In this document: positions 1-48,783 of the stretch, one piece after another
Numbering within the stretch: the stretch's first letter is position 1
Layout: every line of letters starts with the position of its first letter
NCBI GenBank assembly: GCA_037446635.1
Contig: JBBIIG010000033.1
Location: 1 to 48,783, forward strand
Direction: 5' to 3'
DNA length: 48,783 bases
Source of the DNA: a bacterium
Lineage (GTDB): Bacteria; Zhuqueibacterota; Zhuqueibacteria; Oceanimicrobiales; Oceanimicrobiaceae
Program-made: the position numbers and the translations under genes
The notes under the pieces: generated by a model
The model's input: only the letters and a program-made list of their open reading frames with translations
Databases searched by the model: none
What the model was told of the DNA's origin: nothing

Positions 1-435
1 CGCAATCACCCGCACATCAACGTTTTGCGCTTTGACACCACCCACGCGCATAAACTCTTTGCCTTCGAGCACGCGCAGCAACTTCACTTGCGTACCGAGT
101 GGCATCTCGCCAATTTCATCGAGGAAGATGGTGCCGGTGTCTGCCAATTCAAAATAGCCTTTCCGCGCGCCCACGGCGCCGGTGAACGCGCCTTTTTCAT
201 GGCCAAACAATTCCGACTCTAAAATCCCTTCCGGGATGGCGCCGCAGTTCACCACCACTAGCGGTTTGTCGCGCCGAAGACTTAGCTCGTGAATCGCCTG
301 CGCCACCAACTCTTTGCCGGTACCACTTTCGCCAGTAATCAACACCGAAATTTCCGTCGGCGCCACTTGCTTGATTGTCAACAGAATTTGTTTGATCGCC
401 GGCGATTGGCCAATGATTCCAAAGGATTCTTCCAT
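1..435 (-). CDS. Sigma-54-dependent transcriptional activator (AAA+ bEBP); partial, runs off the window start
   Basis: Manual translation from ATG at 435: [49 protein letters not shown]...[26 protein letters not shown]...[11 protein letters not shown]. Shows Walker A, GAFTGA and Walker B. Absent from the ORF track because it is truncated. Confidence 0.95.
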
Positions 436-555
436 TCGCTATCCCTAAAATTACTCATAAACCGTAGAGAACGCTGGGCACGCAGAGTTGTTTGTTTTTG
501 ATTGTAATAATAAATTTTCAAGAGCCTCAACGCGCACGGTGAACTCTGCGGTGAA

Positions 556-1476
556 CTATTTTTGCTTTTTGAAATAATCCACGGTCATCTGCAATCCTTG
601 TTTCAAATCCACTTCCGGCTTCCAACCCAGAATTCGCTCTGCTTTTTCATACGACAAACAGCTGCGCAACTGTTCCCCGGCTTTTGCCGGGCCGTGAACT
701 TCTTCGAGCTGTGAACCCGTCGCTTGCTTCAGCATTTGGAACAACTCATTCACGTCTGTTTCCTGGCCGGTACCGATGTTGAAAACGTCGCTTTTGTCGT
801 ATGAAAGCGCCATGACATTAGCGCGCACAAGATCGCCGACGTAAACGTAATCGCGCGTCTGCTTGCCATCGCCATTGATGATCGGCTGGCTGCCGGCTAA
901 AAGCCGCTCCGTAAAAATCGCCACCACACCGGCTTCGCCGTGCGGATTCTGGCGCGGGCCGTAAACGTTGGCGTAGCGAAAAACCACGTACTGTAAATTA
1001 AAAACCTGTTGGTAATAAAAAAGATACTTTTCGCCGGTGAGCTTGGTGATGCCATAGGGTGAAATGGGCCACGTGGGGTGATTTTCATCCGCGGGGAAAT
1101 AATCCTGCTCGCCGTAAATCGCGCCGCCGGTGGACGAGAAAATAAATTTTTTGACCCCGTGCTGCACTGAGTTTTGCAGAAGATTCAACATGCCAAGGAC
1201 GTTGGTCTGCGCGTCAAAAATTGGATCGGCGACGGAACGGCGCACGTCCATTTGCGCGGCGTGATGGTTGACGACATCGAAGCGATGCTTCGCAAACAGC
1301 TCGCCGATTCTCGCATCCTGAATTTGCAATTGATAAAATTGCACTTTGGGGTTGAGGTTTTGTTTGCGGCCGGTGGAAAGATCATCAACCACAACGACTT
1401 CGTGACCGAGATCAACATAGGCATCCACAACATGCGAGCCAATGAATCCCGCGCCGCCAGTGACTAAAATTTTCAT
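556..1476 (-). CDS. NAD-dependent epimerase/dehydratase (UDP-glucose 4-epimerase-like)
   Basis: TGGAGFIG Rossmann motif, YGITK (YxxxK), RYANVYGPRQ, RDYVYVGD. Confidence 0.9.
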   Translation of the reverse strand: MKILVTGGAGFIGSHVVDAYVDLGHEVVVVDDLSTGRKQNLNPKVQFYQLQIQDARIGELFAKHRFDVVNHHAAQMDVRRSVADPIFDAQTNVLGMLNLLQNSVQHGVKKFIFSSTGGAIYGEQDYFPADENHPTWPISPYGITKLTGEKYLFYYQQVFNLQYVVFRYANVYGPRQNPHGEAGVVAIFTERLLAGSQPIINGDGKQTRDYVYVGDLVRANVMALSYDKSDVFNIGTGQETDVNELFQMLKQATGSQLEEVHGPAKAGEQLRSCLSYEKAERILGWKPEVDLKQGLQMTVDYFKKQK

Positions 1477-1540
1477 CAAAACTTCCCTTTCGAGTTAAGT
1501 GATGGCATGCTTGCCGCAGAGTTGAATTTGATTACCGTTC

Positions 1541-1614
1541 GCAATTCACAATTGGCAATTCACTATTCACAATTTAGACTAATTGTGAATGATGAACGGT
1601 GAATTGATAATTGT
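1541..1614. repeat. Inverted array of degenerate heptamers (CAATTCA-like left arm, reverse complement right arm)
   Basis: caattca caattgg caattca ctattca caatt ... aattgtg aatgatg aacggtg aattgat aattg. Confidence 0.75.
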
Positions 1615-1618
1615 CAAA

Positions 1619-2899
1619 TCATTTCCGCAGATGCGCCAACGCCTTGGCGCCAATATCTTTGCGATAATATGCTTTGTCAAATGTTATCTTTCCTACAGCC
1701 CAATAGGCTCGTTCGCGCACCTGCAAAAAATCTTCGCCGAAAGCGGTAACGCCCAGCACGCGACCGCCATCGCTGAAGATGCGGCCCTCGCGATCACTGC
1801 GCGTGCCGGCGTGAAAGACGACGATGTCATCTCCTAATTTTTTGTCGAGACCAAAAATGCGCTTACCCTTTTCATAACTTCCGGGATACCCTCCCGACGC
1901 CACCATCACACACATGGCCCATTTTTTATGAACATCAATTTTGTTTTCCAACTTTTTGCCGCGGGCGACACGCAACATGATTTCCACCAGATCGCTTTTA
2001 ACCAGCGGCAGAATCGCCTGCGTCTCCGGGTCGCCAAAGCGGCAGTTGAACTCCACCACTTTCGGCCCGTCGGCGGTGATCATCAGGCCGGCGTACAACA
2101 CCCCGCGATAGGGGCGATTTTCCAGCGCCATGGCTTTAATGGCCGGCGCGAAAATTTCTTTTTGAACCCGCGCCATCATTTTTTTGTCGATAACCGGCGC
2201 CGGCGCATACGCGCCCATGCCGCCAGTGTTGGGGCCTTCATCGTTGTCGAAAATGGCTTTGTGATCCTGCGCCGACGGCAGGAAAGCCAGATTTACGCCG
2301 TCGGTGATCGCCAAAACCGACGCCTCCTCGCCTACCATAAATTCTTCAATTATGACTTTATCGCCAGCGGGGCCAAACACCTTTTCAATCATTATTTTGT
2401 TAATCGCGACTTCAGCCTGTTCTTCGTTTTGACAAATGAACGTGCCCTTGCCGGCCGCCAGTCCGTCCGCTTTGATGACGGTGGGATACTCAACCTGGTT
2501 GAGGTAGCCGCGCGCCTCGTCAAAATTGGTGAACACAATGCAGTCAGCGGTGGGAATTCGATACTTGTCCAACAAATATTTTGTGAACGCTTTGCTGCCT
2601 TCGATCTCCGCGGCCTTTTTGCTGGGGCCGAAAACCGACAACCCCTGCGCCTCAAATTCATCGACGAGGCCGTTGACCAGCGGCTCCTCCGGACCGACGA
2701 CCGTAAGATCGATCCGGTTTTGGCGCGCGAAGTTGATCAGGCCGTCAAAGTCGGACGGTTTCAAAGCAACGCATTCGGCTATCTGGCCGATGCCGGGATT
2801 ACCCGGCGCGCAGAAAATTTTTTCCGTCAGCGGACTTTGCTGGAGTTTCCAAACCAGCGCGTGTTCTCGCCCGCCGCCGCCGATGACTAAAATTCTCAT
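1619..2899 (-). CDS. purD: Phosphoribosylamine--glycine ligase
   Basis: GGGGREHAL, APGNPG, VVGPE, KADGLAAGKG, GPNTGGMGAY, EFNCRFGDPETQ. Confidence 0.98.
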   Translation of the reverse strand: MRILVIGGGGREHALVWKLQQSPLTEKIFCAPGNPGIGQIAECVALKPSDFDGLINFARQNRIDLTVVGPEEPLVNGLVDEFEAQGLSVFGPSKKAAEIEGSKAFTKYLLDKYRIPTADCIVFTNFDEARGYLNQVEYPTVIKADGLAAGKGTFICQNEEQAEVAINKIMIEKVFGPAGDKVIIEEFMVGEEASVLAITDGVNLAFLPSAQDHKAIFDNDEGPNTGGMGAYAPAPVIDKKMMARVQKEIFAPAIKAMALENRPYRGVLYAGLMITADGPKVVEFNCRFGDPETQAILPLVKSDLVEIMLRVARGKKLENKIDVHKKWAMCVMVASGGYPGSYEKGKRIFGLDKKLGDDIVVFHAGTRSDREGRIFSDGGRVLGVTAFGEDFLQVRERAYWAVGKITFDKAYYRKDIGAKALAHLRK

Positions 2900-2937
2900 C
2901 GCATCTGTACCTTGCGTTCCTTTGCCTTTGTTGGTCG

Positions 2938-3306
2938 CTAAAGTTTACCCACGGTTCGCAGCGCAATTAATCCCAATAACAACGCCACCAACATACTAAG
3001 CATGGTGCCGGCGAGAAAATATTCAGCAAAGGCGCGCTCCTTTTGCACGCGTTCATAACGAGCAATGGATTTCATCGTCACCACAAATCCCACCGCCGCA
3101 TACGATTCCAGCCCTACAAGCAAAATGGTTAAGATGCGTTCGAGCGTGCCAATAAAGGCCCCCATTTTATCGGAAGACGCGGTGGCCTCGGGCCGCCACT
3201 TTTTAATCATTTTACGAATCAGCCAATTCGTAGGCCAATGCGCCAGCAAACATGCCAGAAAATAAACGCCGATTTTGATGACCAACTTGAGATCGCATTG
3301 CGGCAT
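2938..3306 (-). CDS. Small membrane protein resembling the C-terminal part of the DUF3307-type partners of SatD
   Basis: Hydrophobic helices; GAFIGTLERIL, KSIARY, AEYFLAGTMLS motifs; GGAGG RBS at 3311-3315. Confidence 0.75.
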   Translation of the reverse strand: MPQCDLKLVIKIGVYFLACLLAHWPTNWLIRKMIKKWRPEATASSDKMGAFIGTLERILTILLVGLESYAAVGFVVTMKSIARYERVQKERAFAEYFLAGTMLSMLVALLLGLIALRTVGKL

Positions 3307-3325
3307 TTTGCCTCCAAATCATTCG

Positions 3326-3430
3326 TTATCAAAATTTTGATAACCAAAATCAGATTATCAACTTTTTGATAACTCAATCTAACTTATCATAATTTTGATA
3401 ACTACATTTAGCTTATCATTATTTTGATAA
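3326..3430. repeat. Four 18-bp palindromic repeats TTATCAnnnTTTTGATAA with an exact 29-bp period (putative operator array)
   Basis: Copies at 3326-3343, 3355-3372, 3384-3401 and 3413-3430; 11-bp spacers ccaaaatcaga, ctcaatctaac, ctacatttagc. Confidence 0.97.
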
Positions 3431-4108
3431 GTCTCCCAGCGCCAGAAAGTTATCTCTGAAAAGCGACCGCAGCGTTGCGGCCAAGTTTTCAAACTCACGA
3501 AAATGTGTTACCTCAACAGTACGGCTGACATTGGAAAGAGGAAGGCCTAACTTTTCCGCGGTTTCCGAAATGCTTTTTCCGGACTCCAGTAAATTCAAAA
3601 CCTCCGTCTGTTTCTGCGTCCAGCGGCTTTTGATGACGGCCAGAGAAAGAAACAACGCATTGATCAGATCATCGCGCAGCGCAGCATCTGTAGAAACGCG
3701 CACCTCCCGCAAAATGGATTTTCCGTAAGCCTTTCGTTCTGCTTTTGCGTCTTCCAAGGCCTGGCGCGCGCGATAAAATGCGGGGCCATCGGCGCCGACC
3801 GCATATACCCCCAGCGAGGTGCTGAGGCCGCCGTAGCCCACCCCAAACACAATTTCCGTCGGCGTTAACCCGATCTGAATTAGGCGGAGGATCTCGTAGC
3901 AGAAATTTGGTTGTTTCAAAATCCCTTGCGCTTCATCGCCAGCGGTGATCAAAAACAGGGAAGCAATTTCGGTTTTGAAATCCTGGTTGACTTTTTTTAA
4001 AACGGCCTCGAACCGCTTTTGAACCGCAGCCCGCTCCCCTGCCGGCAGCGCGCGCGACCCCACAAGGTCGCCGATGATGGTCACGTAATTTCGTTGCGCT
4101 TTCGGCAT
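3419..4108 (-). CDS. SatD-family protein (cyclase/palm-like N-terminal domain plus C-terminal HTH)
   Basis: IIGDLVGSR, ITAGDEAQG, FGVGYG, DGPAFYRAR, WTQKQ...SISETAEKLGLPLSNVSR. The ATG overlaps the uvrB stop (TAATG). Confidence 0.85.
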   Translation of the reverse strand: MPKAQRNYVTIIGDLVGSRALPAGERAAVQKRFEAVLKKVNQDFKTEIASLFLITAGDEAQGILKQPNFCYEILRLIQIGLTPTEIVFGVGYGGLSTSLGVYAVGADGPAFYRARQALEDAKAERKAYGKSILREVRVSTDAALRDDLINALFLSLAVIKSRWTQKQTEVLNLLESGKSISETAEKLGLPLSNVSRTVEVTHFREFENLAATLRSLFRDNFLALGDLSK

Positions 4109-6123
4109 TAACTCCACGCGAATTTCTTTTTGCCGGTGAGGCGATCGATTTCATCGCGAATTTCAGCGGCGCGTTCAAATTCCAATTTGCGGGCGGCGTC
4201 GAGCATCTCTTTTTCGAGACGGTCCAAAATTTCTTCTTTTTCCAGCGGGGAAAGTTTCTTCCAGTTGCGGGTGTCGATCGCCGCGGGCGCCCCCTTGCCA
4301 TACTTCGGGGCTTTGGCATCGGCGACGCGGGTGGCGCTCATCACCTGCTCGTAGGATTTGTAGATGGATTTTGGGGTGATGCCGTGCGCCGCGTTGTATT
4401 CCGCCTGCAGCCGTCGGCGGCGATTGGTTTCGTCGATGGTGCGCTGCATCGAGTCGGTGATGTGATCCGCATAAAAAATAACTTTGCCGGCAATGTTGCG
4501 CGCCGCGCGCCCGGCGATCTGCATCAGCGAGCGTTCGGAGCGCAAGAAGCCCTCTTTATCGGCGTCGAGCACTGCGACCAGCGATACCTCCGGCAGGTCC
4601 AGTCCTTCCCGCAATAAATTCACTCCCACCAGCACGTCGAATTCCGCGAGGCGCAAATCGCGCAAAATTTCCACGCGGTTGAGGGCGTCGATTTCCGAGT
4701 GCAGATAGCGCACGCGGATCTCCATGCCGGCGAGATAGTCAGTCAGATCTTCGGCCATGCGTTTGGTGAGCGTGGTGACCAGCACGCGCTCTCCGCGTTT
4801 CACGCACTCGCGGACCTCGGCAATCAAATCATCAATTTGATGTTTGATGGGTTTTACCACGATTTGTGGGTCCATCAAGCCGGTTGGGCGAATGATCTGC
4901 TCGACCACGACGCCTTTGCTTTTTTGCAACTCGAAGTCGGCCGGCGTCGCCGAGACGTAAATCATCTGGTTCATCATCCCTTCAAATTCGGCGAAGGTCA
5001 GCGGACGGTTGTCCAGCGCCGAGGGCAGCCGGAAACCGTGCTCCACCAGCGTCTCTTTGCGGGCGCGGTCACCGTGATACATGCCGTTGATCTGCGGAAT
5101 GGTGGCGTGCGATTCATCGATGATGGTCAAAAAATCTTTCGGAAAATAATCAATCAAAGTGTAGGGCCGCTGGCCTGGGGCGCGCCCGGAAAGGTGGCGC
5201 GAGTAATTTTCGATGCCCGTGCAGTATCCCAATTCTTGCAGCATTTCGAGATCATACTTGGTGCGCATTTCTAAACGCTGCGCTTCCAACAACTTGTTTT
5301 GCGAACGAAACCACGCCAACCGCTCTTCCAACTCCTCGCGAATGGCAATGATGGCGCGTTCCACTTTGTGATAGGGCGTCACATAATGCTTGGCGGGATA
5401 AATGGCCGCCGTCTCCTGCGACGACAAGATTTCGCCGGTCACGGTGTTGACGAGACTGATCTGCTCGATCTCATCGCCGAACATTTCGATGCGCAGCGCC
5501 TCCTGCTCGTACGCCGGGAAAATTTCGACGACATCGCCGCGCACGCGGAAGGTGCCGCGCTTGAACTCGAAATCGTTGCGGGTGTAGTAGCTATCCACGA
5601 GTTGGGATAAAATGCGATCGCGCGCGATGACCTGGCCGCGTTTCAAAATCAGCAGCTCGTGTTTATAATCTTCCGGATCGCCCAAACCGTAAATGCATGA
5701 CACCGAGGCCACGATGATCACGTCGTCGCGGGACAGCAGCGAACTGGTAGCTTTCAACCGCAGGCGGTCGATTTCGTCGTTGATGGAAGTGTCTTTCTCG
5801 ATGTAGGTGTCGGAGCTGGGGACGTAGGCCTCGGGCTGATAGTAATCGTAATAACTGATAAAATATTCAACGGCGTTTTTGGGAAAAAAACTTTTGAACT
5901 CGCCATAGAGCTGCGCCGCCAGCGTCTTATTGTGAGAAATCACCAGTGTGGGTTTGCCCACATTGGCGATGACGTTGGCCATGGTGAAGGTTTTGCCGCT
6001 GCCGGTGACGCCCAGCAACACTTGATGCTTTTGGCCACTCAAAAGCCCATTGGTGAGCTCCGCAATCGCCCGCGGCTGATCGCCCGTAGGCTTGAAATCT
6101 GAAACCAATTGGAAATGCGCCAT
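4108..6123 (-). CDS. uvrB: Excinuclease ABC subunit B
   Basis: [41 protein letters not shown]-terminal UVR domain ([11 protein letters not shown]). Confidence 0.99.
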
Positions 6124-6153
6124 TTTCTCTTTAGTCCATTAAATTCGCAGCGA

Positions 6154-6182
6154 AATATACGGAGCGTGCGCCAGAATGTCAA
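6154..6182 (-). promoter_or_regulatory. Sigma-70 promoter of uvrB
   Basis: TTGACA-17 bp-TATATT on the minus strand. Confidence 0.75.
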
Positions 6183-6382
6183 GTGGCTTACCGCCTAGCC
6201 CCGAATTTTTATCTATTTGTACAACTGATAAATGATGAATGTAATGGAGTTCAGGAGTGCAATTGCTGAAGTGATGGAGTTTTGGAGTAATGCCTCAATG
6301 GATACTATTCACCATTCACTTTTGAGCTTCCCATTGCACGTCTGCCGTCTGCCATTTGCCGTTTAACGTTCTCAAAAAGCCC

Positions 6383-6411
6383 TTGCATCTTAAGTGAATA
6401 AAAATTATATT
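6383..6411 (+). promoter_or_regulatory. Sigma-70 promoter of the PPIase gene
   Basis: TTGCAT-17 bp-TATATT. Confidence 0.6.
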
Positions 6412-6453
6412 GCCAGCGCTTAAAAACAAAATCTTGAGGAGATACAAAAAGTT

Positions 6454-8265
6454 ATGGCTGTCATGCAAAGCATGCGCGAGTTCACCAAGACCGGGCTCAT
6501 CATCCTGGTGTTGGCGTTCATTGGCACAATTGTTTTTGACTGGGGGATGGACATCACCGGCCTGAGCCGCAAACAAGGCGTCATCGGTGAAGTGAACGGG
6601 CGCGAGATCACCGCCATCCAGTACGATCGTTACTTCGCCGCGGAGCTGGAGGCCTACCGCAACCGCACCGGCGTGGAAGAAGTTTCGGAAAGCCAGATTC
6701 AGAATATTCGCAATCAAGTTTGGGAAAACCTGGTACGGGAAGCCCTCGTGCAGCAGGCCATCGAGAAAAAAGGCATCAAAGCGTTGGACGCGGAAATCGC
6801 CTACCGCATTTTCGACGACCCGCCAGATTTTTTGAAAAATCAGGAAGCCTTTCTGAATGAGAACAAACAATTCGATATGGCGCGCTATCAGTCCGCTCTT
6901 AATGACGCCAATCTTTCCCAGCAGTGGCGCTCGATTGAAGACTATTTACGCAACACCATCCCCGGGGAAAAACTGGTGCAGCGATTGCAAAGTACGGTGC
7001 GCGTCACCGAGGAAGAAATTAGATGGGAATATTTGAAGCAAAACCAGAACGCCGAAGTCAAATACATTTTCTCCGATCCTAACGCTTACCGCGATCAAAA
7101 TATCGAGATCGACGACGGCATGATCAAAAGCTATTACGAGCAGCACAAAGACGAATTCAAAGAAGAAGAGAAACGTAAAATCCAGTACGTCATTTTTAAG
7201 ACCACCGCCACCGCAGAAGACAGCGCCGCCCAATTGGAATGGGCGAACCAATTGATCGCACAGCTCAAGGCGGGTGAAGATTTTGCCGAGCTGGTGGAGT
7301 TGTATTCCGACGATCCCGGCACCAAAGACAAAGGCGGCGATCTCGGTTATTTTGGCAAGGGCGCGATGGTGAGCGAATTCGAAACCGCGGCCTTCTCTGC
7401 TAAGGTGGGCGACATCGTCGGGCCGGTGAAATCGCGTTTTGGTTTGCATATAATAAAAGTTGAAGACAAGCGCGTGCAGGACGGCAAAGAAGAAGTGAAA
7501 GCGCGGCACATTTTGCTAAAATTCGAGCCTTCCGAAAAAACCAAAAACAACGCCCGCGACGACGCCAGTTACTTAGCCGCCGAAGCGCAAAAACGGCCGT
7601 TTGTGGAAGTCGCCAAAGAGTTGCAGGTTAAAATTGATACTACCGCCTTTTTTGCAAAGGGCACGGGGTTCATCCCAGGGGTCGGCTTGAATGTCAGCGC
7701 CAGCAATTTCATCTTCGCCAACTCGAAGGGCAAAACCGGCGACGTGGAGGAGCTTCCGCAGGGATTTCTGGTTTTCAACATCGTGGATATTCAGCCGGAG
7801 CGCATCAAACCGCTCGCCGACGCCATCCCAACCATCAAAGACAAGTTGATCGTGCAGAAACGCAAAGAGCTGGCGGGAGAAGCGGCGCAAAAAGTTTACG
7901 ACCAAATTCAGAGCGGCGCTTCTTTTGATGAAGCCGCCGCCGAAGCGGGACTGGAGGTGAAAACCAGCGGCTCGTTCAACCGCAACGGCTTCGTGGCCGG
8001 CGTGGGGCGCGACCTGCAATTCATTGGCGCAGCCTTCGGCTTGAAACAAGTCAACGACGTTTCAAAACCGGTTTCGGGAACCCGCGGCTACTATCTGCTG
8101 CAATTGATTTCGAAAACCGAATTCGACGCCAACGATTTTGCCGCCAAACGGCAAAGCATCAAACAACAACTGCTGTTCGACAAGCAAAACCGCGTGTTTA
8201 ATGAGTGGTATAAAACTCTCAAAGCAAGCGCCGAGATCAAAGATTATCGCGATCAGTACTTCTAA
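6454..8265 (+). CDS. Periplasmic folding chaperone/peptidylprolyl isomerase (PpiD/SurA-like, parvulin domain)
   Basis: N-terminal TM anchor, SurA-N region, parvulin motif GEDFAELVELYSDDPGTKDKGGDLGYF...GPVKSRFGLHII; AGGAG RBS. Confidence 0.9.
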   Translation: MAVMQSMREFTKTGLIILVLAFIGTIVFDWGMDITGLSRKQGVIGEVNGREITAIQYDRYFAAELEAYRNRTGVEEVSESQIQNIRNQVWENLVREALVQQAIEKKGIKALDAEIAYRIFDDPPDFLKNQEAFLNENKQFDMARYQSALNDANLSQQWRSIEDYLRNTIPGEKLVQRLQSTVRVTEEEIRWEYLKQNQNAEVKYIFSDPNAYRDQNIEIDDGMIKSYYEQHKDEFKEEEKRKIQYVIFKTTATAEDSAAQLEWANQLIAQLKAGEDFAELVELYSDDPGTKDKGGDLGYFGKGAMVSEFETAAFSAKVGDIVGPVKSRFGLHIIKVEDKRVQDGKEEVKARHILLKFEPSEKTKNNARDDASYLAAEAQKRPFVEVAKELQVKIDTTAFFAKGTGFIPGVGLNVSASNFIFANSKGKTGDVEELPQGFLVFNIVDIQPERIKPLADAIPTIKDKLIVQKRKELAGEAAQKVYDQIQSGASFDEAAAEAGLEVKTSGSFNRNGFVAGVGRDLQFIGAAFGLKQVNDVSKPVSGTRGYYLLQLISKTEFDANDFAAKRQSIKQQLLFDKQNRVFNEWYKTLKASAEIKDYRDQYF

Positions 8266-8286
8266 AATTTCATCCGCCGGTCAAAG

Positions 8287-8329
8287 AACGAAAAAAGCCT
8301 CTCATCAAATCAGAGAGGCTTTTTTCGTT
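8287..8329. terminator. Bidirectional intrinsic terminator
   Basis: aacgaaaaaagcctctc-atcaaatca-gagaggcttttttcgtt. Confidence 0.85.
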
Positions 8330-8496
8330 GGCTAATTTTATTCCGCTCAATCCAATCAGTAACTCACAACAAAATCCAGCACCCATTTGTCATGCGGGAA
8401 CCAGCCTCCGCCTGTCCAACTTTAGTTGCGATTCACCAACAGCCTGCCAGGACTAATGCCAAATATTACAACTCCCAACTAACCAAAAGTGTACAT

Positions 8497-8766
8497 TTAA
8501 TAATCTTCCACGAAGCTGTTCTGCGGCGCGGAGGCAAAATCGAATTGCAGCACGAACGGAAGCGAAGTGTTAAACTTGCGCAGTGGGAGATTTAACCCGA
8601 ACCCGAAGGTGGCGCCGGTTTCTAAGGTTTTGCCGAGGAGCGTTGCTCGCGTTTTGGGATGGCGCTCTTGATAGCCAACCGAAACACTACGAATTCCGCG
8701 CACCGCGCTGCGGTATGCTATCGAGAAATTTTCAGAACAAAAAAGACCGGATTTTGAAGCAGACAA
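8497..8766 (-). pseudogene. Possible decayed outer-membrane beta-barrel fragment
   Basis: TTG start behind GGAGG; amphipathic strands TFGFGLNL and LQFDFAS; further strand-like fragments in other frames downstream. Confidence 0.25.
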
Positions 8767-8799
8767 AAGCGCCCTCCTAATATTTTCATCAAACCGGTG

Positions 8800-9789
8800 T
8801 TAGCGCACCAGAGTCATCCGTTTTACGCTGACAAAATCACCCGCTTCGATCTTGTAGAAATAAATGCCGTTGGGAAGCGCGCCGGCGTCAAAAACCACCC
8901 GGTGGCGACCGGCGGAATAGAGATCGCCGTTCAAAATCGTCGCCACGTGCTGACCCAGCAAATTATAGACGCGCAAAAAAACCGGCGAGCCTTGCGGCAA
9001 ACTGAAAGCAATTTGAGTCGATGGATTAAACGGGTTGGGATAGTTTTGCGCCAGCTCAAAATGTTGCGGAGATTTTGGAGAATCAGTCACATCCGTGACC
9101 AGGGAAATCACCTCCACCAGATCGAGAAAAAGGGCGTCGCCCAGAACAGCGGTATTGGAGACGTGTTCACGAAAGGCGATAAAAATGTTGGAACCGGCCT
9201 CCACAAAATCGGTCAGCGCGAAAGCGTACTTTTGCCACTGGTTGTTGCCGGGACCGCGAAACTGCAGAGCCGCCACCAGGGTGTCGAAATCTGCGATGCT
9301 GTCTCCAACAGTGGAAATCAGCACGTCGAGATTGTCGCCGAAGCGGCTAAAATAGCGCAGCGCGAATTTCAAAGAATCGCCTGGCTGCACGTTTTGGATT
9401 GGCGGGGTGATGAGCCACTGGTCGGTGGCCTGCCCGGTGTTGAAGTGGCCGTCGGCGTCGCCGCTAGCCCAACTGGCAAAGGCGACAAAACTTCCCCCCG
9501 CTGGCAGCGCATCAAACGTGTCATTCACACTGAAACCGGGGACCTGTTCCCCTGTCTGTCCGCGCTGCCAGCCCGAGCCGTCAAAGTTGGTGATTTTCTT
9601 CCAGCCCGCCGGCGGGAATTCGCCGGTCTCGAAGGATTCCAACGTCAGCACGCCGGCGGCGCCCGAAAGCGGCGACGACTGATTTCCGCTTGCGGTCAAC
9701 GGGCGCAATAAATTTTCCCGCTGCTGACTGTAGGCTTGAGTATTTAGCGCCATCAAAACAGGGATCATCACAATAACAATCTTCTTCAT
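8800..9789 (-). CDS. Secreted protein with a choice-of-anchor J/cleaved-adhesin-like domain and a C-terminal secretion-sorting (T9SS type A/FlgD-like) domain
   Basis: Signal peptide; ESFETGEFPPAGW, DQWLITP, FIAFR; FELAQNYPNPFNPSTQIAFSLP...GIYFYKI...KRMTLVR. Confidence 0.85.
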   Translation of the reverse strand: MKKIVIVMIPVLMALNTQAYSQQRENLLRPLTASGNQSSPLSGAAGVLTLESFETGEFPPAGWKKITNFDGSGWQRGQTGEQVPGFSVNDTFDALPAGGSFVAFASWASGDADGHFNTGQATDQWLITPPIQNVQPGDSLKFALRYFSRFGDNLDVLISTVGDSIADFDTLVAALQFRGPGNNQWQKYAFALTDFVEAGSNIFIAFREHVSNTAVLGDALFLDLVEVISLVTDVTDSPKSPQHFELAQNYPNPFNPSTQIAFSLPQGSPVFLRVYNLLGQHVATILNGDLYSAGRHRVVFDAGALPNGIYFYKIEAGDFVSVKRMTLVR

Positions 9790-10454
9790 CTGTTCTCCTG
9801 ATTAGCAAATTTTTCCGCCAATTGTTTTAAGGCGGCGGCGTGCATCTCGTGACCGCCGTCAAAAGAAATTACATCAAAGTCGATTTCAAATTCCCGCAAG
9901 CGGCTTTCCGCCTCCTGCCGCTTCTGCTGGTCGGCAAACTCGTCGTGTTGGCCAATCACAAACGTCAGCGTCATTCGTTGAAAAATTTTTTGAGTCGCGG
10001 CCAACTCCAGATCCGGCGGCAGCAGCCCACCCCACAATATGAGATGATCGATCTGGGAGGCGCCGCTTCCCGCCCAACGACTGACGGTGGCCGTTCCCTG
10101 TGAAAACCCCAGCGCGAAAACTTTTACTGACTCGCGGGGTACACTTTCAAAAATTTTGTGATGGACGCGGTTCAAGAAATTCAGGTAGTCCGAAATTTCG
10201 TTGAGCCGATCTTCGCGCGTCATCCACGAAGCGCCCACCCGCCCGCTGAACCCCATCCCGGAAAATAGCGACAGCCCCGCCGGCGCCACAATCAAACGAT
10301 CAGCGCTGGCGATGATGTCGAAGTTTTTCAAAAAATGGAAAGCGAGCTGCCCGTAGCCGTGGCACACAAACCAAACCTGCCGCAACGAGTCGCTGCTCTT
10401 GCCGAGAGTAAAAAATCGCGCGCTTCGAGCGACAGTGATGGCATGTTCTTTCAC
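9786..10454 (-). CDS. Alpha/beta hydrolase (phospholipase/carboxylesterase-like)
   Basis: HGYGQ, GASWMTREDR, GFSQG nucleophile elbow, FDGGH. GTG start overlaps the DUF427 stop (TAGTG). Confidence 0.88.
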   Translation of the reverse strand: MKEHAITVARSARFFTLGKSSDSLRQVWFVCHGYGQLAFHFLKNFDIIASADRLIVAPAGLSLFSGMGFSGRVGASWMTREDRLNEISDYLNFLNRVHHKIFESVPRESVKVFALGFSQGTATVSRWAGSGASQIDHLILWGGLLPPDLELAATQKIFQRMTLTFVIGQHDEFADQQKRQEAESRLREFEIDFDVISFDGGHEMHAAALKQLAEKFANQENR

Positions 10455-10738
10455 TACCGCTGAACCTCCACGCCGCGCCAGAACGCCACATAGTTTTTCA
10501 AATGCCTGGCTTTTTCTTTTGGGTTCGGGTAGTACCAGGCGGCATCGACGTTGACTTTGCCATCGACATCGATGTGATAATAGCTGGCCTCTCCCTTCCA
10601 GGGGCAAACCGTATGGGTTTTGCTTTCCTTGAAAAATTCCCGTTTAATGGACTCGGGTGGAAAATAGACATTGCCCTCCACCAATTGGGTGAGATCGCTT
10701 TCGGCCAGTAGCTTGCCATTCCAAACCGCTTTCGCCAT
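10454..10738 (-). CDS. DUF427 (NTP_transf_9) domain protein
   Basis: VEGNVYFP, CPWKGEASYY, AAWYYPNPK, YVAFW. Confidence 0.93.
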   Translation of the reverse strand: MAKAVWNGKLLAESDLTQLVEGNVYFPPESIKREFFKESKTHTVCPWKGEASYYHIDVDGKVNVDAAWYYPNPKEKARHLKNYVAFWRGVEVQR

Positions 10739-10929
10739 TTATCGGCTCCCAGATATTACCTGCTTCAATTAGTATCAACGCCAAATCTCAGAAAAAATTT
10801 CCGTGCAACACAAAATTCAAATCCAAGATCGCTGGCATCGTCTGGCAACTTTAGCTGTCCAAGATACGTTTATTTTCTACAAATTCCTAAAAAGTTGCCA
10901 AAATCTTTTCAAATAAAAAGGAGTGCACC

Positions 10930-11055
10930 ATGTTAACGTTAGGATTTATTCTTTTGATAACCATCATTGCGGCCACCTATGCCTTCTCCCTGCGCCGGGC
11001 GGAAGTGCGGCGCCAGGAGTGGCGGCGAGAGTCGCGGGCAATGTTCAAAAGATAA
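10930..11055 (+). CDS. Small single-pass membrane protein (41 aa, below the ORF-track cutoff)
   Basis: MLTLGFILLITIIAATYAFSLRRAEVRRQEWRRESRAMFKR; AAGGAG RBS; downstream hairpin. Confidence 0.7.
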   Translation: MLTLGFILLITIIAATYAFSLRRAEVRRQEWRRESRAMFKR

Positions 11056-11070
11056 TTACTTTCAATTAAG

Positions 11071-11100
11071 AATGGGTCGGGCCGCGACCCATTTTTATTT
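11071..11100. terminator. Intrinsic terminator
   Basis: aatgggtcg-ggccg-cgacccatt followed by a T-rich tract. Confidence 0.7.
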
Positions 11101-11104
11101 CCCA

Positions 11105-11614
11105 TCACGCCCTCACTCGCCCAAACGCTTCAATGTGCCAGGAATTCTTCATGGGTGTTTCCCATTTTCCGGCGCGCATCAGCCCCACCGTCGCGACGGT
11201 ATTGTCAAACACAATGGTGTCCTCGTTGAGCGCTGCGGATTCGACCAAGCGCTTGAACTCGCTGCGGTCCACGCATCGAATCTCGTGATTGGAATCGCGG
11301 AAAAAAACTTTGGCGTGGGCGCCCACAAGATCGATGTTCAACTTTCTTCCCAACTCAGCAAGGTGCCGCACCAGGCTGTCGATGGAACAGCCGGAGGCGC
11401 CCATCATTTGCTCGTCCACCGCGATGAAAACAAACTGCTGGAAGTGCAACTCCCAAGCGGCCTTTAGCTCGCGCTTGTGAGCCGTCCACTGTTCGATGAA
11501 CGAATTCATGCTTGCAGTCAGCAAGTTAGCCTCCGCTTCGCTCAAAGCCCGCTCGCAGCCATAAATCCACAGCCGCGCGGTATTCGGCATCTGGGTGAAT
11601 TTCACAACGCTCAT
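11105..11614 (-). CDS. Conserved hypothetical protein (WTAH / SGCSID family)
   Basis: ARLWIY, WTAH, ASGCSIDS, VFDNTV, SWH motifs recalled from an FCB-group uncharacterised family. Confidence 0.8.
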   Translation of the reverse strand: MSVVKFTQMPNTARLWIYGCERALSEAEANLLTASMNSFIEQWTAHKRELKAAWELHFQQFVFIAVDEQMMGASGCSIDSLVRHLAELGRKLNIDLVGAHAKVFFRDSNHEIRCVDRSEFKRLVESAALNEDTIVFDNTVATVGLMRAGKWETPMKNSWHIEAFGRVRA

Positions 11615-11855
11615 TTTAGGGGTCCCGTATTTTTTTGTTAAGCAAAATTATACTGAAAACGACTCGGCAATGCAAGCAGAAATTTTCGGAAAAGCCGAAA
11701 CACGGAAGTATTTCAGTGTGACTGCACAGCGAAAATTTGGCAGAAGTAAAGCGAAATAATTACATTTGCTACTGACACTTTTTCTACGCCGCCGAAAAAT
11801 CGTAAGGGAAAATAATTTCTGCGTTTACTTTTACTTACGTCTTCGATCAGAAGTC

Positions 11856-11870
11856 TGGCATAGGCCTTGC
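11856..11870 (+). promoter_or_regulatory. Sigma-54 (-24/-12) promoter of hsp20
   Basis: TGGCAT-AGGCC-TTGC (GG-N10-GC), about 70 bp upstream of the ATG. Confidence 0.7.
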
Positions 11871-11941
11871 CAACGTTCGGGTTGCAAGTTTAAGCATTTT
11901 GAAAAAATCAAATTAGAACTTTTAAAAAATGGAGGTGCACT

Positions 11942-12388
11942 ATGTATCTAACTCGTTGGAGTCCGGCTCGTGATTTGATCGGCATTGCCGACGAAATGAA
12001 TCGTTTGGTTGACACCGTCTTCAGAGGCGACGCCCGAGAAACTTCGCTGTTCAAAGGCGCCTGGAGCCCGGCAGTGGATATCAGCGAAGATAAGGACAAT
12101 TTTTACCTGCAGGTCGAGTTGCCCGGTATGAAAAGAAACGACGTAAAAGTTAGGTATGAAGAGGGCCTGCTCACCATCACTGGCGAAAAGAAAAGCGAAA
12201 AAGAAGATAAGGGCATTAATTTTCACCGGGTCGAAAGAAGCTACGGCCAGTTCGAGCGCAGCTTCCGGGTGCCGAACCGCATCATCAGCGATAAAATCAA
12301 CGCGGACTTTTCCGATGGCTTGCTCACCATCACACTGCCGAAAGCGGAGGAAATTAAACCGAAAGAAATCGAAGTAAAGATTAAGTAG
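11942..12388 (+). CDS. Hsp20/alpha-crystallin small heat-shock protein
   Basis: WSPAVDI, ELPG, ERSYGQFERSF, GLLTITLPK; GGAGG RBS. Confidence 0.96.
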   Translation: MYLTRWSPARDLIGIADEMNRLVDTVFRGDARETSLFKGAWSPAVDISEDKDNFYLQVELPGMKRNDVKVRYEEGLLTITGEKKSEKEDKGINFHRVERSYGQFERSFRVPNRIISDKINADFSDGLLTITLPKAEEIKPKEIEVKIK

Positions 12389-12423
12389 AGCTTTGCGGAA
12401 AGCATTGCAATCGGCTCAAACAA

Positions 12424-12457
12424 AACGTAGGGGTAATTCATGAATTACCCCTACGTT
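12424..12457. repeat. GTAG-type REP-like perfect palindrome
   Basis: aacgtaggggtaattcatgaattacccctacgtt; related copies at 14150 and 24832. Confidence 0.85.
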
Positions 12458-12472
12458 CATTTACTTCAGGGG

Positions 12473-13006
12473 TTACTCTTTGGCCGCTTCAATCACTCCG
12501 CAGGAAATCCGCGCGCCAGCGGCGCCCGTTGGCTGCGAGGTGTAATCGTCCGGATCGGCGTGCAAAATGACCCCCTTGCCCAAAATGGAGTTGTCGCCCT
12601 CAAAGGTCAGCATGGGATCGACGTATTCTTTGTGCGCCACACCGGAGGAATCCGCGCTGATGTTGCCGAGGTCGCCCACGTGGCGCATTGCGGAGTCCGG
12701 CGCGGCGTGCGGCATATTGGTGGGGTTGAAATGGCTGCCGGCCGAGCTGGCATCGGGAGCGCTGCAATCGCCAAATTCATGAATATGAAAACCGTGTTCG
12801 CCGGGCGGCACCCCTTCGAAGTGGGCAACTACTCGCATTCCCCCCTCTTCTTTAGTGAAGGTAACGGTGCCTTTGGCGGTGTTGCCCTGGGTGGGGTTCA
12901 TCACCGCGGCGGCGCGCGTGACCGCCGCCTGCTTTTTAGCGCAACCGAACAAAACCGCTCCCACCAACAGCGCAAAAATGAAAATCACACAAACTTTTTT
13001 AAGCAT
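12473..13006 (-). CDS. sodC: Cu/Zn superoxide dismutase, lipoprotein
   Basis: Lipobox LFGC; HGFHIHEFGDC, GSHFNP, RHVGDLGN, ILHADPDD, GARISCG; GGAGG RBS before ATG 13006. Confidence 0.95.
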   Translation of the reverse strand: MLKKVCVIFIFALLVGAVLFGCAKKQAAVTRAAAVMNPTQGNTAKGTVTFTKEEGGMRVVAHFEGVPPGEHGFHIHEFGDCSAPDASSAGSHFNPTNMPHAAPDSAMRHVGDLGNISADSSGVAHKEYVDPMLTFEGDNSILGKGVILHADPDDYTSQPTGAAGARISCGVIEAAKE

Positions 13007-13306
13007 GTTCTTCCCTCCACTTTTATTTTTGGGTAAATATATCATTCCGCCCACGAATGTCAACCTCCAATGTGATAATTTTTTTAGGCACATCTAAAAT
13101 ATTTTGATTTAGCTTGCTTTGATTTTCTTTGTGTCTTCGTGCCCTTTTTGGTTAAATCTTTTAAGTGCGTCGTCAAGCTTGTCGAATCCCCCCGACAAAA
13201 ATGTCGAACCGTTCCTCCACTCTTTGAAACTTCAAATTTAATGAACACACCAAGCGATTGTAATTTTAATATCTTAAAGCTACCGCCTAATTTCGCCAAA
13301 AAGAAC

Positions 13307-13321
13307 AGGCACACCAGTTGA
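13307..13321 (+). promoter_or_regulatory. Possible sigma-54 promoter of the mddA cluster
   Basis: AGGCAC-ACCAG-TTGA (imperfect -12); upstream dyad cgacaaaatgtcg near 13193. Confidence 0.4.
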
Positions 13322-13357
13322 ATTGAAACGCCGCGAATTTAACTTAAGGAGGACGAA

Positions 13358-14137
13358 ATGTTAAAAAGAATCGGAATATTTGCTTACGGAGCGATTGCTT
13401 ACGCCGTTTTCTTCGTAACGTTCCTATATGCCTTCGGCTTTGTGGGCAACCTGTTTGTGCCGAAATCCATCGACTCCGCGCCGCAAGGCTCCCTGGGCGC
13501 GGCGCTCCTCATCAACGCGGCGCTGTTGGGTGTGTTCGCCGTTCAACACAGCGTCATGGCTCGACAGGGCTTCAAAAAGCTGCTGACGAAAATCGTTCCC
13601 GAAGCCGCGGAACGCAGCACCTACGTTTTGCTTTCCAGCTTGTGCTTGATCCTGCTGTTCTGGCAGTGGCGGCCGATGGGCGGCATGATCTGGAACGTGG
13701 AAGAACCGCATGCCCGTTTGTTCTTACAAGCGCTGTTCGTGTTCGGCTGGCTGCTGGTGCTGGTGACCACGTTTTTGATCAACCACTTTGACTTGTTCGG
13801 CTTGCGCCAGGTCTATCTCTACCTGCGCGGCAAAGAGTACACACCGCTGGGTTTTGTGACCCCGGGGCCGTACAAGCAAATTCGGCATCCACTGTACTTG
13901 GGTTGGTTGTTCGCCTTCTGGGCAACTCCGACGATGACCGCCGCGCACCTGGTGTTTGCGATTGCCACCACCGCCTACATCCTCGTCGGCATTCAGTTGG
14001 AAGAACGCGACCTGGAGCGGATTAACGGCGAGAATTACGCCGACTACCGCAAGCGCGTGCCGATGCTCATCCCCAGTTTCTCTCGCAAGAACGGCGCGGC
14101 GCAAACACTCGCACAACCCGAATCGAGCATCGCGTAA
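13358..14137 (+). CDS. mddA: Methanethiol S-methyltransferase (MddA; ICMT/NnrU-like membrane methyltransferase)
   Basis: FLYAFGFVGN, QHSVMAR, ERSTYVL, INHFDLFGLRQV, RHPLYLG, EERDL, YRKRVPM. Confidence 0.85.
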   Translation: MLKRIGIFAYGAIAYAVFFVTFLYAFGFVGNLFVPKSIDSAPQGSLGAALLINAALLGVFAVQHSVMARQGFKKLLTKIVPEAAERSTYVLLSSLCLILLFWQWRPMGGMIWNVEEPHARLFLQALFVFGWLLVLVTTFLINHFDLFGLRQVYLYLRGKEYTPLGFVTPGPYKQIRHPLYLGWLFAFWATPTMTAAHLVFAIATTAYILVGIQLEERDLERINGENYADYRKRVPMLIPSFSRKNGAAQTLAQPESSIA

Positions 14138-14149
14138 TTGAATGTCAAC

Positions 14150-14179
14150 CGTAGGGGCGATTCATGAATCGCCCCTACG
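14150..14179. repeat. GTAG-type REP-like perfect palindrome
   Basis: cgtaggggcgattcatgaatcgcccctacg. Confidence 0.85.
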
Positions 14180-14200
14180 CATAAATGAAAAGAGGCTGCC

Positions 14201-14428
14201 ATGAAAACTCTATCATTCATCGCGAACAAAATACAACAGACTTTTGCTTTTCGGCTTTATAAATATTTTATCATCGACAGCGTAATCATTGTCAAGAACC
14301 ACGGCGTCAAAGAACTGGCGCGCCGGCGCGGCAAAAAATTCTTCTACGCGATCATTGGCTACTACACGGTTCGCGACACGCTGGTTTATGTGGTGATTCC
14401 ATTTTTCATCGCCCGGGGATTGTTTTAG
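14201..14428 (+). CDS. Small hypothetical membrane-associated protein
   Basis: 75 aa; GAGG RBS; GVKELARRRG..YYTVRDTLVYVVIP with a hydrophobic C-terminus. Confidence 0.65.
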   Translation: MKTLSFIANKIQQTFAFRLYKYFIIDSVIIVKNHGVKELARRRGKKFFYAIIGYYTVRDTLVYVVIPFFIARGLF

Positions 14429-14487
14429 CCGATCGGCAACTTTGAACGGTTGTCTTCGTTTTAAAACCCGTTAAAAAAGGAGACACG

Positions 14488-15006
14488 GTGACCACCACAG
14501 AAAAAATTAAAACCGCGTTTGAGCGCAACGCCAAAGCGGTGGAACTGCGGCCGGGCGTGGGCCAGGGCACGGCGGTAACCAAAGTCAAATTGGGCGAAGG
14601 TTTCACCTGCGAGATCACTGACGGTCCGTGGCGGCTCATCGCGGATTTAGGCGAGAAACACGGCGGCAGGAACGCCGGCCCTAATCCCGGAGTTTACGGC
14701 CGCGCCGCGCTGGGCAGTTGCCTCGCCATCAGCTACGTGATGTGGGCCGCCAAATTGGGCGTGCCCATCTCGGGGCTCGAAATTGAGGTGCAGGCGGACT
14801 ACGACGTCCGCGGCGAGTACGGCCTGGCCGACTTGCCGGCGGGCTACCAAGAGGTGCGCTACCTCGTGCACATCCAAAGCCCGGCTTCCGAAGCAGAGAT
14901 TTTAAAGTTGCTGGATTGGGCTGACGCCCACACCCCATATCTCGATGTGTTCCGCCGCCCGATCCGCGTCCGCCGCGAAGTTGAAATCCAAGCCACGGAG
15001 AAATAA
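14488..15006 (+). CDS. OsmC/Ohr family protein
   Basis: GGRNAGPNP, ALGSCL, IEVQADYD; AAGGAG RBS. Confidence 0.88.
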   Translation: MTTTEKIKTAFERNAKAVELRPGVGQGTAVTKVKLGEGFTCEITDGPWRLIADLGEKHGGRNAGPNPGVYGRAALGSCLAISYVMWAAKLGVPISGLEIEVQADYDVRGEYGLADLPAGYQEVRYLVHIQSPASEAEILKLLDWADAHTPYLDVFRRPIRVRREVEIQATEK

Positions 15007-15822
15007 ATGGAAGCGAAACTGCAAAAACGCATTCAGCGCTACGGCTGGGACAAGGCCGTCGATTACTACGAACGCTTTTGGCAAAAACAGCTTGCGCCGG
15101 CGCAAACCCGTATGCTGCAAATGGCGAATTTGAGACGTGGAGAAGCCGTGGTGGACATCGCCTGCGGCACCGGACTGGTCACGTTTCCAGCGGCGCAGCA
15201 GGTTGGCAAAAACGGCGTGGTTCATGGAACGGATATTTCCGAAGGGATGATCGAAAGCGCAGGCCAGATTGCGGACAAGCAGGGTATTTCTAATATTGCC
15301 TTCGCAAGGATGGATGCCGAGGACTTACTTTTCCCGGATGAAACCTTCGATGCCGCGCTGTGTGCGCTGGGTTTGATGTACGTGCCCGATCCAGTGAAGG
15401 CGCTTTGTGAAATGTATCGCGTTTTGAAGCCGGGCGGCCGGGCCGCGGCGGCGGTGTGGGGTCAGCGCAACCGCTGCGGCTGGGCCGACATTTTCCCCAT
15501 CGTCGATGCACGGGTGCAATCGGAGGTGTGCCCGTTATTCTTTCAACTGGGTACAGCGAACTCACTACAGCAGGCGTTCGAGGCGGCCGGCTTTGTTCAT
15601 GTTATCAGCGAGCGCATTAACACCATCCTGCACTACGCCACGCCCGAGGACGCCTGCGGCGCCGCGTTTGCCGGCGGCCCGGTGGCGCTGGCCTACTCGC
15701 GGTTTGATGACATCACCCGCCGCGAAGCCCACGCCGAGTATTTGGCCTCCATCGCGCCATTCAAAAATGGCAGGGGTTATGAAATTCCCGGGGAGTTTGT
15801 GATAACCGTGGGCTATAAATAA
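15007..15822 (+). CDS. Class I SAM-dependent methyltransferase (UbiE/COQ5-like)
   Basis: VDIACGTG, GTDISEGM, MDAEDL, RVLKPGG. Confidence 0.9.
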   Translation: MEAKLQKRIQRYGWDKAVDYYERFWQKQLAPAQTRMLQMANLRRGEAVVDIACGTGLVTFPAAQQVGKNGVVHGTDISEGMIESAGQIADKQGISNIAFARMDAEDLLFPDETFDAALCALGLMYVPDPVKALCEMYRVLKPGGRAAAAVWGQRNRCGWADIFPIVDARVQSEVCPLFFQLGTANSLQQAFEAAGFVHVISERINTILHYATPEDACGAAFAGGPVALAYSRFDDITRREAHAEYLASIAPFKNGRGYEIPGEFVITVGYK

Positions 15823-15849
15823 AAGCAACCTGTGAGGATTATTGGGAGT

Positions 15850-15999
15850 GGAGCTGTCCAAAAAGACGCCTGTCATTGCTGCCTGCGCAGGCAGGCGAGC
15901 GAAGCGAAGCAATCTCACGATTCTGTGCTCAAATCTTGGGATTGCTTCGTCGCTAGCGCTCCTCGCAATGACAATTTACTTTCTTTTTTGGACAGCCCC
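15850..15999. mobile_element. MITE-like element (copy 1) carrying a nested micro-palindrome
   Basis: Terminal inverted repeats gctgtccaaaaa / ttttggacagc; internal gtcattgc..gcaatgac and gaagcaatc..gattgcttc; homologous to 45999-46112. Confidence 0.7.
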
Positions 16000-16039
16000 A
16001 TTTCAATTTTTGATTGTCAAGCTGAAGCTTGACACTCCG

Positions 16040-18562
16040 TCATTTCACCCGCACCACCACCAGTGTCATGTCATCCTTTTGAGAAGCCATCGTCAGAACC
16101 TCGCGAGTGGAGGCAATGATGGTGTCCCGCAGATCCTTCGCGCATTGCCATCCATTTTGTTGGAGAATTTCAAGCAGCTTCGTGCCTTCCAGTTCTTCAT
16201 CGGGTTCGCTGTGGGCTTCGACGACGCCGTCGGTGTAAAACAAGAACGCATCGCCGGGATGAAACGGCACCACCAGCTCCTGCAACTGTTTTTTGAAAAG
16301 CTGGCCGTTTTCCAAACCGATGCCGATGCCCTTCGGGGCAATTCGGGCGCAGGATTTTTTGCGCGCGGAGTAATGAATCAGCGGCAGGTGGCCGGCGCGA
16401 ACGAGATGCAGCTTTCGCTGATTCAGGTCGAAGATGCCGCAGGTGAGGGTGATGAACGAGCTCTCTTCGATGCTGCCAAAGGTGAGGGCGTTCACCTCCG
16501 CCATCAACTCTTTTAACGAATGATGAAATTTAGCGGCGGTTTTCAAAATGCCTTTGAGCTGCAGCATGTAGAGCGCCGCCGACGTGCCTTTGCCGGAAAC
16601 ATCGCCCACGACCACGCCGAAGCGGCGGTCCGGAAAGATGAGATAATCATAATAGTCGCCTCCCACTTCCAGCGCCGGAATCGAAACGCCGGCGACCTCG
16701 AGCCCGGGCACGTCGGGATCGGTTTGCGGCAGCGAGCTCAACTGGATGCGCCGCGCCACCTCCAATTCTTTTTTCAGACGATCTTGCTCTCGCAGCTCCT
16801 CGGTGAGCAACGCGTTTTCCAACGCGATGTTGATTTGATCGCCGAGGGTTTCCAAAAGCTCGAGGTCTTCTTTGTAGTAAGATTCATCTTTTGCCTTTGG
16901 CCCCAAACTCAAAACTCCGACGAGCTGATCCTTCGAAAGCAGGGGCAAAACAATTTCGGTTTGCAGTTCGCGCCAGCGCGCCTTTTCATCCGCGGAGGCG
17001 TTGAGGTGATCTGGGAAAGGCACAAGATCGAGCAGCGCTGGTTTTTTGCGCAGCCACTCCGTCACCGCGTCGCGGCTGGCAAAGCGAACGAGGGTCTGCG
17101 GGTTGCGGCCGTGCTGCGCGCGAAGGCGGTAGTCGGCGCCGTCCAACGATCTCCACAGAATGGCGATTTGCTGAATGTGCATGGTTTCGGAAAAAAAGTT
17201 GAGCAGCAAATCCAGCAGCTTTTGCAAATCCACCACCTTTACGAGCTGGTGGCTGAACGCGCGCACCGCCTCGCGATAGATGAAACGGCCGGGGTAAAAT
17301 TTATGATCGACAAAATTGCGGATGCGATTTTTGACCGGGTTGAACGCCGCCGCGATCAGCAGCGTCGCGATGATGGTTACCACCTGGCTGCTGGAACCGG
17401 TCAAATACAGCACCAATTTTCCAACGCCCACCACCAGCAGGAAATAGGCCGCAACCACAAAACCGGAAGTAAGCGCGTAGGCCACGCCGCGCTTAACGAT
17501 GACATCGATGTCCATGAAGCGATGTTTGATGATGGCGTAAGCCAGCACCATCGGCCACAACACCAGCGCATACAGAAAATTTTCCGAATAGGGAATCGCT
17601 TTACCAAAAAGCCGCGGCAGAAAATAGAGGCCAGTGGGTAATGCCAGCGTCAGCATCGTGCCGTAATACATGATGCGCGCCTGGCTGGCCGCGGTGGAAG
17701 TGGGCGCTTTGGCCATTGAGCTGCCCAGCATGGTCATGGCGAGAAAAAAGTTAACGGCGAACCAGATGCCTCGCCCATAAAAAAGCAATTGCTCTCCCCA
17801 CGGCAGACCGCGACTTTCGGCATACAGAAACGGGACGAACAGCGCTATCGAGCCATAACAAATGAACAAATAGAGCCGCGGGCGGCGCTGGAACGTAACT
17901 TTTTCAATCGGGAAAATGAGGGTGAAATGCAACAGCAGTCCCACGGCCAGCGGCCAATGCAGCAATCGAATCAGCGTGAACCAGTTGGGCAGTTTTTTGA
18001 ACAGCGTTTCCGAGCCGTAGGGGAACTCGCCCCACATGGCCAGCGCCCAGAACAACACCATCAAATAAAAAATGTGCGCCGTGCGATCGTGCAGCTTGTT
18101 GAACAGCACGAACATGCCGATTAACACCAGCGTGTAGCAGAAAATGACGCTGGGCAGAAATCCATGCACGATGGTTTTGGTATAAACCTTCAGCCGGCTT
18201 TCGGTGACAAACGAAAGGACGCGCTGCCGACCATCGCGTTCGAGGGCCACACTCACCCGCTCACCGACTTTCGTTTCGCGAATGGCCTGCAGCAAATCTT
18301 TTTCGCCGGCGATCGTACGATTATTGAAACGCGTGATGGCGTCGCCTTTCTGGATGCCGGCGGATTCGGCGGGGCTTTTCGGAACAACATATTCGACGAC
18401 GAGCTGCTGGCGATCTTTCATAAAATGAAAGGTGATGCCGGCGACGGGATCCGATATCAAAAAATAAATATCGGCGACCGTGGTCGTAACGATATAAAGA
18501 AAAGCGTACAACCCCACCAGCAGCAACAACGATATTTTCCAGAGGCGAATTTCCTGACTCAT
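16040..18562 (-). CDS. Membrane PP2C/SpoIIE (RsbU-like) phosphatase with PDZ, multi-TM and GAF domains
   Basis: PDZ (VVPKSPAESAGIQKGD); many TM helices; GAF (IVLPLL..LVGVLSLG); PP2C motifs EVGGDYYD, GDVSGKG, RAGH, YTDGVVE, DDMT. Confidence 0.92.
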   Translation of the reverse strand: MSQEIRLWKISLLLLVGLYAFLYIVTTTVADIYFLISDPVAGITFHFMKDRQQLVVEYVVPKSPAESAGIQKGDAITRFNNRTIAGEKDLLQAIRETKVGERVSVALERDGRQRVLSFVTESRLKVYTKTIVHGFLPSVIFCYTLVLIGMFVLFNKLHDRTAHIFYLMVLFWALAMWGEFPYGSETLFKKLPNWFTLIRLLHWPLAVGLLLHFTLIFPIEKVTFQRRPRLYLFICYGSIALFVPFLYAESRGLPWGEQLLFYGRGIWFAVNFFLAMTMLGSSMAKAPTSTAASQARIMYYGTMLTLALPTGLYFLPRLFGKAIPYSENFLYALVLWPMVLAYAIIKHRFMDIDVIVKRGVAYALTSGFVVAAYFLLVVGVGKLVLYLTGSSSQVVTIIATLLIAAAFNPVKNRIRNFVDHKFYPGRFIYREAVRAFSHQLVKVVDLQKLLDLLLNFFSETMHIQQIAILWRSLDGADYRLRAQHGRNPQTLVRFASRDAVTEWLRKKPALLDLVPFPDHLNASADEKARWRELQTEIVLPLLSKDQLVGVLSLGPKAKDESYYKEDLELLETLGDQINIALENALLTEELREQDRLKKELEVARRIQLSSLPQTDPDVPGLEVAGVSIPALEVGGDYYDYLIFPDRRFGVVVGDVSGKGTSAALYMLQLKGILKTAAKFHHSLKELMAEVNALTFGSIEESSFITLTCGIFDLNQRKLHLVRAGHLPLIHYSARKKSCARIAPKGIGIGLENGQLFKKQLQELVVPFHPGDAFLFYTDGVVEAHSEPDEELEGTKLLEILQQNGWQCAKDLRDTIIASTREVLTMASQKDDMTLVVVRVK

Positions 18563-18774
18563 AACGGTTTCATCCCGGCAAGTATCCTAACGCGGACCGG
18601 CCAAAGTCCGGCAGGCAACCAAAAAGTGCGCACTCAAAGACGAAACGCAAATGCTGCCCGGATACCCTGACTTCGCAGGTATTCGCAGGCAGGCGATCCT
18701 TCCGGCTTTGCGTGAGAATTTCTTGTTTTTATGAGAAGATTTCACTTGTAGCCGATTAACGTTCTGGCCGCCGC

Positions 18775-19428
18775 TCAGACGGATTGAACAGCGGCAGTGG
18801 TGGGACGTAAACTTTTAGCATACTGCCCAAACAAATGCGCCTGCACCACCATGCCCCAAAAATTGGTGAGCGCCGAAAAAATCCCCAATCCCGCTAAAAA
18901 AAGAATGCAATTCAGAATAATTGAAAAAACAATGATGGCCATGAAATTACCGAGATCGGTGCGCAAAATCTGAAGGAAGCCGGAGAAGCTAAACGCGGAA
19001 CCGAAGTTTTCGGTGATCGCCAATTGCAGCAAACCATAACTGATAAAAGCGGTCAGCGCTAAAAAGGTTATAATTGAAATGAAAACGATGAGACTTACTT
19101 TTTCAAACTCGGGCATGTAATCGGTGGCCACGCTGTAGATGGCCAAAGCGCACAAGCCGCCGATAATTAGAATATAGAAAAAGCTGATGATGCCGCCCAG
19201 CAGTCCGTCAACAAAAAGTTTTCCGAGATCGTTCCACTCCGGCAAAGTCGGCTCAACGTTTTGGGCCACGTTTCGCAGCACGCCAATGTAGTAGCCGAGC
19301 ACAAAAAATCCGAAAACAAAAAAAATCCCGAGGTAAAAGCTGGCAAATGAGATCGCGCCGCCAATTGCTATCTTCTTTAACCACTTCGGATCGCGGAAGG
19401 TAAAGGACACCGCCTCTGAGTAATTCAT
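18775..19428 (-). CDS. DUF4013-type membrane protein
   Basis: DPKWLKKIAIGG, LGY, LPEWNDLGKLFVDG, HLFGQ. Confidence 0.8.
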   Translation of the reverse strand: MNYSEAVSFTFRDPKWLKKIAIGGAISFASFYLGIFFVFGFFVLGYYIGVLRNVAQNVEPTLPEWNDLGKLFVDGLLGGIISFFYILIIGGLCALAIYSVATDYMPEFEKVSLIVFISIITFLALTAFISYGLLQLAITENFGSAFSFSGFLQILRTDLGNFMAIIVFSIILNCILFLAGLGIFSALTNFWGMVVQAHLFGQYAKSLRPTTAAVQSV

Positions 19429-19581
19429 TTTAGGCTCCTGCCATAGTTAGAAAGTCACAGTTTGCTGTAATTGCAACTCTCTTATACGCAAATTCGAGCA
19501 AAGGTTTAGTACTGGATTAATGAAGTGTTTGATGCGTAGTCGCTCTGTTAACCGCAAACCGACTTGCCAGCGGCCAACTGC

Positions 19582-20529
19582 TCAAAGAAGGCTTCGAAAG
19601 TTTTCGCGCGAAACGTTGCCGCCGCTCAGCAGCGCCACCACCTTTTTGCCGGCCGCGGCAACTGTTCCCGAAAGCAGCGCCGCGACGCCCACCGCCCCCG
19701 ACGGTTCCACCACTAACTTCGCGTGCTCAAAAAGCAGGGCAGTCGCCTGTTTCACCGCTTCATCGGAGACGAGCACCACATCGTCCACGTATTTTTGAAC
19801 CAGCGCAAACGGCAGCGCGCCGGGCTTGGTGGCCACAAGGGCGTCACAAATTGTGTTCACCTGATCGATGCTCTGCAATTTCCCGGAGTGGAACGAAAGG
19901 TACATGGCGTTGGAACCTTCGGGCTGCACGCCGATCACTTTCACTTTCGAATTGCTTTCTTTTGCCGCCAACGCCACGCCGGCCAGCAGTCCGCCGCTGC
20001 TGATGGGCACGAGGATGACGTCAGCATCCGGAAGGTCTTCAAGTATTTCCAAACCGATAACGCCGTGGCCGATTATTACCTCAGGAGATTCAAAAGTATT
20101 AATTGCGGCGACGCCGCGCTCCGCCTGCAAACGGTCGAGCGTCTCCCAGCGCGCCTCGAAACGGTTTTCGCACAACACCACCTCTGCGCCGTACTGCTGG
20201 GTGCGCGCGATTTTGAAGGGCGCGGTTTTTTGCATCATCACCACCACCGTGGGAATGTTCAGCAGGCGCCCCATGTAAGCAAACGCGCCGGCGAAATTTC
20301 CGGAGGAAGAAATTGCAGCGCCCTTTTTTTTCTGCTCGGGCGCCAGCCGGTTCAAAATCGTGAACGCCGCCCGCGCTTTGTAGGAGCCGGTGATTTGCAG
20401 ATTTTCGGCTTTTAAAAAGAGAGCGCAGCCCATCAGATTTGAAAGCGCCTGCGAAAACAGCAGCGGGGTGCGCACGATCACCGGCGGCAGCTCTTTGCCG
20501 GCGGCGATGATGTCGTTGAGCGCGATCAT
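19582..20529 (-). CDS. PLP-dependent threonine/serine dehydratase (catabolic type, no ACT domain)
   Basis: RTPL, LKAENLQITGSYKAR, SSGN, VIGVQP, VEPSGA, LSGGN. Confidence 0.9.
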   Translation of the reverse strand: MIALNDIIAAGKELPPVIVRTPLLFSQALSNLMGCALFLKAENLQITGSYKARAAFTILNRLAPEQKKKGAAISSSGNFAGAFAYMGRLLNIPTVVVMMQKTAPFKIARTQQYGAEVVLCENRFEARWETLDRLQAERGVAAINTFESPEVIIGHGVIGLEILEDLPDADVILVPISSGGLLAGVALAAKESNSKVKVIGVQPEGSNAMYLSFHSGKLQSIDQVNTICDALVATKPGALPFALVQKYVDDVVLVSDEAVKQATALLFEHAKLVVEPSGAVGVAALLSGTVAAAGKKVVALLSGGNVSRENFRSLL

Positions 20530-21440
20530 CCGCTTGATTTGATCCCAAACAAATTTTTCACCACGTAACCAGCCATGCTCGGATTCTCTTTTAAACGCCG
20601 CACTGAGTATTCATACCACTGTTTGCCAAACGGCACATACACTCGCAGCTTGTAGCCTTCTTTCAAAATGATGCGGCGCAGTTCTTCGTCAACCCCCAGC
20701 AGCATTTGGAACTCAAACTTGTCTTTGCTCAATTGCAACTCGTCGATCAATTTGAAGGCGGCCCACACCAACTTTTCATCGTGGGTGGCGATGCCGACGT
20801 AATTACCGTTACTCAACAGTTCTTTCAAAAGATACTCGAAATTGGAATTGATGATCTGCTTGTCTTTGTAAGCAATTTCCCGCGGCTCGATGTAAATGCC
20901 TTTGCACAGCCGCACGTTGATTTTTTTGTGATTGGCCATCTGCGCGCGAATGTCTTGCAAACTGCGGCGCATGTACGCCTGAATCACGAAGCCGACGTTG
21001 TCGAATTCTTTTTTCAGAGCGCTGTAAATGTTCAGGGTGTCAGTAGTGCAGCTCGAATCTTCCATATCGATGCGCACGAAATTTTTGAACTCCCGCGCGC
21101 GGGCAACCAACTTGCGCATGTTTTGGAGACAAAAATCGAAATCTAGCTTCAGCCCCAACATGGTGAGCTTCACGGAAATGTTGGAATCGAGCTTCTCTTG
21201 AGAGAGCCGCTCCAATACCTGCAGGTATTCATTGACCGCGGACTCGGCTTCCTCTTTTCTGGTGATGTGCTCGCCCAACACGTCGATGGTGGCGCAGCAG
21301 CCCTGCTGGTTCAAATCGCGAACGACGCGCACGGCGTCATCTAAAGTTGGGCCGGCAATGTAACGGGAGGAAACGCGGCGAACAAAAAATCGGGGAACGA
21401 AAGGGATGGTCCAAACGACGAGCTTGTCGAAGATGTTCAA
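20526..21440 (-). CDS. Monofunctional proline dehydrogenase
   Basis: RYIAG, SVKLTMLG, RIDMED, VRLCKGIY, IATHD, EFQMLLG, YVPFG, RRLKENP. Confidence 0.94.
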   Translation of the reverse strand: MNIFDKLVVWTIPFVPRFFVRRVSSRYIAGPTLDDAVRVVRDLNQQGCCATIDVLGEHITRKEEAESAVNEYLQVLERLSQEKLDSNISVKLTMLGLKLDFDFCLQNMRKLVARAREFKNFVRIDMEDSSCTTDTLNIYSALKKEFDNVGFVIQAYMRRSLQDIRAQMANHKKINVRLCKGIYIEPREIAYKDKQIINSNFEYLLKELLSNGNYVGIATHDEKLVWAAFKLIDELQLSKDKFEFQMLLGVDEELRRIILKEGYKLRVYVPFGKQWYEYSVRRLKENPSMAGYVVKNLFGIKSSG

Positions 21441-21468
21441 ATGCGCTGCCTTTCTTTTTCTGAAAAAA

Positions 21469-21500
21469 AACCCGGACAGGTTTCGAACCCTGTCCGGGTT
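21469..21500. repeat. AACCC(T/G)GACAGG-type REP-like palindrome
   Basis: aacccggacaggtttcgaaccctgtccgggtt; related copies at 39353 and 46915. Confidence 0.75.
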
Positions 21501-22497
21501 AGGTGGCTCGTGACTCCCAAACTTCCGGGTTCAGCAAATTCGCCGGACGCTTGCCGCTCAAGCCGTCCACCAAATTCTGCGCGGCCATCGTCGCCATTTT
21601 GGTGCGCGTCTCGATGGTGGCGCTGGCAATGTGCGGCGTGAGCACGACGTTATCCAGTCCAATCAAGTCGGGATGAATTTTCGGTTCTTCCTCGAATACA
21701 TCCAGCGCCGCGCCGGCGATGACGCCGTTCTTCAACGCCCGCACCAACGCCGCCTCGTCGATGACCGGCCCGCGCGAGGTGTTGATGAGGTACGCGGTTT
21801 TCTTCATCAACTTGAACGAGTCGTCGTTAAACAAATGATGAGTGCTGGGGAACAGCGGCACGTGCACCGACACAAAATCCGACTCGCGCAGCAGTTGCTC
21901 GAACGGCACTTTTTTCGCGCCGACTTCTTTTTCGATAGTCGGATTGGCAATTTCATCCGCATAAAGTACGCGCAAGTTGAAACCGCGGGACTTGAGCGCC
22001 ACCGCCGCGCCAATTCGTCCCGCGCCCACGATGCCGAGCGTGCGGCCGGTGATGTCCGCACCTAAAAACATCATCGGGCCCCAGCCTTGGTATTTACCGG
22101 CGCGGGCAAATTTGTCGGACTCGACGATGCGGCGGCCCACGGCAAACAGCAGCGCCCACGCGTGGTCCGCGGTGGCGTCGGTGAGCACGCCGGGCGTGTT
22201 GGTGACCATGATGCCGCGCGCGCTGGCGGCTTTGACATCGATGTTATCGAAGCCCACGGCGTGGTTAGCGATGATTTTGAGCTGCTTGCCGGCGGCGTCC
22301 ATCAGCTCGCCGTCGATTTTATCGGTGAGCAAGGGCAACAGGCCATCGCGGCCTTTGACTTTTTGCAGCAGCTCCTCGCGGCTGAGAATGTGATCGTTCG
22401 TATTAACTTCCACCCGCTCGATGTATTTATGTAAAATATCCAGACCCGGCTGCGGAATGACGCGGGTGACATAAATGTTGAAGGGTAATTTGGGCAT
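21499..22497 (-). CDS. D-2-hydroxyacid dehydrogenase (glyoxylate reductase/D-glycerate dehydrogenase)
   Basis: AVGFDNID, NTPGVLTDATAD, GAGRIG, INTSRG, LDVFEEEP, TPHIAS. Confidence 0.93.
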   Translation of the reverse strand: MPKLPFNIYVTRVIPQPGLDILHKYIERVEVNTNDHILSREELLQKVKGRDGLLPLLTDKIDGELMDAAGKQLKIIANHAVGFDNIDVKAASARGIMVTNTPGVLTDATADHAWALLFAVGRRIVESDKFARAGKYQGWGPMMFLGADITGRTLGIVGAGRIGAAVALKSRGFNLRVLYADEIANPTIEKEVGAKKVPFEQLLRESDFVSVHVPLFPSTHHLFNDDSFKLMKKTAYLINTSRGPVIDEAALVRALKNGVIAGAALDVFEEEPKIHPDLIGLDNVVLTPHIASATIETRTKMATMAAQNLVDGLSGKRPANLLNPEVWESRAT

Positions 22498-22575
22498 TAC
22501 TACTCCATTTGTTCGCATCTGCTTTAAGGGCATAACGATCTTTATGCACAAAACACCATCAAGGTAAACAAACGC

Positions 22576-22737
22576 TTAGTCGCTTTTCTGCCTGTCGTCG
22601 GTTTTTTCCTTTTGGGGAGGTGGTGGAGGCGGAGTGTACTCTGGTTTTATCTCCTGATCTCGTGTCGGCGGGTTATAGCCTTCTTGAAAACGTCCCCGTT
22701 GAGTTTTGCCAGTATCTCTTTCTTTAGTTTTATTCAT
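22576..22737 (-). CDS. Small charged, proline-rich peptide (53 aa, below the ORF-track cutoff)
   Basis: MNKTKERDTGKTQRGRFQEGYNPPTRDQEIKPEYTPPPPPPQKEKTDDRQKSD; AAGGAG RBS; ATGA overlap with the upstream fragment. Confidence 0.65.
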   Translation of the reverse strand: MNKTKERDTGKTQRGRFQEGYNPPTRDQEIKPEYTPPPPPPQKEKTDDRQKSD

Positions 22738-22874
22738 GATCCTAGCTCCTTTTCTTTTGCTGTCTTTAGAAACTCTATTGAACTTATTTCAGTTGCATTT
22801 ACTAAAAATAGTCCATTTCCATTGGCCTTTACCTCCCTTCCCTCGACGACGGAACTTAATCGTTCAACTTGCGA
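22734..22874 (-). pseudogene. Start-less C-terminal gene fragment (DUF6338-like)
   Basis: ...VEGREVKANGNGLFLVNATEISSIEFLKTAKEKELGS*; AT-rich codons; no start codon. Confidence 0.45.
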
Positions 22875-23252
22875 TTATTTGGGAGCGGGTTTACTGTTCA
22901 GAAACTCGCTTTCAAGCAACTCCTTCACAATCACCGCATGATTGTGCTGCGCATCTTGGTTGCCATAAAGCAGCGTGATGGTGTTGCCGTTCGATTGCTC
23001 CGCCAACTCGCGCAGCTTTTGCTTCTTCGCCGAGTCGGACATCAACTCGTTCACATAAATTCTTTTGTATTCATCCCAATTGGAGGTATTGAAATGAAAC
23101 CGCTGCAAATCGTAGCTGGGCCCCAACTGGTGCAGCCACTCCGTCACTTTGGCGTCGCGGGTTTTTAAGCCTTCGGGCCAGAACAAATCCACCAAAAAGC
23201 GTTGGCCGTCTTCGGGAAGAGCCTTCGCATAAATACTTTTAACTTTTATCAT
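22875..23252 (-). CDS. DUF488 (YeaO-like) protein
   Basis: EDGQRFLVDLFWPEG, LGPSYDL, ITLLYG...HNHA. Confidence 0.85.
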   Translation of the reverse strand: MIKVKSIYAKALPEDGQRFLVDLFWPEGLKTRDAKVTEWLHQLGPSYDLQRFHFNTSNWDEYKRIYVNELMSDSAKKQKLRELAEQSNGNTITLLYGNQDAQHNHAVIVKELLESEFLNSKPAPK

Positions 23253-23580
23253 TCCCCTGCCCTTCTAACGGAAAGCCGGCGTTTTTCCACGCCTCTTTGC
23301 CGCCCTTCAAAGCCAGCACATTGGTGAATCCCAATTTTTGTAGAGTGCGGGCGGCCACCGCGCTCACGCTGGAGTTGGCGTCCTGAGAATAGATCACAAT
23401 CTGCTGAAATTTGCGGAATTGCTGCGGCGCCGTTTGCTCCAAAGAATTCAGCGGAATGTTCATGGCGCCTTTGATGTGTCCCGTCTGAAAATGTTCTGGG
23501 TTGGATACCTCGATCAATTTGAAAATTTCGCCGGCGTCGATTTTGGTTTTGAGCTCCTGCACATTGATCTCGGCCACCAT
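23239..23580 (-). CDS. Rhodanese-like domain protein lacking the catalytic Cys
   Basis: FQTGHIKGAMNIP, IVIYS, LGFTNV..LKGGKEAWKNAG; start codon uncertain. Confidence 0.85.
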   Translation of the reverse strand: MVAEINVQELKTKIDAGEIFKLIEVSNPEHFQTGHIKGAMNIPLNSLEQTAPQQFRKFQQIVIYSQDANSSVSAVAARTLQKLGFTNVLALKGGKEAWKNAGFPLEGQGNDKS

Positions 23581-23764
23581 GGGTTCGAGATGGCACAGGC
23601 GTTTCTCGGTTAAAATATCTTTGATTTGCATGTTTGAAAGAATGACGAAGAAATTTTTGCGCGGGTTGGTTTCATGAGCCGCGCCAATATAAGAAAACGA
23701 AAATATTTGCGCAACAGGAAAGTTGGAAGAAAATTTCATCGCGGAGAAACAGCGGCCGATTGAT

Positions 23765-24811
23765 TTATGATGAAACGGCGATGGTTTGCAAACCCAATTC
23801 GATGACCTTGAGCTGCAACGGCACGGCGGCGCTCAATGAAAACGGCTGAATTTGAAATGGATCGAAAACCGGCTGAACCGAGCGGCCAGCCAGTAATTCA
23901 GATCTCAGGGCGGGAATCTTTTCAGCAAATTCCAAATACGCCTGCGGCACACCTGGTTTGCGCGGCAAGATTTCTTTGTTGATGACGAACAGCGGCAGCT
24001 CGGTGACCAGACACAGCGGGTCGCCGAGGCTGCGGACAAATTCCATTGAGCTGTCGCGGAATTTTTTCGCGGTGGTGGGATCATTGTTGCTCGTAAAAAA
24101 TTTGCGCATGGCCGCGCCTTCGGGCGTCGTCCAAAATCCGGGCTCGATGTAGTGAAAACCCTTCTCGCCTTTGCGATCGTGGTCGTGCAGCCGCAAGCCG
24201 GCGGCGCGCACCGCCCCTTTAAATTGCTCGCGCAGCGTTTGCGTTTTATCGATCCAGCGGCGTTCGATGAGCAGCATCGCGCCTTCGGCGAAACCCATGC
24301 CGTGCAAGCTGGCGTGCAAAGCAAACGGCGCGTGCCGGCGCAGAAACTCGGAGACACAGTGGTTTTCCACGCGCATGTTCGGAAAGCCAAATTCGAGATC
24401 GCGGCCGGGCGGCTCGCGAAACGCATGCAGCAAATACGCTTCGGCTTCCGGCCATTTTGTGATCCAATTTTGATTGCGGGCTTCGCCGTCGGGATTGATG
24501 TGCGGGACGATCACGAATTGGAATTGCTCGAAAACATCCGCCAGCGAATCGCGCTGCTTCAGTCCCTCAATGATCAACGTCCGCAGGGTTTCCGGGCCCA
24601 CCGGTTCATCGGAGTGAGCGCCGGCAATCAAACTCACCCGGCGAGATCCTTTGCCCATCACCACCGCGTCGATCGGGCGGCCTTCTTCGCTGGCGCCAAT
24701 TTGCTCACAGGCGGCAAGGTCGGCGTTCTCCCGGCAGATTTGTTGGAGGAGCGGGCGGACGTCGTCGCTGGTGCGGAATTGCGTGTTTTTGACTTTTATA
24801 GAAGAAAGCAT
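23765..24811 (-). CDS. M14-family zinc carboxypeptidase-like protein
   Basis: GASEEGR, AGAHSDEPVG (HxxE), PHINPDG, SLHGM, TELP. Confidence 0.85.
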   Translation of the reverse strand: MLSSIKVKNTQFRTSDDVRPLLQQICRENADLAACEQIGASEEGRPIDAVVMGKGSRRVSLIAGAHSDEPVGPETLRTLIIEGLKQRDSLADVFEQFQFVIVPHINPDGEARNQNWITKWPEAEAYLLHAFREPPGRDLEFGFPNMRVENHCVSEFLRRHAPFALHASLHGMGFAEGAMLLIERRWIDKTQTLREQFKGAVRAAGLRLHDHDRKGEKGFHYIEPGFWTTPEGAAMRKFFTSNNDPTTAKKFRDSSMEFVRSLGDPLCLVTELPLFVINKEILPRKPGVPQAYLEFAEKIPALRSELLAGRSVQPVFDPFQIQPFSLSAAVPLQLKVIELGLQTIAVSS

Positions 24812-24831
24812 TTGAGTTGTTCGATTACGTT

Positions 24832-24859
24832 GTAGGGGCGCATGGCCATACGCCCCTAG
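24832..24859. repeat. GTAG-type REP-like palindrome (degenerate)
   Basis: gtaggggcgcatggccatacgcccctag. Confidence 0.65.
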
Positions 24860-24870
24860 ACTACGCTCGA

Positions 24871-25287
24871 TTACCGCCACAAAGCCAAAATGGAAGCCAT
24901 CATCAAAAATCCAACCAGCGTGTAGCCAGAATAAATCAGGTACAGCCGTTTGTTGCGGTCTTCATAAAAATAAGGCGGCGCCACGGTGGTTGCCACAAAT
25001 CCGAGCCAGATAAAAAAGCCGGTGGCGAGACCAGCCTCCAAAGTATCGGCGCCGGCGTAGTCCACAAACACCGCCAACACCAAGGCCGCCGCCAGCGAAC
25101 CGATGAAGCTGGTGATGTATGCTAAGGTCGCGCCGCCGCTTTGCTTAATCTGCTCTGCGGTTTTGCCCATGGCCGCTAACCAGGTTTTTGAAAACAACAA
25201 CGGCGAATACCAGAGTCCACCGAGGAGAAAATAAGCCACACCCGAAATGAGCACCGCAAAATAATTGATTTTAAACGTTGTCTCCAT
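24871..25287 (-). CDS. DUF1761-type membrane protein
   Basis: INYFAVL, LGGLWYSPLLF..W, four TM helices; GGAGG RBS. Confidence 0.85.
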   Translation of the reverse strand: METTFKINYFAVLISGVAYFLLGGLWYSPLLFSKTWLAAMGKTAEQIKQSGGATLAYITSFIGSLAAALVLAVFVDYAGADTLEAGLATGFFIWLGFVATTVAPPYFYEDRNKRLYLIYSGYTLVGFLMMASILALWR

Positions 25288-25420
25288 ACTCCCTCCATTC
25301 AATTGGTCAGTTGAAAAATACGACAATTTTGCCAAAAAATCCAGAACCCGGCCTCGAAAAAAAAGTTGTGATTTATAAGAAATTTCTTAATTTTGCATTC
25401 CAACACGAGGGCATGATTGA

Positions 25421-26317
25421 GTGGAGTTGATTAAAGAAATCGATTCGTTCCAACTGCAGCCGCTGCGCCACCGCGACGGCGTGCAGATGTTTCTCGATTT
25501 TTTCCGGCTGCGGCCGTCGGCCCGCGCGGGCAGGCAACTTCCGGACCGGCAATTTTTGTTGGAAATTCTCGAACGCTTCGCCGCCCTGCCCTACGAAAAC
25601 ATCAGCAAGATCATTCGGCTGCACGACAACTGGGACGGCCTCGAAAAATTGCGGCTGCCAGAACAGGTGATCGCCGATCACATCGCGCAGCGGTTGGGCG
25701 GCACCTGCTTCTCGCTGACTTTTTTTCTGCAGGCGATCCTGGCGCAGCACGGTTTTGCTTGCTATCCCGTGATGGCGGATATGCGCGCCGGCGCCAATAT
25801 CCACTGCGCGCTGCTGGTGATGCTGGATGGCAAAAAATATTTGCTGGACCCCGGCTACCTACTCAACTTGCCGATGGAATTGAATCCCCAAAAACCGCGG
25901 CTCTATCGCACGGAATTTGCCGGCGTGGAACTGCGCTTCGAGCCGGCGGCGCAAAGCTATCATCTCTTCACGTTCAACCAAGATGAAATGAAGTGGCGCT
26001 ACCGTTTCACGGATCGCCCGACGCCGGCGGACGAATTTCTGCGCCACTGGCTGGCCTCGTTCGGGCGCAATTCCATGAACGGCATTTACCTCAGCAAAGC
26101 CACGCGCAGCGGGTTAATTTACGTGCACAACACGTTCATGCGCGAAACCACATTTACCGGCAAACGCAACGTGAACATCAAAAAAAATTTTCACGCCGCC
26201 GTCACCGAAACCTTTGGCATTGCGCCGCAAATTATTGAGCAGGCGCAATGGGCACTGGCGGAAAACCTCGCCCGCCAAAAAAGCCGCGTCTTTGAAAATA
26301 ACCCTTACTGGAGTTAA
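25421..26317 (+). CDS. Arylamine N-acetyltransferase-like protein
   Basis: LPYENISK, GGTCF (Cys), IHCAL (His), LDPGY (Asp) catalytic triad. Confidence 0.82.
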   Translation: MELIKEIDSFQLQPLRHRDGVQMFLDFFRLRPSARAGRQLPDRQFLLEILERFAALPYENISKIIRLHDNWDGLEKLRLPEQVIADHIAQRLGGTCFSLTFFLQAILAQHGFACYPVMADMRAGANIHCALLVMLDGKKYLLDPGYLLNLPMELNPQKPRLYRTEFAGVELRFEPAAQSYHLFTFNQDEMKWRYRFTDRPTPADEFLRHWLASFGRNSMNGIYLSKATRSGLIYVHNTFMRETTFTGKRNVNIKKNFHAAVTETFGIAPQIIEQAQWALAENLARQKSRVFENNPYWS

Positions 26318-26318
26318 G

Positions 26319-27308
26319 ATGAAAACCTACAACGTCGCGATTGTGGGCGCCACCGGCATGGTGGGCCGAGCTTTCATTGCCATTTTGGAAGAACGAAATT
26401 TTCCCGTCGGGCAAATTCGCTTGCTGGCGTCGGAGCGCTCCGCCAGCAAACGGCTGGCGTTTCGCGGAAAAGAAATTCCGGTCGAAATTTTGAAAGAAGA
26501 TTCTTTCAAGGGGATGGACTTCGCGCTGTTTTCGGCCGGCGGCGCCGTCAGTTTGAAATTCGCGCCCATCGCAGCCGAGAGCGGGGCGACGGTGATCGAC
26601 AACAGCAGCGCCTGGCGGATGAACGAGAACGTGCCGCTGATCGTGCCGGAGGTCAATCCCCACGCGTTGAACAGCAAACACAAAATCATCGCCAACCCCA
26701 ACTGCTCCACCATTCAAATGGTGGTGGCCATTAAGCCGCTGCACGATGCGGCCAAAATCAAGCGCGTGGTGGTTTCAACTTATCAGGCCGTTTCGGGAAA
26801 GGGCAAGGCCGCCGTCGATGATCTCAAACGCGACGCCGCGGCTTATCTGCAAAATTCGACGCAATTCAATTTCAAGCAGCACGCCTTCAACGCCGTCCCG
26901 CACATCGATGTTTTTCTCGACGACGACTCCACTAAAGAAGAAACTAAAATGGTGAACGAGACGCGCAAAATTATGGGCGAACCGGAGCTGCCGGTCTCGG
27001 CGACCTGCGTGCGGGTACCAGTCGAAAATGGCCACAGTTGCAGCGTCAATTTGGAATTCGAGCGGCCGCTGGCGCCGCAGCAAGCGCGGGAAATTTTGCG
27101 CTCGGCGCCGGGCGTGATTGTGATGGATGATCCGAAAGAGCAGATTTATCCCACGCCGCTGTTTGCTTCCGGAAAGAATGAAGTGTTTGTGGGGAGAATT
27201 CGAAAAGACCTGTCCGTAAAATTCGGATTAAATCTTTGGGTGGTGGCGGACAACCTGCGCAAAGGCGCGGCGCTCAACGCGGTGCAAATTGCGGAGATGC
27301 TGATTTAG
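26319..27308 (+). CDS. asd: Aspartate-semialdehyde dehydrogenase
   Basis: VGATGMVG, DNSSAWR, ANPNCST, STYQAVSG, CVRVPV, DNLRKGAALNAVQIAE. Confidence 0.98.
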   Translation: MKTYNVAIVGATGMVGRAFIAILEERNFPVGQIRLLASERSASKRLAFRGKEIPVEILKEDSFKGMDFALFSAGGAVSLKFAPIAAESGATVIDNSSAWRMNENVPLIVPEVNPHALNSKHKIIANPNCSTIQMVVAIKPLHDAAKIKRVVVSTYQAVSGKGKAAVDDLKRDAAAYLQNSTQFNFKQHAFNAVPHIDVFLDDDSTKEETKMVNETRKIMGEPELPVSATCVRVPVENGHSCSVNLEFERPLAPQQAREILRSAPGVIVMDDPKEQIYPTPLFASGKNEVFVGRIRKDLSVKFGLNLWVVADNLRKGAALNAVQIAEMLI

Positions 27309-27339
27309 TTGAGACCCATCTTTGAGATGAGTCTCAACT
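27307..27339. terminator. Hairpin between convergent genes
   Basis: agttgagacccatc...gatgagtctcaact. Confidence 0.55.
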
Positions 27340-27345
27340 GGTGCT

Positions 27346-28086
27346 TCATTTCATCGCATCGCGCAGCGCCAGCTTCTTTTCGGCCACCAATTTGTTGGCG
27401 CGGTAGAGCGACTCGAAGGTGCCGGCGTCGGTCCACCAGCCGTCGAGAATTTCAAAAGTCATCTGGCCGCGCTCGATGTAGGCGTTGTTGACGTCGGTAA
27501 TTTCCAGCTCGCCGCGGTCCGAGGGTTTCAGCGTTTTGATGATTTTGAACACCTCCGAATCGTACATATAAATCCCGGTCACAATCAAATCGCTTTTCGG
27601 TTCTTTCGGCTTTTCGACAATCTGTTTGACTCTGTTGCCTTCTAATTCGGCCACACCAAAACGCCCGGGGTCGGCTACTTTTTGCAAAAGAATTTTGGCG
27701 CCGCTGCCCTGCTTCTTGAAATTTTCCACGGCGGCGCGAATATTTTTTTCGATAATGTTGTCACCGAGGATCACCACCACGCTGTCGCCATCCACGTAAT
27801 ATTCCGCCAGGCCGAGGGCCTCAGCGATGCCGCCCTCGCCTTCCTGGTACGTGTAATTAAGATGTTTTAGTCCGAATTCTTTGCCGTTACCCAACAGCCG
27901 CAGGAAATCGCCGGCGTTGTTGCCGCCGGTCACAATCAGAATTTCTTCGATGCCGGCATCCACCAGCGTTTGCAGCGGATAATAAATCATCGGGCGATCG
28001 TAAATGGGCAGCAGGTGCTTGTTGGTGATTTTGGTGAGTGGGTACAATCGAGTTCCTAAACCGCCGGCTAAAATCACGCCTTTCAT
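27346..28086 (-). CDS. Sugar-phosphate nucleotidyltransferase (glucose-1-phosphate thymidylyltransferase/SpsI-like)
   Basis: ILAGGLGTRLYPLT...NKHLLPIYD, LGDN, EKP, PSDRGELEITD, WWTDAGT. Confidence 0.93.
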   Translation of the reverse strand: MKGVILAGGLGTRLYPLTKITNKHLLPIYDRPMIYYPLQTLVDAGIEEILIVTGGNNAGDFLRLLGNGKEFGLKHLNYTYQEGEGGIAEALGLAEYYVDGDSVVVILGDNIIEKNIRAAVENFKKQGSGAKILLQKVADPGRFGVAELEGNRVKQIVEKPKEPKSDLIVTGIYMYDSEVFKIIKTLKPSDRGELEITDVNNAYIERGQMTFEILDGWWTDAGTFESLYRANKLVAEKKLALRDAMK

Positions 28087-28381
28087 AGATTCTTCCTTTT
28101 TTTAAATTGTGGTTCGAAGTCTCGACATATTACTTATCGGAGTGAAGCGATTCAACTTTACGGCTGCGCAAAAGCGAATTTAACATAAGGGATTTTCCGT
28201 GCAACTTTTTTGATCAACAAAAATCAGAAGCGCTTTCGATAAACAAACGCTGTGCCAGCGCATGCCCGCGCCGGCGGGCGGTTTCGCAAGGAGAAAATAG
28301 CTACGAAATTTGGGATTTTAATGAAAGATTGATTTATGAAGAGTGTTTACTATTGAGCGAATGTCCCTCGCTGAAACAAAC

Positions 28382-28412
28382 AAAAAAGGCCCCTTCTGTG
28401 GCGAAGGGGCCT
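28382..28412 (-). terminator. Intrinsic terminator of the YXWGXW gene
   Basis: aaaaaaggccccttc-tgtggc-gaaggggcct; U-tract on the minus strand. Confidence 0.75.
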
Positions 28413-28444
28413 CCGGAGTACGGCGCCTCACACAACCGAATCCG

Positions 28445-28765
28445 CTATTTTCTCACCCAGTGTCCGGGCACAAAATAAAATCCGCGCGGAGTCCTGACCC
28501 AGTGTGGCTGAACATAAGCATAATGGCGGCGAGCTTTGATCCAGTGGCCTTCCACCCAAACGTAACGGCCGCGATCATATTTCCAGTGCCCGGCAACCCA
28601 CACGGCATGGCGATGGGGTTGGGCGGGCCGAACCACCGTCACCGTTCGCACCGGCGGCGGTGGGCCGAACCGCAGATAAACGTGCACCCCGGCCAAACTC
28701 TCGGAGGGTGCGGCAAACATGCCTAGCACAAAAATGATGGCGATAACTTTCACGATGTGGCGCAT
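28445..28765 (-). CDS. YXWGXW-repeat secreted protein
   Basis: Signal peptide, GPPPP, VWVAGHW, YVWVEGHW, YVQPHW, FVPGHW; AAGGAG RBS. Confidence 0.9.
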   Translation of the reverse strand: MRHIVKVIAIIFVLGMFAAPSESLAGVHVYLRFGPPPPVRTVTVVRPAQPHRHAVWVAGHWKYDRGRYVWVEGHWIKARRHYAYVQPHWVRTPRGFYFVPGHWVRK

Positions 28766-28810
28766 TTTTCTTCTCCTTAGTATTCTCAAGTCATTACTGC
28801 ACGGCCAAAC

Positions 28811-28825
28811 GCAACGGCTGTGCCA
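28811..28825 (-). promoter_or_regulatory. Sigma-54 promoter of the YXWGXW gene
   Basis: TGGCAC-AGCCG-TTGC on the minus strand (consensus). Confidence 0.75.
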
Positions 28826-29000
28826 CACGAAGCTGGTCGCGTGCTATCTTTTTATGATTATTAGCACTTATCAGTTGCGGACTTTAAATGGTTTTTTTGA
28901 AGTAGGTTGTCCGAACGTGCACACGATGTACTCATTCGTCCATAACAAAGTTTTCAAAAGAGCACTTGATTTTATGGGAATGAATAGATTATTTTAGCCC

Positions 29001-29471
29001 ATGACTGAAAAAGACCGTTTAGAGTGGGTCATCGATCAACATTACAAAACCATTGATCGCCACTACAACCAGCGTATCAAAACCAAAAACTGGTGCCTGA
29101 CCATCTGGCTTGCCATCGTGACGCTCATCGCCTCCGGGAAGCTGCTGGCGTTCAATGCGCAGGGATTGATCCTCAGCTTGCTGCCCATCGTGCTTTTTTG
29201 GGTGGTGGAAGCGATGCAGGCCGGTCACATGAAAATCATGGAGCTGCGGGTAGCGGAATTGGAGAAATTGTGGACGGGAAATGCCTCAAAAATCAAAAGT
29301 CCGAGCGATCTGCTCTTTTACGGCAGCCATCAATATCAGTCCTCGAAAGTCAAATTCAACGTCTTCATCTTTGCGCTCTTCAAAATGGAGACGGTGTTTG
29401 CGTTTTACCTGCTTTTAGCGGTGATGAATTTTGTGGTGGGCATCATTTTTATGTTCACCCAGCCGGTCTAA
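29001..29471 (+). CDS. Hypothetical three-TM membrane protein
   Basis: 156-aa ORF; KTKNWCLTIW followed by TM helices; promoter-like boxes immediately upstream. Confidence 0.75.
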   Translation: MTEKDRLEWVIDQHYKTIDRHYNQRIKTKNWCLTIWLAIVTLIASGKLLAFNAQGLILSLLPIVLFWVVEAMQAGHMKIMELRVAELEKLWTGNASKIKSPSDLLFYGSHQYQSSKVKFNVFIFALFKMETVFAFYLLLAVMNFVVGIIFMFTQPV

Positions 29472-29516
29472 GTTGACGGTTGGGACTTGTCCAAAAAAGT
29501 CGATGTCATGCCCCCG

Positions 29517-29944
29517 TTACGGCGCCACCCGAAAACGAATTCGCACCCGCCCGTTCTCCCGCACCTCTAACTCAGAATTCGAAAAACGCCAATTTCCGAC
29601 GTTTGCGTCACGTGCGGTCCGCCGCAGGGCTGCTCATCAAAGTCGCCGATCTTGTAAATGCTGATTTCGGTCGCATCCGGCGGGACCTTCCACAGATCGT
29701 ACTTTCCCGCCTGCTCGCGAGGTAGAACAAAATTCGCCACCGCATGATTCTTGGCGATCTCCGCGTTCACCAGCGCTTCGATTTGCCGAATATCTCCTTC
29801 ACTCAATGAGCGCGGAACGTCATAATCGCACTTGGTTTTTTTCTCGCCGAGATGGAATTCTAAGTTGCGCGGGGCATCATAAAATTTGCGCATCACCGCC
29901 GAGAGAATGTGTTCGGCGGTGTGCATTCTCGGAAGGACGGACAT
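29517..29944 (-). CDS. Stand-alone alanyl-tRNA editing (AlaX/tRNA_SAD-like) protein, frameshifted near the C-terminus
   Basis: MHTAEHIL (HxxxH) and CGGPH zinc ligands. The frame stops at 29567, but LEVRENGRVRIRFRVAP* continues in another frame to 29517. Confidence 0.8.
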
Positions 29945-29946
29945 AC

Positions 29947-30450
29947 TTAATCAAACTTCGCCAGCTCGTCCTCTACCCTTTTTTCCCAATATGAGGGCTC
30001 GTCTTTTTTAGCGGAAGTTGTGGAGGGGGAAGCCGGTTGGGTTTTCACAGCCGCGGGGCGGACGATCCTTTTGAGCACCAACGCCACGATTCCTGCGCCA
30101 AGCAATAATGCTGCGGCCGCAAACCAGTAGGCGACTTTCCCCAACAACGTTTTTTGCGAGGGGCTGGCAAGAATGCGCTCGCCGTACCTGGGCTGTGAGG
30201 TAAAATAGGCGAGAATCTCTTCTTTGGTTTTCCCCTGGTCGATCAGCTCGGAAATTTTTTGGCGCACTTCGCGCGAGGCCGGCGAATCGTGCTGATCGAC
30301 GGTCATGTTCCAGCAACAGGGCGCCACCAAGCTGCGTTCCAATTCCGCCTGCAGCTTCTGTTTTTCAGAATCCGTGCTGGCAAGCGCTTCGCCAAATAAT
30401 ATCAGAACAATTAGGCTCAGCGCGATCGCTGTGCTGCGTTGGATGTTCAT
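29947..30450 (-). CDS. Cytochrome c biogenesis protein CcmH/NrfF-like
   Basis: Signal peptide, LVAPCCW..TV..HDSPAS, YGERILASP, C-terminal TM helix. Confidence 0.8.
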   Translation of the reverse strand: MNIQRSTAIALSLIVLILFGEALASTDSEKQKLQAELERSLVAPCCWNMTVDQHDSPASREVRQKISELIDQGKTKEEILAYFTSQPRYGERILASPSQKTLLGKVAYWFAAAALLLGAGIVALVLKRIVRPAAVKTQPASPSTTSAKKDEPSYWEKRVEDELAKFD

Positions 30451-30502
30451 CTTTCACCTCACTTTCATAAATCTAAACGCGGCCTGTGGCCGCAACCAAA
30501 TC

Positions 30503-31033
30503 AACCGCAAAGTTCGCTAAGAAAATGCAAAGGAGCGCAAGGAAAACATTGTTTCTTATTAGCGGAGTTTGCGCCAGCTTTTGCGTTTTTTGCGGTTAAA
30601 AAACTTTGCTAGAGAGCCGGTCGAAAAATGAGCTAAGTTCAAGAGCAGTAAGTTCCTCCCCCATTTTTGCTTTCTGTCCGCTTCGCGGAAAAATGGAGGA
30701 GGTTAGGAGGGGATCCGCTTTGGAGCGCCCCCCTCCCAGCCTCCCCAAAATTCCAAAAGTCGGAATTTTGGGGAGGTGATAGCCAGTGCGACCGACTTTC
30801 CGACCGGGCTCCTAGAAAACTGCTTGGTATAACACGGATTTTTCAGAAATTATCAAGATTCGCTAAGCTTAGAAAACTGAAGTTTCTGGCTTGTAAACGC
30901 AGGTCTGCTGAAGCAGACTAATTTCACAGTCGGCTTTTAGCCGACTTCCACTATGAGCCTGAAAATTCATTTTCAGGCGGACGCTCAGGCGTTTTAACAC
31001 GCCTCGGCGCTTTCAGCGCACTCTGCGGTGAAT
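30503..31033. repeat. Cluster of intergenic inverted repeats/REP-like elements
   Basis: aaccgcaaag..tttgcggtt (30503-30597); gagccggtcgaaaa..ttccgaccgggctc; palindromes at 30903-30918, 30928-30946 and 30957-30978. Confidence 0.65.
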
Positions 31034-31034
31034 T

Positions 31035-31829
31035 CTACTGCAACGTCGCCAATCGGCCTTTGGCTAAATTGGCTTCCTGAGAATCGGGATATTCTTTGAT
31101 CACTTCTTCGAGATAAATTTTGCCCTGCTCGGTTTCCCCGATGCTCAAGTAGGCGTATCCGATTTTCAAAATTGCCGAGGGCGCTTTATCGCCTTTGTGA
31201 TACAATTTTAGGACTTTCTCAAACTCCTCGATGGCGTTGGGGAAGCGGCCCTGCGCGTAAAAAACCTCGCCGATCCAATACTGAGCGTTATCGGCCAAAT
31301 CCGAATTCGGATACTGCTGGATGAATTGGCGAAAGCCCTGCAGCGCCAACTGGTAGTTGCCGCGAATCAAATCGCGATAAGCGGTGTTGTACAACTCGCG
31401 TGATTCGTCCAGCCCGAGGTTGGCGGACGATTGCGTGGTATCGACGCCCGAGCGGCTGGATTCGATGGGCGGCTGATAAACGCCGCCGGTTTTCTGAGCG
31501 GCCGACGAGATGCGATAATTGGTATCCTGCAATTGATTTTGCACCGCCTGCACCTGTTGGCTGACCTCCAGCAATTGCGCGGAGAGATCGGCTTTGGTCT
31601 GCTTGATGCTCAACTCCTGCTCCGTCATTTTTTTTTGCAAGTCATCCAATTTGCGCTGAAGCTGAGCGTTGTGATCTCGCAGGTAACGCAGCTCGCGGCG
31701 CAGATTATCCAACTCGCTTTGCTGGGCGCGCACGCGGTTTTGCGACGAACAGCCCGCAAACATCGCCAGTGCAACCAACAGCCAAACGGCTAACTCACCG
31801 CGCGGCGATTTCAAAAATTTTGAGTTCAT
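31035..31829 (-). CDS. cpoB: Tol-Pal system protein YbgF/CpoB (lipoprotein, coiled coil plus TPR)
   Basis: FAGC lipobox; YPNSDLADNAQYWIGE; KAPSAILKIG; position after pal. Confidence 0.92.
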   Translation of the reverse strand: MNSKFLKSPRGELAVWLLVALAMFAGCSSQNRVRAQQSELDNLRRELRYLRDHNAQLQRKLDDLQKKMTEQELSIKQTKADLSAQLLEVSQQVQAVQNQLQDTNYRISSAAQKTGGVYQPPIESSRSGVDTTQSSANLGLDESRELYNTAYRDLIRGNYQLALQGFRQFIQQYPNSDLADNAQYWIGEVFYAQGRFPNAIEEFEKVLKLYHKGDKAPSAILKIGYAYLSIGETEQGKIYLEEVIKEYPDSQEANLAKGRLATLQ

Positions 31830-31843
31830 GGCTCGCTCTCAAA

Positions 31844-32362
31844 TTAATTCAAGATCACAAATTCGGCGCGGCGGTTTTTGGCCCACGCCTCTTCGTTGCG
31901 CCCCGGATCGAGAGGCCGTTCCTTGCCGAAGCTGATGATGGTGATGCGTCCGGGACTGATGCCGTAATTGACTAAATAATCTCGCACCGCGCGCGCGCGC
32001 CGTTCCCCCAGCGCCAGATTGTATTCCACGGTGCCGCGCTCGTCGCAATGACCCTCGATGCGAATATAAACCTCGGGGTTCTGTTCGAGCTTGCGGGCGT
32101 TCTCCGCGAGAATGGCGCGCGCCTCCGGAGTCAGGTCCGATTTATCAAAATCAAAATTCACGGTCAACAAAATCAGCGGCTCTTTGGGACGATCCGGTTC
32201 CACGGGCGCCGGCGGCGGTTGCGGCTTGGGCTGCTCAACCACGGGGGGTGGTTCGGGAAAAGGTTCGGGTGTGGTCTCAATCACTTCTTTCTGGCCACCG
32301 CAGCCCAGAACTAAACCCAAAAAAATCGGCAAAAACAGGTAAACCCAAAATTTCGTTCTCAT
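31844..32362 (-). CDS. pal: Peptidoglycan-associated lipoprotein
   Basis: LGC lipobox, FDFDKSDL, IEGHCDERGTVEYNLALGERRA, KNRRAEF; AAGGAG RBS before ATG 32362. Confidence 0.96.
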   Translation of the reverse strand: MRTKFWVYLFLPIFLGLVLGCGGQKEVIETTPEPFPEPPPVVEQPKPQPPPAPVEPDRPKEPLILLTVNFDFDKSDLTPEARAILAENARKLEQNPEVYIRIEGHCDERGTVEYNLALGERRARAVRDYLVNYGISPGRITIISFGKERPLDPGRNEEAWAKNRRAEFVILN

Positions 32363-32394
32363 CCTACTCTCCTTTCTACTTTGGAATTTAGAAT

Positions 32395-33663
32395 TCAATT
32401 GATTCTCGGCGACCAGGCCGGCATATAGTGCGTTCCGCCGCTGGTGATGGGTTTTTGATCCGAGCCGTCCCAAAACATCGAGTATAGGGCTTTTCTGCCG
32501 CTGCGATTGGAGCTGAAAATTAACGAAAAGCCATTGGGCGACCACGAGGGGTCTTCGTTGCTGCCGCTGCTGTCCGTGAGCCGCATCAAATTTTCGCCGG
32601 TGACGTCGATGGTGTAAATATCGAAGCCGGAGGCGGTGCGCGAAACGAAGGCGATTTTGTCGCCGCGCGGCGACCACGCTGGCGAATCGTTGTAGCTGCC
32701 CTCGAAGGTCAAACGCCGCACGTTCAAGCCGTCGGAATCCATGATGTAAATTTGCGGCGTGCCGGAGCGGTCGGAAGTGAACGCCATCTCGCGGTTCGAG
32801 GGCGACCAACTCGGCGACGAATCGATGGCGTTGTTGTAAGTCAGGCGCCGCAGCTTTTTCTTCTCCACTTCTAAAAGGTAAATCTCGGCGTTGCCGTCCT
32901 GCGTCAGCGTCAGCGCGATGTTGGCGCCGTCCGGCGACCACGCCGCCGCGGAATTCAACCCCTGAACGTTGGAAAGCCGAGCGAGGGTGTTGGTCTGCAA
33001 ATTCATAACATAGAGATCGAGATTGTTGTCTTTGAAAGTAGAGTAGCAGAGTTTGCTGCCGTCCGGCGACCACGCCGGCGACAGGTTGATGCTGCGGTTG
33101 TTGGTCAGCTCGACGACGTTTTGGCCGTCGTAATCCATCACCGCAATTTCTTTGACGTTCTCGCCCTTCTCTTTGACAAAAGCAATTTTCGTGCGCGCGA
33201 TGCCGCGCTCGCCGGTGAGACTGTAAACAATGTCGTCCGAGATTTTGTGAAGAAGGTAGCGTTGGCGGGTCACGGCGTCGCTGTAATCATTTTTTAAAAT
33301 GGTGCGCCCGGAGGCGAGATCGATGACGTGCGGCTGGACGGTGATGTTGTTTCCGCTGGTGAAATATTTGCCGGAGACGGCGGCCAGCGCTCGCGAGCCG
33401 GCGGCGCCATCCGCGGCCGGCGCGCCAGATTTCACATTGACTTTAAAAAATCCCGACATCCACAAATCGTTGCTGATGACGGAAGCCATCACTTCTGAAA
33501 TTTCCGCGCCGCCCTCCGCTGCGAAGGGATAGACGTCGATGTCGATGCGCTGAAAAGTTTTGGTGTAAATGCGCAGATAAACGTCAGTTTGAGAAAACGC
33601 GGCGTTTGCAATCCCGAATAACAATGTCAAACAGAAAACAAAGCTTAAATTTTTATGTCTCAT
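32395..33663 (-). CDS. tolB: Tol-Pal beta-propeller protein TolB
   Basis: TKIAFV, MDYDG, repeated SPAWSPDG PD40 motifs. Confidence 0.96.
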   Translation of the reverse strand: MRHKNLSFVFCLTLLFGIANAAFSQTDVYLRIYTKTFQRIDIDVYPFAAEGGAEISEVMASVISNDLWMSGFFKVNVKSGAPAADGAAGSRALAAVSGKYFTSGNNITVQPHVIDLASGRTILKNDYSDAVTRQRYLLHKISDDIVYSLTGERGIARTKIAFVKEKGENVKEIAVMDYDGQNVVELTNNRSINLSPAWSPDGSKLCYSTFKDNNLDLYVMNLQTNTLARLSNVQGLNSAAAWSPDGANIALTLTQDGNAEIYLLEVEKKKLRRLTYNNAIDSSPSWSPSNREMAFTSDRSGTPQIYIMDSDGLNVRRLTFEGSYNDSPAWSPRGDKIAFVSRTASGFDIYTIDVTGENLMRLTDSSGSNEDPSWSPNGFSLIFSSNRSGRKALYSMFWDGSDQKPITSGGTHYMPAWSPRIN

Positions 33664-33706
33664 CGTGCTTTTAAATTTTGCCTTTTGATTTTTGCGGTTT
33701 GAATTT

Positions 33707-34489
33707 TTAAAACCCTTGTTCAAATTCGAAGTGGACGCCCAGCGCGCGCTCCGGGAAATCGAACGGCAGCGGCGGCAGCGGATTGGCGAGGGTCACCGCG
33801 CGCAGCGCCGCTTGATCGAACAAGCGGTCGCCGGAACTGTTCTCGATGACCACATCGCTGATTTCACCGTTGCGCTGAATTTTGAAATAGATCAGCGCTT
33901 TGCGGGAGATGGAGCTGCGAGCGGCTTGATAGGGCGGCTCCCAATTGGATTGAATCCGCGAGCGCAGCGCCGCCAGATAATAAGAAAACGGGAACTCGCG
34001 CACGTCGAGCCGCACGCCGCCGCCCCCTCCAAAACCCGCGCCGCCGCTCTCCGCTTGCGCCGGTGTCTCCGTGATTTTGGGTTCTTCCTTTTTGGCGTCG
34101 TTCTTTTTCGGCTCCGTGTTTCCAGCGGGTTTCTCCGGTTTCAGCGTTTCCTTTTTTGGCGCAGCCGATTCCACCGTGATCGCGTTGGCGTCCTCGGGCT
34201 CCGGTTCGGACGCGGCCGGCTCGGGCGCTGTTTCAACCGCGCTCTCGGTTTCTTCCGCCGCTTGCGCCATCGCCGCCTCCGGCGCGTTGAACGCAACCGG
34301 GCCAAAGCTCACTAACTCCACCGGCAGCAGCGTGGGGTAACCTTCAAACCTGCTCACCGTCGGCGCCGTAATGAAGAACAACGAGAAAAACGCGGCGTGC
34401 AGCAACGCCGATAAAACCGATGATGAAAGCAGATTCCGCTGCGGAGCAACATCGGCTATTTGATCCATTGGGGGTTGATAGTTCAGCAA
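33707..34489 (-). CDS. tolA: TolA/TonB-family C-terminal domain protein
   Basis: SxxxH TM anchor (SALLH), long P/E/K/A linker, IQSNWEPP...SSGDRLFDQAALRAV; position within the tol operon. Confidence 0.85.
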   Translation of the reverse strand: MLNYQPPMDQIADVAPQRNLLSSSVLSALLHAAFFSLFFITAPTVSRFEGYPTLLPVELVSFGPVAFNAPEAAMAQAAEETESAVETAPEPAASEPEPEDANAITVESAAPKKETLKPEKPAGNTEPKKNDAKKEEPKITETPAQAESGGAGFGGGGGVRLDVREFPFSYYLAALRSRIQSNWEPPYQAARSSISRKALIYFKIQRNGEISDVVIENSSGDRLFDQAALRAVTLANPLPPLPFDFPERALGVHFEFEQGF

Positions 34490-34538
34490 CTTATTCTCCT
34501 TAAGTGGGTATAGGGTATAAGTCCCGATGCCCTATACC

Positions 34539-34937
34539 TCACAACTGCCGCGGTTTTAAAACCAGCCCCAATTTTTCGATCTGCAATTCTTTGATAATGT
34601 CCATCACCTCGATGACCCGGCCGTACTGCACGTCTTTGTCGCCTTGCACGAGAATCGGTTTGAGCCGGCCGGCGGCTTTGCGTTTTTCGAGGCGATCGCG
34701 CAAAATCTCCAGCGAGATGGGCTCGTTGTCCCAAAACAGCGCGCCCTCGCGAGTGATGGTGATCAGCTCGGCGTGGCTGGGGTCGATCTCTTTGGCGACG
34801 GATTGCGGCAGGTTCACCTTCATGCCGGACTTCAACAGCGGCGCGGTGATCATAAATACAATCAGCAAAACCAGCATCACATCCACCAGCGGCGTGACGT
34901 TGATTTCCGAAAGCGTGGTGTATTTAGACGACTTCAT
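34539..34937 (-). CDS. tolR: TolR/ExbD
   Basis: EINVTPLVDVMLVLLIVFMITAP. Confidence 0.93.
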   Translation of the reverse strand: MKSSKYTTLSEINVTPLVDVMLVLLIVFMITAPLLKSGMKVNLPQSVAKEIDPSHAELITITREGALFWDNEPISLEILRDRLEKRKAAGRLKPILVQGDKDVQYGRVIEVMDIIKELQIEKLGLVLKPRQL

Positions 34938-35643
34938 GCACCTCTCGGCGGGTAAAGGTTTCGATAATGTTGGAGTAGTAAATTTCCAATTCCGAACTGA
35001 GGCGCTTGAGCTTGTTGACGAAATAGTTATAGCCCATCACTGCGGGAATGGCGGCGCCCAATCCGGCGGCAGTGGCGATGAGCGCCTCGGCGATGCCCGG
35101 CGCCACCACGCTCAAATCGGAGGTGCCGGTAAAACCGATGGCCCAGAATGAGGTCATGATCCCCCAGACCGTTCCAAACAGCCCGAGGAATGGACTAACG
35201 CTGCCGGTGGTGGCAAGAAAAATCAGGTGGCGTTCCAGCGCCATGACTTCGCGGGCGGCGGCGGAATCGAACAAGCGCACGATCTCGCTGTGGTCGCGGC
35301 TCTTCTGCTCGCGAAACCCCTCCATCCCCAATCCCTGGCCCGGGTTGGGATGATCCTTTTTGGCGAAGACGTAATAAGCTTCTCTAAAAACGGCGGCAAA
35401 CGGATTGTTCTCAAATTGCTTGGCGGCCTGCATAATGTCGCGCATGGTGTTCCGCTTTTGAAACATCCGCAAAAATTGTTGCGACTCTTTACGCAGCCGC
35501 CGAAACGCTCGCAGCTTATCGAGGATGATCCCCCAGGAAATTATCGAAAAAAGCAGCAGAATCGCCAGCACCACTTTAGCGACGATTCCCGACTGGGCGA
35601 TCAAATCCAAAACGTTGAGGGAGGGATTGATTGGCAAGTTCAT
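34924..35643 (-). CDS. tolQ: TolQ/ExbB proton channel
   Basis: LATTGSVSPFLGLFGTVWGIM, VAPGIAEALIATAAGLGAAIPAV. Confidence 0.95.
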   Translation of the reverse strand: MNLPINPSLNVLDLIAQSGIVAKVVLAILLLFSIISWGIILDKLRAFRRLRKESQQFLRMFQKRNTMRDIMQAAKQFENNPFAAVFREAYYVFAKKDHPNPGQGLGMEGFREQKSRDHSEIVRLFDSAAAREVMALERHLIFLATTGSVSPFLGLFGTVWGIMTSFWAIGFTGTSDLSVVAPGIAEALIATAAGLGAAIPAVMGYNYFVNKLKRLSSELEIYYSNIIETFTRREVHEVV

Positions 35644-35741
35644 GAAAACGGCTCTCCGCTGAAAATAGATTATCGAATTCTGATTTTTTTTACATCGAAG
35701 TCGGGGGTAAGTTCCTAAATCGAAAATCGAAAAATAACAAA

Positions 35742-35943
35742 TAGAACACGGATGGAGACGGATTTAAATGGATTTTCACGGATACTTCAATTCCAGACAG
35801 TTTTCAGGGGTCAATTTTCACAAATGCCATGTTCCCACCTTCATTAAAATAGATAGGCAGTTTTAGTAACGAAAAGCGGCAATGAATCACCGCTTGCATG
35901 AAATCCGTGCGAATCTGTCCCATCCGTGTCATCCAGTGTGCTA
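35742..35943. repeat. Inverted degenerate (CACGGAT-like) repeat arms around an AT-rich core
   Basis: tagaacacggatggagacggattt...cacggat / atccgtgcgaatctgtcccatccgtgtcatccagtgtgcta. Confidence 0.65.
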
Positions 35944-36086
35944 AATTTCCGCATCTGGGTTAAACCATGGTCAATATATTTTTATCTCCGTAAAAAAGCA
36001 AGCGAAAGATAAACGGCATGAGTTTAGGGTTGACATTGATGCGGTCGCTTTTTATTTTGGGCTTCCGTTCAGATACTTTTAAAAAG

Positions 36087-37919
36087 ATGCCCCGCAAACC
36101 AAGACCCTTCAACGTTCGCCGCGGCTGGCTCAGCAGCCGTATTCTCTGGCGGCGCTTTGCCAATTACTTCGAATTCCGCTTCACCGGCCGCTGGATGCTT
36201 TACAGCTTGATGATTGGCATTGTAGCCGGGCTCGGAGCGATTTTATTTTATTACCTCCAGGTGTGGATTCAGGAAATCTCCCTGCATGATCTCGCTGGCT
36301 ACAATCCGCCGCTGCCCGGCGGCGAAGGCGACACCGGAAGTTATAATCTCCCCATCAATCGCTGGTGGATTCTCATCATCCCCACCATCGGCGGACTTAT
36401 CTCCGGATTTTTGGTTTATACCTGGGCGCCGGAAGCTGAGGGCCACGGCACCGACGGCGTGATTAAGGCCTATCATCAGGAACGCGGCATCATCCGGCCG
36501 CGCGTGCCGGCCATCAAAACCATTGCTTCGGCGGTGACCATCGGCACCGGCGGCAGCGCCGGTCGCGAGGGTCCCATCGCGCAAATTGGCGCCGGCTTCG
36601 GCTCCATTCTCGCCAGCAAGCTCAAACTCTCGGATAAAGAACGGCGCATCATGGTGATCTCCGGCATGGCCGCCGGCATCGGCAGCATCTTCCGCTCGCC
36701 CATTGGCGGCGCCATTTTCGCGGTGGAAGCGCTCTACAAAGACGACATGGAAACCGAGGGGCTGGTGCCGGCAATCACCTCCTCAATTATCGCTTACACC
36801 ATCTTTGCGTCGCTGTTTGGCTGGCACACCATTTTTACCACCGGCGACTATTTTTTCCGCCGGCCGGTTGAGCTGGTGTTTTACGCGGTGTTCGCGCTGC
36901 TGTGCGCGCTGTTAGGAATTTTTTATGTGAAGCTTTTTTACGGAATTCACGACAAAGTTTTCGCGCCGCTGAACATTCCCAAGCACTTCAAGCCGGCCAT
37001 CGGCGGGCTGCTGGTGGGCATCATCGGATTTTTCTTTCCTTACATTTTGGGCTCGGGCTACGGCTGGATTCAGATGGCCATCAACGGCGAGCTGGCGATC
37101 ACCTTAATGCTGGCCGCGGCGGTGATCAAAGTTTTTGCGACGTCGTTCACCATTGGCTCCGGCGGCAGCGGCGGCATTTTCGCGCCGTCGCTTTTCATGG
37201 GCGCGATGTTGGGCGGCGCGTTCGGCGGCGTGGCGCAGCATGTGTTTCCGGAGGTGGTCACCCAGCCCACGGCGTTCGTGCTGGTAGGAATGGCGGCGTT
37301 TTTTGCCGGCGTCGCCAACGTGCCGGTGTCGTTGACGATCATGATCACCGAGATGACCGGCAGCTACGGTTTGCTGGTGCCGCTGATTTTCACCTCCGCC
37401 ATCGCCTATTTTGTGGCGCGCAAATGGAGCATCTACCGCCAGCAGCTCACCAGCTTCACGGATTCTCCCGCCCACCGCGGCGACTTAATCGTTGACATTT
37501 TGAAGGAAATTAAAGTCGAAGTGGCCTATAAAAAAAATCGACACTTGCCGAAGATTCCCAACGACCTTCCCATTCAGCGCATCATGCCCATGTTTGCCAA
37601 CCATGAAGAAGACTGCTTCCCAGTTGTAAATAAAAAAAACGAGATCACCGGTTTGCTTTCTATGGGGACGCTGCGCGCGGTCATGGGTGAAGAGGGGCTG
37701 CGAGAGGTCATCATCGCCGAAGACGTCAAAACTCCACTGGCCACCATCAGCCCCGATGAAAATTTGCACGAGGCGCTGGTGAAATTTCTCAAAACCAAAT
37801 ATACCAGCCTGCCAGTGGTGGACTCCAAAAACAAGAATCACGTTTTGGGAACGTTGAGTTACCGCGATTTGATCCACGCGTACGACGAGGCGTTAATCGA
37901 GTGGAGCGCCGCTATATAG
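36087..37919 (+). CDS. ClC chloride channel/antiporter with a CBS domain pair
   Basis: GSAGREGP, GGIFAPS, C-terminal CBS repeats. TTGACA-17-TATTTT at 36030-36058 argues for a start at 36087 rather than 36018. Confidence 0.95.
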   Translation: MPRKPRPFNVRRGWLSSRILWRRFANYFEFRFTGRWMLYSLMIGIVAGLGAILFYYLQVWIQEISLHDLAGYNPPLPGGEGDTGSYNLPINRWWILIIPTIGGLISGFLVYTWAPEAEGHGTDGVIKAYHQERGIIRPRVPAIKTIASAVTIGTGGSAGREGPIAQIGAGFGSILASKLKLSDKERRIMVISGMAAGIGSIFRSPIGGAIFAVEALYKDDMETEGLVPAITSSIIAYTIFASLFGWHTIFTTGDYFFRRPVELVFYAVFALLCALLGIFYVKLFYGIHDKVFAPLNIPKHFKPAIGGLLVGIIGFFFPYILGSGYGWIQMAINGELAITLMLAAAVIKVFATSFTIGSGGSGGIFAPSLFMGAMLGGAFGGVAQHVFPEVVTQPTAFVLVGMAAFFAGVANVPVSLTIMITEMTGSYGLLVPLIFTSAIAYFVARKWSIYRQQLTSFTDSPAHRGDLIVDILKEIKVEVAYKKNRHLPKIPNDLPIQRIMPMFANHEEDCFPVVNKKNEITGLLSMGTLRAVMGEEGLREVIIAEDVKTPLATISPDENLHEALVKFLKTKYTSLPVVDSKNKNHVLGTLSYRDLIHAYDEALIEWSAAI

Positions 37920-38011
37920 ATAAGTCGAAATTAAACACTGAAATCGCCGAATCTCGCTTCCTCAATTCGGCGGTATTCCGTGTACTTCAGTGGCCTTCGG
38001 TGTTGAATTTT

Positions 38012-38359
38012 TTACTCCGGCGCCGGCTCAATGGTCGCCGACATCGAGCCTTTGCAGTGGGGGATGCGCCAATCCGGGCCGTAGGCGTGAATCTGATCCC
38101 GTTTCAATTCCGCCCGTTCTTTGGTGGTGGTATCCACGATCACTCGTCCCATCGCATCTACTTCGCAGGCCATTTGAAACGCAGTGGCGCGGCTGTGGCC
38201 AAAAATCTGCATGAGCATCTCAATCACGTAGTCGTAGGTATGATCGTCGTCATCCAGCAAAATGACGTGGTAGCGTGGAAGGATGAGAACTTTTTTCTTC
38301 TCGCGCTTCTTCTTTTTTACATCCGGAAGCACGACGGGTTCGGCGACATCAGGAAACAT
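38012..38359 (-). CDS. clpS: ATP-dependent Clp protease adaptor
   Basis: YHVILLDDDDHTYDYVIEML, GRVIV, SMSATIEP. Confidence 0.9.
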   Translation of the reverse strand: MFPDVAEPVVLPDVKKKKREKKKVLILPRYHVILLDDDDHTYDYVIEMLMQIFGHSRATAFQMACEVDAMGRVIVDTTTKERAELKRDQIHAYGPDWRIPHCKGSMSATIEPAPE

Positions 38360-38524
38360 GCCAAAATATAGCCTGCGATTTCTGAAAAGTCAAGCCAACT
38401 TAGAAACCTAAAACACCGTCACAGACATGGTGTTGGCTCTTCCATCAAATTGTGCGGTTGCATTTTTCAACTTCATATTGTAGATTGTTGTCGTATTTTT
38501 GGAAAATTCAAAGGAGAGTTGTTT

Positions 38525-38632
38525 ATGTCTAATGCCATTGCCACAGTTGTCAAAATGTTGGAGTCGCTGCCGGAGGCTAAACAAGATCAAGTCGTTGAAC
38601 ATGAGATTCGTACCTATCAACCGGCAGCCTAA
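38525..38632 (+). pseudogene. Truncated small protein (possible antitoxin remnant)
   Basis: MSNAIATVVKMLESLPEAKQDQVVEH followed by an abrupt short tail; AAGGAG RBS; directly upstream of a TA pair. Confidence 0.45.
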
Positions 38633-38677
38633 GTTTTGTTAAACTTCAAAAGGTTGATGTAACTGAGGACAAACGAT

Positions 38678-38908
38678 ATGACCGATTTAGCCCAAAAATT
38701 CGCCGACGAAGCTCTTCTTCTTCCTCGTGAAGATAGGGCAAAATTAGTAGAGAAATTATTAGAGAGTCTCAATGTCCCAACTCAAAAGGAAATTGATCGC
38801 TTGTGGGCGCAAGAGGCGGAAAAACGGATAAAGGAATATGAAGAAGGAAAAGGCGAGGCCATAGACGGCGATCAGGTTTTTAGAGAAATCAGGGACCGAC
38901 TTGGATGA
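38678..38908 (+). CDS. Putative addiction-module antitoxin (TIGR02574-like)
   Basis: ALLLPREDRAKLVEKLLESL, W..EAEKR..Y..G; precedes a ParE-like toxin. Confidence 0.9.
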   Translation: MTDLAQKFADEALLLPREDRAKLVEKLLESLNVPTQKEIDRLWAQEAEKRIKEYEEGKGEAIDGDQVFREIRDRLG

Positions 38909-39194
38909 CTTTCACATTTCATCCGGGAGCAAAAGCCGAGCTAAATCATTCCGTCGATTTTATGAAGAGCGGCAAGGCAAGCTCGGTTTAGAGTTTCTTG
39001 AAGAAGTCTATTCCACCATCCAACTGATTATTGAATTTCCCAAAGCCTTCCCAAAACAATCCAAAAATACCCGAAAATGTCTCGTTAATAGATTCCCTTC
39101 TGCCGTCATTTATCAAATCAAACCTGACGAGATCTTTATTGTGGCTGTTGCTTACCTGTCCCGCAAACCGGAATTTTGGAAGAAGAGAGCATAA
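38905..39194 (+). pseudogene. RelE/ParE-family toxin, frameshifted
   Basis: MTFTFHPGAKAELNHSVDF from ATG 38905 (ATGA overlap with the antitoxin stop), then YEERQGKLGLEF...RFPSAVIY...IVAVAYLSRKPEFW in another frame. One T is missing in the run at 38958-38961. Confidence 0.85.
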
Positions 39195-39352
39195 ATTGGG
39201 CGCACAAGGTTCCTGCTGAGGGTAAAGGGCTGGGAATGATGGATGCCCGACAAAAGCATTGGGGCATGGCAACTCATTTAGGAGTCGAGTTCGGTTCGCG
39301 TGCCAGCGCCAGAATATTCGTTGGCAATATCGTCAGGCCTCTCACAATTCAC

Positions 39353-39386
39353 AACCCTGACAGGGTTCGGAACCCTCGTCAGGGTT
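39353..39386. repeat. AACCCTGACAGGGTT-type REP-like palindrome
   Basis: aaccctgacagggttcggaaccctcgtcagggtt. Confidence 0.75.
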
Positions 39387-39530
39387 TTTCATTTTTTCGA
39401 GAAATTTAAATTTGCATTTCAGCCTCTTAACTCGTATTATTTAAACATCTTCGCAATTGAGCAATTCCGGCCAGAGGTGGCTATTCCAATTTTAAAACCT
39501 TAGAAGATTCTTATTCAAGGAGGCTGTGCC

Positions 39531-41447
39531 ATGGTGAAAAATGCAACCCCTAATGTCCAACCTTCCAATTCCGAATTCTATCACCCATCCAAAGAGATCA
39601 TTGAAGTCGCAAATATCAAAGAGTACGACAAACTCTATGAACGCTCCATCAAAGACCGCGAAGGCTTCTGGGCCGAAGAAGCCGAAAAATTAGAGTGGTT
39701 CAAAAAATGGGATAAAGTTTTGGACGCCAGTAACAAGCCGTTCTTCAAATGGTTTGCCGGCGGGAAAATCAACATCGTGCACAACGCTATCGACCGCCAT
39801 CTCAAAACCTGGCGCAAGAACAAGCTGGCGATTATCTGGGAGGGCGAGCCCGGCGACGTGCGCACGTTTTCGTATCACGCTCTCAATCGCGAAGTGTGCA
39901 AATTCGCCAATGTGCTAAAAAGCATGGGCGTGCGCAAGGGCGACATCGTCACCATCTACATGCCGCAAATTCCGGAACTGCCCATCGCCATGTTGGCGTG
40001 CGCGAAAATCGGCGCCGCGCACAGCGTGGTTTATGGCGGCTTCAGCGTGGAGGCGCTGGCGGAACGCATTCAAGACGCACAAAGCCGGGTGCTGGTCACC
40101 GCGGACGGCGGCTGGCGGCGCGGCAAAATCACCGACCTCAAAAGCATCGCCAACGAGGCCATCAAACGCTCGCCCACCATCGAGGTGTGCATCACCGTCA
40201 AGCGCGCCGGCAATGAAGTCTATATGGAAAACGACCGTGATTTCTGGTACCACGATTTGATGACCCTGCCGATTGCCAACCCCAAATGCGACACCGAGCC
40301 AATGGACGCCGAGGACATGTTGTTCATTCTCTACACCTCCGGCACCACCGGCCGGCCCAAAGGCGTGCTGCACACCCACGGCGGCTACGCGGTTTATACG
40401 GCAACCACGCATCGCTACGTGTTTGATATTAAGGATGAAGATCGCTGGTGGTGCGCCGCGGATCCGGGCTGGATCACCGGGCACAGTTACATCGTGTACG
40501 GCCCGCTCATCAATGGCGCGACCATCATGATGTACGAAGGCGCGCCCAATCATCCGTATCCGAATCGCTGGTGGCAGATGGTAGAGAAATACGGCATCAC
40601 GATTCTCTACACTTCGCCCACTGCCATTCGTGGACTCATGCGCTACGGCGACGCCTGGCCGCGCCGGCACGATCTCAGTTGCCTGCGGCTGCTCGGCTCC
40701 GTGGGCGAGCCCATCAATCCCGAAGCCTGGCGCTGGTATTACCGCGTCGTCGGACAGGAGCGCTGCCCGATCATGGATACCTGGTGGCAAACCGAAACCG
40801 GTGGCTTCATGATCACGCCGCTGCCCATCACGCCGCTGAAACCGGGCTCCGCCACAAAACCATTTTTTGGGAACGAAGTGGCGGTGGTGGACGATCATGG
40901 CAAAGAAGTAAAAGCCGGCGAGGAGGGCAAGTTAGTGATCAAAGCGCCGTGGCCCGGGATGGCGCGCACGATTTACGGCGACCCGGAGCGCTACAAAGAA
41001 ATCTATTGGAAGGAATTCGAGAAACAGGGTTGGTACAAAGCCGGCGATTCAGCCCGCATCGACGAAGACGGCTACGTGTGGATCATCGGGCGCATCGATG
41101 ACGTCATCAAAGTCAGCGGCTACCGGCTGGGTACCGCGGAGGTGGAAAGCGCGCTGGTGAGCCACCCGGCGATTTCGGAGGCCGCGACCATCGCGCTGCC
41201 GCACGACGTGAAAGGCAACGCCATTCACGCATTTGTGATTCTGAAAGCCGGCCAAACCGGCAGCAAAGAATTAGAAGAAAAGTTGAAAGAGCATGTCGCC
41301 CATGAAATCGGCCCGATTGCCCGACCGGAAGACATCAAATTTGTGGACGTGCTGCCCAAAACCCGCAGCGGCAAAATCATGCGGCGCGTCTTGAAGGCGC
41401 GCGCGATGGGGGTGCCGGAAGGAGATCTGAGCACGTTGGAAGAGTAA
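39531..41447 (+). CDS. acs: Acetyl-CoA synthetase
   Basis: LYTSGTTGRPKG, GWITGHSY, SVGEPINPEAW, DTWWQTETG, LPKTRSGKIMRR. Confidence 0.98.
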   Translation: MVKNATPNVQPSNSEFYHPSKEIIEVANIKEYDKLYERSIKDREGFWAEEAEKLEWFKKWDKVLDASNKPFFKWFAGGKINIVHNAIDRHLKTWRKNKLAIIWEGEPGDVRTFSYHALNREVCKFANVLKSMGVRKGDIVTIYMPQIPELPIAMLACAKIGAAHSVVYGGFSVEALAERIQDAQSRVLVTADGGWRRGKITDLKSIANEAIKRSPTIEVCITVKRAGNEVYMENDRDFWYHDLMTLPIANPKCDTEPMDAEDMLFILYTSGTTGRPKGVLHTHGGYAVYTATTHRYVFDIKDEDRWWCAADPGWITGHSYIVYGPLINGATIMMYEGAPNHPYPNRWWQMVEKYGITILYTSPTAIRGLMRYGDAWPRRHDLSCLRLLGSVGEPINPEAWRWYYRVVGQERCPIMDTWWQTETGGFMITPLPITPLKPGSATKPFFGNEVAVVDDHGKEVKAGEEGKLVIKAPWPGMARTIYGDPERYKEIYWKEFEKQGWYKAGDSARIDEDGYVWIIGRIDDVIKVSGYRLGTAEVESALVSHPAISEAATIALPHDVKGNAIHAFVILKAGQTGSKELEEKLKEHVAHEIGPIARPEDIKFVDVLPKTRSGKIMRRVLKARAMGVPEGDLSTLEE

Positions 41448-41790
41448 CGGCTGTACGCGCCACGCACTTTTGAAGTGCGTGGCACGGGCGTTAATGGGTA
41501 GAGAAGATTGGCCTTGCCAAAAGCGCAAGCACAAGTTATTTTTGAAAGTGAAAATCTGGTATTCAGAGGCTATCATGTTGAAATTAAAACCTGACGCCGC
41601 GAAGCGGGGATATGACCCGGTCCCGTTGACATTTCTCAAAAATAAGAACCCTTTTCCACCTAATTCTCAATCATAAGAAGGCCATTCCTCCGGAATATTC
41701 TGTCCCTCCAAAATTCGCCCTGACTTTAATCAAAGATAAATTTGTAACTTACAGCCCTCAGATTTTTTCAAAGATTGGCCGATAGTTATC

Positions 41791-41805
41791 TGGTACAGTC
41801 TTTGC
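41791..41805 (+). promoter_or_regulatory. Sigma-54 promoter of the TonB gene
   Basis: TGGTAC-AGTCT-TTGC (GG-N10-GC), about 58 bp before the ATG. Confidence 0.6.
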
Positions 41806-41862
41806 CAAATTGAGGTTGAGACAACCAAGCTTAGTGAAGAAGGGAATCGAAGGAGGTCATAG

Positions 41863-42549
41863 ATGCTTCCCGTTAAAAATCCAAAAGCCGATCTCAAGTT
41901 GCAGTATCGGCAAACTATTGAGATATCGCTCATCGCATCGCTGCTGATTCATCTGGCGATATTCCATCTGCTGCCGGATTTCGAAAAAAACGCGACCGTT
42001 GCAGAAGCCAAAGCCATTGAAATAAAAGTAGAAGACATTCCGCAAACCGAACAAATTCGTAATATGGCCACGCCGCCGCCGCGGCCGGCGGTGCCCATTC
42101 CAACCGAGAGCGAACAGGTGCCGGAAGACGCCACTATCGAAGCCACGGATTTATCGCTGGACCTGACTACCCTGCCGCCACCGCCTCCTCCGCGAGAAGA
42201 TGACATCGAGAACGAATATATTTTTGTGGCCTACGACGAGCCGCCGGCGGTGATTGGCGGCCCAGCGGCCATTCTGCAGAATTTGGTTTATCCGCCCATT
42301 GCCCGCAAAGCCGGCATCGAAGCCACGGTGGTGGTGGGCGTTCTGGTGGATGAAAAAGGCAACTCGGTAAAAACGCAAATTCTCAAGGGCACCGGCACCA
42401 CCCTCGGTTTTGAAGAGGCGGCGCAAGCGGCCCTCATGTCCATCAAATGGAAACCGGCGAAACAGCGCGACCGTGCGATTAAAGTTTGGGTCTCCATCCC
42501 CATTCGCTTTAAGCTGCGCGATGTGGAAGCGACAAAACCGGTTAGTTAA
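41863..42549 (+). CDS. TonB-family energy transducer
   Basis: KNPKADL N-terminus, SLLIH TM anchor, Pro-rich linker, YPPIARKAGIE...WKPAKQR..IPIRF; AAGGAGG RBS. Confidence 0.92.
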   Translation: MLPVKNPKADLKLQYRQTIEISLIASLLIHLAIFHLLPDFEKNATVAEAKAIEIKVEDIPQTEQIRNMATPPPRPAVPIPTESEQVPEDATIEATDLSLDLTTLPPPPPPREDDIENEYIFVAYDEPPAVIGGPAAILQNLVYPPIARKAGIEATVVVGVLVDEKGNSVKTQILKGTGTTLGFEEAAQAALMSIKWKPAKQRDRAIKVWVSIPIRFKLRDVEATKPVS

Positions 42550-42579
42550 ATTCGCCCCCTCATTAATCACCTCTGGTTG

Positions 42580-42620
42580 AGCGGCTGTCAGGGCTGAGTC
42601 TGGCAGCCGCTTCTTTTTTT
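42580..42620 (+). terminator. Intrinsic terminator
   Basis: agcggctgtcag...ctggcagccgct followed by a T-run. Confidence 0.75.
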
Positions 42621-42903
42621 ACCTCCTGACTATCGCGCAGTCACTGCTTGACTTTTAGAACCCGAACCGCTATTTTTGTTCACACTGAATTAAGTACGAT
42701 TGGATTGTCGGATGCCGATCCGCTTCGCGGACTGGATTACTGGATTAATGGATTAATGTTGGTGCCCTTTTCATTACTCCATCCATCCCTGCCTGCGCAG
42801 GCATGCGGAACTCCATTACTCCGCGTTGTAAAACAAGAGAAATTTCATTGTCAAAGAGGTTGTTTGAACTTCAAAATCTTGTGAATAATCCAGGAGGGTC
42901 ATC

Positions 42904-43824
42904 ATGCTCAATGTAAAAAAAATCCTCTTTCCTACCGATTTCTCCCGCTGCGCCAGCCAGGCCTTTATTCATGCGGTCTATTTAACCCAGCGCTACGGCG
43001 CGGAAATGCACATGTTGCACGCACTGGTTTTGCACGAGGATGATCCGAATAATCCTCTTCATCATTTTCCGGAGTTGGATGAGGTTATCGCTCGGATGAA
43101 CGAAAGCATCGACAAGCGTATGGATTCCGAGATCGCGGCCAACCAGGCCGTGGTGTTGAACATCGAAAAAGTTCAGCGCCGCGGCATTTCGCCGGCAACC
43201 GTCATTTTGGATTATGCTGAGGAGAACGACATCGATTTGATTGTGATGGGAACGCAGGGGCGGCGCGGGCTGACGCATTTCTTGTTGGGCAGTGTGGCGG
43301 AGGAAGTGGTGCGGCTGGCGCGCTGCCCGGTGCTCACGGTGCGCGAGAAAAAGCAGCCCAAACCCATCGAAGATTTTCAGCGCATCCTCGCGCCCATCGA
43401 TTTTTCCGAGCATTCGAAACAAGCCATTTCCCACGCCAAAGTGATGGCCGAGAGCTACGGCGCGAAATTACAAATTCTGCACGTCATCGAAGAAAACATC
43501 CACCCGGCGTTTTACGCCAGCGGCAAAAGCTCCATTTTTGAGTTGATTCCTAACATAAAAGAAAAATCCGAGCAGACGCTGCGGCAACTCTTCAACGACG
43601 CGCCCGGCCCAAAAGTGGATTCGGAGTTTCACGTGGTGGAGGGCCGCGCCAATCAGGAAATCGTTAAGTTTGCGGAGAAAAACGGCAGCGACCTCATCGT
43701 CATCGCCACCCACGGCTTGACGGGAATCGAGCATCTGCTGTTGGGCAGCGTCACCGAGAAAGTCGTGCGCATGGCCTCCTGCCCGGTGTTCACGGTTAAG
43801 TCCTTTGGCAAATCGCTGGTGTGA
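42904..43824 (+). CDS. Tandem universal stress protein
   Basis: Two Usp domains: ILFPTDFS...[18 protein letters not shown] and ILAPIDFS...GSVTEKVVR. Confidence 0.96.
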
Positions 43825-43826
43825 TC

Positions 43827-44492
43827 ATGGCCGAGCCAAAGTTTCTCCCACTCACCGAATACCAGCGTCTGCCGGAAGAAGAGATGAAGCGCCGCGCCGA
43901 GGAATTTTATCAGGAGCTGCGCCGCCGCCGCACCGTGCGCCATTTTTCGGACCGTCCAATTGCGAGAGAGATTATCGAGCGCTGTTTGCTGGCGGCTGCA
44001 AGCGCGCCCAGCGGCGCCAATCGTCAACCGTGGCATTTCGTGGTGGTAAGCGATCCCGAGGTCAAGAAAAAAATCCGCGCGGCGGCGGAAAAAGAAGAGG
44101 CGGAGTTTTACGGCGGCCGCGCGCCCGACGACTGGCTGGAGGCGCTGGCGCCCCTCGGCACCGACGCCCACAAACCGTTCCTGGAAACCGCGCCGTACTT
44201 GATTGTGATTTTTGGACAAAGTTACGAATTGGCCGGCGCCGCAAAAATTAAAAATTACTACGTGCAGGAATCGGTGGGCATTGCCACCGGCTTTCTCATC
44301 GCGGCCATTCACCGCGCCGGGCTGGCGTCGCTCACTCACACCCCCAGTCCCATGAAATTTTTGAACGAGCTTCTTGGCCGGCCGGAAAACGAGCGCCCCT
44401 ATTTGATTTTGGTGGTGGGCTACCCGGCGGACGACGCCCGGGTGCCGGACATCAGCAGGAAATCGCTAAGCGAGATCGCCACGTTCATATAG
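43827..44492 (+). CDS. Nitroreductase-fold protein, iodotyrosine deiodinase (IYD)-like
   Basis: [56 protein letters not shown]. Confidence 0.88.
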
Positions 44493-44494
44493 GC

Positions 44495-44796
44495 AACCAC
44501 GAATTGCACCAATTACACGAATTTTGTTGCCTGCCTGCGTCCGCCTGCCTGCGCAGGCAGGCGAAGCGGATCCGCCAAGCGGACAAGAATTTTTGAAATG
44601 GTGTACATAAACTGCAACGATGATATCCTCAGCTAAGGTGAATTAAATACAACGGATTACTGGATTACTGGATTGATGGTTTTTCATTAATCCAATAATC
44701 CATAACTCCACGTCGTAATCAGCAGATGCGTCATCATCATAGAACTGTCCTACTTAAAAAATATCTCGATTTGTGTAATTGGCGCAATTCGTGGTT
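44495..44796. mobile_element. About 300-bp element with 28-bp terminal inverted repeats and nested micro-repeats
   Basis: aaccacgaattgcaccaattacacgaat / atttgtgtaattggcgcaattcgtggtt (26/28 match). Confidence 0.7.
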
Positions 44797-44805
44797 TGTT
44801 TTAAA

Positions 44806-45987
44806 ATGAATTTTGTCGCCTTAAAACCCGGCAAAGAAAAACCCGCACGCCATCATCACCCGTGGATTTTTTCCGGCGCCATCACAAAGGTTGACGGTGC
44901 CCCGGAGCCGGGAGACGTGGTGGCGATCCAGGATGCTGCTGGCGAATTTCTGGCGTGGGGTTATTATAACCCGCACTCCCAGATTGCCGTTCGTTTGTTG
45001 GAATGGGAAAAATCGGCGGCCATCGACGACGAGTGGTGGCGCAAAAAACTCGCGGCGGCGGTGGCGCGCCGCGGCCAACTTTTTGACCGCAGCGACACGG
45101 ACGCCTTTCGGCTGGTTCACGCGGAAGCCGATTTCCTGCCGGGACTCATCGTCGATAAGTACGGCGGCTTCCTCGTACTGCAATCGCAGACCGCCGGCTG
45201 CGATCGCATCAAACCGATCATCGCGGCGGCGTTGAACGAAATCCTGAAACCCGCCGGCATCTACGAGCGCGGCGATGTGACGGCGCGCAAATTAGAGGGT
45301 CTCCAGCACGCAAACGGACTTTTGCTCGGCATTCCTCCACCGGATCTTTTAGAAATCAAAGAGAATGGTCTGCGTTTTCTGGTGAATTTGCAGCACGGCC
45401 AGAAAACCGGTTTCTATCTCGATCAGCGGGAAAATCGCCAGCGGGTCGCTCGCTTCGCCAAAAACAAAACCGTGCTTGACGCCTTTGCTTACTCCGGCGG
45501 CTTCGGAATTTCTACGCTGGCGGGAGGAGCCGCCGCCGTTCTGAGCATCGACTCCTCCCCGGCAGCGTTGGAGCTGCTCAAAAAAAATTATGAAATCAAT
45601 GGCTTTTCGCAAAGCGAGTTTCTGCAGGGAGACGTTTTCGAAATCCTGAGAAAATTTCACAAAGAGAACCGTTCATTCGAGATGATCATTTTGGATCCGC
45701 CCAAGCTCGCGCCCACCAAAGCGCAGGCGGAGCGGGCGCAGCGCGCGTACAAAGACCTCAATTTGCGCGCCATGAAACTTCTCGCCCCGGAGGGGATTCT
45801 CGCCACCTTTTCTTGTTCCAGCGGCGTCACCGCGGAAGCGTTCCAACAAATCGTCTTCTGGGCCGCTATTGATGCAGGACGGGAGGTGCAAATTTTAGAA
45901 CGGCTCTCGCAGGGGGAAGACCACCCGGTGCGGCTGGGGTTTCCGGAATCGAATTATCTGAAAGGCTTGATTTGCCGGATTCTGTAA
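44806..45987 (+). CDS. rlmI: Class I SAM-dependent rRNA methyltransferase (RlmI-like)
   Basis: PUA-like HPWIFSG, GQKTGFYLDQRENR, DAFAYSGGF, LDPP, FSCS, DHP...YLK. Confidence 0.88.
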   Translation: MNFVALKPGKEKPARHHHPWIFSGAITKVDGAPEPGDVVAIQDAAGEFLAWGYYNPHSQIAVRLLEWEKSAAIDDEWWRKKLAAAVARRGQLFDRSDTDAFRLVHAEADFLPGLIVDKYGGFLVLQSQTAGCDRIKPIIAAALNEILKPAGIYERGDVTARKLEGLQHANGLLLGIPPPDLLEIKENGLRFLVNLQHGQKTGFYLDQRENRQRVARFAKNKTVLDAFAYSGGFGISTLAGGAAAVLSIDSSPAALELLKKNYEINGFSQSEFLQGDVFEILRKFHKENRSFEMIILDPPKLAPTKAQAERAQRAYKDLNLRAMKLLAPEGILATFSCSSGVTAEAFQQIVFWAAIDAGREVQILERLSQGEDHPVRLGFPESNYLKGLICRIL

Positions 45988-45998
45988 ACGACAACCCT

Positions 45999-46112
45999 GG
46001 GGTTGTCCAAAAGGTACTGTCATTGTGAGCGAAGCGAGGCAATCTGTTAATTTTGTGCTCAAATCGTGGGATTGCTTCGTCGCTAACGCTTTCTCCCTTT
46101 TTGGACAGCCCC
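45999..46112. mobile_element. MITE-like element (copy 2)
   Basis: ggggttgtccaaaagg...ttttggacagcccc; internal sequence homologous to 15850-15999. Confidence 0.7.
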
Positions 46113-46137
46113 AGGGTTTATAAACAAGGAGAGTCAC

Positions 46138-46725
46138 TTGAAAACACGCTGCGAGTGGGCGGGTTCGGATCCGCTCTATTTACAATACCACGATGACGAA
46201 TGGGGCGTGCCCGTTCACGACGACCGCCATCTCTTCGAAATGCTGATCCTCGAAGGCGCGCAGGCGGGATTGAGCTGGATCACCATTCTGCGCAAACGCG
46301 AAAATTATCGCAAAGCCTTCAGCAACTTTGACGCCCGTAAAATCGCCAGATATAATGATAAAAAAATCGCCGCATTGTTGTTCAACGAAGGCATCGTGCG
46401 CAATCGGTTGAAAATCAACGCAACCCTGGAGAACGCCCGCGCTTTTCTCGCGGTGCAAAAAGAGTTTGGCAGCTTTGACGCCTACATCTGGCAATTTGTA
46501 GATGGCCGCCCCAAACAGAACGTCTGGAAATCGCTCAAGGAAATTCCGGCGCAAACCCGCGAGTCCGAAGCCATGAGCAAAGACCTGCTGAAACGAGGCT
46601 TCCGTTTCGTCGGGCCGACGATTTGCTATGCCTTCATGCAGGCCGTGGGCATGGTGAACGATCACGTGGTGGGATGCTTTCGCTACAAAACGATCGCTAG
46701 GTATTATGTGGTGGATTTCCAATAG
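46138..46725 (+). CDS. tag: DNA-3-methyladenine glycosylase I
   Basis: RCEW, YHDDEWGVP, LEGAQAGLSW, IVRNRLKI, FVGPTICYAFMQAVGMVNDH. Confidence 0.97.
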   Translation: MKTRCEWAGSDPLYLQYHDDEWGVPVHDDRHLFEMLILEGAQAGLSWITILRKRENYRKAFSNFDARKIARYNDKKIAALLFNEGIVRNRLKINATLENARAFLAVQKEFGSFDAYIWQFVDGRPKQNVWKSLKEIPAQTRESEAMSKDLLKRGFRFVGPTICYAFMQAVGMVNDHVVGCFRYKTIARYYVVDFQ

Positions 46726-46914
46726 AGCAACATTGTTTTCACCACAAAAAACACCTTGACTGGCAGCTTCTTGAAAAACTATTTTTTCAATTTGTTTCGG
46801 GATTCGTTTGTCGTTACGCTTTATTTTAAGTAAGGTATTTGGGGGTTCATTTGAATTGGGCGTCCATTTAAAATCATGCTGAATGAATGGACACATGGCC
46901 AAGCCGTCTTTAAA

Positions 46915-46948
46915 AACCCTGACAGGGTTCCGGAACCCCGTCAGGGTT
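46915..46948. repeat. AACCCTGACAGGGTT-type REP-like palindrome
   Basis: aaccctgacagggttccggaaccccgtcagggtt. Confidence 0.75.
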
Positions 46949-46959
46949 GGCAAATCTAC

Positions 46960-48267
46960 TCATGCCGTCTTCGCATCGTGAAACTGCTCCTCTTCCGTCG
47001 AGCCTTTGAGGGCGGTGGTGGAGGCTTCGCCGCCGGAGATGGTCATCTGCACCTCGTCGAAATAGCCCACGCCCACGAAGCGCTGGTGTTTCACCGCGGT
47101 GTAACCGTGCTGTTTCTCCATTTCAAATTCGCGTTCCTGCAGGCGCGAGTAGGCCACCATGCCTTCTTTATTATAAGCATGAGCCAGCTCGTACATGCTG
47201 GTATTGAGGGCGTGAAATCCGGCCAGCGTCACAAACTGGAATTTGTAACCCATCTCGCCTAACTTCTCCTGAAACCCGGCGATGCTGTTTTCATCGAGGT
47301 TGCGCTTCCAGTTGAACGACGGCGAGCAGTTGTACGCCAGCAGCTTGCCGGGGAATTTCTCGTGGATGGCCTCGGCGTATTCTTTGGCCTCGCCGATATC
47401 CGGCTTGGAGGTTTCGCACCACAGCAGATCGGCATAGGGCGCGTATTTCAGCGAGCGGGCGACGGCGTATTCGATGCCGCCGCGCACCCGGAAGTAGCCG
47501 TCGGAAGTTTGTTCGCCGGTGAGGAACGGGCGATCGACCTCGTCGTAATCGCTGCGGATGAGCTGGGCGCTGTTGGCGTCGGTGCGGGCGATGAGAATCG
47601 TGGGCACATCCAGAACATCCGCCGCCAGCCGCGCCGCAATGAGCTTCTGGATGAACTCGCGATCCGGCACCAACACCTTGCCGCCCATGTGTCCGCATTT
47701 TTTGAGCGACGAAAGTTGATCTTCTAAATGCACGCCGGCGGCCCCGGCTTCGATCATCGCTTTCATCAATTCAAAGGTGTTGAGCGGGCCGCCGAATCCG
47801 GCCTCGGCATCGGCAACGATCGGCGCAAACCAGTAAACGTCGTTCTTCCCCTCCATGTGGGAAATCTGGTCGGCGCGCATCAACGCGTTGTTGAGACGGC
47901 GGCAAAGATTGGGCGCGCTGTCCACCGGATACAAACTTTGATCGGGATACATTTGCCCGGCGTCGTTGGCGTCGGCGGCCACCTGCCAGCCGCTGAGATA
48001 AATGGCCTTCAAACCGGCTTGCACCATTTGCACCGCCTGATTGCCGGTGAGGGCGCCCAGCGCGCGCACCAGCGGTTCGGTGTTTATCAAATGCCACAGG
48101 CGCTCGGCACCGATTTTGGCGAGCGTGTGTTCGATATGAATCGAGCCGCGCAGGCGCACGACTTCTTCGGCTAAGTAGGGACGGGTAATTCCCCGCCAGC
48201 GGGGATCGTTCTTCCATGAGTTGAGCAGTTCAGAAATCTGCCGCTGATCGTGATTGTGGTTATCCAT
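46960..48267 (-). CDS. aceA: Isocitrate lyase
   Basis: [47 protein letters not shown]. Confidence 0.99.
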
Positions 48268-48282
48268 AAAACCTCCATGAAA

Positions 48283-48783
48283 TTAATTGAGATGATTATA
48301 GGCATTGAGGGTTAAAAATTCAGCGAAGTTTTTATCGGTGATCAAATCATCAAAAAGCTGGCGCGAGAGATCGAATTGGCCATTTTTAAAATTTTCGGCG
48401 CCAACTAATTCTTTGATTTTTGCCAATTCTTCCGGGACGAGTTTTTTATAGAGTTCGGCTGTCGCGTTTCGTCCGTCTGCGAGGTTGGCTTTGTGATGAA
48501 GCCACTGCCAAATTTGCGAGCGGGAAATTTCCGCGGTGGCGGCGTCTTCCATCAAATTGTAAATGCTGGCCGCGCCAACGCCCCGCAGCCACGATTCAAG
48601 GTATTGAATGCCAACATTGATGTTGTGCCGCAATCCGTTTTCGGTGATGGTCCCGCCGGGAATATTCATATTCAGCAAGTCACCGGCGGTGACGTTCACC
48701 TCTTCCCGTAGCCGTTCTTTATGTTGGGGTTTGCTTCGCAAAACTTTGTCGATCATTTGTTTCGCTACTGGAACCAGATCCGG
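48283..48783 (-). CDS. aceB: Malate synthase A, C-terminal part (runs off the window end)
   Basis: GLRHNINVGIQYLESWLRG, NLMEDAATAEISRSQIWQW, EFLTL..Y. Confidence 0.96.
   Translation of the reverse strand, partial: PDLVPVAKQMIDKVLRSKPQHKERLREEVNVTAGDLLNMNIPGGTITENGLRHNINVGIQYLESWLRGVGAASIYNLMEDAATAEISRSQIWQWLHHKANLADGRNATAELYKKLVPEELAKIKELVGAENFKNGQFDLSRQLFDDLITDKNFAEFLTLNAYNHLN

Follow-up and report, generated by a model that had tools for sequence, protein, structure and literature searches.

SatD, a phased palindrome array and a small membrane protein as a putative regulator–operator–partner unit and probable toxin–antidote pair

Between uvrB and purD in a 48,783-nucleotide bacterial contig (GenBank assembly GCA_037446635.1, contig JBBIIG010000033.1; "the window" denotes this whole stretch), a satD gene, a palindrome array and a gene for a 122-aa membrane protein appear to form a regulator–operator–partner unit, a reading that sequence comparison supports well, and the two proteins probably constitute a toxin–antidote pair. 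The layout, the array and its 28–30-bp phasing, its position upstream of the partner gene, its covariation with SatD and the one-sided decay of the two genes are observations. We propose that array-bound SatD represses the partner gene, and that a nucleotide made by the SatD palm domain restrains a likely toxic partner; we assign this whole explanation a probability of about 0.5.

Layout, array and inheritance of the module

All three parts were confirmed on the minus strand, between uvrB (4108..6123, Pfam UvrB domains) and purD (1619..2899, Pfam GARS domains). An earlier note on this DNA had described a 229-aa ORF coupled to uvrB, and the stop codon of uvrB indeed overlaps the ATG of satD (3419..4108) in the sequence TAATG. 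A sigma70-like sequence 5′ of uvrB (TTGACA-17-TATATT, 6154..6182, minus strand; 11 of 12 matches in a pattern scan) is likely to serve as the promoter of uvrB-satD. The family call was equally sound: SatD scored 120.2 bits against Pfam PF16264 (cut-off, 29; E = 1.2e-34) and is a clear member. The membrane gene (2938..3306) has its own GGAGG ribosome-binding site, found as described at 3311..3315 on the minus strand, 4 nt 5′ of the ATG, and purD lies 38 bp 3′ of it. The 112-bp gap between satD and the membrane gene has a GC content of 25%, compared with 49–55% in the flanking genes. The periodic array that had been placed in this gap (3326..3430, unstranded) was recovered as four perfect TTATCA-N6-TGATAA palindromes (3326-3343, 3355-3372, 3384-3401 and 3413-3430) with a period of 29 bp, although the fourth reaches 12 nt into satD, across its last codons and stop. 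The window context around the module consists of housekeeping genes. A 7-bp tandem repeat (TTCGCAA-like, 5.3 copies) occupies 1538-1574 in the purD/epimerase intergenic region, and three window ORFs (29001-29471, plus strand; 46180-46953 and 11105-11614, minus strand) had no Pfam match at E ≤ 1e-5.

The 4.64-Mb genome has no further exact copy of this palindrome. Sites with one mismatch number nine, each on its own, and nowhere else do two sites (≤2 mismatches) come within 70 bp of each other; a wider SatD regulon was rejected on these grounds. For the family-wide comparison, 30 loci from relatives and the best 80 of 387 genome-collection matches, less 10 duplicates, gave 100 loci; two regions were scanned per locus, and an array was called when a palindrome pair lay 28–30 bp apart. 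Arrays were present at 67 of the 100 loci and in 4 of 281 upstream regions taken from those loci as controls. Among 113 spacings in this set, 72 were exactly 29 bp and 96 were 28–30 bp. The half-site varies by lineage and the phase is nearly constant, being 28 bp in a streptococcus-like genus and 29 bp even in two archaeal loci (L102 and L107), which makes sigma70 geometry an unlikely source of the period. Eight sigma70-like matches were counted in 2850-6450, of which four, two per strand, fall within the array (window 3305-3422) and are a product of the repeat sequence itself.

Across the family the array is nearly always upstream of the membrane gene. Where satD and its partner are coupled (n = 61 in the 100-locus set), it precedes satD in 35 loci, follows it in 3 and is missing in 23; the 3 exceptions belong to one genus and have the first repeat inside the 3′ end of satD. 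Where the genes are separated by a gap (n = 33), the array lies between them in 23 loci, upstream in 3, in both places in 1 and in neither in 6. Held-out loci drawn from the best 80 of 367 metagenome matches followed the same rule, by 17:0 for coupled genes (n = 24) and 7:1 for gapped genes (n = 10). In ffh-type streptococcus-like loci the array fills the ffh-satD gap, which we take to be the place where the small satC ORF is annotated in S. mutans. In the streptococcus-like loci L241-L256, the palindrome spacer upstream of satD is often TATAAT, with sites 28 bp apart.

SatD was detected in 31 of 61 genomes (the source genome and 60 relatives) and in 61 of 401 genomes drawn from a single phylum; it also occurs in archaea. 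Among 20 genomes of the same family, the uvrB/purD site holds the module or a remnant in 10, is empty in 3 and was not examined in 7. The module or a remnant is also found there in a genome of another family (G022), and several loci are cut by contig ends. Intact orthologs at this site carry two to four copies of the identical palindrome. In G005, G011 and G020 uvrB adjoins purD without the module; G019 retains 21 satD codons; and G008 has an intact satD, a broken partner and no array, with a PycTM-like gene occupying the space. Whether the module is a fixed core part of the operon in relatives, a question raised earlier, thus has a divided answer: it is old and inherited at the site, but has been lost in some relatives. 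Its long inheritance there also speaks against a defence island or a recent insertion. In other lineages the pair stands alone or lies behind different housekeeping genes, presumably rtcB, ffh and topA. Because these neighbors differ by lineage, the module is not tied to DNA repair, and the general repair link that had been read from uvrB was dropped as lineage-specific. The module is ancient and dispensable and has moved on long time scales; insertion next to uvrB is particular to one lineage.

No copy was present in the phage collections INPHARED or IMG/VR, and nine plasmid-collection records matched. On an Agrobacterium plasmid (L113), satD lies amid annotated toxin–antitoxin genes (HEPN-nucleotidyltransferase and HipA); it is a single case. 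A second SatD lineage in the same bacterial family (L012, L013, L018, L029 and L030) has a different, TATAAC-type site and the helix sequence QADxNK, and its neighbors are, we assume, rtcB and an NAD-dependent ligase; G004 and G008 carry both lineages.

DNA recognition and palm domain of SatD

The C-terminal helix-turn-helix (HTH) suggested in the earlier note was corroborated at residues 163-203 (3500..3622, minus strand), where weak Pfam HTH matches (residues 164-199), PDB sequence matches, the structural model and covariation with the sites agree; sequence searches of the PDB with SatD returned HTH matches only. Covariation with the array marks PLSNVSRTV (residues 190-198; 3515-3541, minus strand) as the predicted recognition helix. 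The 67 arrays were reduced to 55 with an unambiguous center and then to 25 representatives under 50% palm identity. Among 1,576 column-base pairs, the top-scoring SatD residues were 192, 164, 191 and 196. Q191 pairs with A at −9 (8/8) and K, R, P or L191 with T (13/15); Q192 pairs with C at −8 (11/12) and S or A192 with T (10/11); R or K196 pairs with C at −5 (10/13) and E, D or Q196 with G (10/10). The pairings make chemical sense. When the set was cut more strictly, to 15 representatives, covariation was weaker and an unrelated column came first.

The rules, fixed beforehand on the first set, were then applied to held-out loci. The best 80 of 367 metagenome matches yielded 77 complete loci, 53 of them non-redundant and 45 not near-identical to the first set; 35 of the 45 had arrays and 25 had an unambiguous center. 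Residues 191, 192 and 196 predicted the site base in 25/25, 20/23 and 19/24 cases, respectively, and in 12/12, 9/10 and 8/11 cases for the most distant held-out proteins, distance being ranked by alignment score and not by exact identity. L191, S192 and R196 of the window SatD predict T, T and C, which are the bases in its own site. Because three recognition-helix residues predict held-out sites, SatD very likely binds the array through its HTH, and the proposal that the array holds SatD's own sites gains from both its recurrence at 67 of the 100 loci (30 loci from relatives and the best 80 of 387 matches) and its covariation with the helix.

An AlphaFold model of SatD, built on a 35-sequence alignment (pLDDT, 92.9), consists of a palm domain (residues 6-142; 3683..4093, minus strand), a helical linker and the HTH. 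Its structural matches included GTP cyclohydrolase III (Z = 12.8), GGDEF (12.4), guanylyl cyclase (12.0) and Cmr2 (10.7), the best palm superposition (Z = 12.8) having an rmsd of 2.5 Å over 114 residues; sequence identity to palm enzymes was 9–19%. Foldseek matched the model to Rv2242 (9f80, E = 6.1e-5), 3onq (E = 1.8e-4) and OptS (9pd0, E = 2.9e-4). SatD is thus predicted to have a palm fold of the GGDEF/cyclase/Cas10/mCpol kind, as anticipated in the note; the match ranks are tied within about 1–2 Z units, and the product of SatD cannot be assigned from them. The two acidic motifs pointed out earlier contain D14 (4067-4069, minus strand), at the end of strand 1 of the model, and D58 (3935-3937, minus strand), in a hairpin. 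Both are conserved in 80/80 aligned SatD proteins, as are S18, R26, Q30, G57, E59, Q61, D107, G108 and R115, and we infer that D14 and D58 are equivalent to the two metal-ligand positions of palm enzymes. The hairpin motif is AGDEA in the window and T-x-G-D-E-F-Q across the family. In a divergent subfamily (L123, L125 and L127) with long partners, RGDSWQ or RGDTWQ replaces TxGDEFQ, and D14 and D58 are kept.

Family searches place the protein outside the named palm groups. SatD has neither a GG[DE][DE]F motif nor a Pfam GGDEF match at E ≤ 1, and its palm begins at residue 6-8, with no Pfam match to PucR-type HTH or sensor domains at E ≤ 1. For mCpol there was no Pfam or PADLOC match, and the Atlas values of 0.78-0.79 are a lead only.

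The membrane partner and signs of restraint

The note had expected a DUF3307-type neighbor. The homology holds: the 122-aa protein aligns to the C-terminal half of partners of about 250 aa that RefSeq and Pfam label DUF3307, and so corresponds to the C-terminal domain alone of the usual SatE/DUF3307-labelled partner. The DUF3307 domain itself (PF11750) had no match at E ≤ 1 in the 122-aa protein; it is N-terminal in 3/3 long partners tested, and the N-terminal half varies or is absent across the family. Within the C-terminal domain, G49, G53, E56, R57, K79, R83, G100 and S104 are invariant in 54/54 members, and E95 and Y96 nearly so. The signature GxxIGxLER...KSxxR...EYxLxGTxxS found beside satD is present in the window protein. 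No common Pfam family was found among the 54 members, and Atlas returned only unnamed clusters. The partner model is all-helical (pLDDT, 93.5), and by the positive-inside rule its conserved residues would face the cytoplasm. Its best fold match (Z = 8.7) is in the range of common helical bundles and was not considered clear, and a match to CdsA (Z = 7.8) was given no weight.

A partner lies beside 94 of the 100 SatD genes in the set of 30 loci from relatives plus the best 80 of 387 matches; the other six comprise three loci truncated at contig ends, two that have decayed and one with a flank of just 612 bp. Gene order is reversed (partner, then satD) in one subfamily (L217, L228 and L230), which lacks R115. 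In G008 (L032:3923-4465) and G003 (L017:1696-1998) the native partner has decayed and its place between satD and purD is taken by a PycTM-like gene (PADLOC E = 2.9e-26, slightly short of the Pfam cut-off). This gene is intact in G008, next to an intact satD, and in G003 it is, by eye, a remnant; an effector swap or a chance insertion could account for its presence.

Genetic evidence comes from S. pyogenes, in which, according to PMC11323703, satD is present in 178/249 genomes, is essential in 9/9 Tn-seq datasets and is the sole accessory gene in the top essentiality range. Its sole operon mate is non-essential in 9/9 datasets, and trmFO next to it has a score of 0.13, which makes a polar effect improbable (PMC11323703). 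The mate lies between satD and trmFO, the place of the partner in many streptococcus-like loci; by this synteny it would be the membrane partner, the supplement of PMC11323703 naming no product. The streptococcus-like genus in our collection is taken, from gene order, to be Streptococcus. Repression and catalysis cannot be told apart by essentiality alone, which is also what simple repression of a membrane gene, toxic only on overproduction, would give.

Gene decay in the streptococcus-like genus is one-sided. Of 201 genomes searched, 69 contain satD and 68 the partner domain. Of 72 loci, 57 have both genes intact; SatD is intact with a broken partner in 6 and with no partner in 3, both genes are broken in 3, and partner fragments without satD occur in 3, whereas an intact partner with a damaged satD was seen in none. 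The 9:0 ratio of partner-alone to SatD-alone decay corresponds to about seven independent events (p = 0.016); 5 of 12 partners scored as broken still have an open C-terminal frame, and the frameshifts may be assembly errors.

Among 255 distinct SatD proteins, both D14 and D58 are kept in 207/207 that have an intact downstream partner. Three partner-less SatD proteins forming one clade (support, 97 in a quick tree) carry D14N, D14N and D14K together with R115Q; their HTH is 93–97% identical to that of a partnered relative and their palm 70–79%, and the loss of D14 counts as one event. Of 11 SatD proteins without a downstream partner, 3 have it upstream, and the other 8 represent about three events: loss of D14, loss of E59 and R115 (L238), and near-intactness in four near-identical gut loci without a neighboring partner, which keep D14 and D58. 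R115 was weakened as a marker of partner loss because three loci first scored as partner-less have an upstream partner. R115 is replaced in some partnered subfamilies. Converse cases also occur. G030 (93% complete) and G031 (96%) have a partner without a detected SatD, and otherwise invariant partner residues are changed in them. In G541 (L310) satD is frameshifted, and a second partner frame has an ATG and the whole conserved domain. In G060 the partner is intact and SatD stops after the palm domain, which argues against a need for repression there and fits a catalytic antidote. Together, the Tn-seq results, the one-sided decay and the retention of D14 and D58 favor what the note had offered as a secondary idea, an autoregulated toxin–antitoxin-like module.

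Proposed mechanism, alternatives and known systems

In the mechanism we propose, SatD dimers would occupy the phased sites through their HTH and repress the partner gene from the array, and the palm active site would make a nucleotide product that keeps residual partner inactive. Upon loss or depletion of SatD or its product, the partner would be both derepressed and unblocked, and growth would stop. In the window, satD would be translated on the uvrB message, which would explain why the array has shifted between the genes while still controlling the partner. The parts of this proposal differ in strength: repression by SatD bound to the array is likely, harm from an unrestrained partner is fairly likely, and the idea that the antidote is a palm-made nucleotide, and not repression alone, is tentative, at slightly less than even odds. 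A bolder extension, which we consider doubtful, is a DNA-templated signal synthase: SatD would become an active oligomer only when assembled on its intact operator array, and would there make the nucleotide that silences the partner, a new kind of membrane toxin. This reading combines the dimeric or higher-oligomeric state in which palm enzymes work with a 29-bp phase that is kept from bacteria to archaea while the site drifts. If it were true, loss, cleavage or occupation of the host site, or a phage sponge that removes the signal, would free the toxin, and the module would guard its own locus in many phyla, S. pyogenes included.

The strongest competitor, though distinctly less probable than our proposal, is that SatD is a one-component regulator that represses the partner through the array, its palm only sensing a nucleotide or metal-nucleotide ligand; the partner would be a small transporter or stress protein of use to the cell, and losing satD would be lethal only through overproduction of that protein. 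This accounts for the array, the recognition code, the position rule and the Tn-seq result, and it is in keeping with the palm-plus-HTH layout of CdaR/PucR-type regulators (Rv2242 9f80, E = 6.1e-5), with long vertical retention in housekeeping operons and with the lack of a clear defence context. However, a sensor domain usually needs less than both metal-binding aspartates, and both predicted ones are kept in all 207 partnered SatD proteins. The module is also patchy, with the partner decaying first, and the partner was dispensable in all 9 Tn-seq conditions reported in PMC11323703.

An unlikely alternative is a contact antitoxin, in which SatD binds the partner or adds a nucleotide to it (for example at Y96 or K79) and represses its own operon in a type II-like manner. 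The decay asymmetry, the loss of D14 after the partner is gone, and a partner model with little soluble surface for a diffusible ligand would suit it, but the structural neighbors of the palm are small-molecule cyclases and polymerases, not protein modifiers.

We regard as very unlikely the infection-activated second-messenger defence of CBASS/Pycsar logic that the note had favored, in which a SatD signal turns the membrane effector on. In its favor are the layout of palm synthase plus membrane gene, the PycTM-like gene that replaced a broken partner behind the intact satD of G008, and PADLOC matches (E ≤ 1e-8) in 11 of 128 flanking proteins, a count that includes several generic domains and has no background rate. 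The genetics run in the opposite direction, since an activating synthase should be dispensable, yet satD is essential and its mate is not (PMC11323703); moreover, no PADLOC system model matches satD or the partner, the phage collections hold no copies, and the window context is housekeeping. That the array is instead a structured RNA element, a terminator or another regulator's site is highly improbable, because, although palindromes can fold in RNA and this array lies inside a transcript, its sequence tracks the SatD recognition helix in held-out loci, its period of 29 is kept in the archaeal loci and its four exact copies are the genome's only ones.

No mechanism for the SatD–partner pair was found in the searchable literature, subscription papers and bioRxiv supplements being outside the search, and none is given in the portions of PMC10326533, PMC12005413, PMC10210942 and PMC5066943 that were available. 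The searchable literature likewise yielded no satD-antitoxin, SatD-cyclase-phage or SatD-GGDEF proposal; an apparent satD match in bioRxiv 2025.12.17.694813 proved to be satDEF, which has nothing to do with this gene. Restraint of a toxic partner by SatD would give a widespread pair, so far without a described mechanism in that literature, the status of a new type of toxin–antidote system. It would also account for a puzzle in the literature, why S. pyogenes has one accessory gene, and only one, that is essential (PMC11323703). If the active site is the antidote, new synthase and membrane effector families would enter inhibitory nucleotide signalling, so far known from Panoptes-type systems, and would join it to sequence-specific autoregulation. 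The three-residue code and the fixed 29-bp phase offer natural orthogonal regulator–operator pairs.

Among known systems, the streptococcal sat operon (SatD, PF16264; SatE/DUF3307, PF11750) is the closest relative, its acid-tolerance label reportedly stemming from work in S. mutans. SatD is of the same family, the partner shares homology with the C-terminal half of the DUF3307-labelled protein, and in the streptococcus-like genus this pair is found behind ffh or next to gid; unlike in the streptococcal operon, the window partner has no DUF3307 domain and the array sits between the genes. CdaR/PucR-type regulators such as Rv2242 and BAD_0249 also have a palm-like domain followed by helices and an HTH. 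They carry an N-terminal sensor domain and a degenerate palm, whereas SatD lacks an extra sensor domain, retains the acidic residues and is paired with an obligate membrane protein. GGDEF diguanylate cyclases, class III cyclases, the Cas10 palm and GTP cyclohydrolase III share the predicted fold (Z = 10–12.8), from which SatD departs with its AGDEA motif and 9–19% identity. For CBASS and Pycsar, no system-specific PADLOC match was obtained, the only matches being those of the SatD HTH region to Csa3/CARF models. AbiE and HEPN-MNT types are autoregulated toxin–antitoxin modules in which, as is proposed here, the antidote gene comes first and its product likely binds inverted repeats before the toxic gene. 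The SatD pair differs from them in its folds, its membrane partner and its up to four sites at a 29-bp phase. An antidote that is accessory yet essential, as reported for S. pyogenes satD (PMC11323703), would be a further likeness to toxin–antitoxin modules.

Panoptes, in which a synthase restrains a toxic effector, is described in PMC12657218 and PMC12657230; the available parts of both papers make no mention of SatD. Its synthase OptS is alike in its palm fold and in aspartates at similar places (OptS D6/D57, SatD D14/D58), in its two-gene arrangement with a membrane protein and in a restraint logic that matches the genetic asymmetry seen here. In contrast to Panoptes (mCpol OptS with a 2TM-beta or CARF-TM effector), the SatD module has a sequence-specific HTH with a phased array and resides in housekeeping operons, and its all-helical 122-aa partner has no beta-barrel or CARF ligand domain and no Pfam or PADLOC match to the 2TM-beta or CARF-TM families. 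Judged by defining features, the module falls outside Panoptes, CBASS, Pycsar, GGDEF and CdaR; by analogy, it is likely to work like Panoptes combined with an autorepressing toxin–antitoxin pair.

Follow-up and report, generated by a model that had tools for sequence, protein, structure and literature searches.

Four phased palindromes between satD and a membrane-protein gene as candidate operators of a SatD-family regulator

Arrays of several palindromic operators are known from hipBA loci, for which two reports describe four palindromes bound cooperatively by the helix-turn-helix (HTH) protein encoded next to them (PMC3376134, PMC4150777). The sites read TATCC-N8-GGATA in E. coli, with gaps of 10, 21 and 10 bp, and GTGTA-N6-TACAC in Shewanella oneidensis, where they lie 34 bp apart (PMC3376134, PMC4150777). 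Two further systems are comparable in protein content: the sat locus of Streptococcus mutans with SatD (PF16264) and SatE (DUF3307, PF11750), and Panoptes, which combines the mCpol protein OptS with the membrane effector OptE. No description of SatD binding sites was found in the searchable literature, whose coverage excludes subscription journals and bioRxiv supplements. Multi-operator arrays of the hipBA type are a known kind, and a SatD-family version appears undescribed in the searchable papers.

A candidate array of this kind stands in the window, i.e. the whole analysed stretch of 48,783 nucleotides (Table 1). On the minus strand the order is uvrB, satD, array, ribosome-binding site, membrane gene, purD and an epimerase-like gene. 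The satD product reaches 120.2 bits on PF16264, for which the gathering cut-off is 29, and is a member of this family; its membrane partner resembles SatE in part (see below). In comparison to the sat locus, the array stands between the two genes, the partner lacks DUF3307 and satD is coupled to uvrB. Unlike in hipBA, the candidate binder joins a palm domain to an HTH, a membrane protein takes the place of the kinase, and the regulator gene precedes the array; the period is uniform throughout the SatD family (28–30 bp). Identity with a hipBA toxin-antitoxin module was rejected, since the partner is a membrane protein and the assembly (G000, 97% complete) contains no HipA_C match.

Table 1. Features of the satD locus, with positions in the window
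Feature	Position	Strand	Remarks
purD	1619..2899	-	38 nt past the membrane gene; next gene after uvrB in cassette-free relatives
Membrane partner gene	2938..3306	-	122 aa, all-helical model
GGAGG ribosome-binding site of the membrane gene	3311..3315	-	read from sequence
Dyad 1	3324..3345, core 3326-3343	.	23.4 bits, matrix from relatives only
Dyad 2	3353..3374, core 3355-3372	.	24.6 bits
Dyad 3	3382..3403, core 3384-3401	.	33.9 bits; closest to clade consensus
Dyad 4	3411..3432, core 3413-3430	.	27.8 bits; covers the final three codons and stop of satD
satD	3419..4108	-	229 aa from the ATG overlapping the uvrB stop; Pfam SatD E 1.3e-34
uvrB	4108..6123	-	stop overlaps the satD start by one base

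An earlier note on this DNA had described four palindromes at an exact period of 29 bp. This is confirmed by the window sequence, in which the copies start at 3326, 3355, 3384 and 3413 (spacing 29/29/29). The note's further counts could be reproduced as well: 15 of 18 positions are invariant, copy 1 and its flanks form a perfect 20-bp palindrome (3325–3344), and copy 4 supplies the L-S-K-stop end of satD. Its remark that the spacers all begin with C holds for the three 11-bp spacers, but this C belongs to the full site, a 22-bp dyad A(G/C)TTATCA-N6-TGATAA(C/G)T that leaves only about 7 bp free between sites. Dyad 1 is the final site ahead of the membrane gene, whose ATG is 19 nt away. In orthologues the position of the first dyad ranges from -22 to +235 nt relative to the satD stop, so the overlap with the stop codon is incidental. 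The dyad centres (3332–3337 and equivalents) are A-rich on the coding strand throughout the clade; across clusters the same was seen in only 5 of 12 with downstream arrays.

Window shuffles contained on average 0.05 matches with up to one mismatch, and four matches were reached in 0 of 100. The exact motif occurs four times in the 4.64-Mb assembly, always in the array; outside it the assembly has nine single sites, each with one mismatch. A matrix built from 32 units of relatives, the window being left out, places the four array sites at the top of the genome (23.4–33.9 bits), followed by an isolated site at 17.7 bits. These scans bear on a condition that the earlier note named as a refutation, namely that the motif belongs genome-wide to some unrelated regulator; host proteins similar to HipB, Fur or FNR were considered. 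The core does resemble the HipB site TATCC-N8-GGATA given in PMC3376134; however, all four exact sites fall at one locus, the genome has no second exact or phased site, and HipA_C is missing from the assembly, as stated above. Together with the covariation with SatD described below, this makes a host regulator a highly improbable reader. Consensus sites of Fur, DnaA, dif and resolvases were dropped for the same reason, the motif being confined to a single locus and following SatD.

The array was also compared between sequencing runs and relatives. DNA contigs of four other runs span it, and the differences listed include no indel within the array; they concern mostly spacer 3 and the dyad centres, and one lies in a core arm. 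The phased array is kept in 13 of 14 loci with SatD of at least 50% identity, of which 12 show phased TTATC-N8-GATAA directly, one (G015) shows it across a contig break and one (L003) has none. The spacing of neighbouring dyads in the orthologues is 29 bp in 23 of 24 cases and 28 bp in the remaining one. As the units were chosen by motif likeness, the conservation of the arms is partly circular, that of the spacing is not.

Selection on site and spacing rather than recent slippage had been proposed on first reading, and this holds in so far as arms and period are kept across genera and centres and spacers drift. The three 11-bp spacers have 4, 6 and 7 of 11 bases in common, and two loci (L067, L272) carry near-identical units, which indicates that duplication does occur. 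Both observations would suit a neutral relic of tandem duplication or of cassette insertion. Such an origin is nevertheless extremely unlikely to account for the array, because 31 SatD clusters share this period although their site sequences are unrelated. Judged from its sequence, the array is a real, selected operator array.

The period was followed through the family with a motif-free scan for phased dyads (periods 18–45). For this, 239 satD loci were gathered, 224 full-length ones kept and 176 retained after reduction below 95% identity. At a score of at least 17, a threshold set afterwards just above the control maximum of 16.8, 80 of 172 windows upstream of satD and 35 of 173 downstream gave a hit; among the 176 in-gene controls there was none. 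The period was 28–30 bp in 104 of these 115 hits, 73 of them upstream of satD and 31 between satD and its partner; 72 of the 176 loci have no array above the threshold. With no threshold applied, the best period fell at 28–30 in 112 of 172 upstream, 59 of 173 downstream and 16 of 176 control windows. All 104 arrays stand 5′ of the partner position, compared to one in 144 windows past the partner stop. Arrays of period 28 tend to have an odd centre of 7 bp (36 of 44; e.g. the actinobacterial loci L183 and L187), those of period 29–30 an even one (45 of 60).

A downstream array is associated with a short partner in raw counts (20 of 27 versus 4 of 60), which come down to one independent pair on well-supported tree branches. 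Short partners without a downstream array were found in 23 of 58 loci that have no scored array. Coupling of satD to the upstream gene (17 of 28 versus 24 of 66) was set aside owing to crude ORF calls.

The half-sites differ between clades, and with them the recognition helix of SatD. TTATC occurs with the helix PLSNVSRT, GTCAA/TTGAC with S[KR]QAV, TGAAG or TTAAG with SAVSQ, GAACC with ERAV/PRAV/TRGV and ACAACC with QQAV/QQGV. For a test of this covariation, one locus was taken for each of 31 SatD clusters (<45% identity) and a five-residue window was moved along SatD, with correction for N-domain identity and GC. Half-site similarity tracks residues 192–196 (partial r 0.31, family-wise p 0.0015), which lie in the predicted recognition helix (residues 191–200 of the model). 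The windows 193–197 and 194–198 pass as well (r 0.25 and 0.25; p 0.025 and 0.037) and no others do. Identity of the N-domain (r -0.006) had no bearing on site similarity, nor had the difference in GC (r -0.05), and no single SatD column among the 31 clusters passes the family-wise correction. The helix still ranked first once four actinobacterial clusters had been removed (p 0.0065). When cluster members were chosen at random it did so in 19 of 20 draws, at 45% as well as at 40% clustering, with a family-wise p below 0.05 in just 11 of 20 (45%) and 9 of 20 (40%) resamplings; the SatD clusters are not fully independent.

That the site covaries with the HTH recognition helix and with no other part of SatD makes SatD very likely the binder, and on these comparisons we regard binding of the array by SatD as very probable. 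A host regulator would not explain why the site changes with the SatD helix or why the arrays accompany satD and not orphan partner genes. The locus thus combines several phased dyads beside an HTH gene, confined to this place in the genome, with a site that follows the recognition helix, as in an operator array.

The second suggestion of the earlier note, four RNA hairpins cut into units of about 29 nt in the manner of type III toxin-antitoxin systems, fared worse. The region folds far better than shuffled sequences (z about -7), as any palindrome array does. In the 104 arrays, single-arm departures give G-U on the coding strand in 46 cases and A-C in 42, and 11 compensated double changes stand against 284 single and 10 uncompensated double ones. 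The outermost pair is Watson-Crick in 18 of 36 units, each side taking G or C independently, and a search of Rfam brought no family near its gathering cut-off. The near-equality of G-U and A-C, the few compensated changes and the Rfam result form the pattern of a double-stranded protein site. Moreover, 73 of the 104 arrays lie upstream of satD. ToxN-type nucleases are a feature of the type III family, and the partner here is a membrane protein. Processing into small RNAs is therefore among the least probable explanations considered.

The membrane partner itself gave nothing above the cut-off in Pfam, and DUF3307 (PF11750) was found neither in it nor anywhere in the assembly. Its homology is with the C-terminal half of SatE proteins that bear DUF3307, a domain it lacks: a profile of 38 short partners matches 98 long partners at residues 133–240 of 247 (medians), and in four of five long partners scanned DUF3307 spans the N-terminal half. 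The C-terminal membrane domain (G53, E56-R57, K79, R83, Y96, G100) directly follows satD, as for a SatE-type partner, and a partner is located after 143 of 150 satD genes. Models and alignment of the partner are based on residues 2–122. Fold searches brought no clear match, the best Foldseek E being 1.7 and the best Z 8.5, to a designed helical protein; Atlas contained only unnamed or DUF3307-fragment clusters (about 0.9) and PADLOC no match.

The cassette varies within its surroundings. Among 18 family genomes with a uvrB match, purD is the next gene in 8 and a cassette or remnant is present in 10, one of which (G016) was judged from two contigs. In 11 of 12 genomes outside the family satD is absent between uvrB and purD, and in one it is present. 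Going by this pattern of presence, the cassette is accessory inside a uvrB-purD-epimerase run.

In some loci the cassette is decayed. In L003 (G008:C5) the array is deleted, the partner broken and another gene inserted before purD; the joint loss of array and partner rests on this one locus. In a further locus (L017, G003:C243) satD is cut to about 67 codons and the partner is gone. In the genome G014 an inserted element divides the array and the dyads are degenerate, with an intact partner gene on another contig; this speaks against a close tie of the partner to the array. The element, with matching inverted ends, sits between dyads two and three (L005:2250-2456; L271, C460 end, C771 end). 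L040 (G108:C4) has satD and a strong four-site array and no partner after satD; a long partner gene stands alone, without a scored array, on another contig of that genome (L277, G108:C68). Across 167 genomes of the phylum, 74 near-full partner matches were counted, a number that leaves out 15 fragment, broken or weak rows: 65 adjoin satD, four lie at contig ends and five are intact orphans. The orphans have no such array, and two of them are in genomes (93% and 96% complete) without a satD match. The array goes with SatD.

With SatD as the reader of the sites, the repeats are probably operators through which it holds down the downstream membrane gene, and limiting this gene is the likely main job of the array. 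Because the stop of uvrB and the start of satD overlap, satD would be read from the uvrB transcript, and it would escape its own control. One dimer of the SatD HTH would occupy each dyad, loading side by side on the phased sites, and the fixed period of 28–30 bp (about 2.75 turns at 10.5 bp per turn) suggests contacts between neighbouring dimers. The bound array would lower transcription into the membrane gene. Since arrays lie 5′ of this gene in both layouts, before as well as after satD, we infer that it is the common target.

As to how transcription is lowered, a partial roadblock to read-through would be likelier than the covering of an internal promoter. A search of the minus strand brought up no terminator between satD and its partner. 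Matches to sigma-70 promoters show no sense-strand excess (12 versus 19 for downstream arrays, 34 versus 38 for upstream ones), the test being weak and null in both layouts. Both results lean weakly towards a partial roadblock rather than promoter occlusion. The first proposal, operators of the SatD HTH acting on the membrane gene, has good backing from conservation, phasing and helix covariation; a promoter excess on the sense strand did not materialise. If the roadblock were tight, purD and the epimerase gene close behind would be throttled too, which counts against a tight block.

Throttling of purD would be avoided if SatD on the array instead activated a promoter for the membrane gene and the purD-epimerase genes. 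The arms contain TTGATA, a -35-like hexamer, and 5 promoter-like sites were counted where 1.2 are expected. These matches, however, stem from the dyad and are present on both strands, and many upstream arrays have the centre of their last dyad at the called start codon or past it, which fits repression better. Activation is accordingly a distinctly improbable reading.

Repression by SatD may further respond to a ligand. The model of SatD (pLDDT 91.7) consists of an N-terminal palm domain and a C-terminal HTH, the latter weakly resembling NarL/GerE-type domains (best E 0.0014). All 176 representatives have D14, G57 and D58 in the palm and 173 have E59, whereby the invariance of D14, unlike that of D58, is partly built in by the locus search pattern. 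The palm fold (best match Z 11.6, rmsd 2.5, 114 aligned) is about equally like class III nucleotidyl cyclases, GGDEF domains, GTP cyclohydrolase III, Cas10/Cmr2 and OptS. With two aspartates at the positions expected for metal, it probably binds or makes a nucleotide, which would tune repression. An active palm domain would turn SatD into a nucleotide-signalling module tied to an operator array of its own. Full-length fold matches were obtained with Rv2242 and BAD_0249 (E 9e-5 and 3e-4), which carry a GGDEF-like domain before the HTH and which we take to be CdaR/PucR-type regulators. The rmsd of these matches is high (13.6 and 14.9), and in contrast to them SatD has invariant acidic residues and comes with a membrane partner of its own.

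A palm protein with two conserved aspartates next to a membrane gene is also reminiscent of Panoptes, and OptS (9pd0) is among the fold matches of SatD (E 8e-4). SatD differs by its HTH and operator array, and class III cyclases and GGDEF domains match as well or better. Pfam at E up to 0.1 returned for SatD only SatD and HTH models and no mCpol profile, matches of SatD in PADLOC were confined to the HTH, and of two Panoptes papers, neither passages of PMC12657218 nor a term search of PMC12657230 brought up SatD.

By analogy with Panoptes, where mCpol does this for OptE, the array could be an assembly platform on which SatD palms make a nucleotide signal that keeps the partner shut; a toxic membrane effector would be set free when either the DNA or the signal is lost. 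A palm fold in common with class III cyclases, Cas10 and OptS would suit such a role, as would the conserved acidic pair of the palm, OptS using Asp6 and Asp57 (PMC12657218). The regular partner behind satD, a period that stays fixed while site sequence and side vary, and the patchy presence and decay of the cassette in the family would fit it too. A further point in its favour, which counts equally for the operator reading above, comes from S. pyogenes, where satD was the single essential accessory gene in a Tn-seq study (PMC11323703). This essentiality-when-present fits, by analogy and with the tie to PF16264 made by gene name, a SatD that restrains something harmful. A pure scaffold could sit anywhere, yet the arrays lie 5′ of the partner, and intact orphan partners occur, two of them in genomes without a satD match. 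Defence genes are scarce: neighbouring ORFs with a PADLOC match at 1e-10 number 10 of 138, mostly generic folds and with no baseline for comparison, and the partner has no match of its own. A platform of this kind is rather improbable. With five orphan partners and little defence content nearby, neither an obligate toxin nor a system of defence islands is favoured. The sole unambiguous defence neighbour among the 138 is a BrxL gene that follows the satD cassette in L146 (L146:2016-3245).

In a broader version of this thought, SatD and SatE would form a widespread guard or antitoxin-toxin system that has so far escaped description, in which assembly on the array both represses the effector gene and switches a nucleotide signal. 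We hold this to be unlikely, if somewhat less so than the platform. If it were true, the effector would be set free once the signal or the chromosomal array is lost, and the large number of helix/site pairs would amount to an orthogonal recognition code of natural origin.

For the operator reading preferred here, the consequences concern a large family (4,676 clusters at 50% identity, E up to 0.001) that has so far been annotated only via an association with acid tolerance. SatD gains a testable role as a DNA-binding palm-fold regulator with a predicted site per clade, a fixed geometry and a likely target, and the proposed restraint of the membrane gene may offer an explanation for the essential accessory gene of S. 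pyogenes. SatD was not found in annotated phages and viral contigs with the queries used, and a plasmid collection contained 9 SatD records. Several relatives (P0046, P0060, P0071, P0112, P0119 and others) are 410–550 aa long, some with two matched stretches, and may be tandem or fused forms. A laboratory-accessible place for the model is given by S. ratti (L163), where the order is ffh-satD-satE-radC and a 28-bp array with TATAAT lies upstream of satD (score 17.7).
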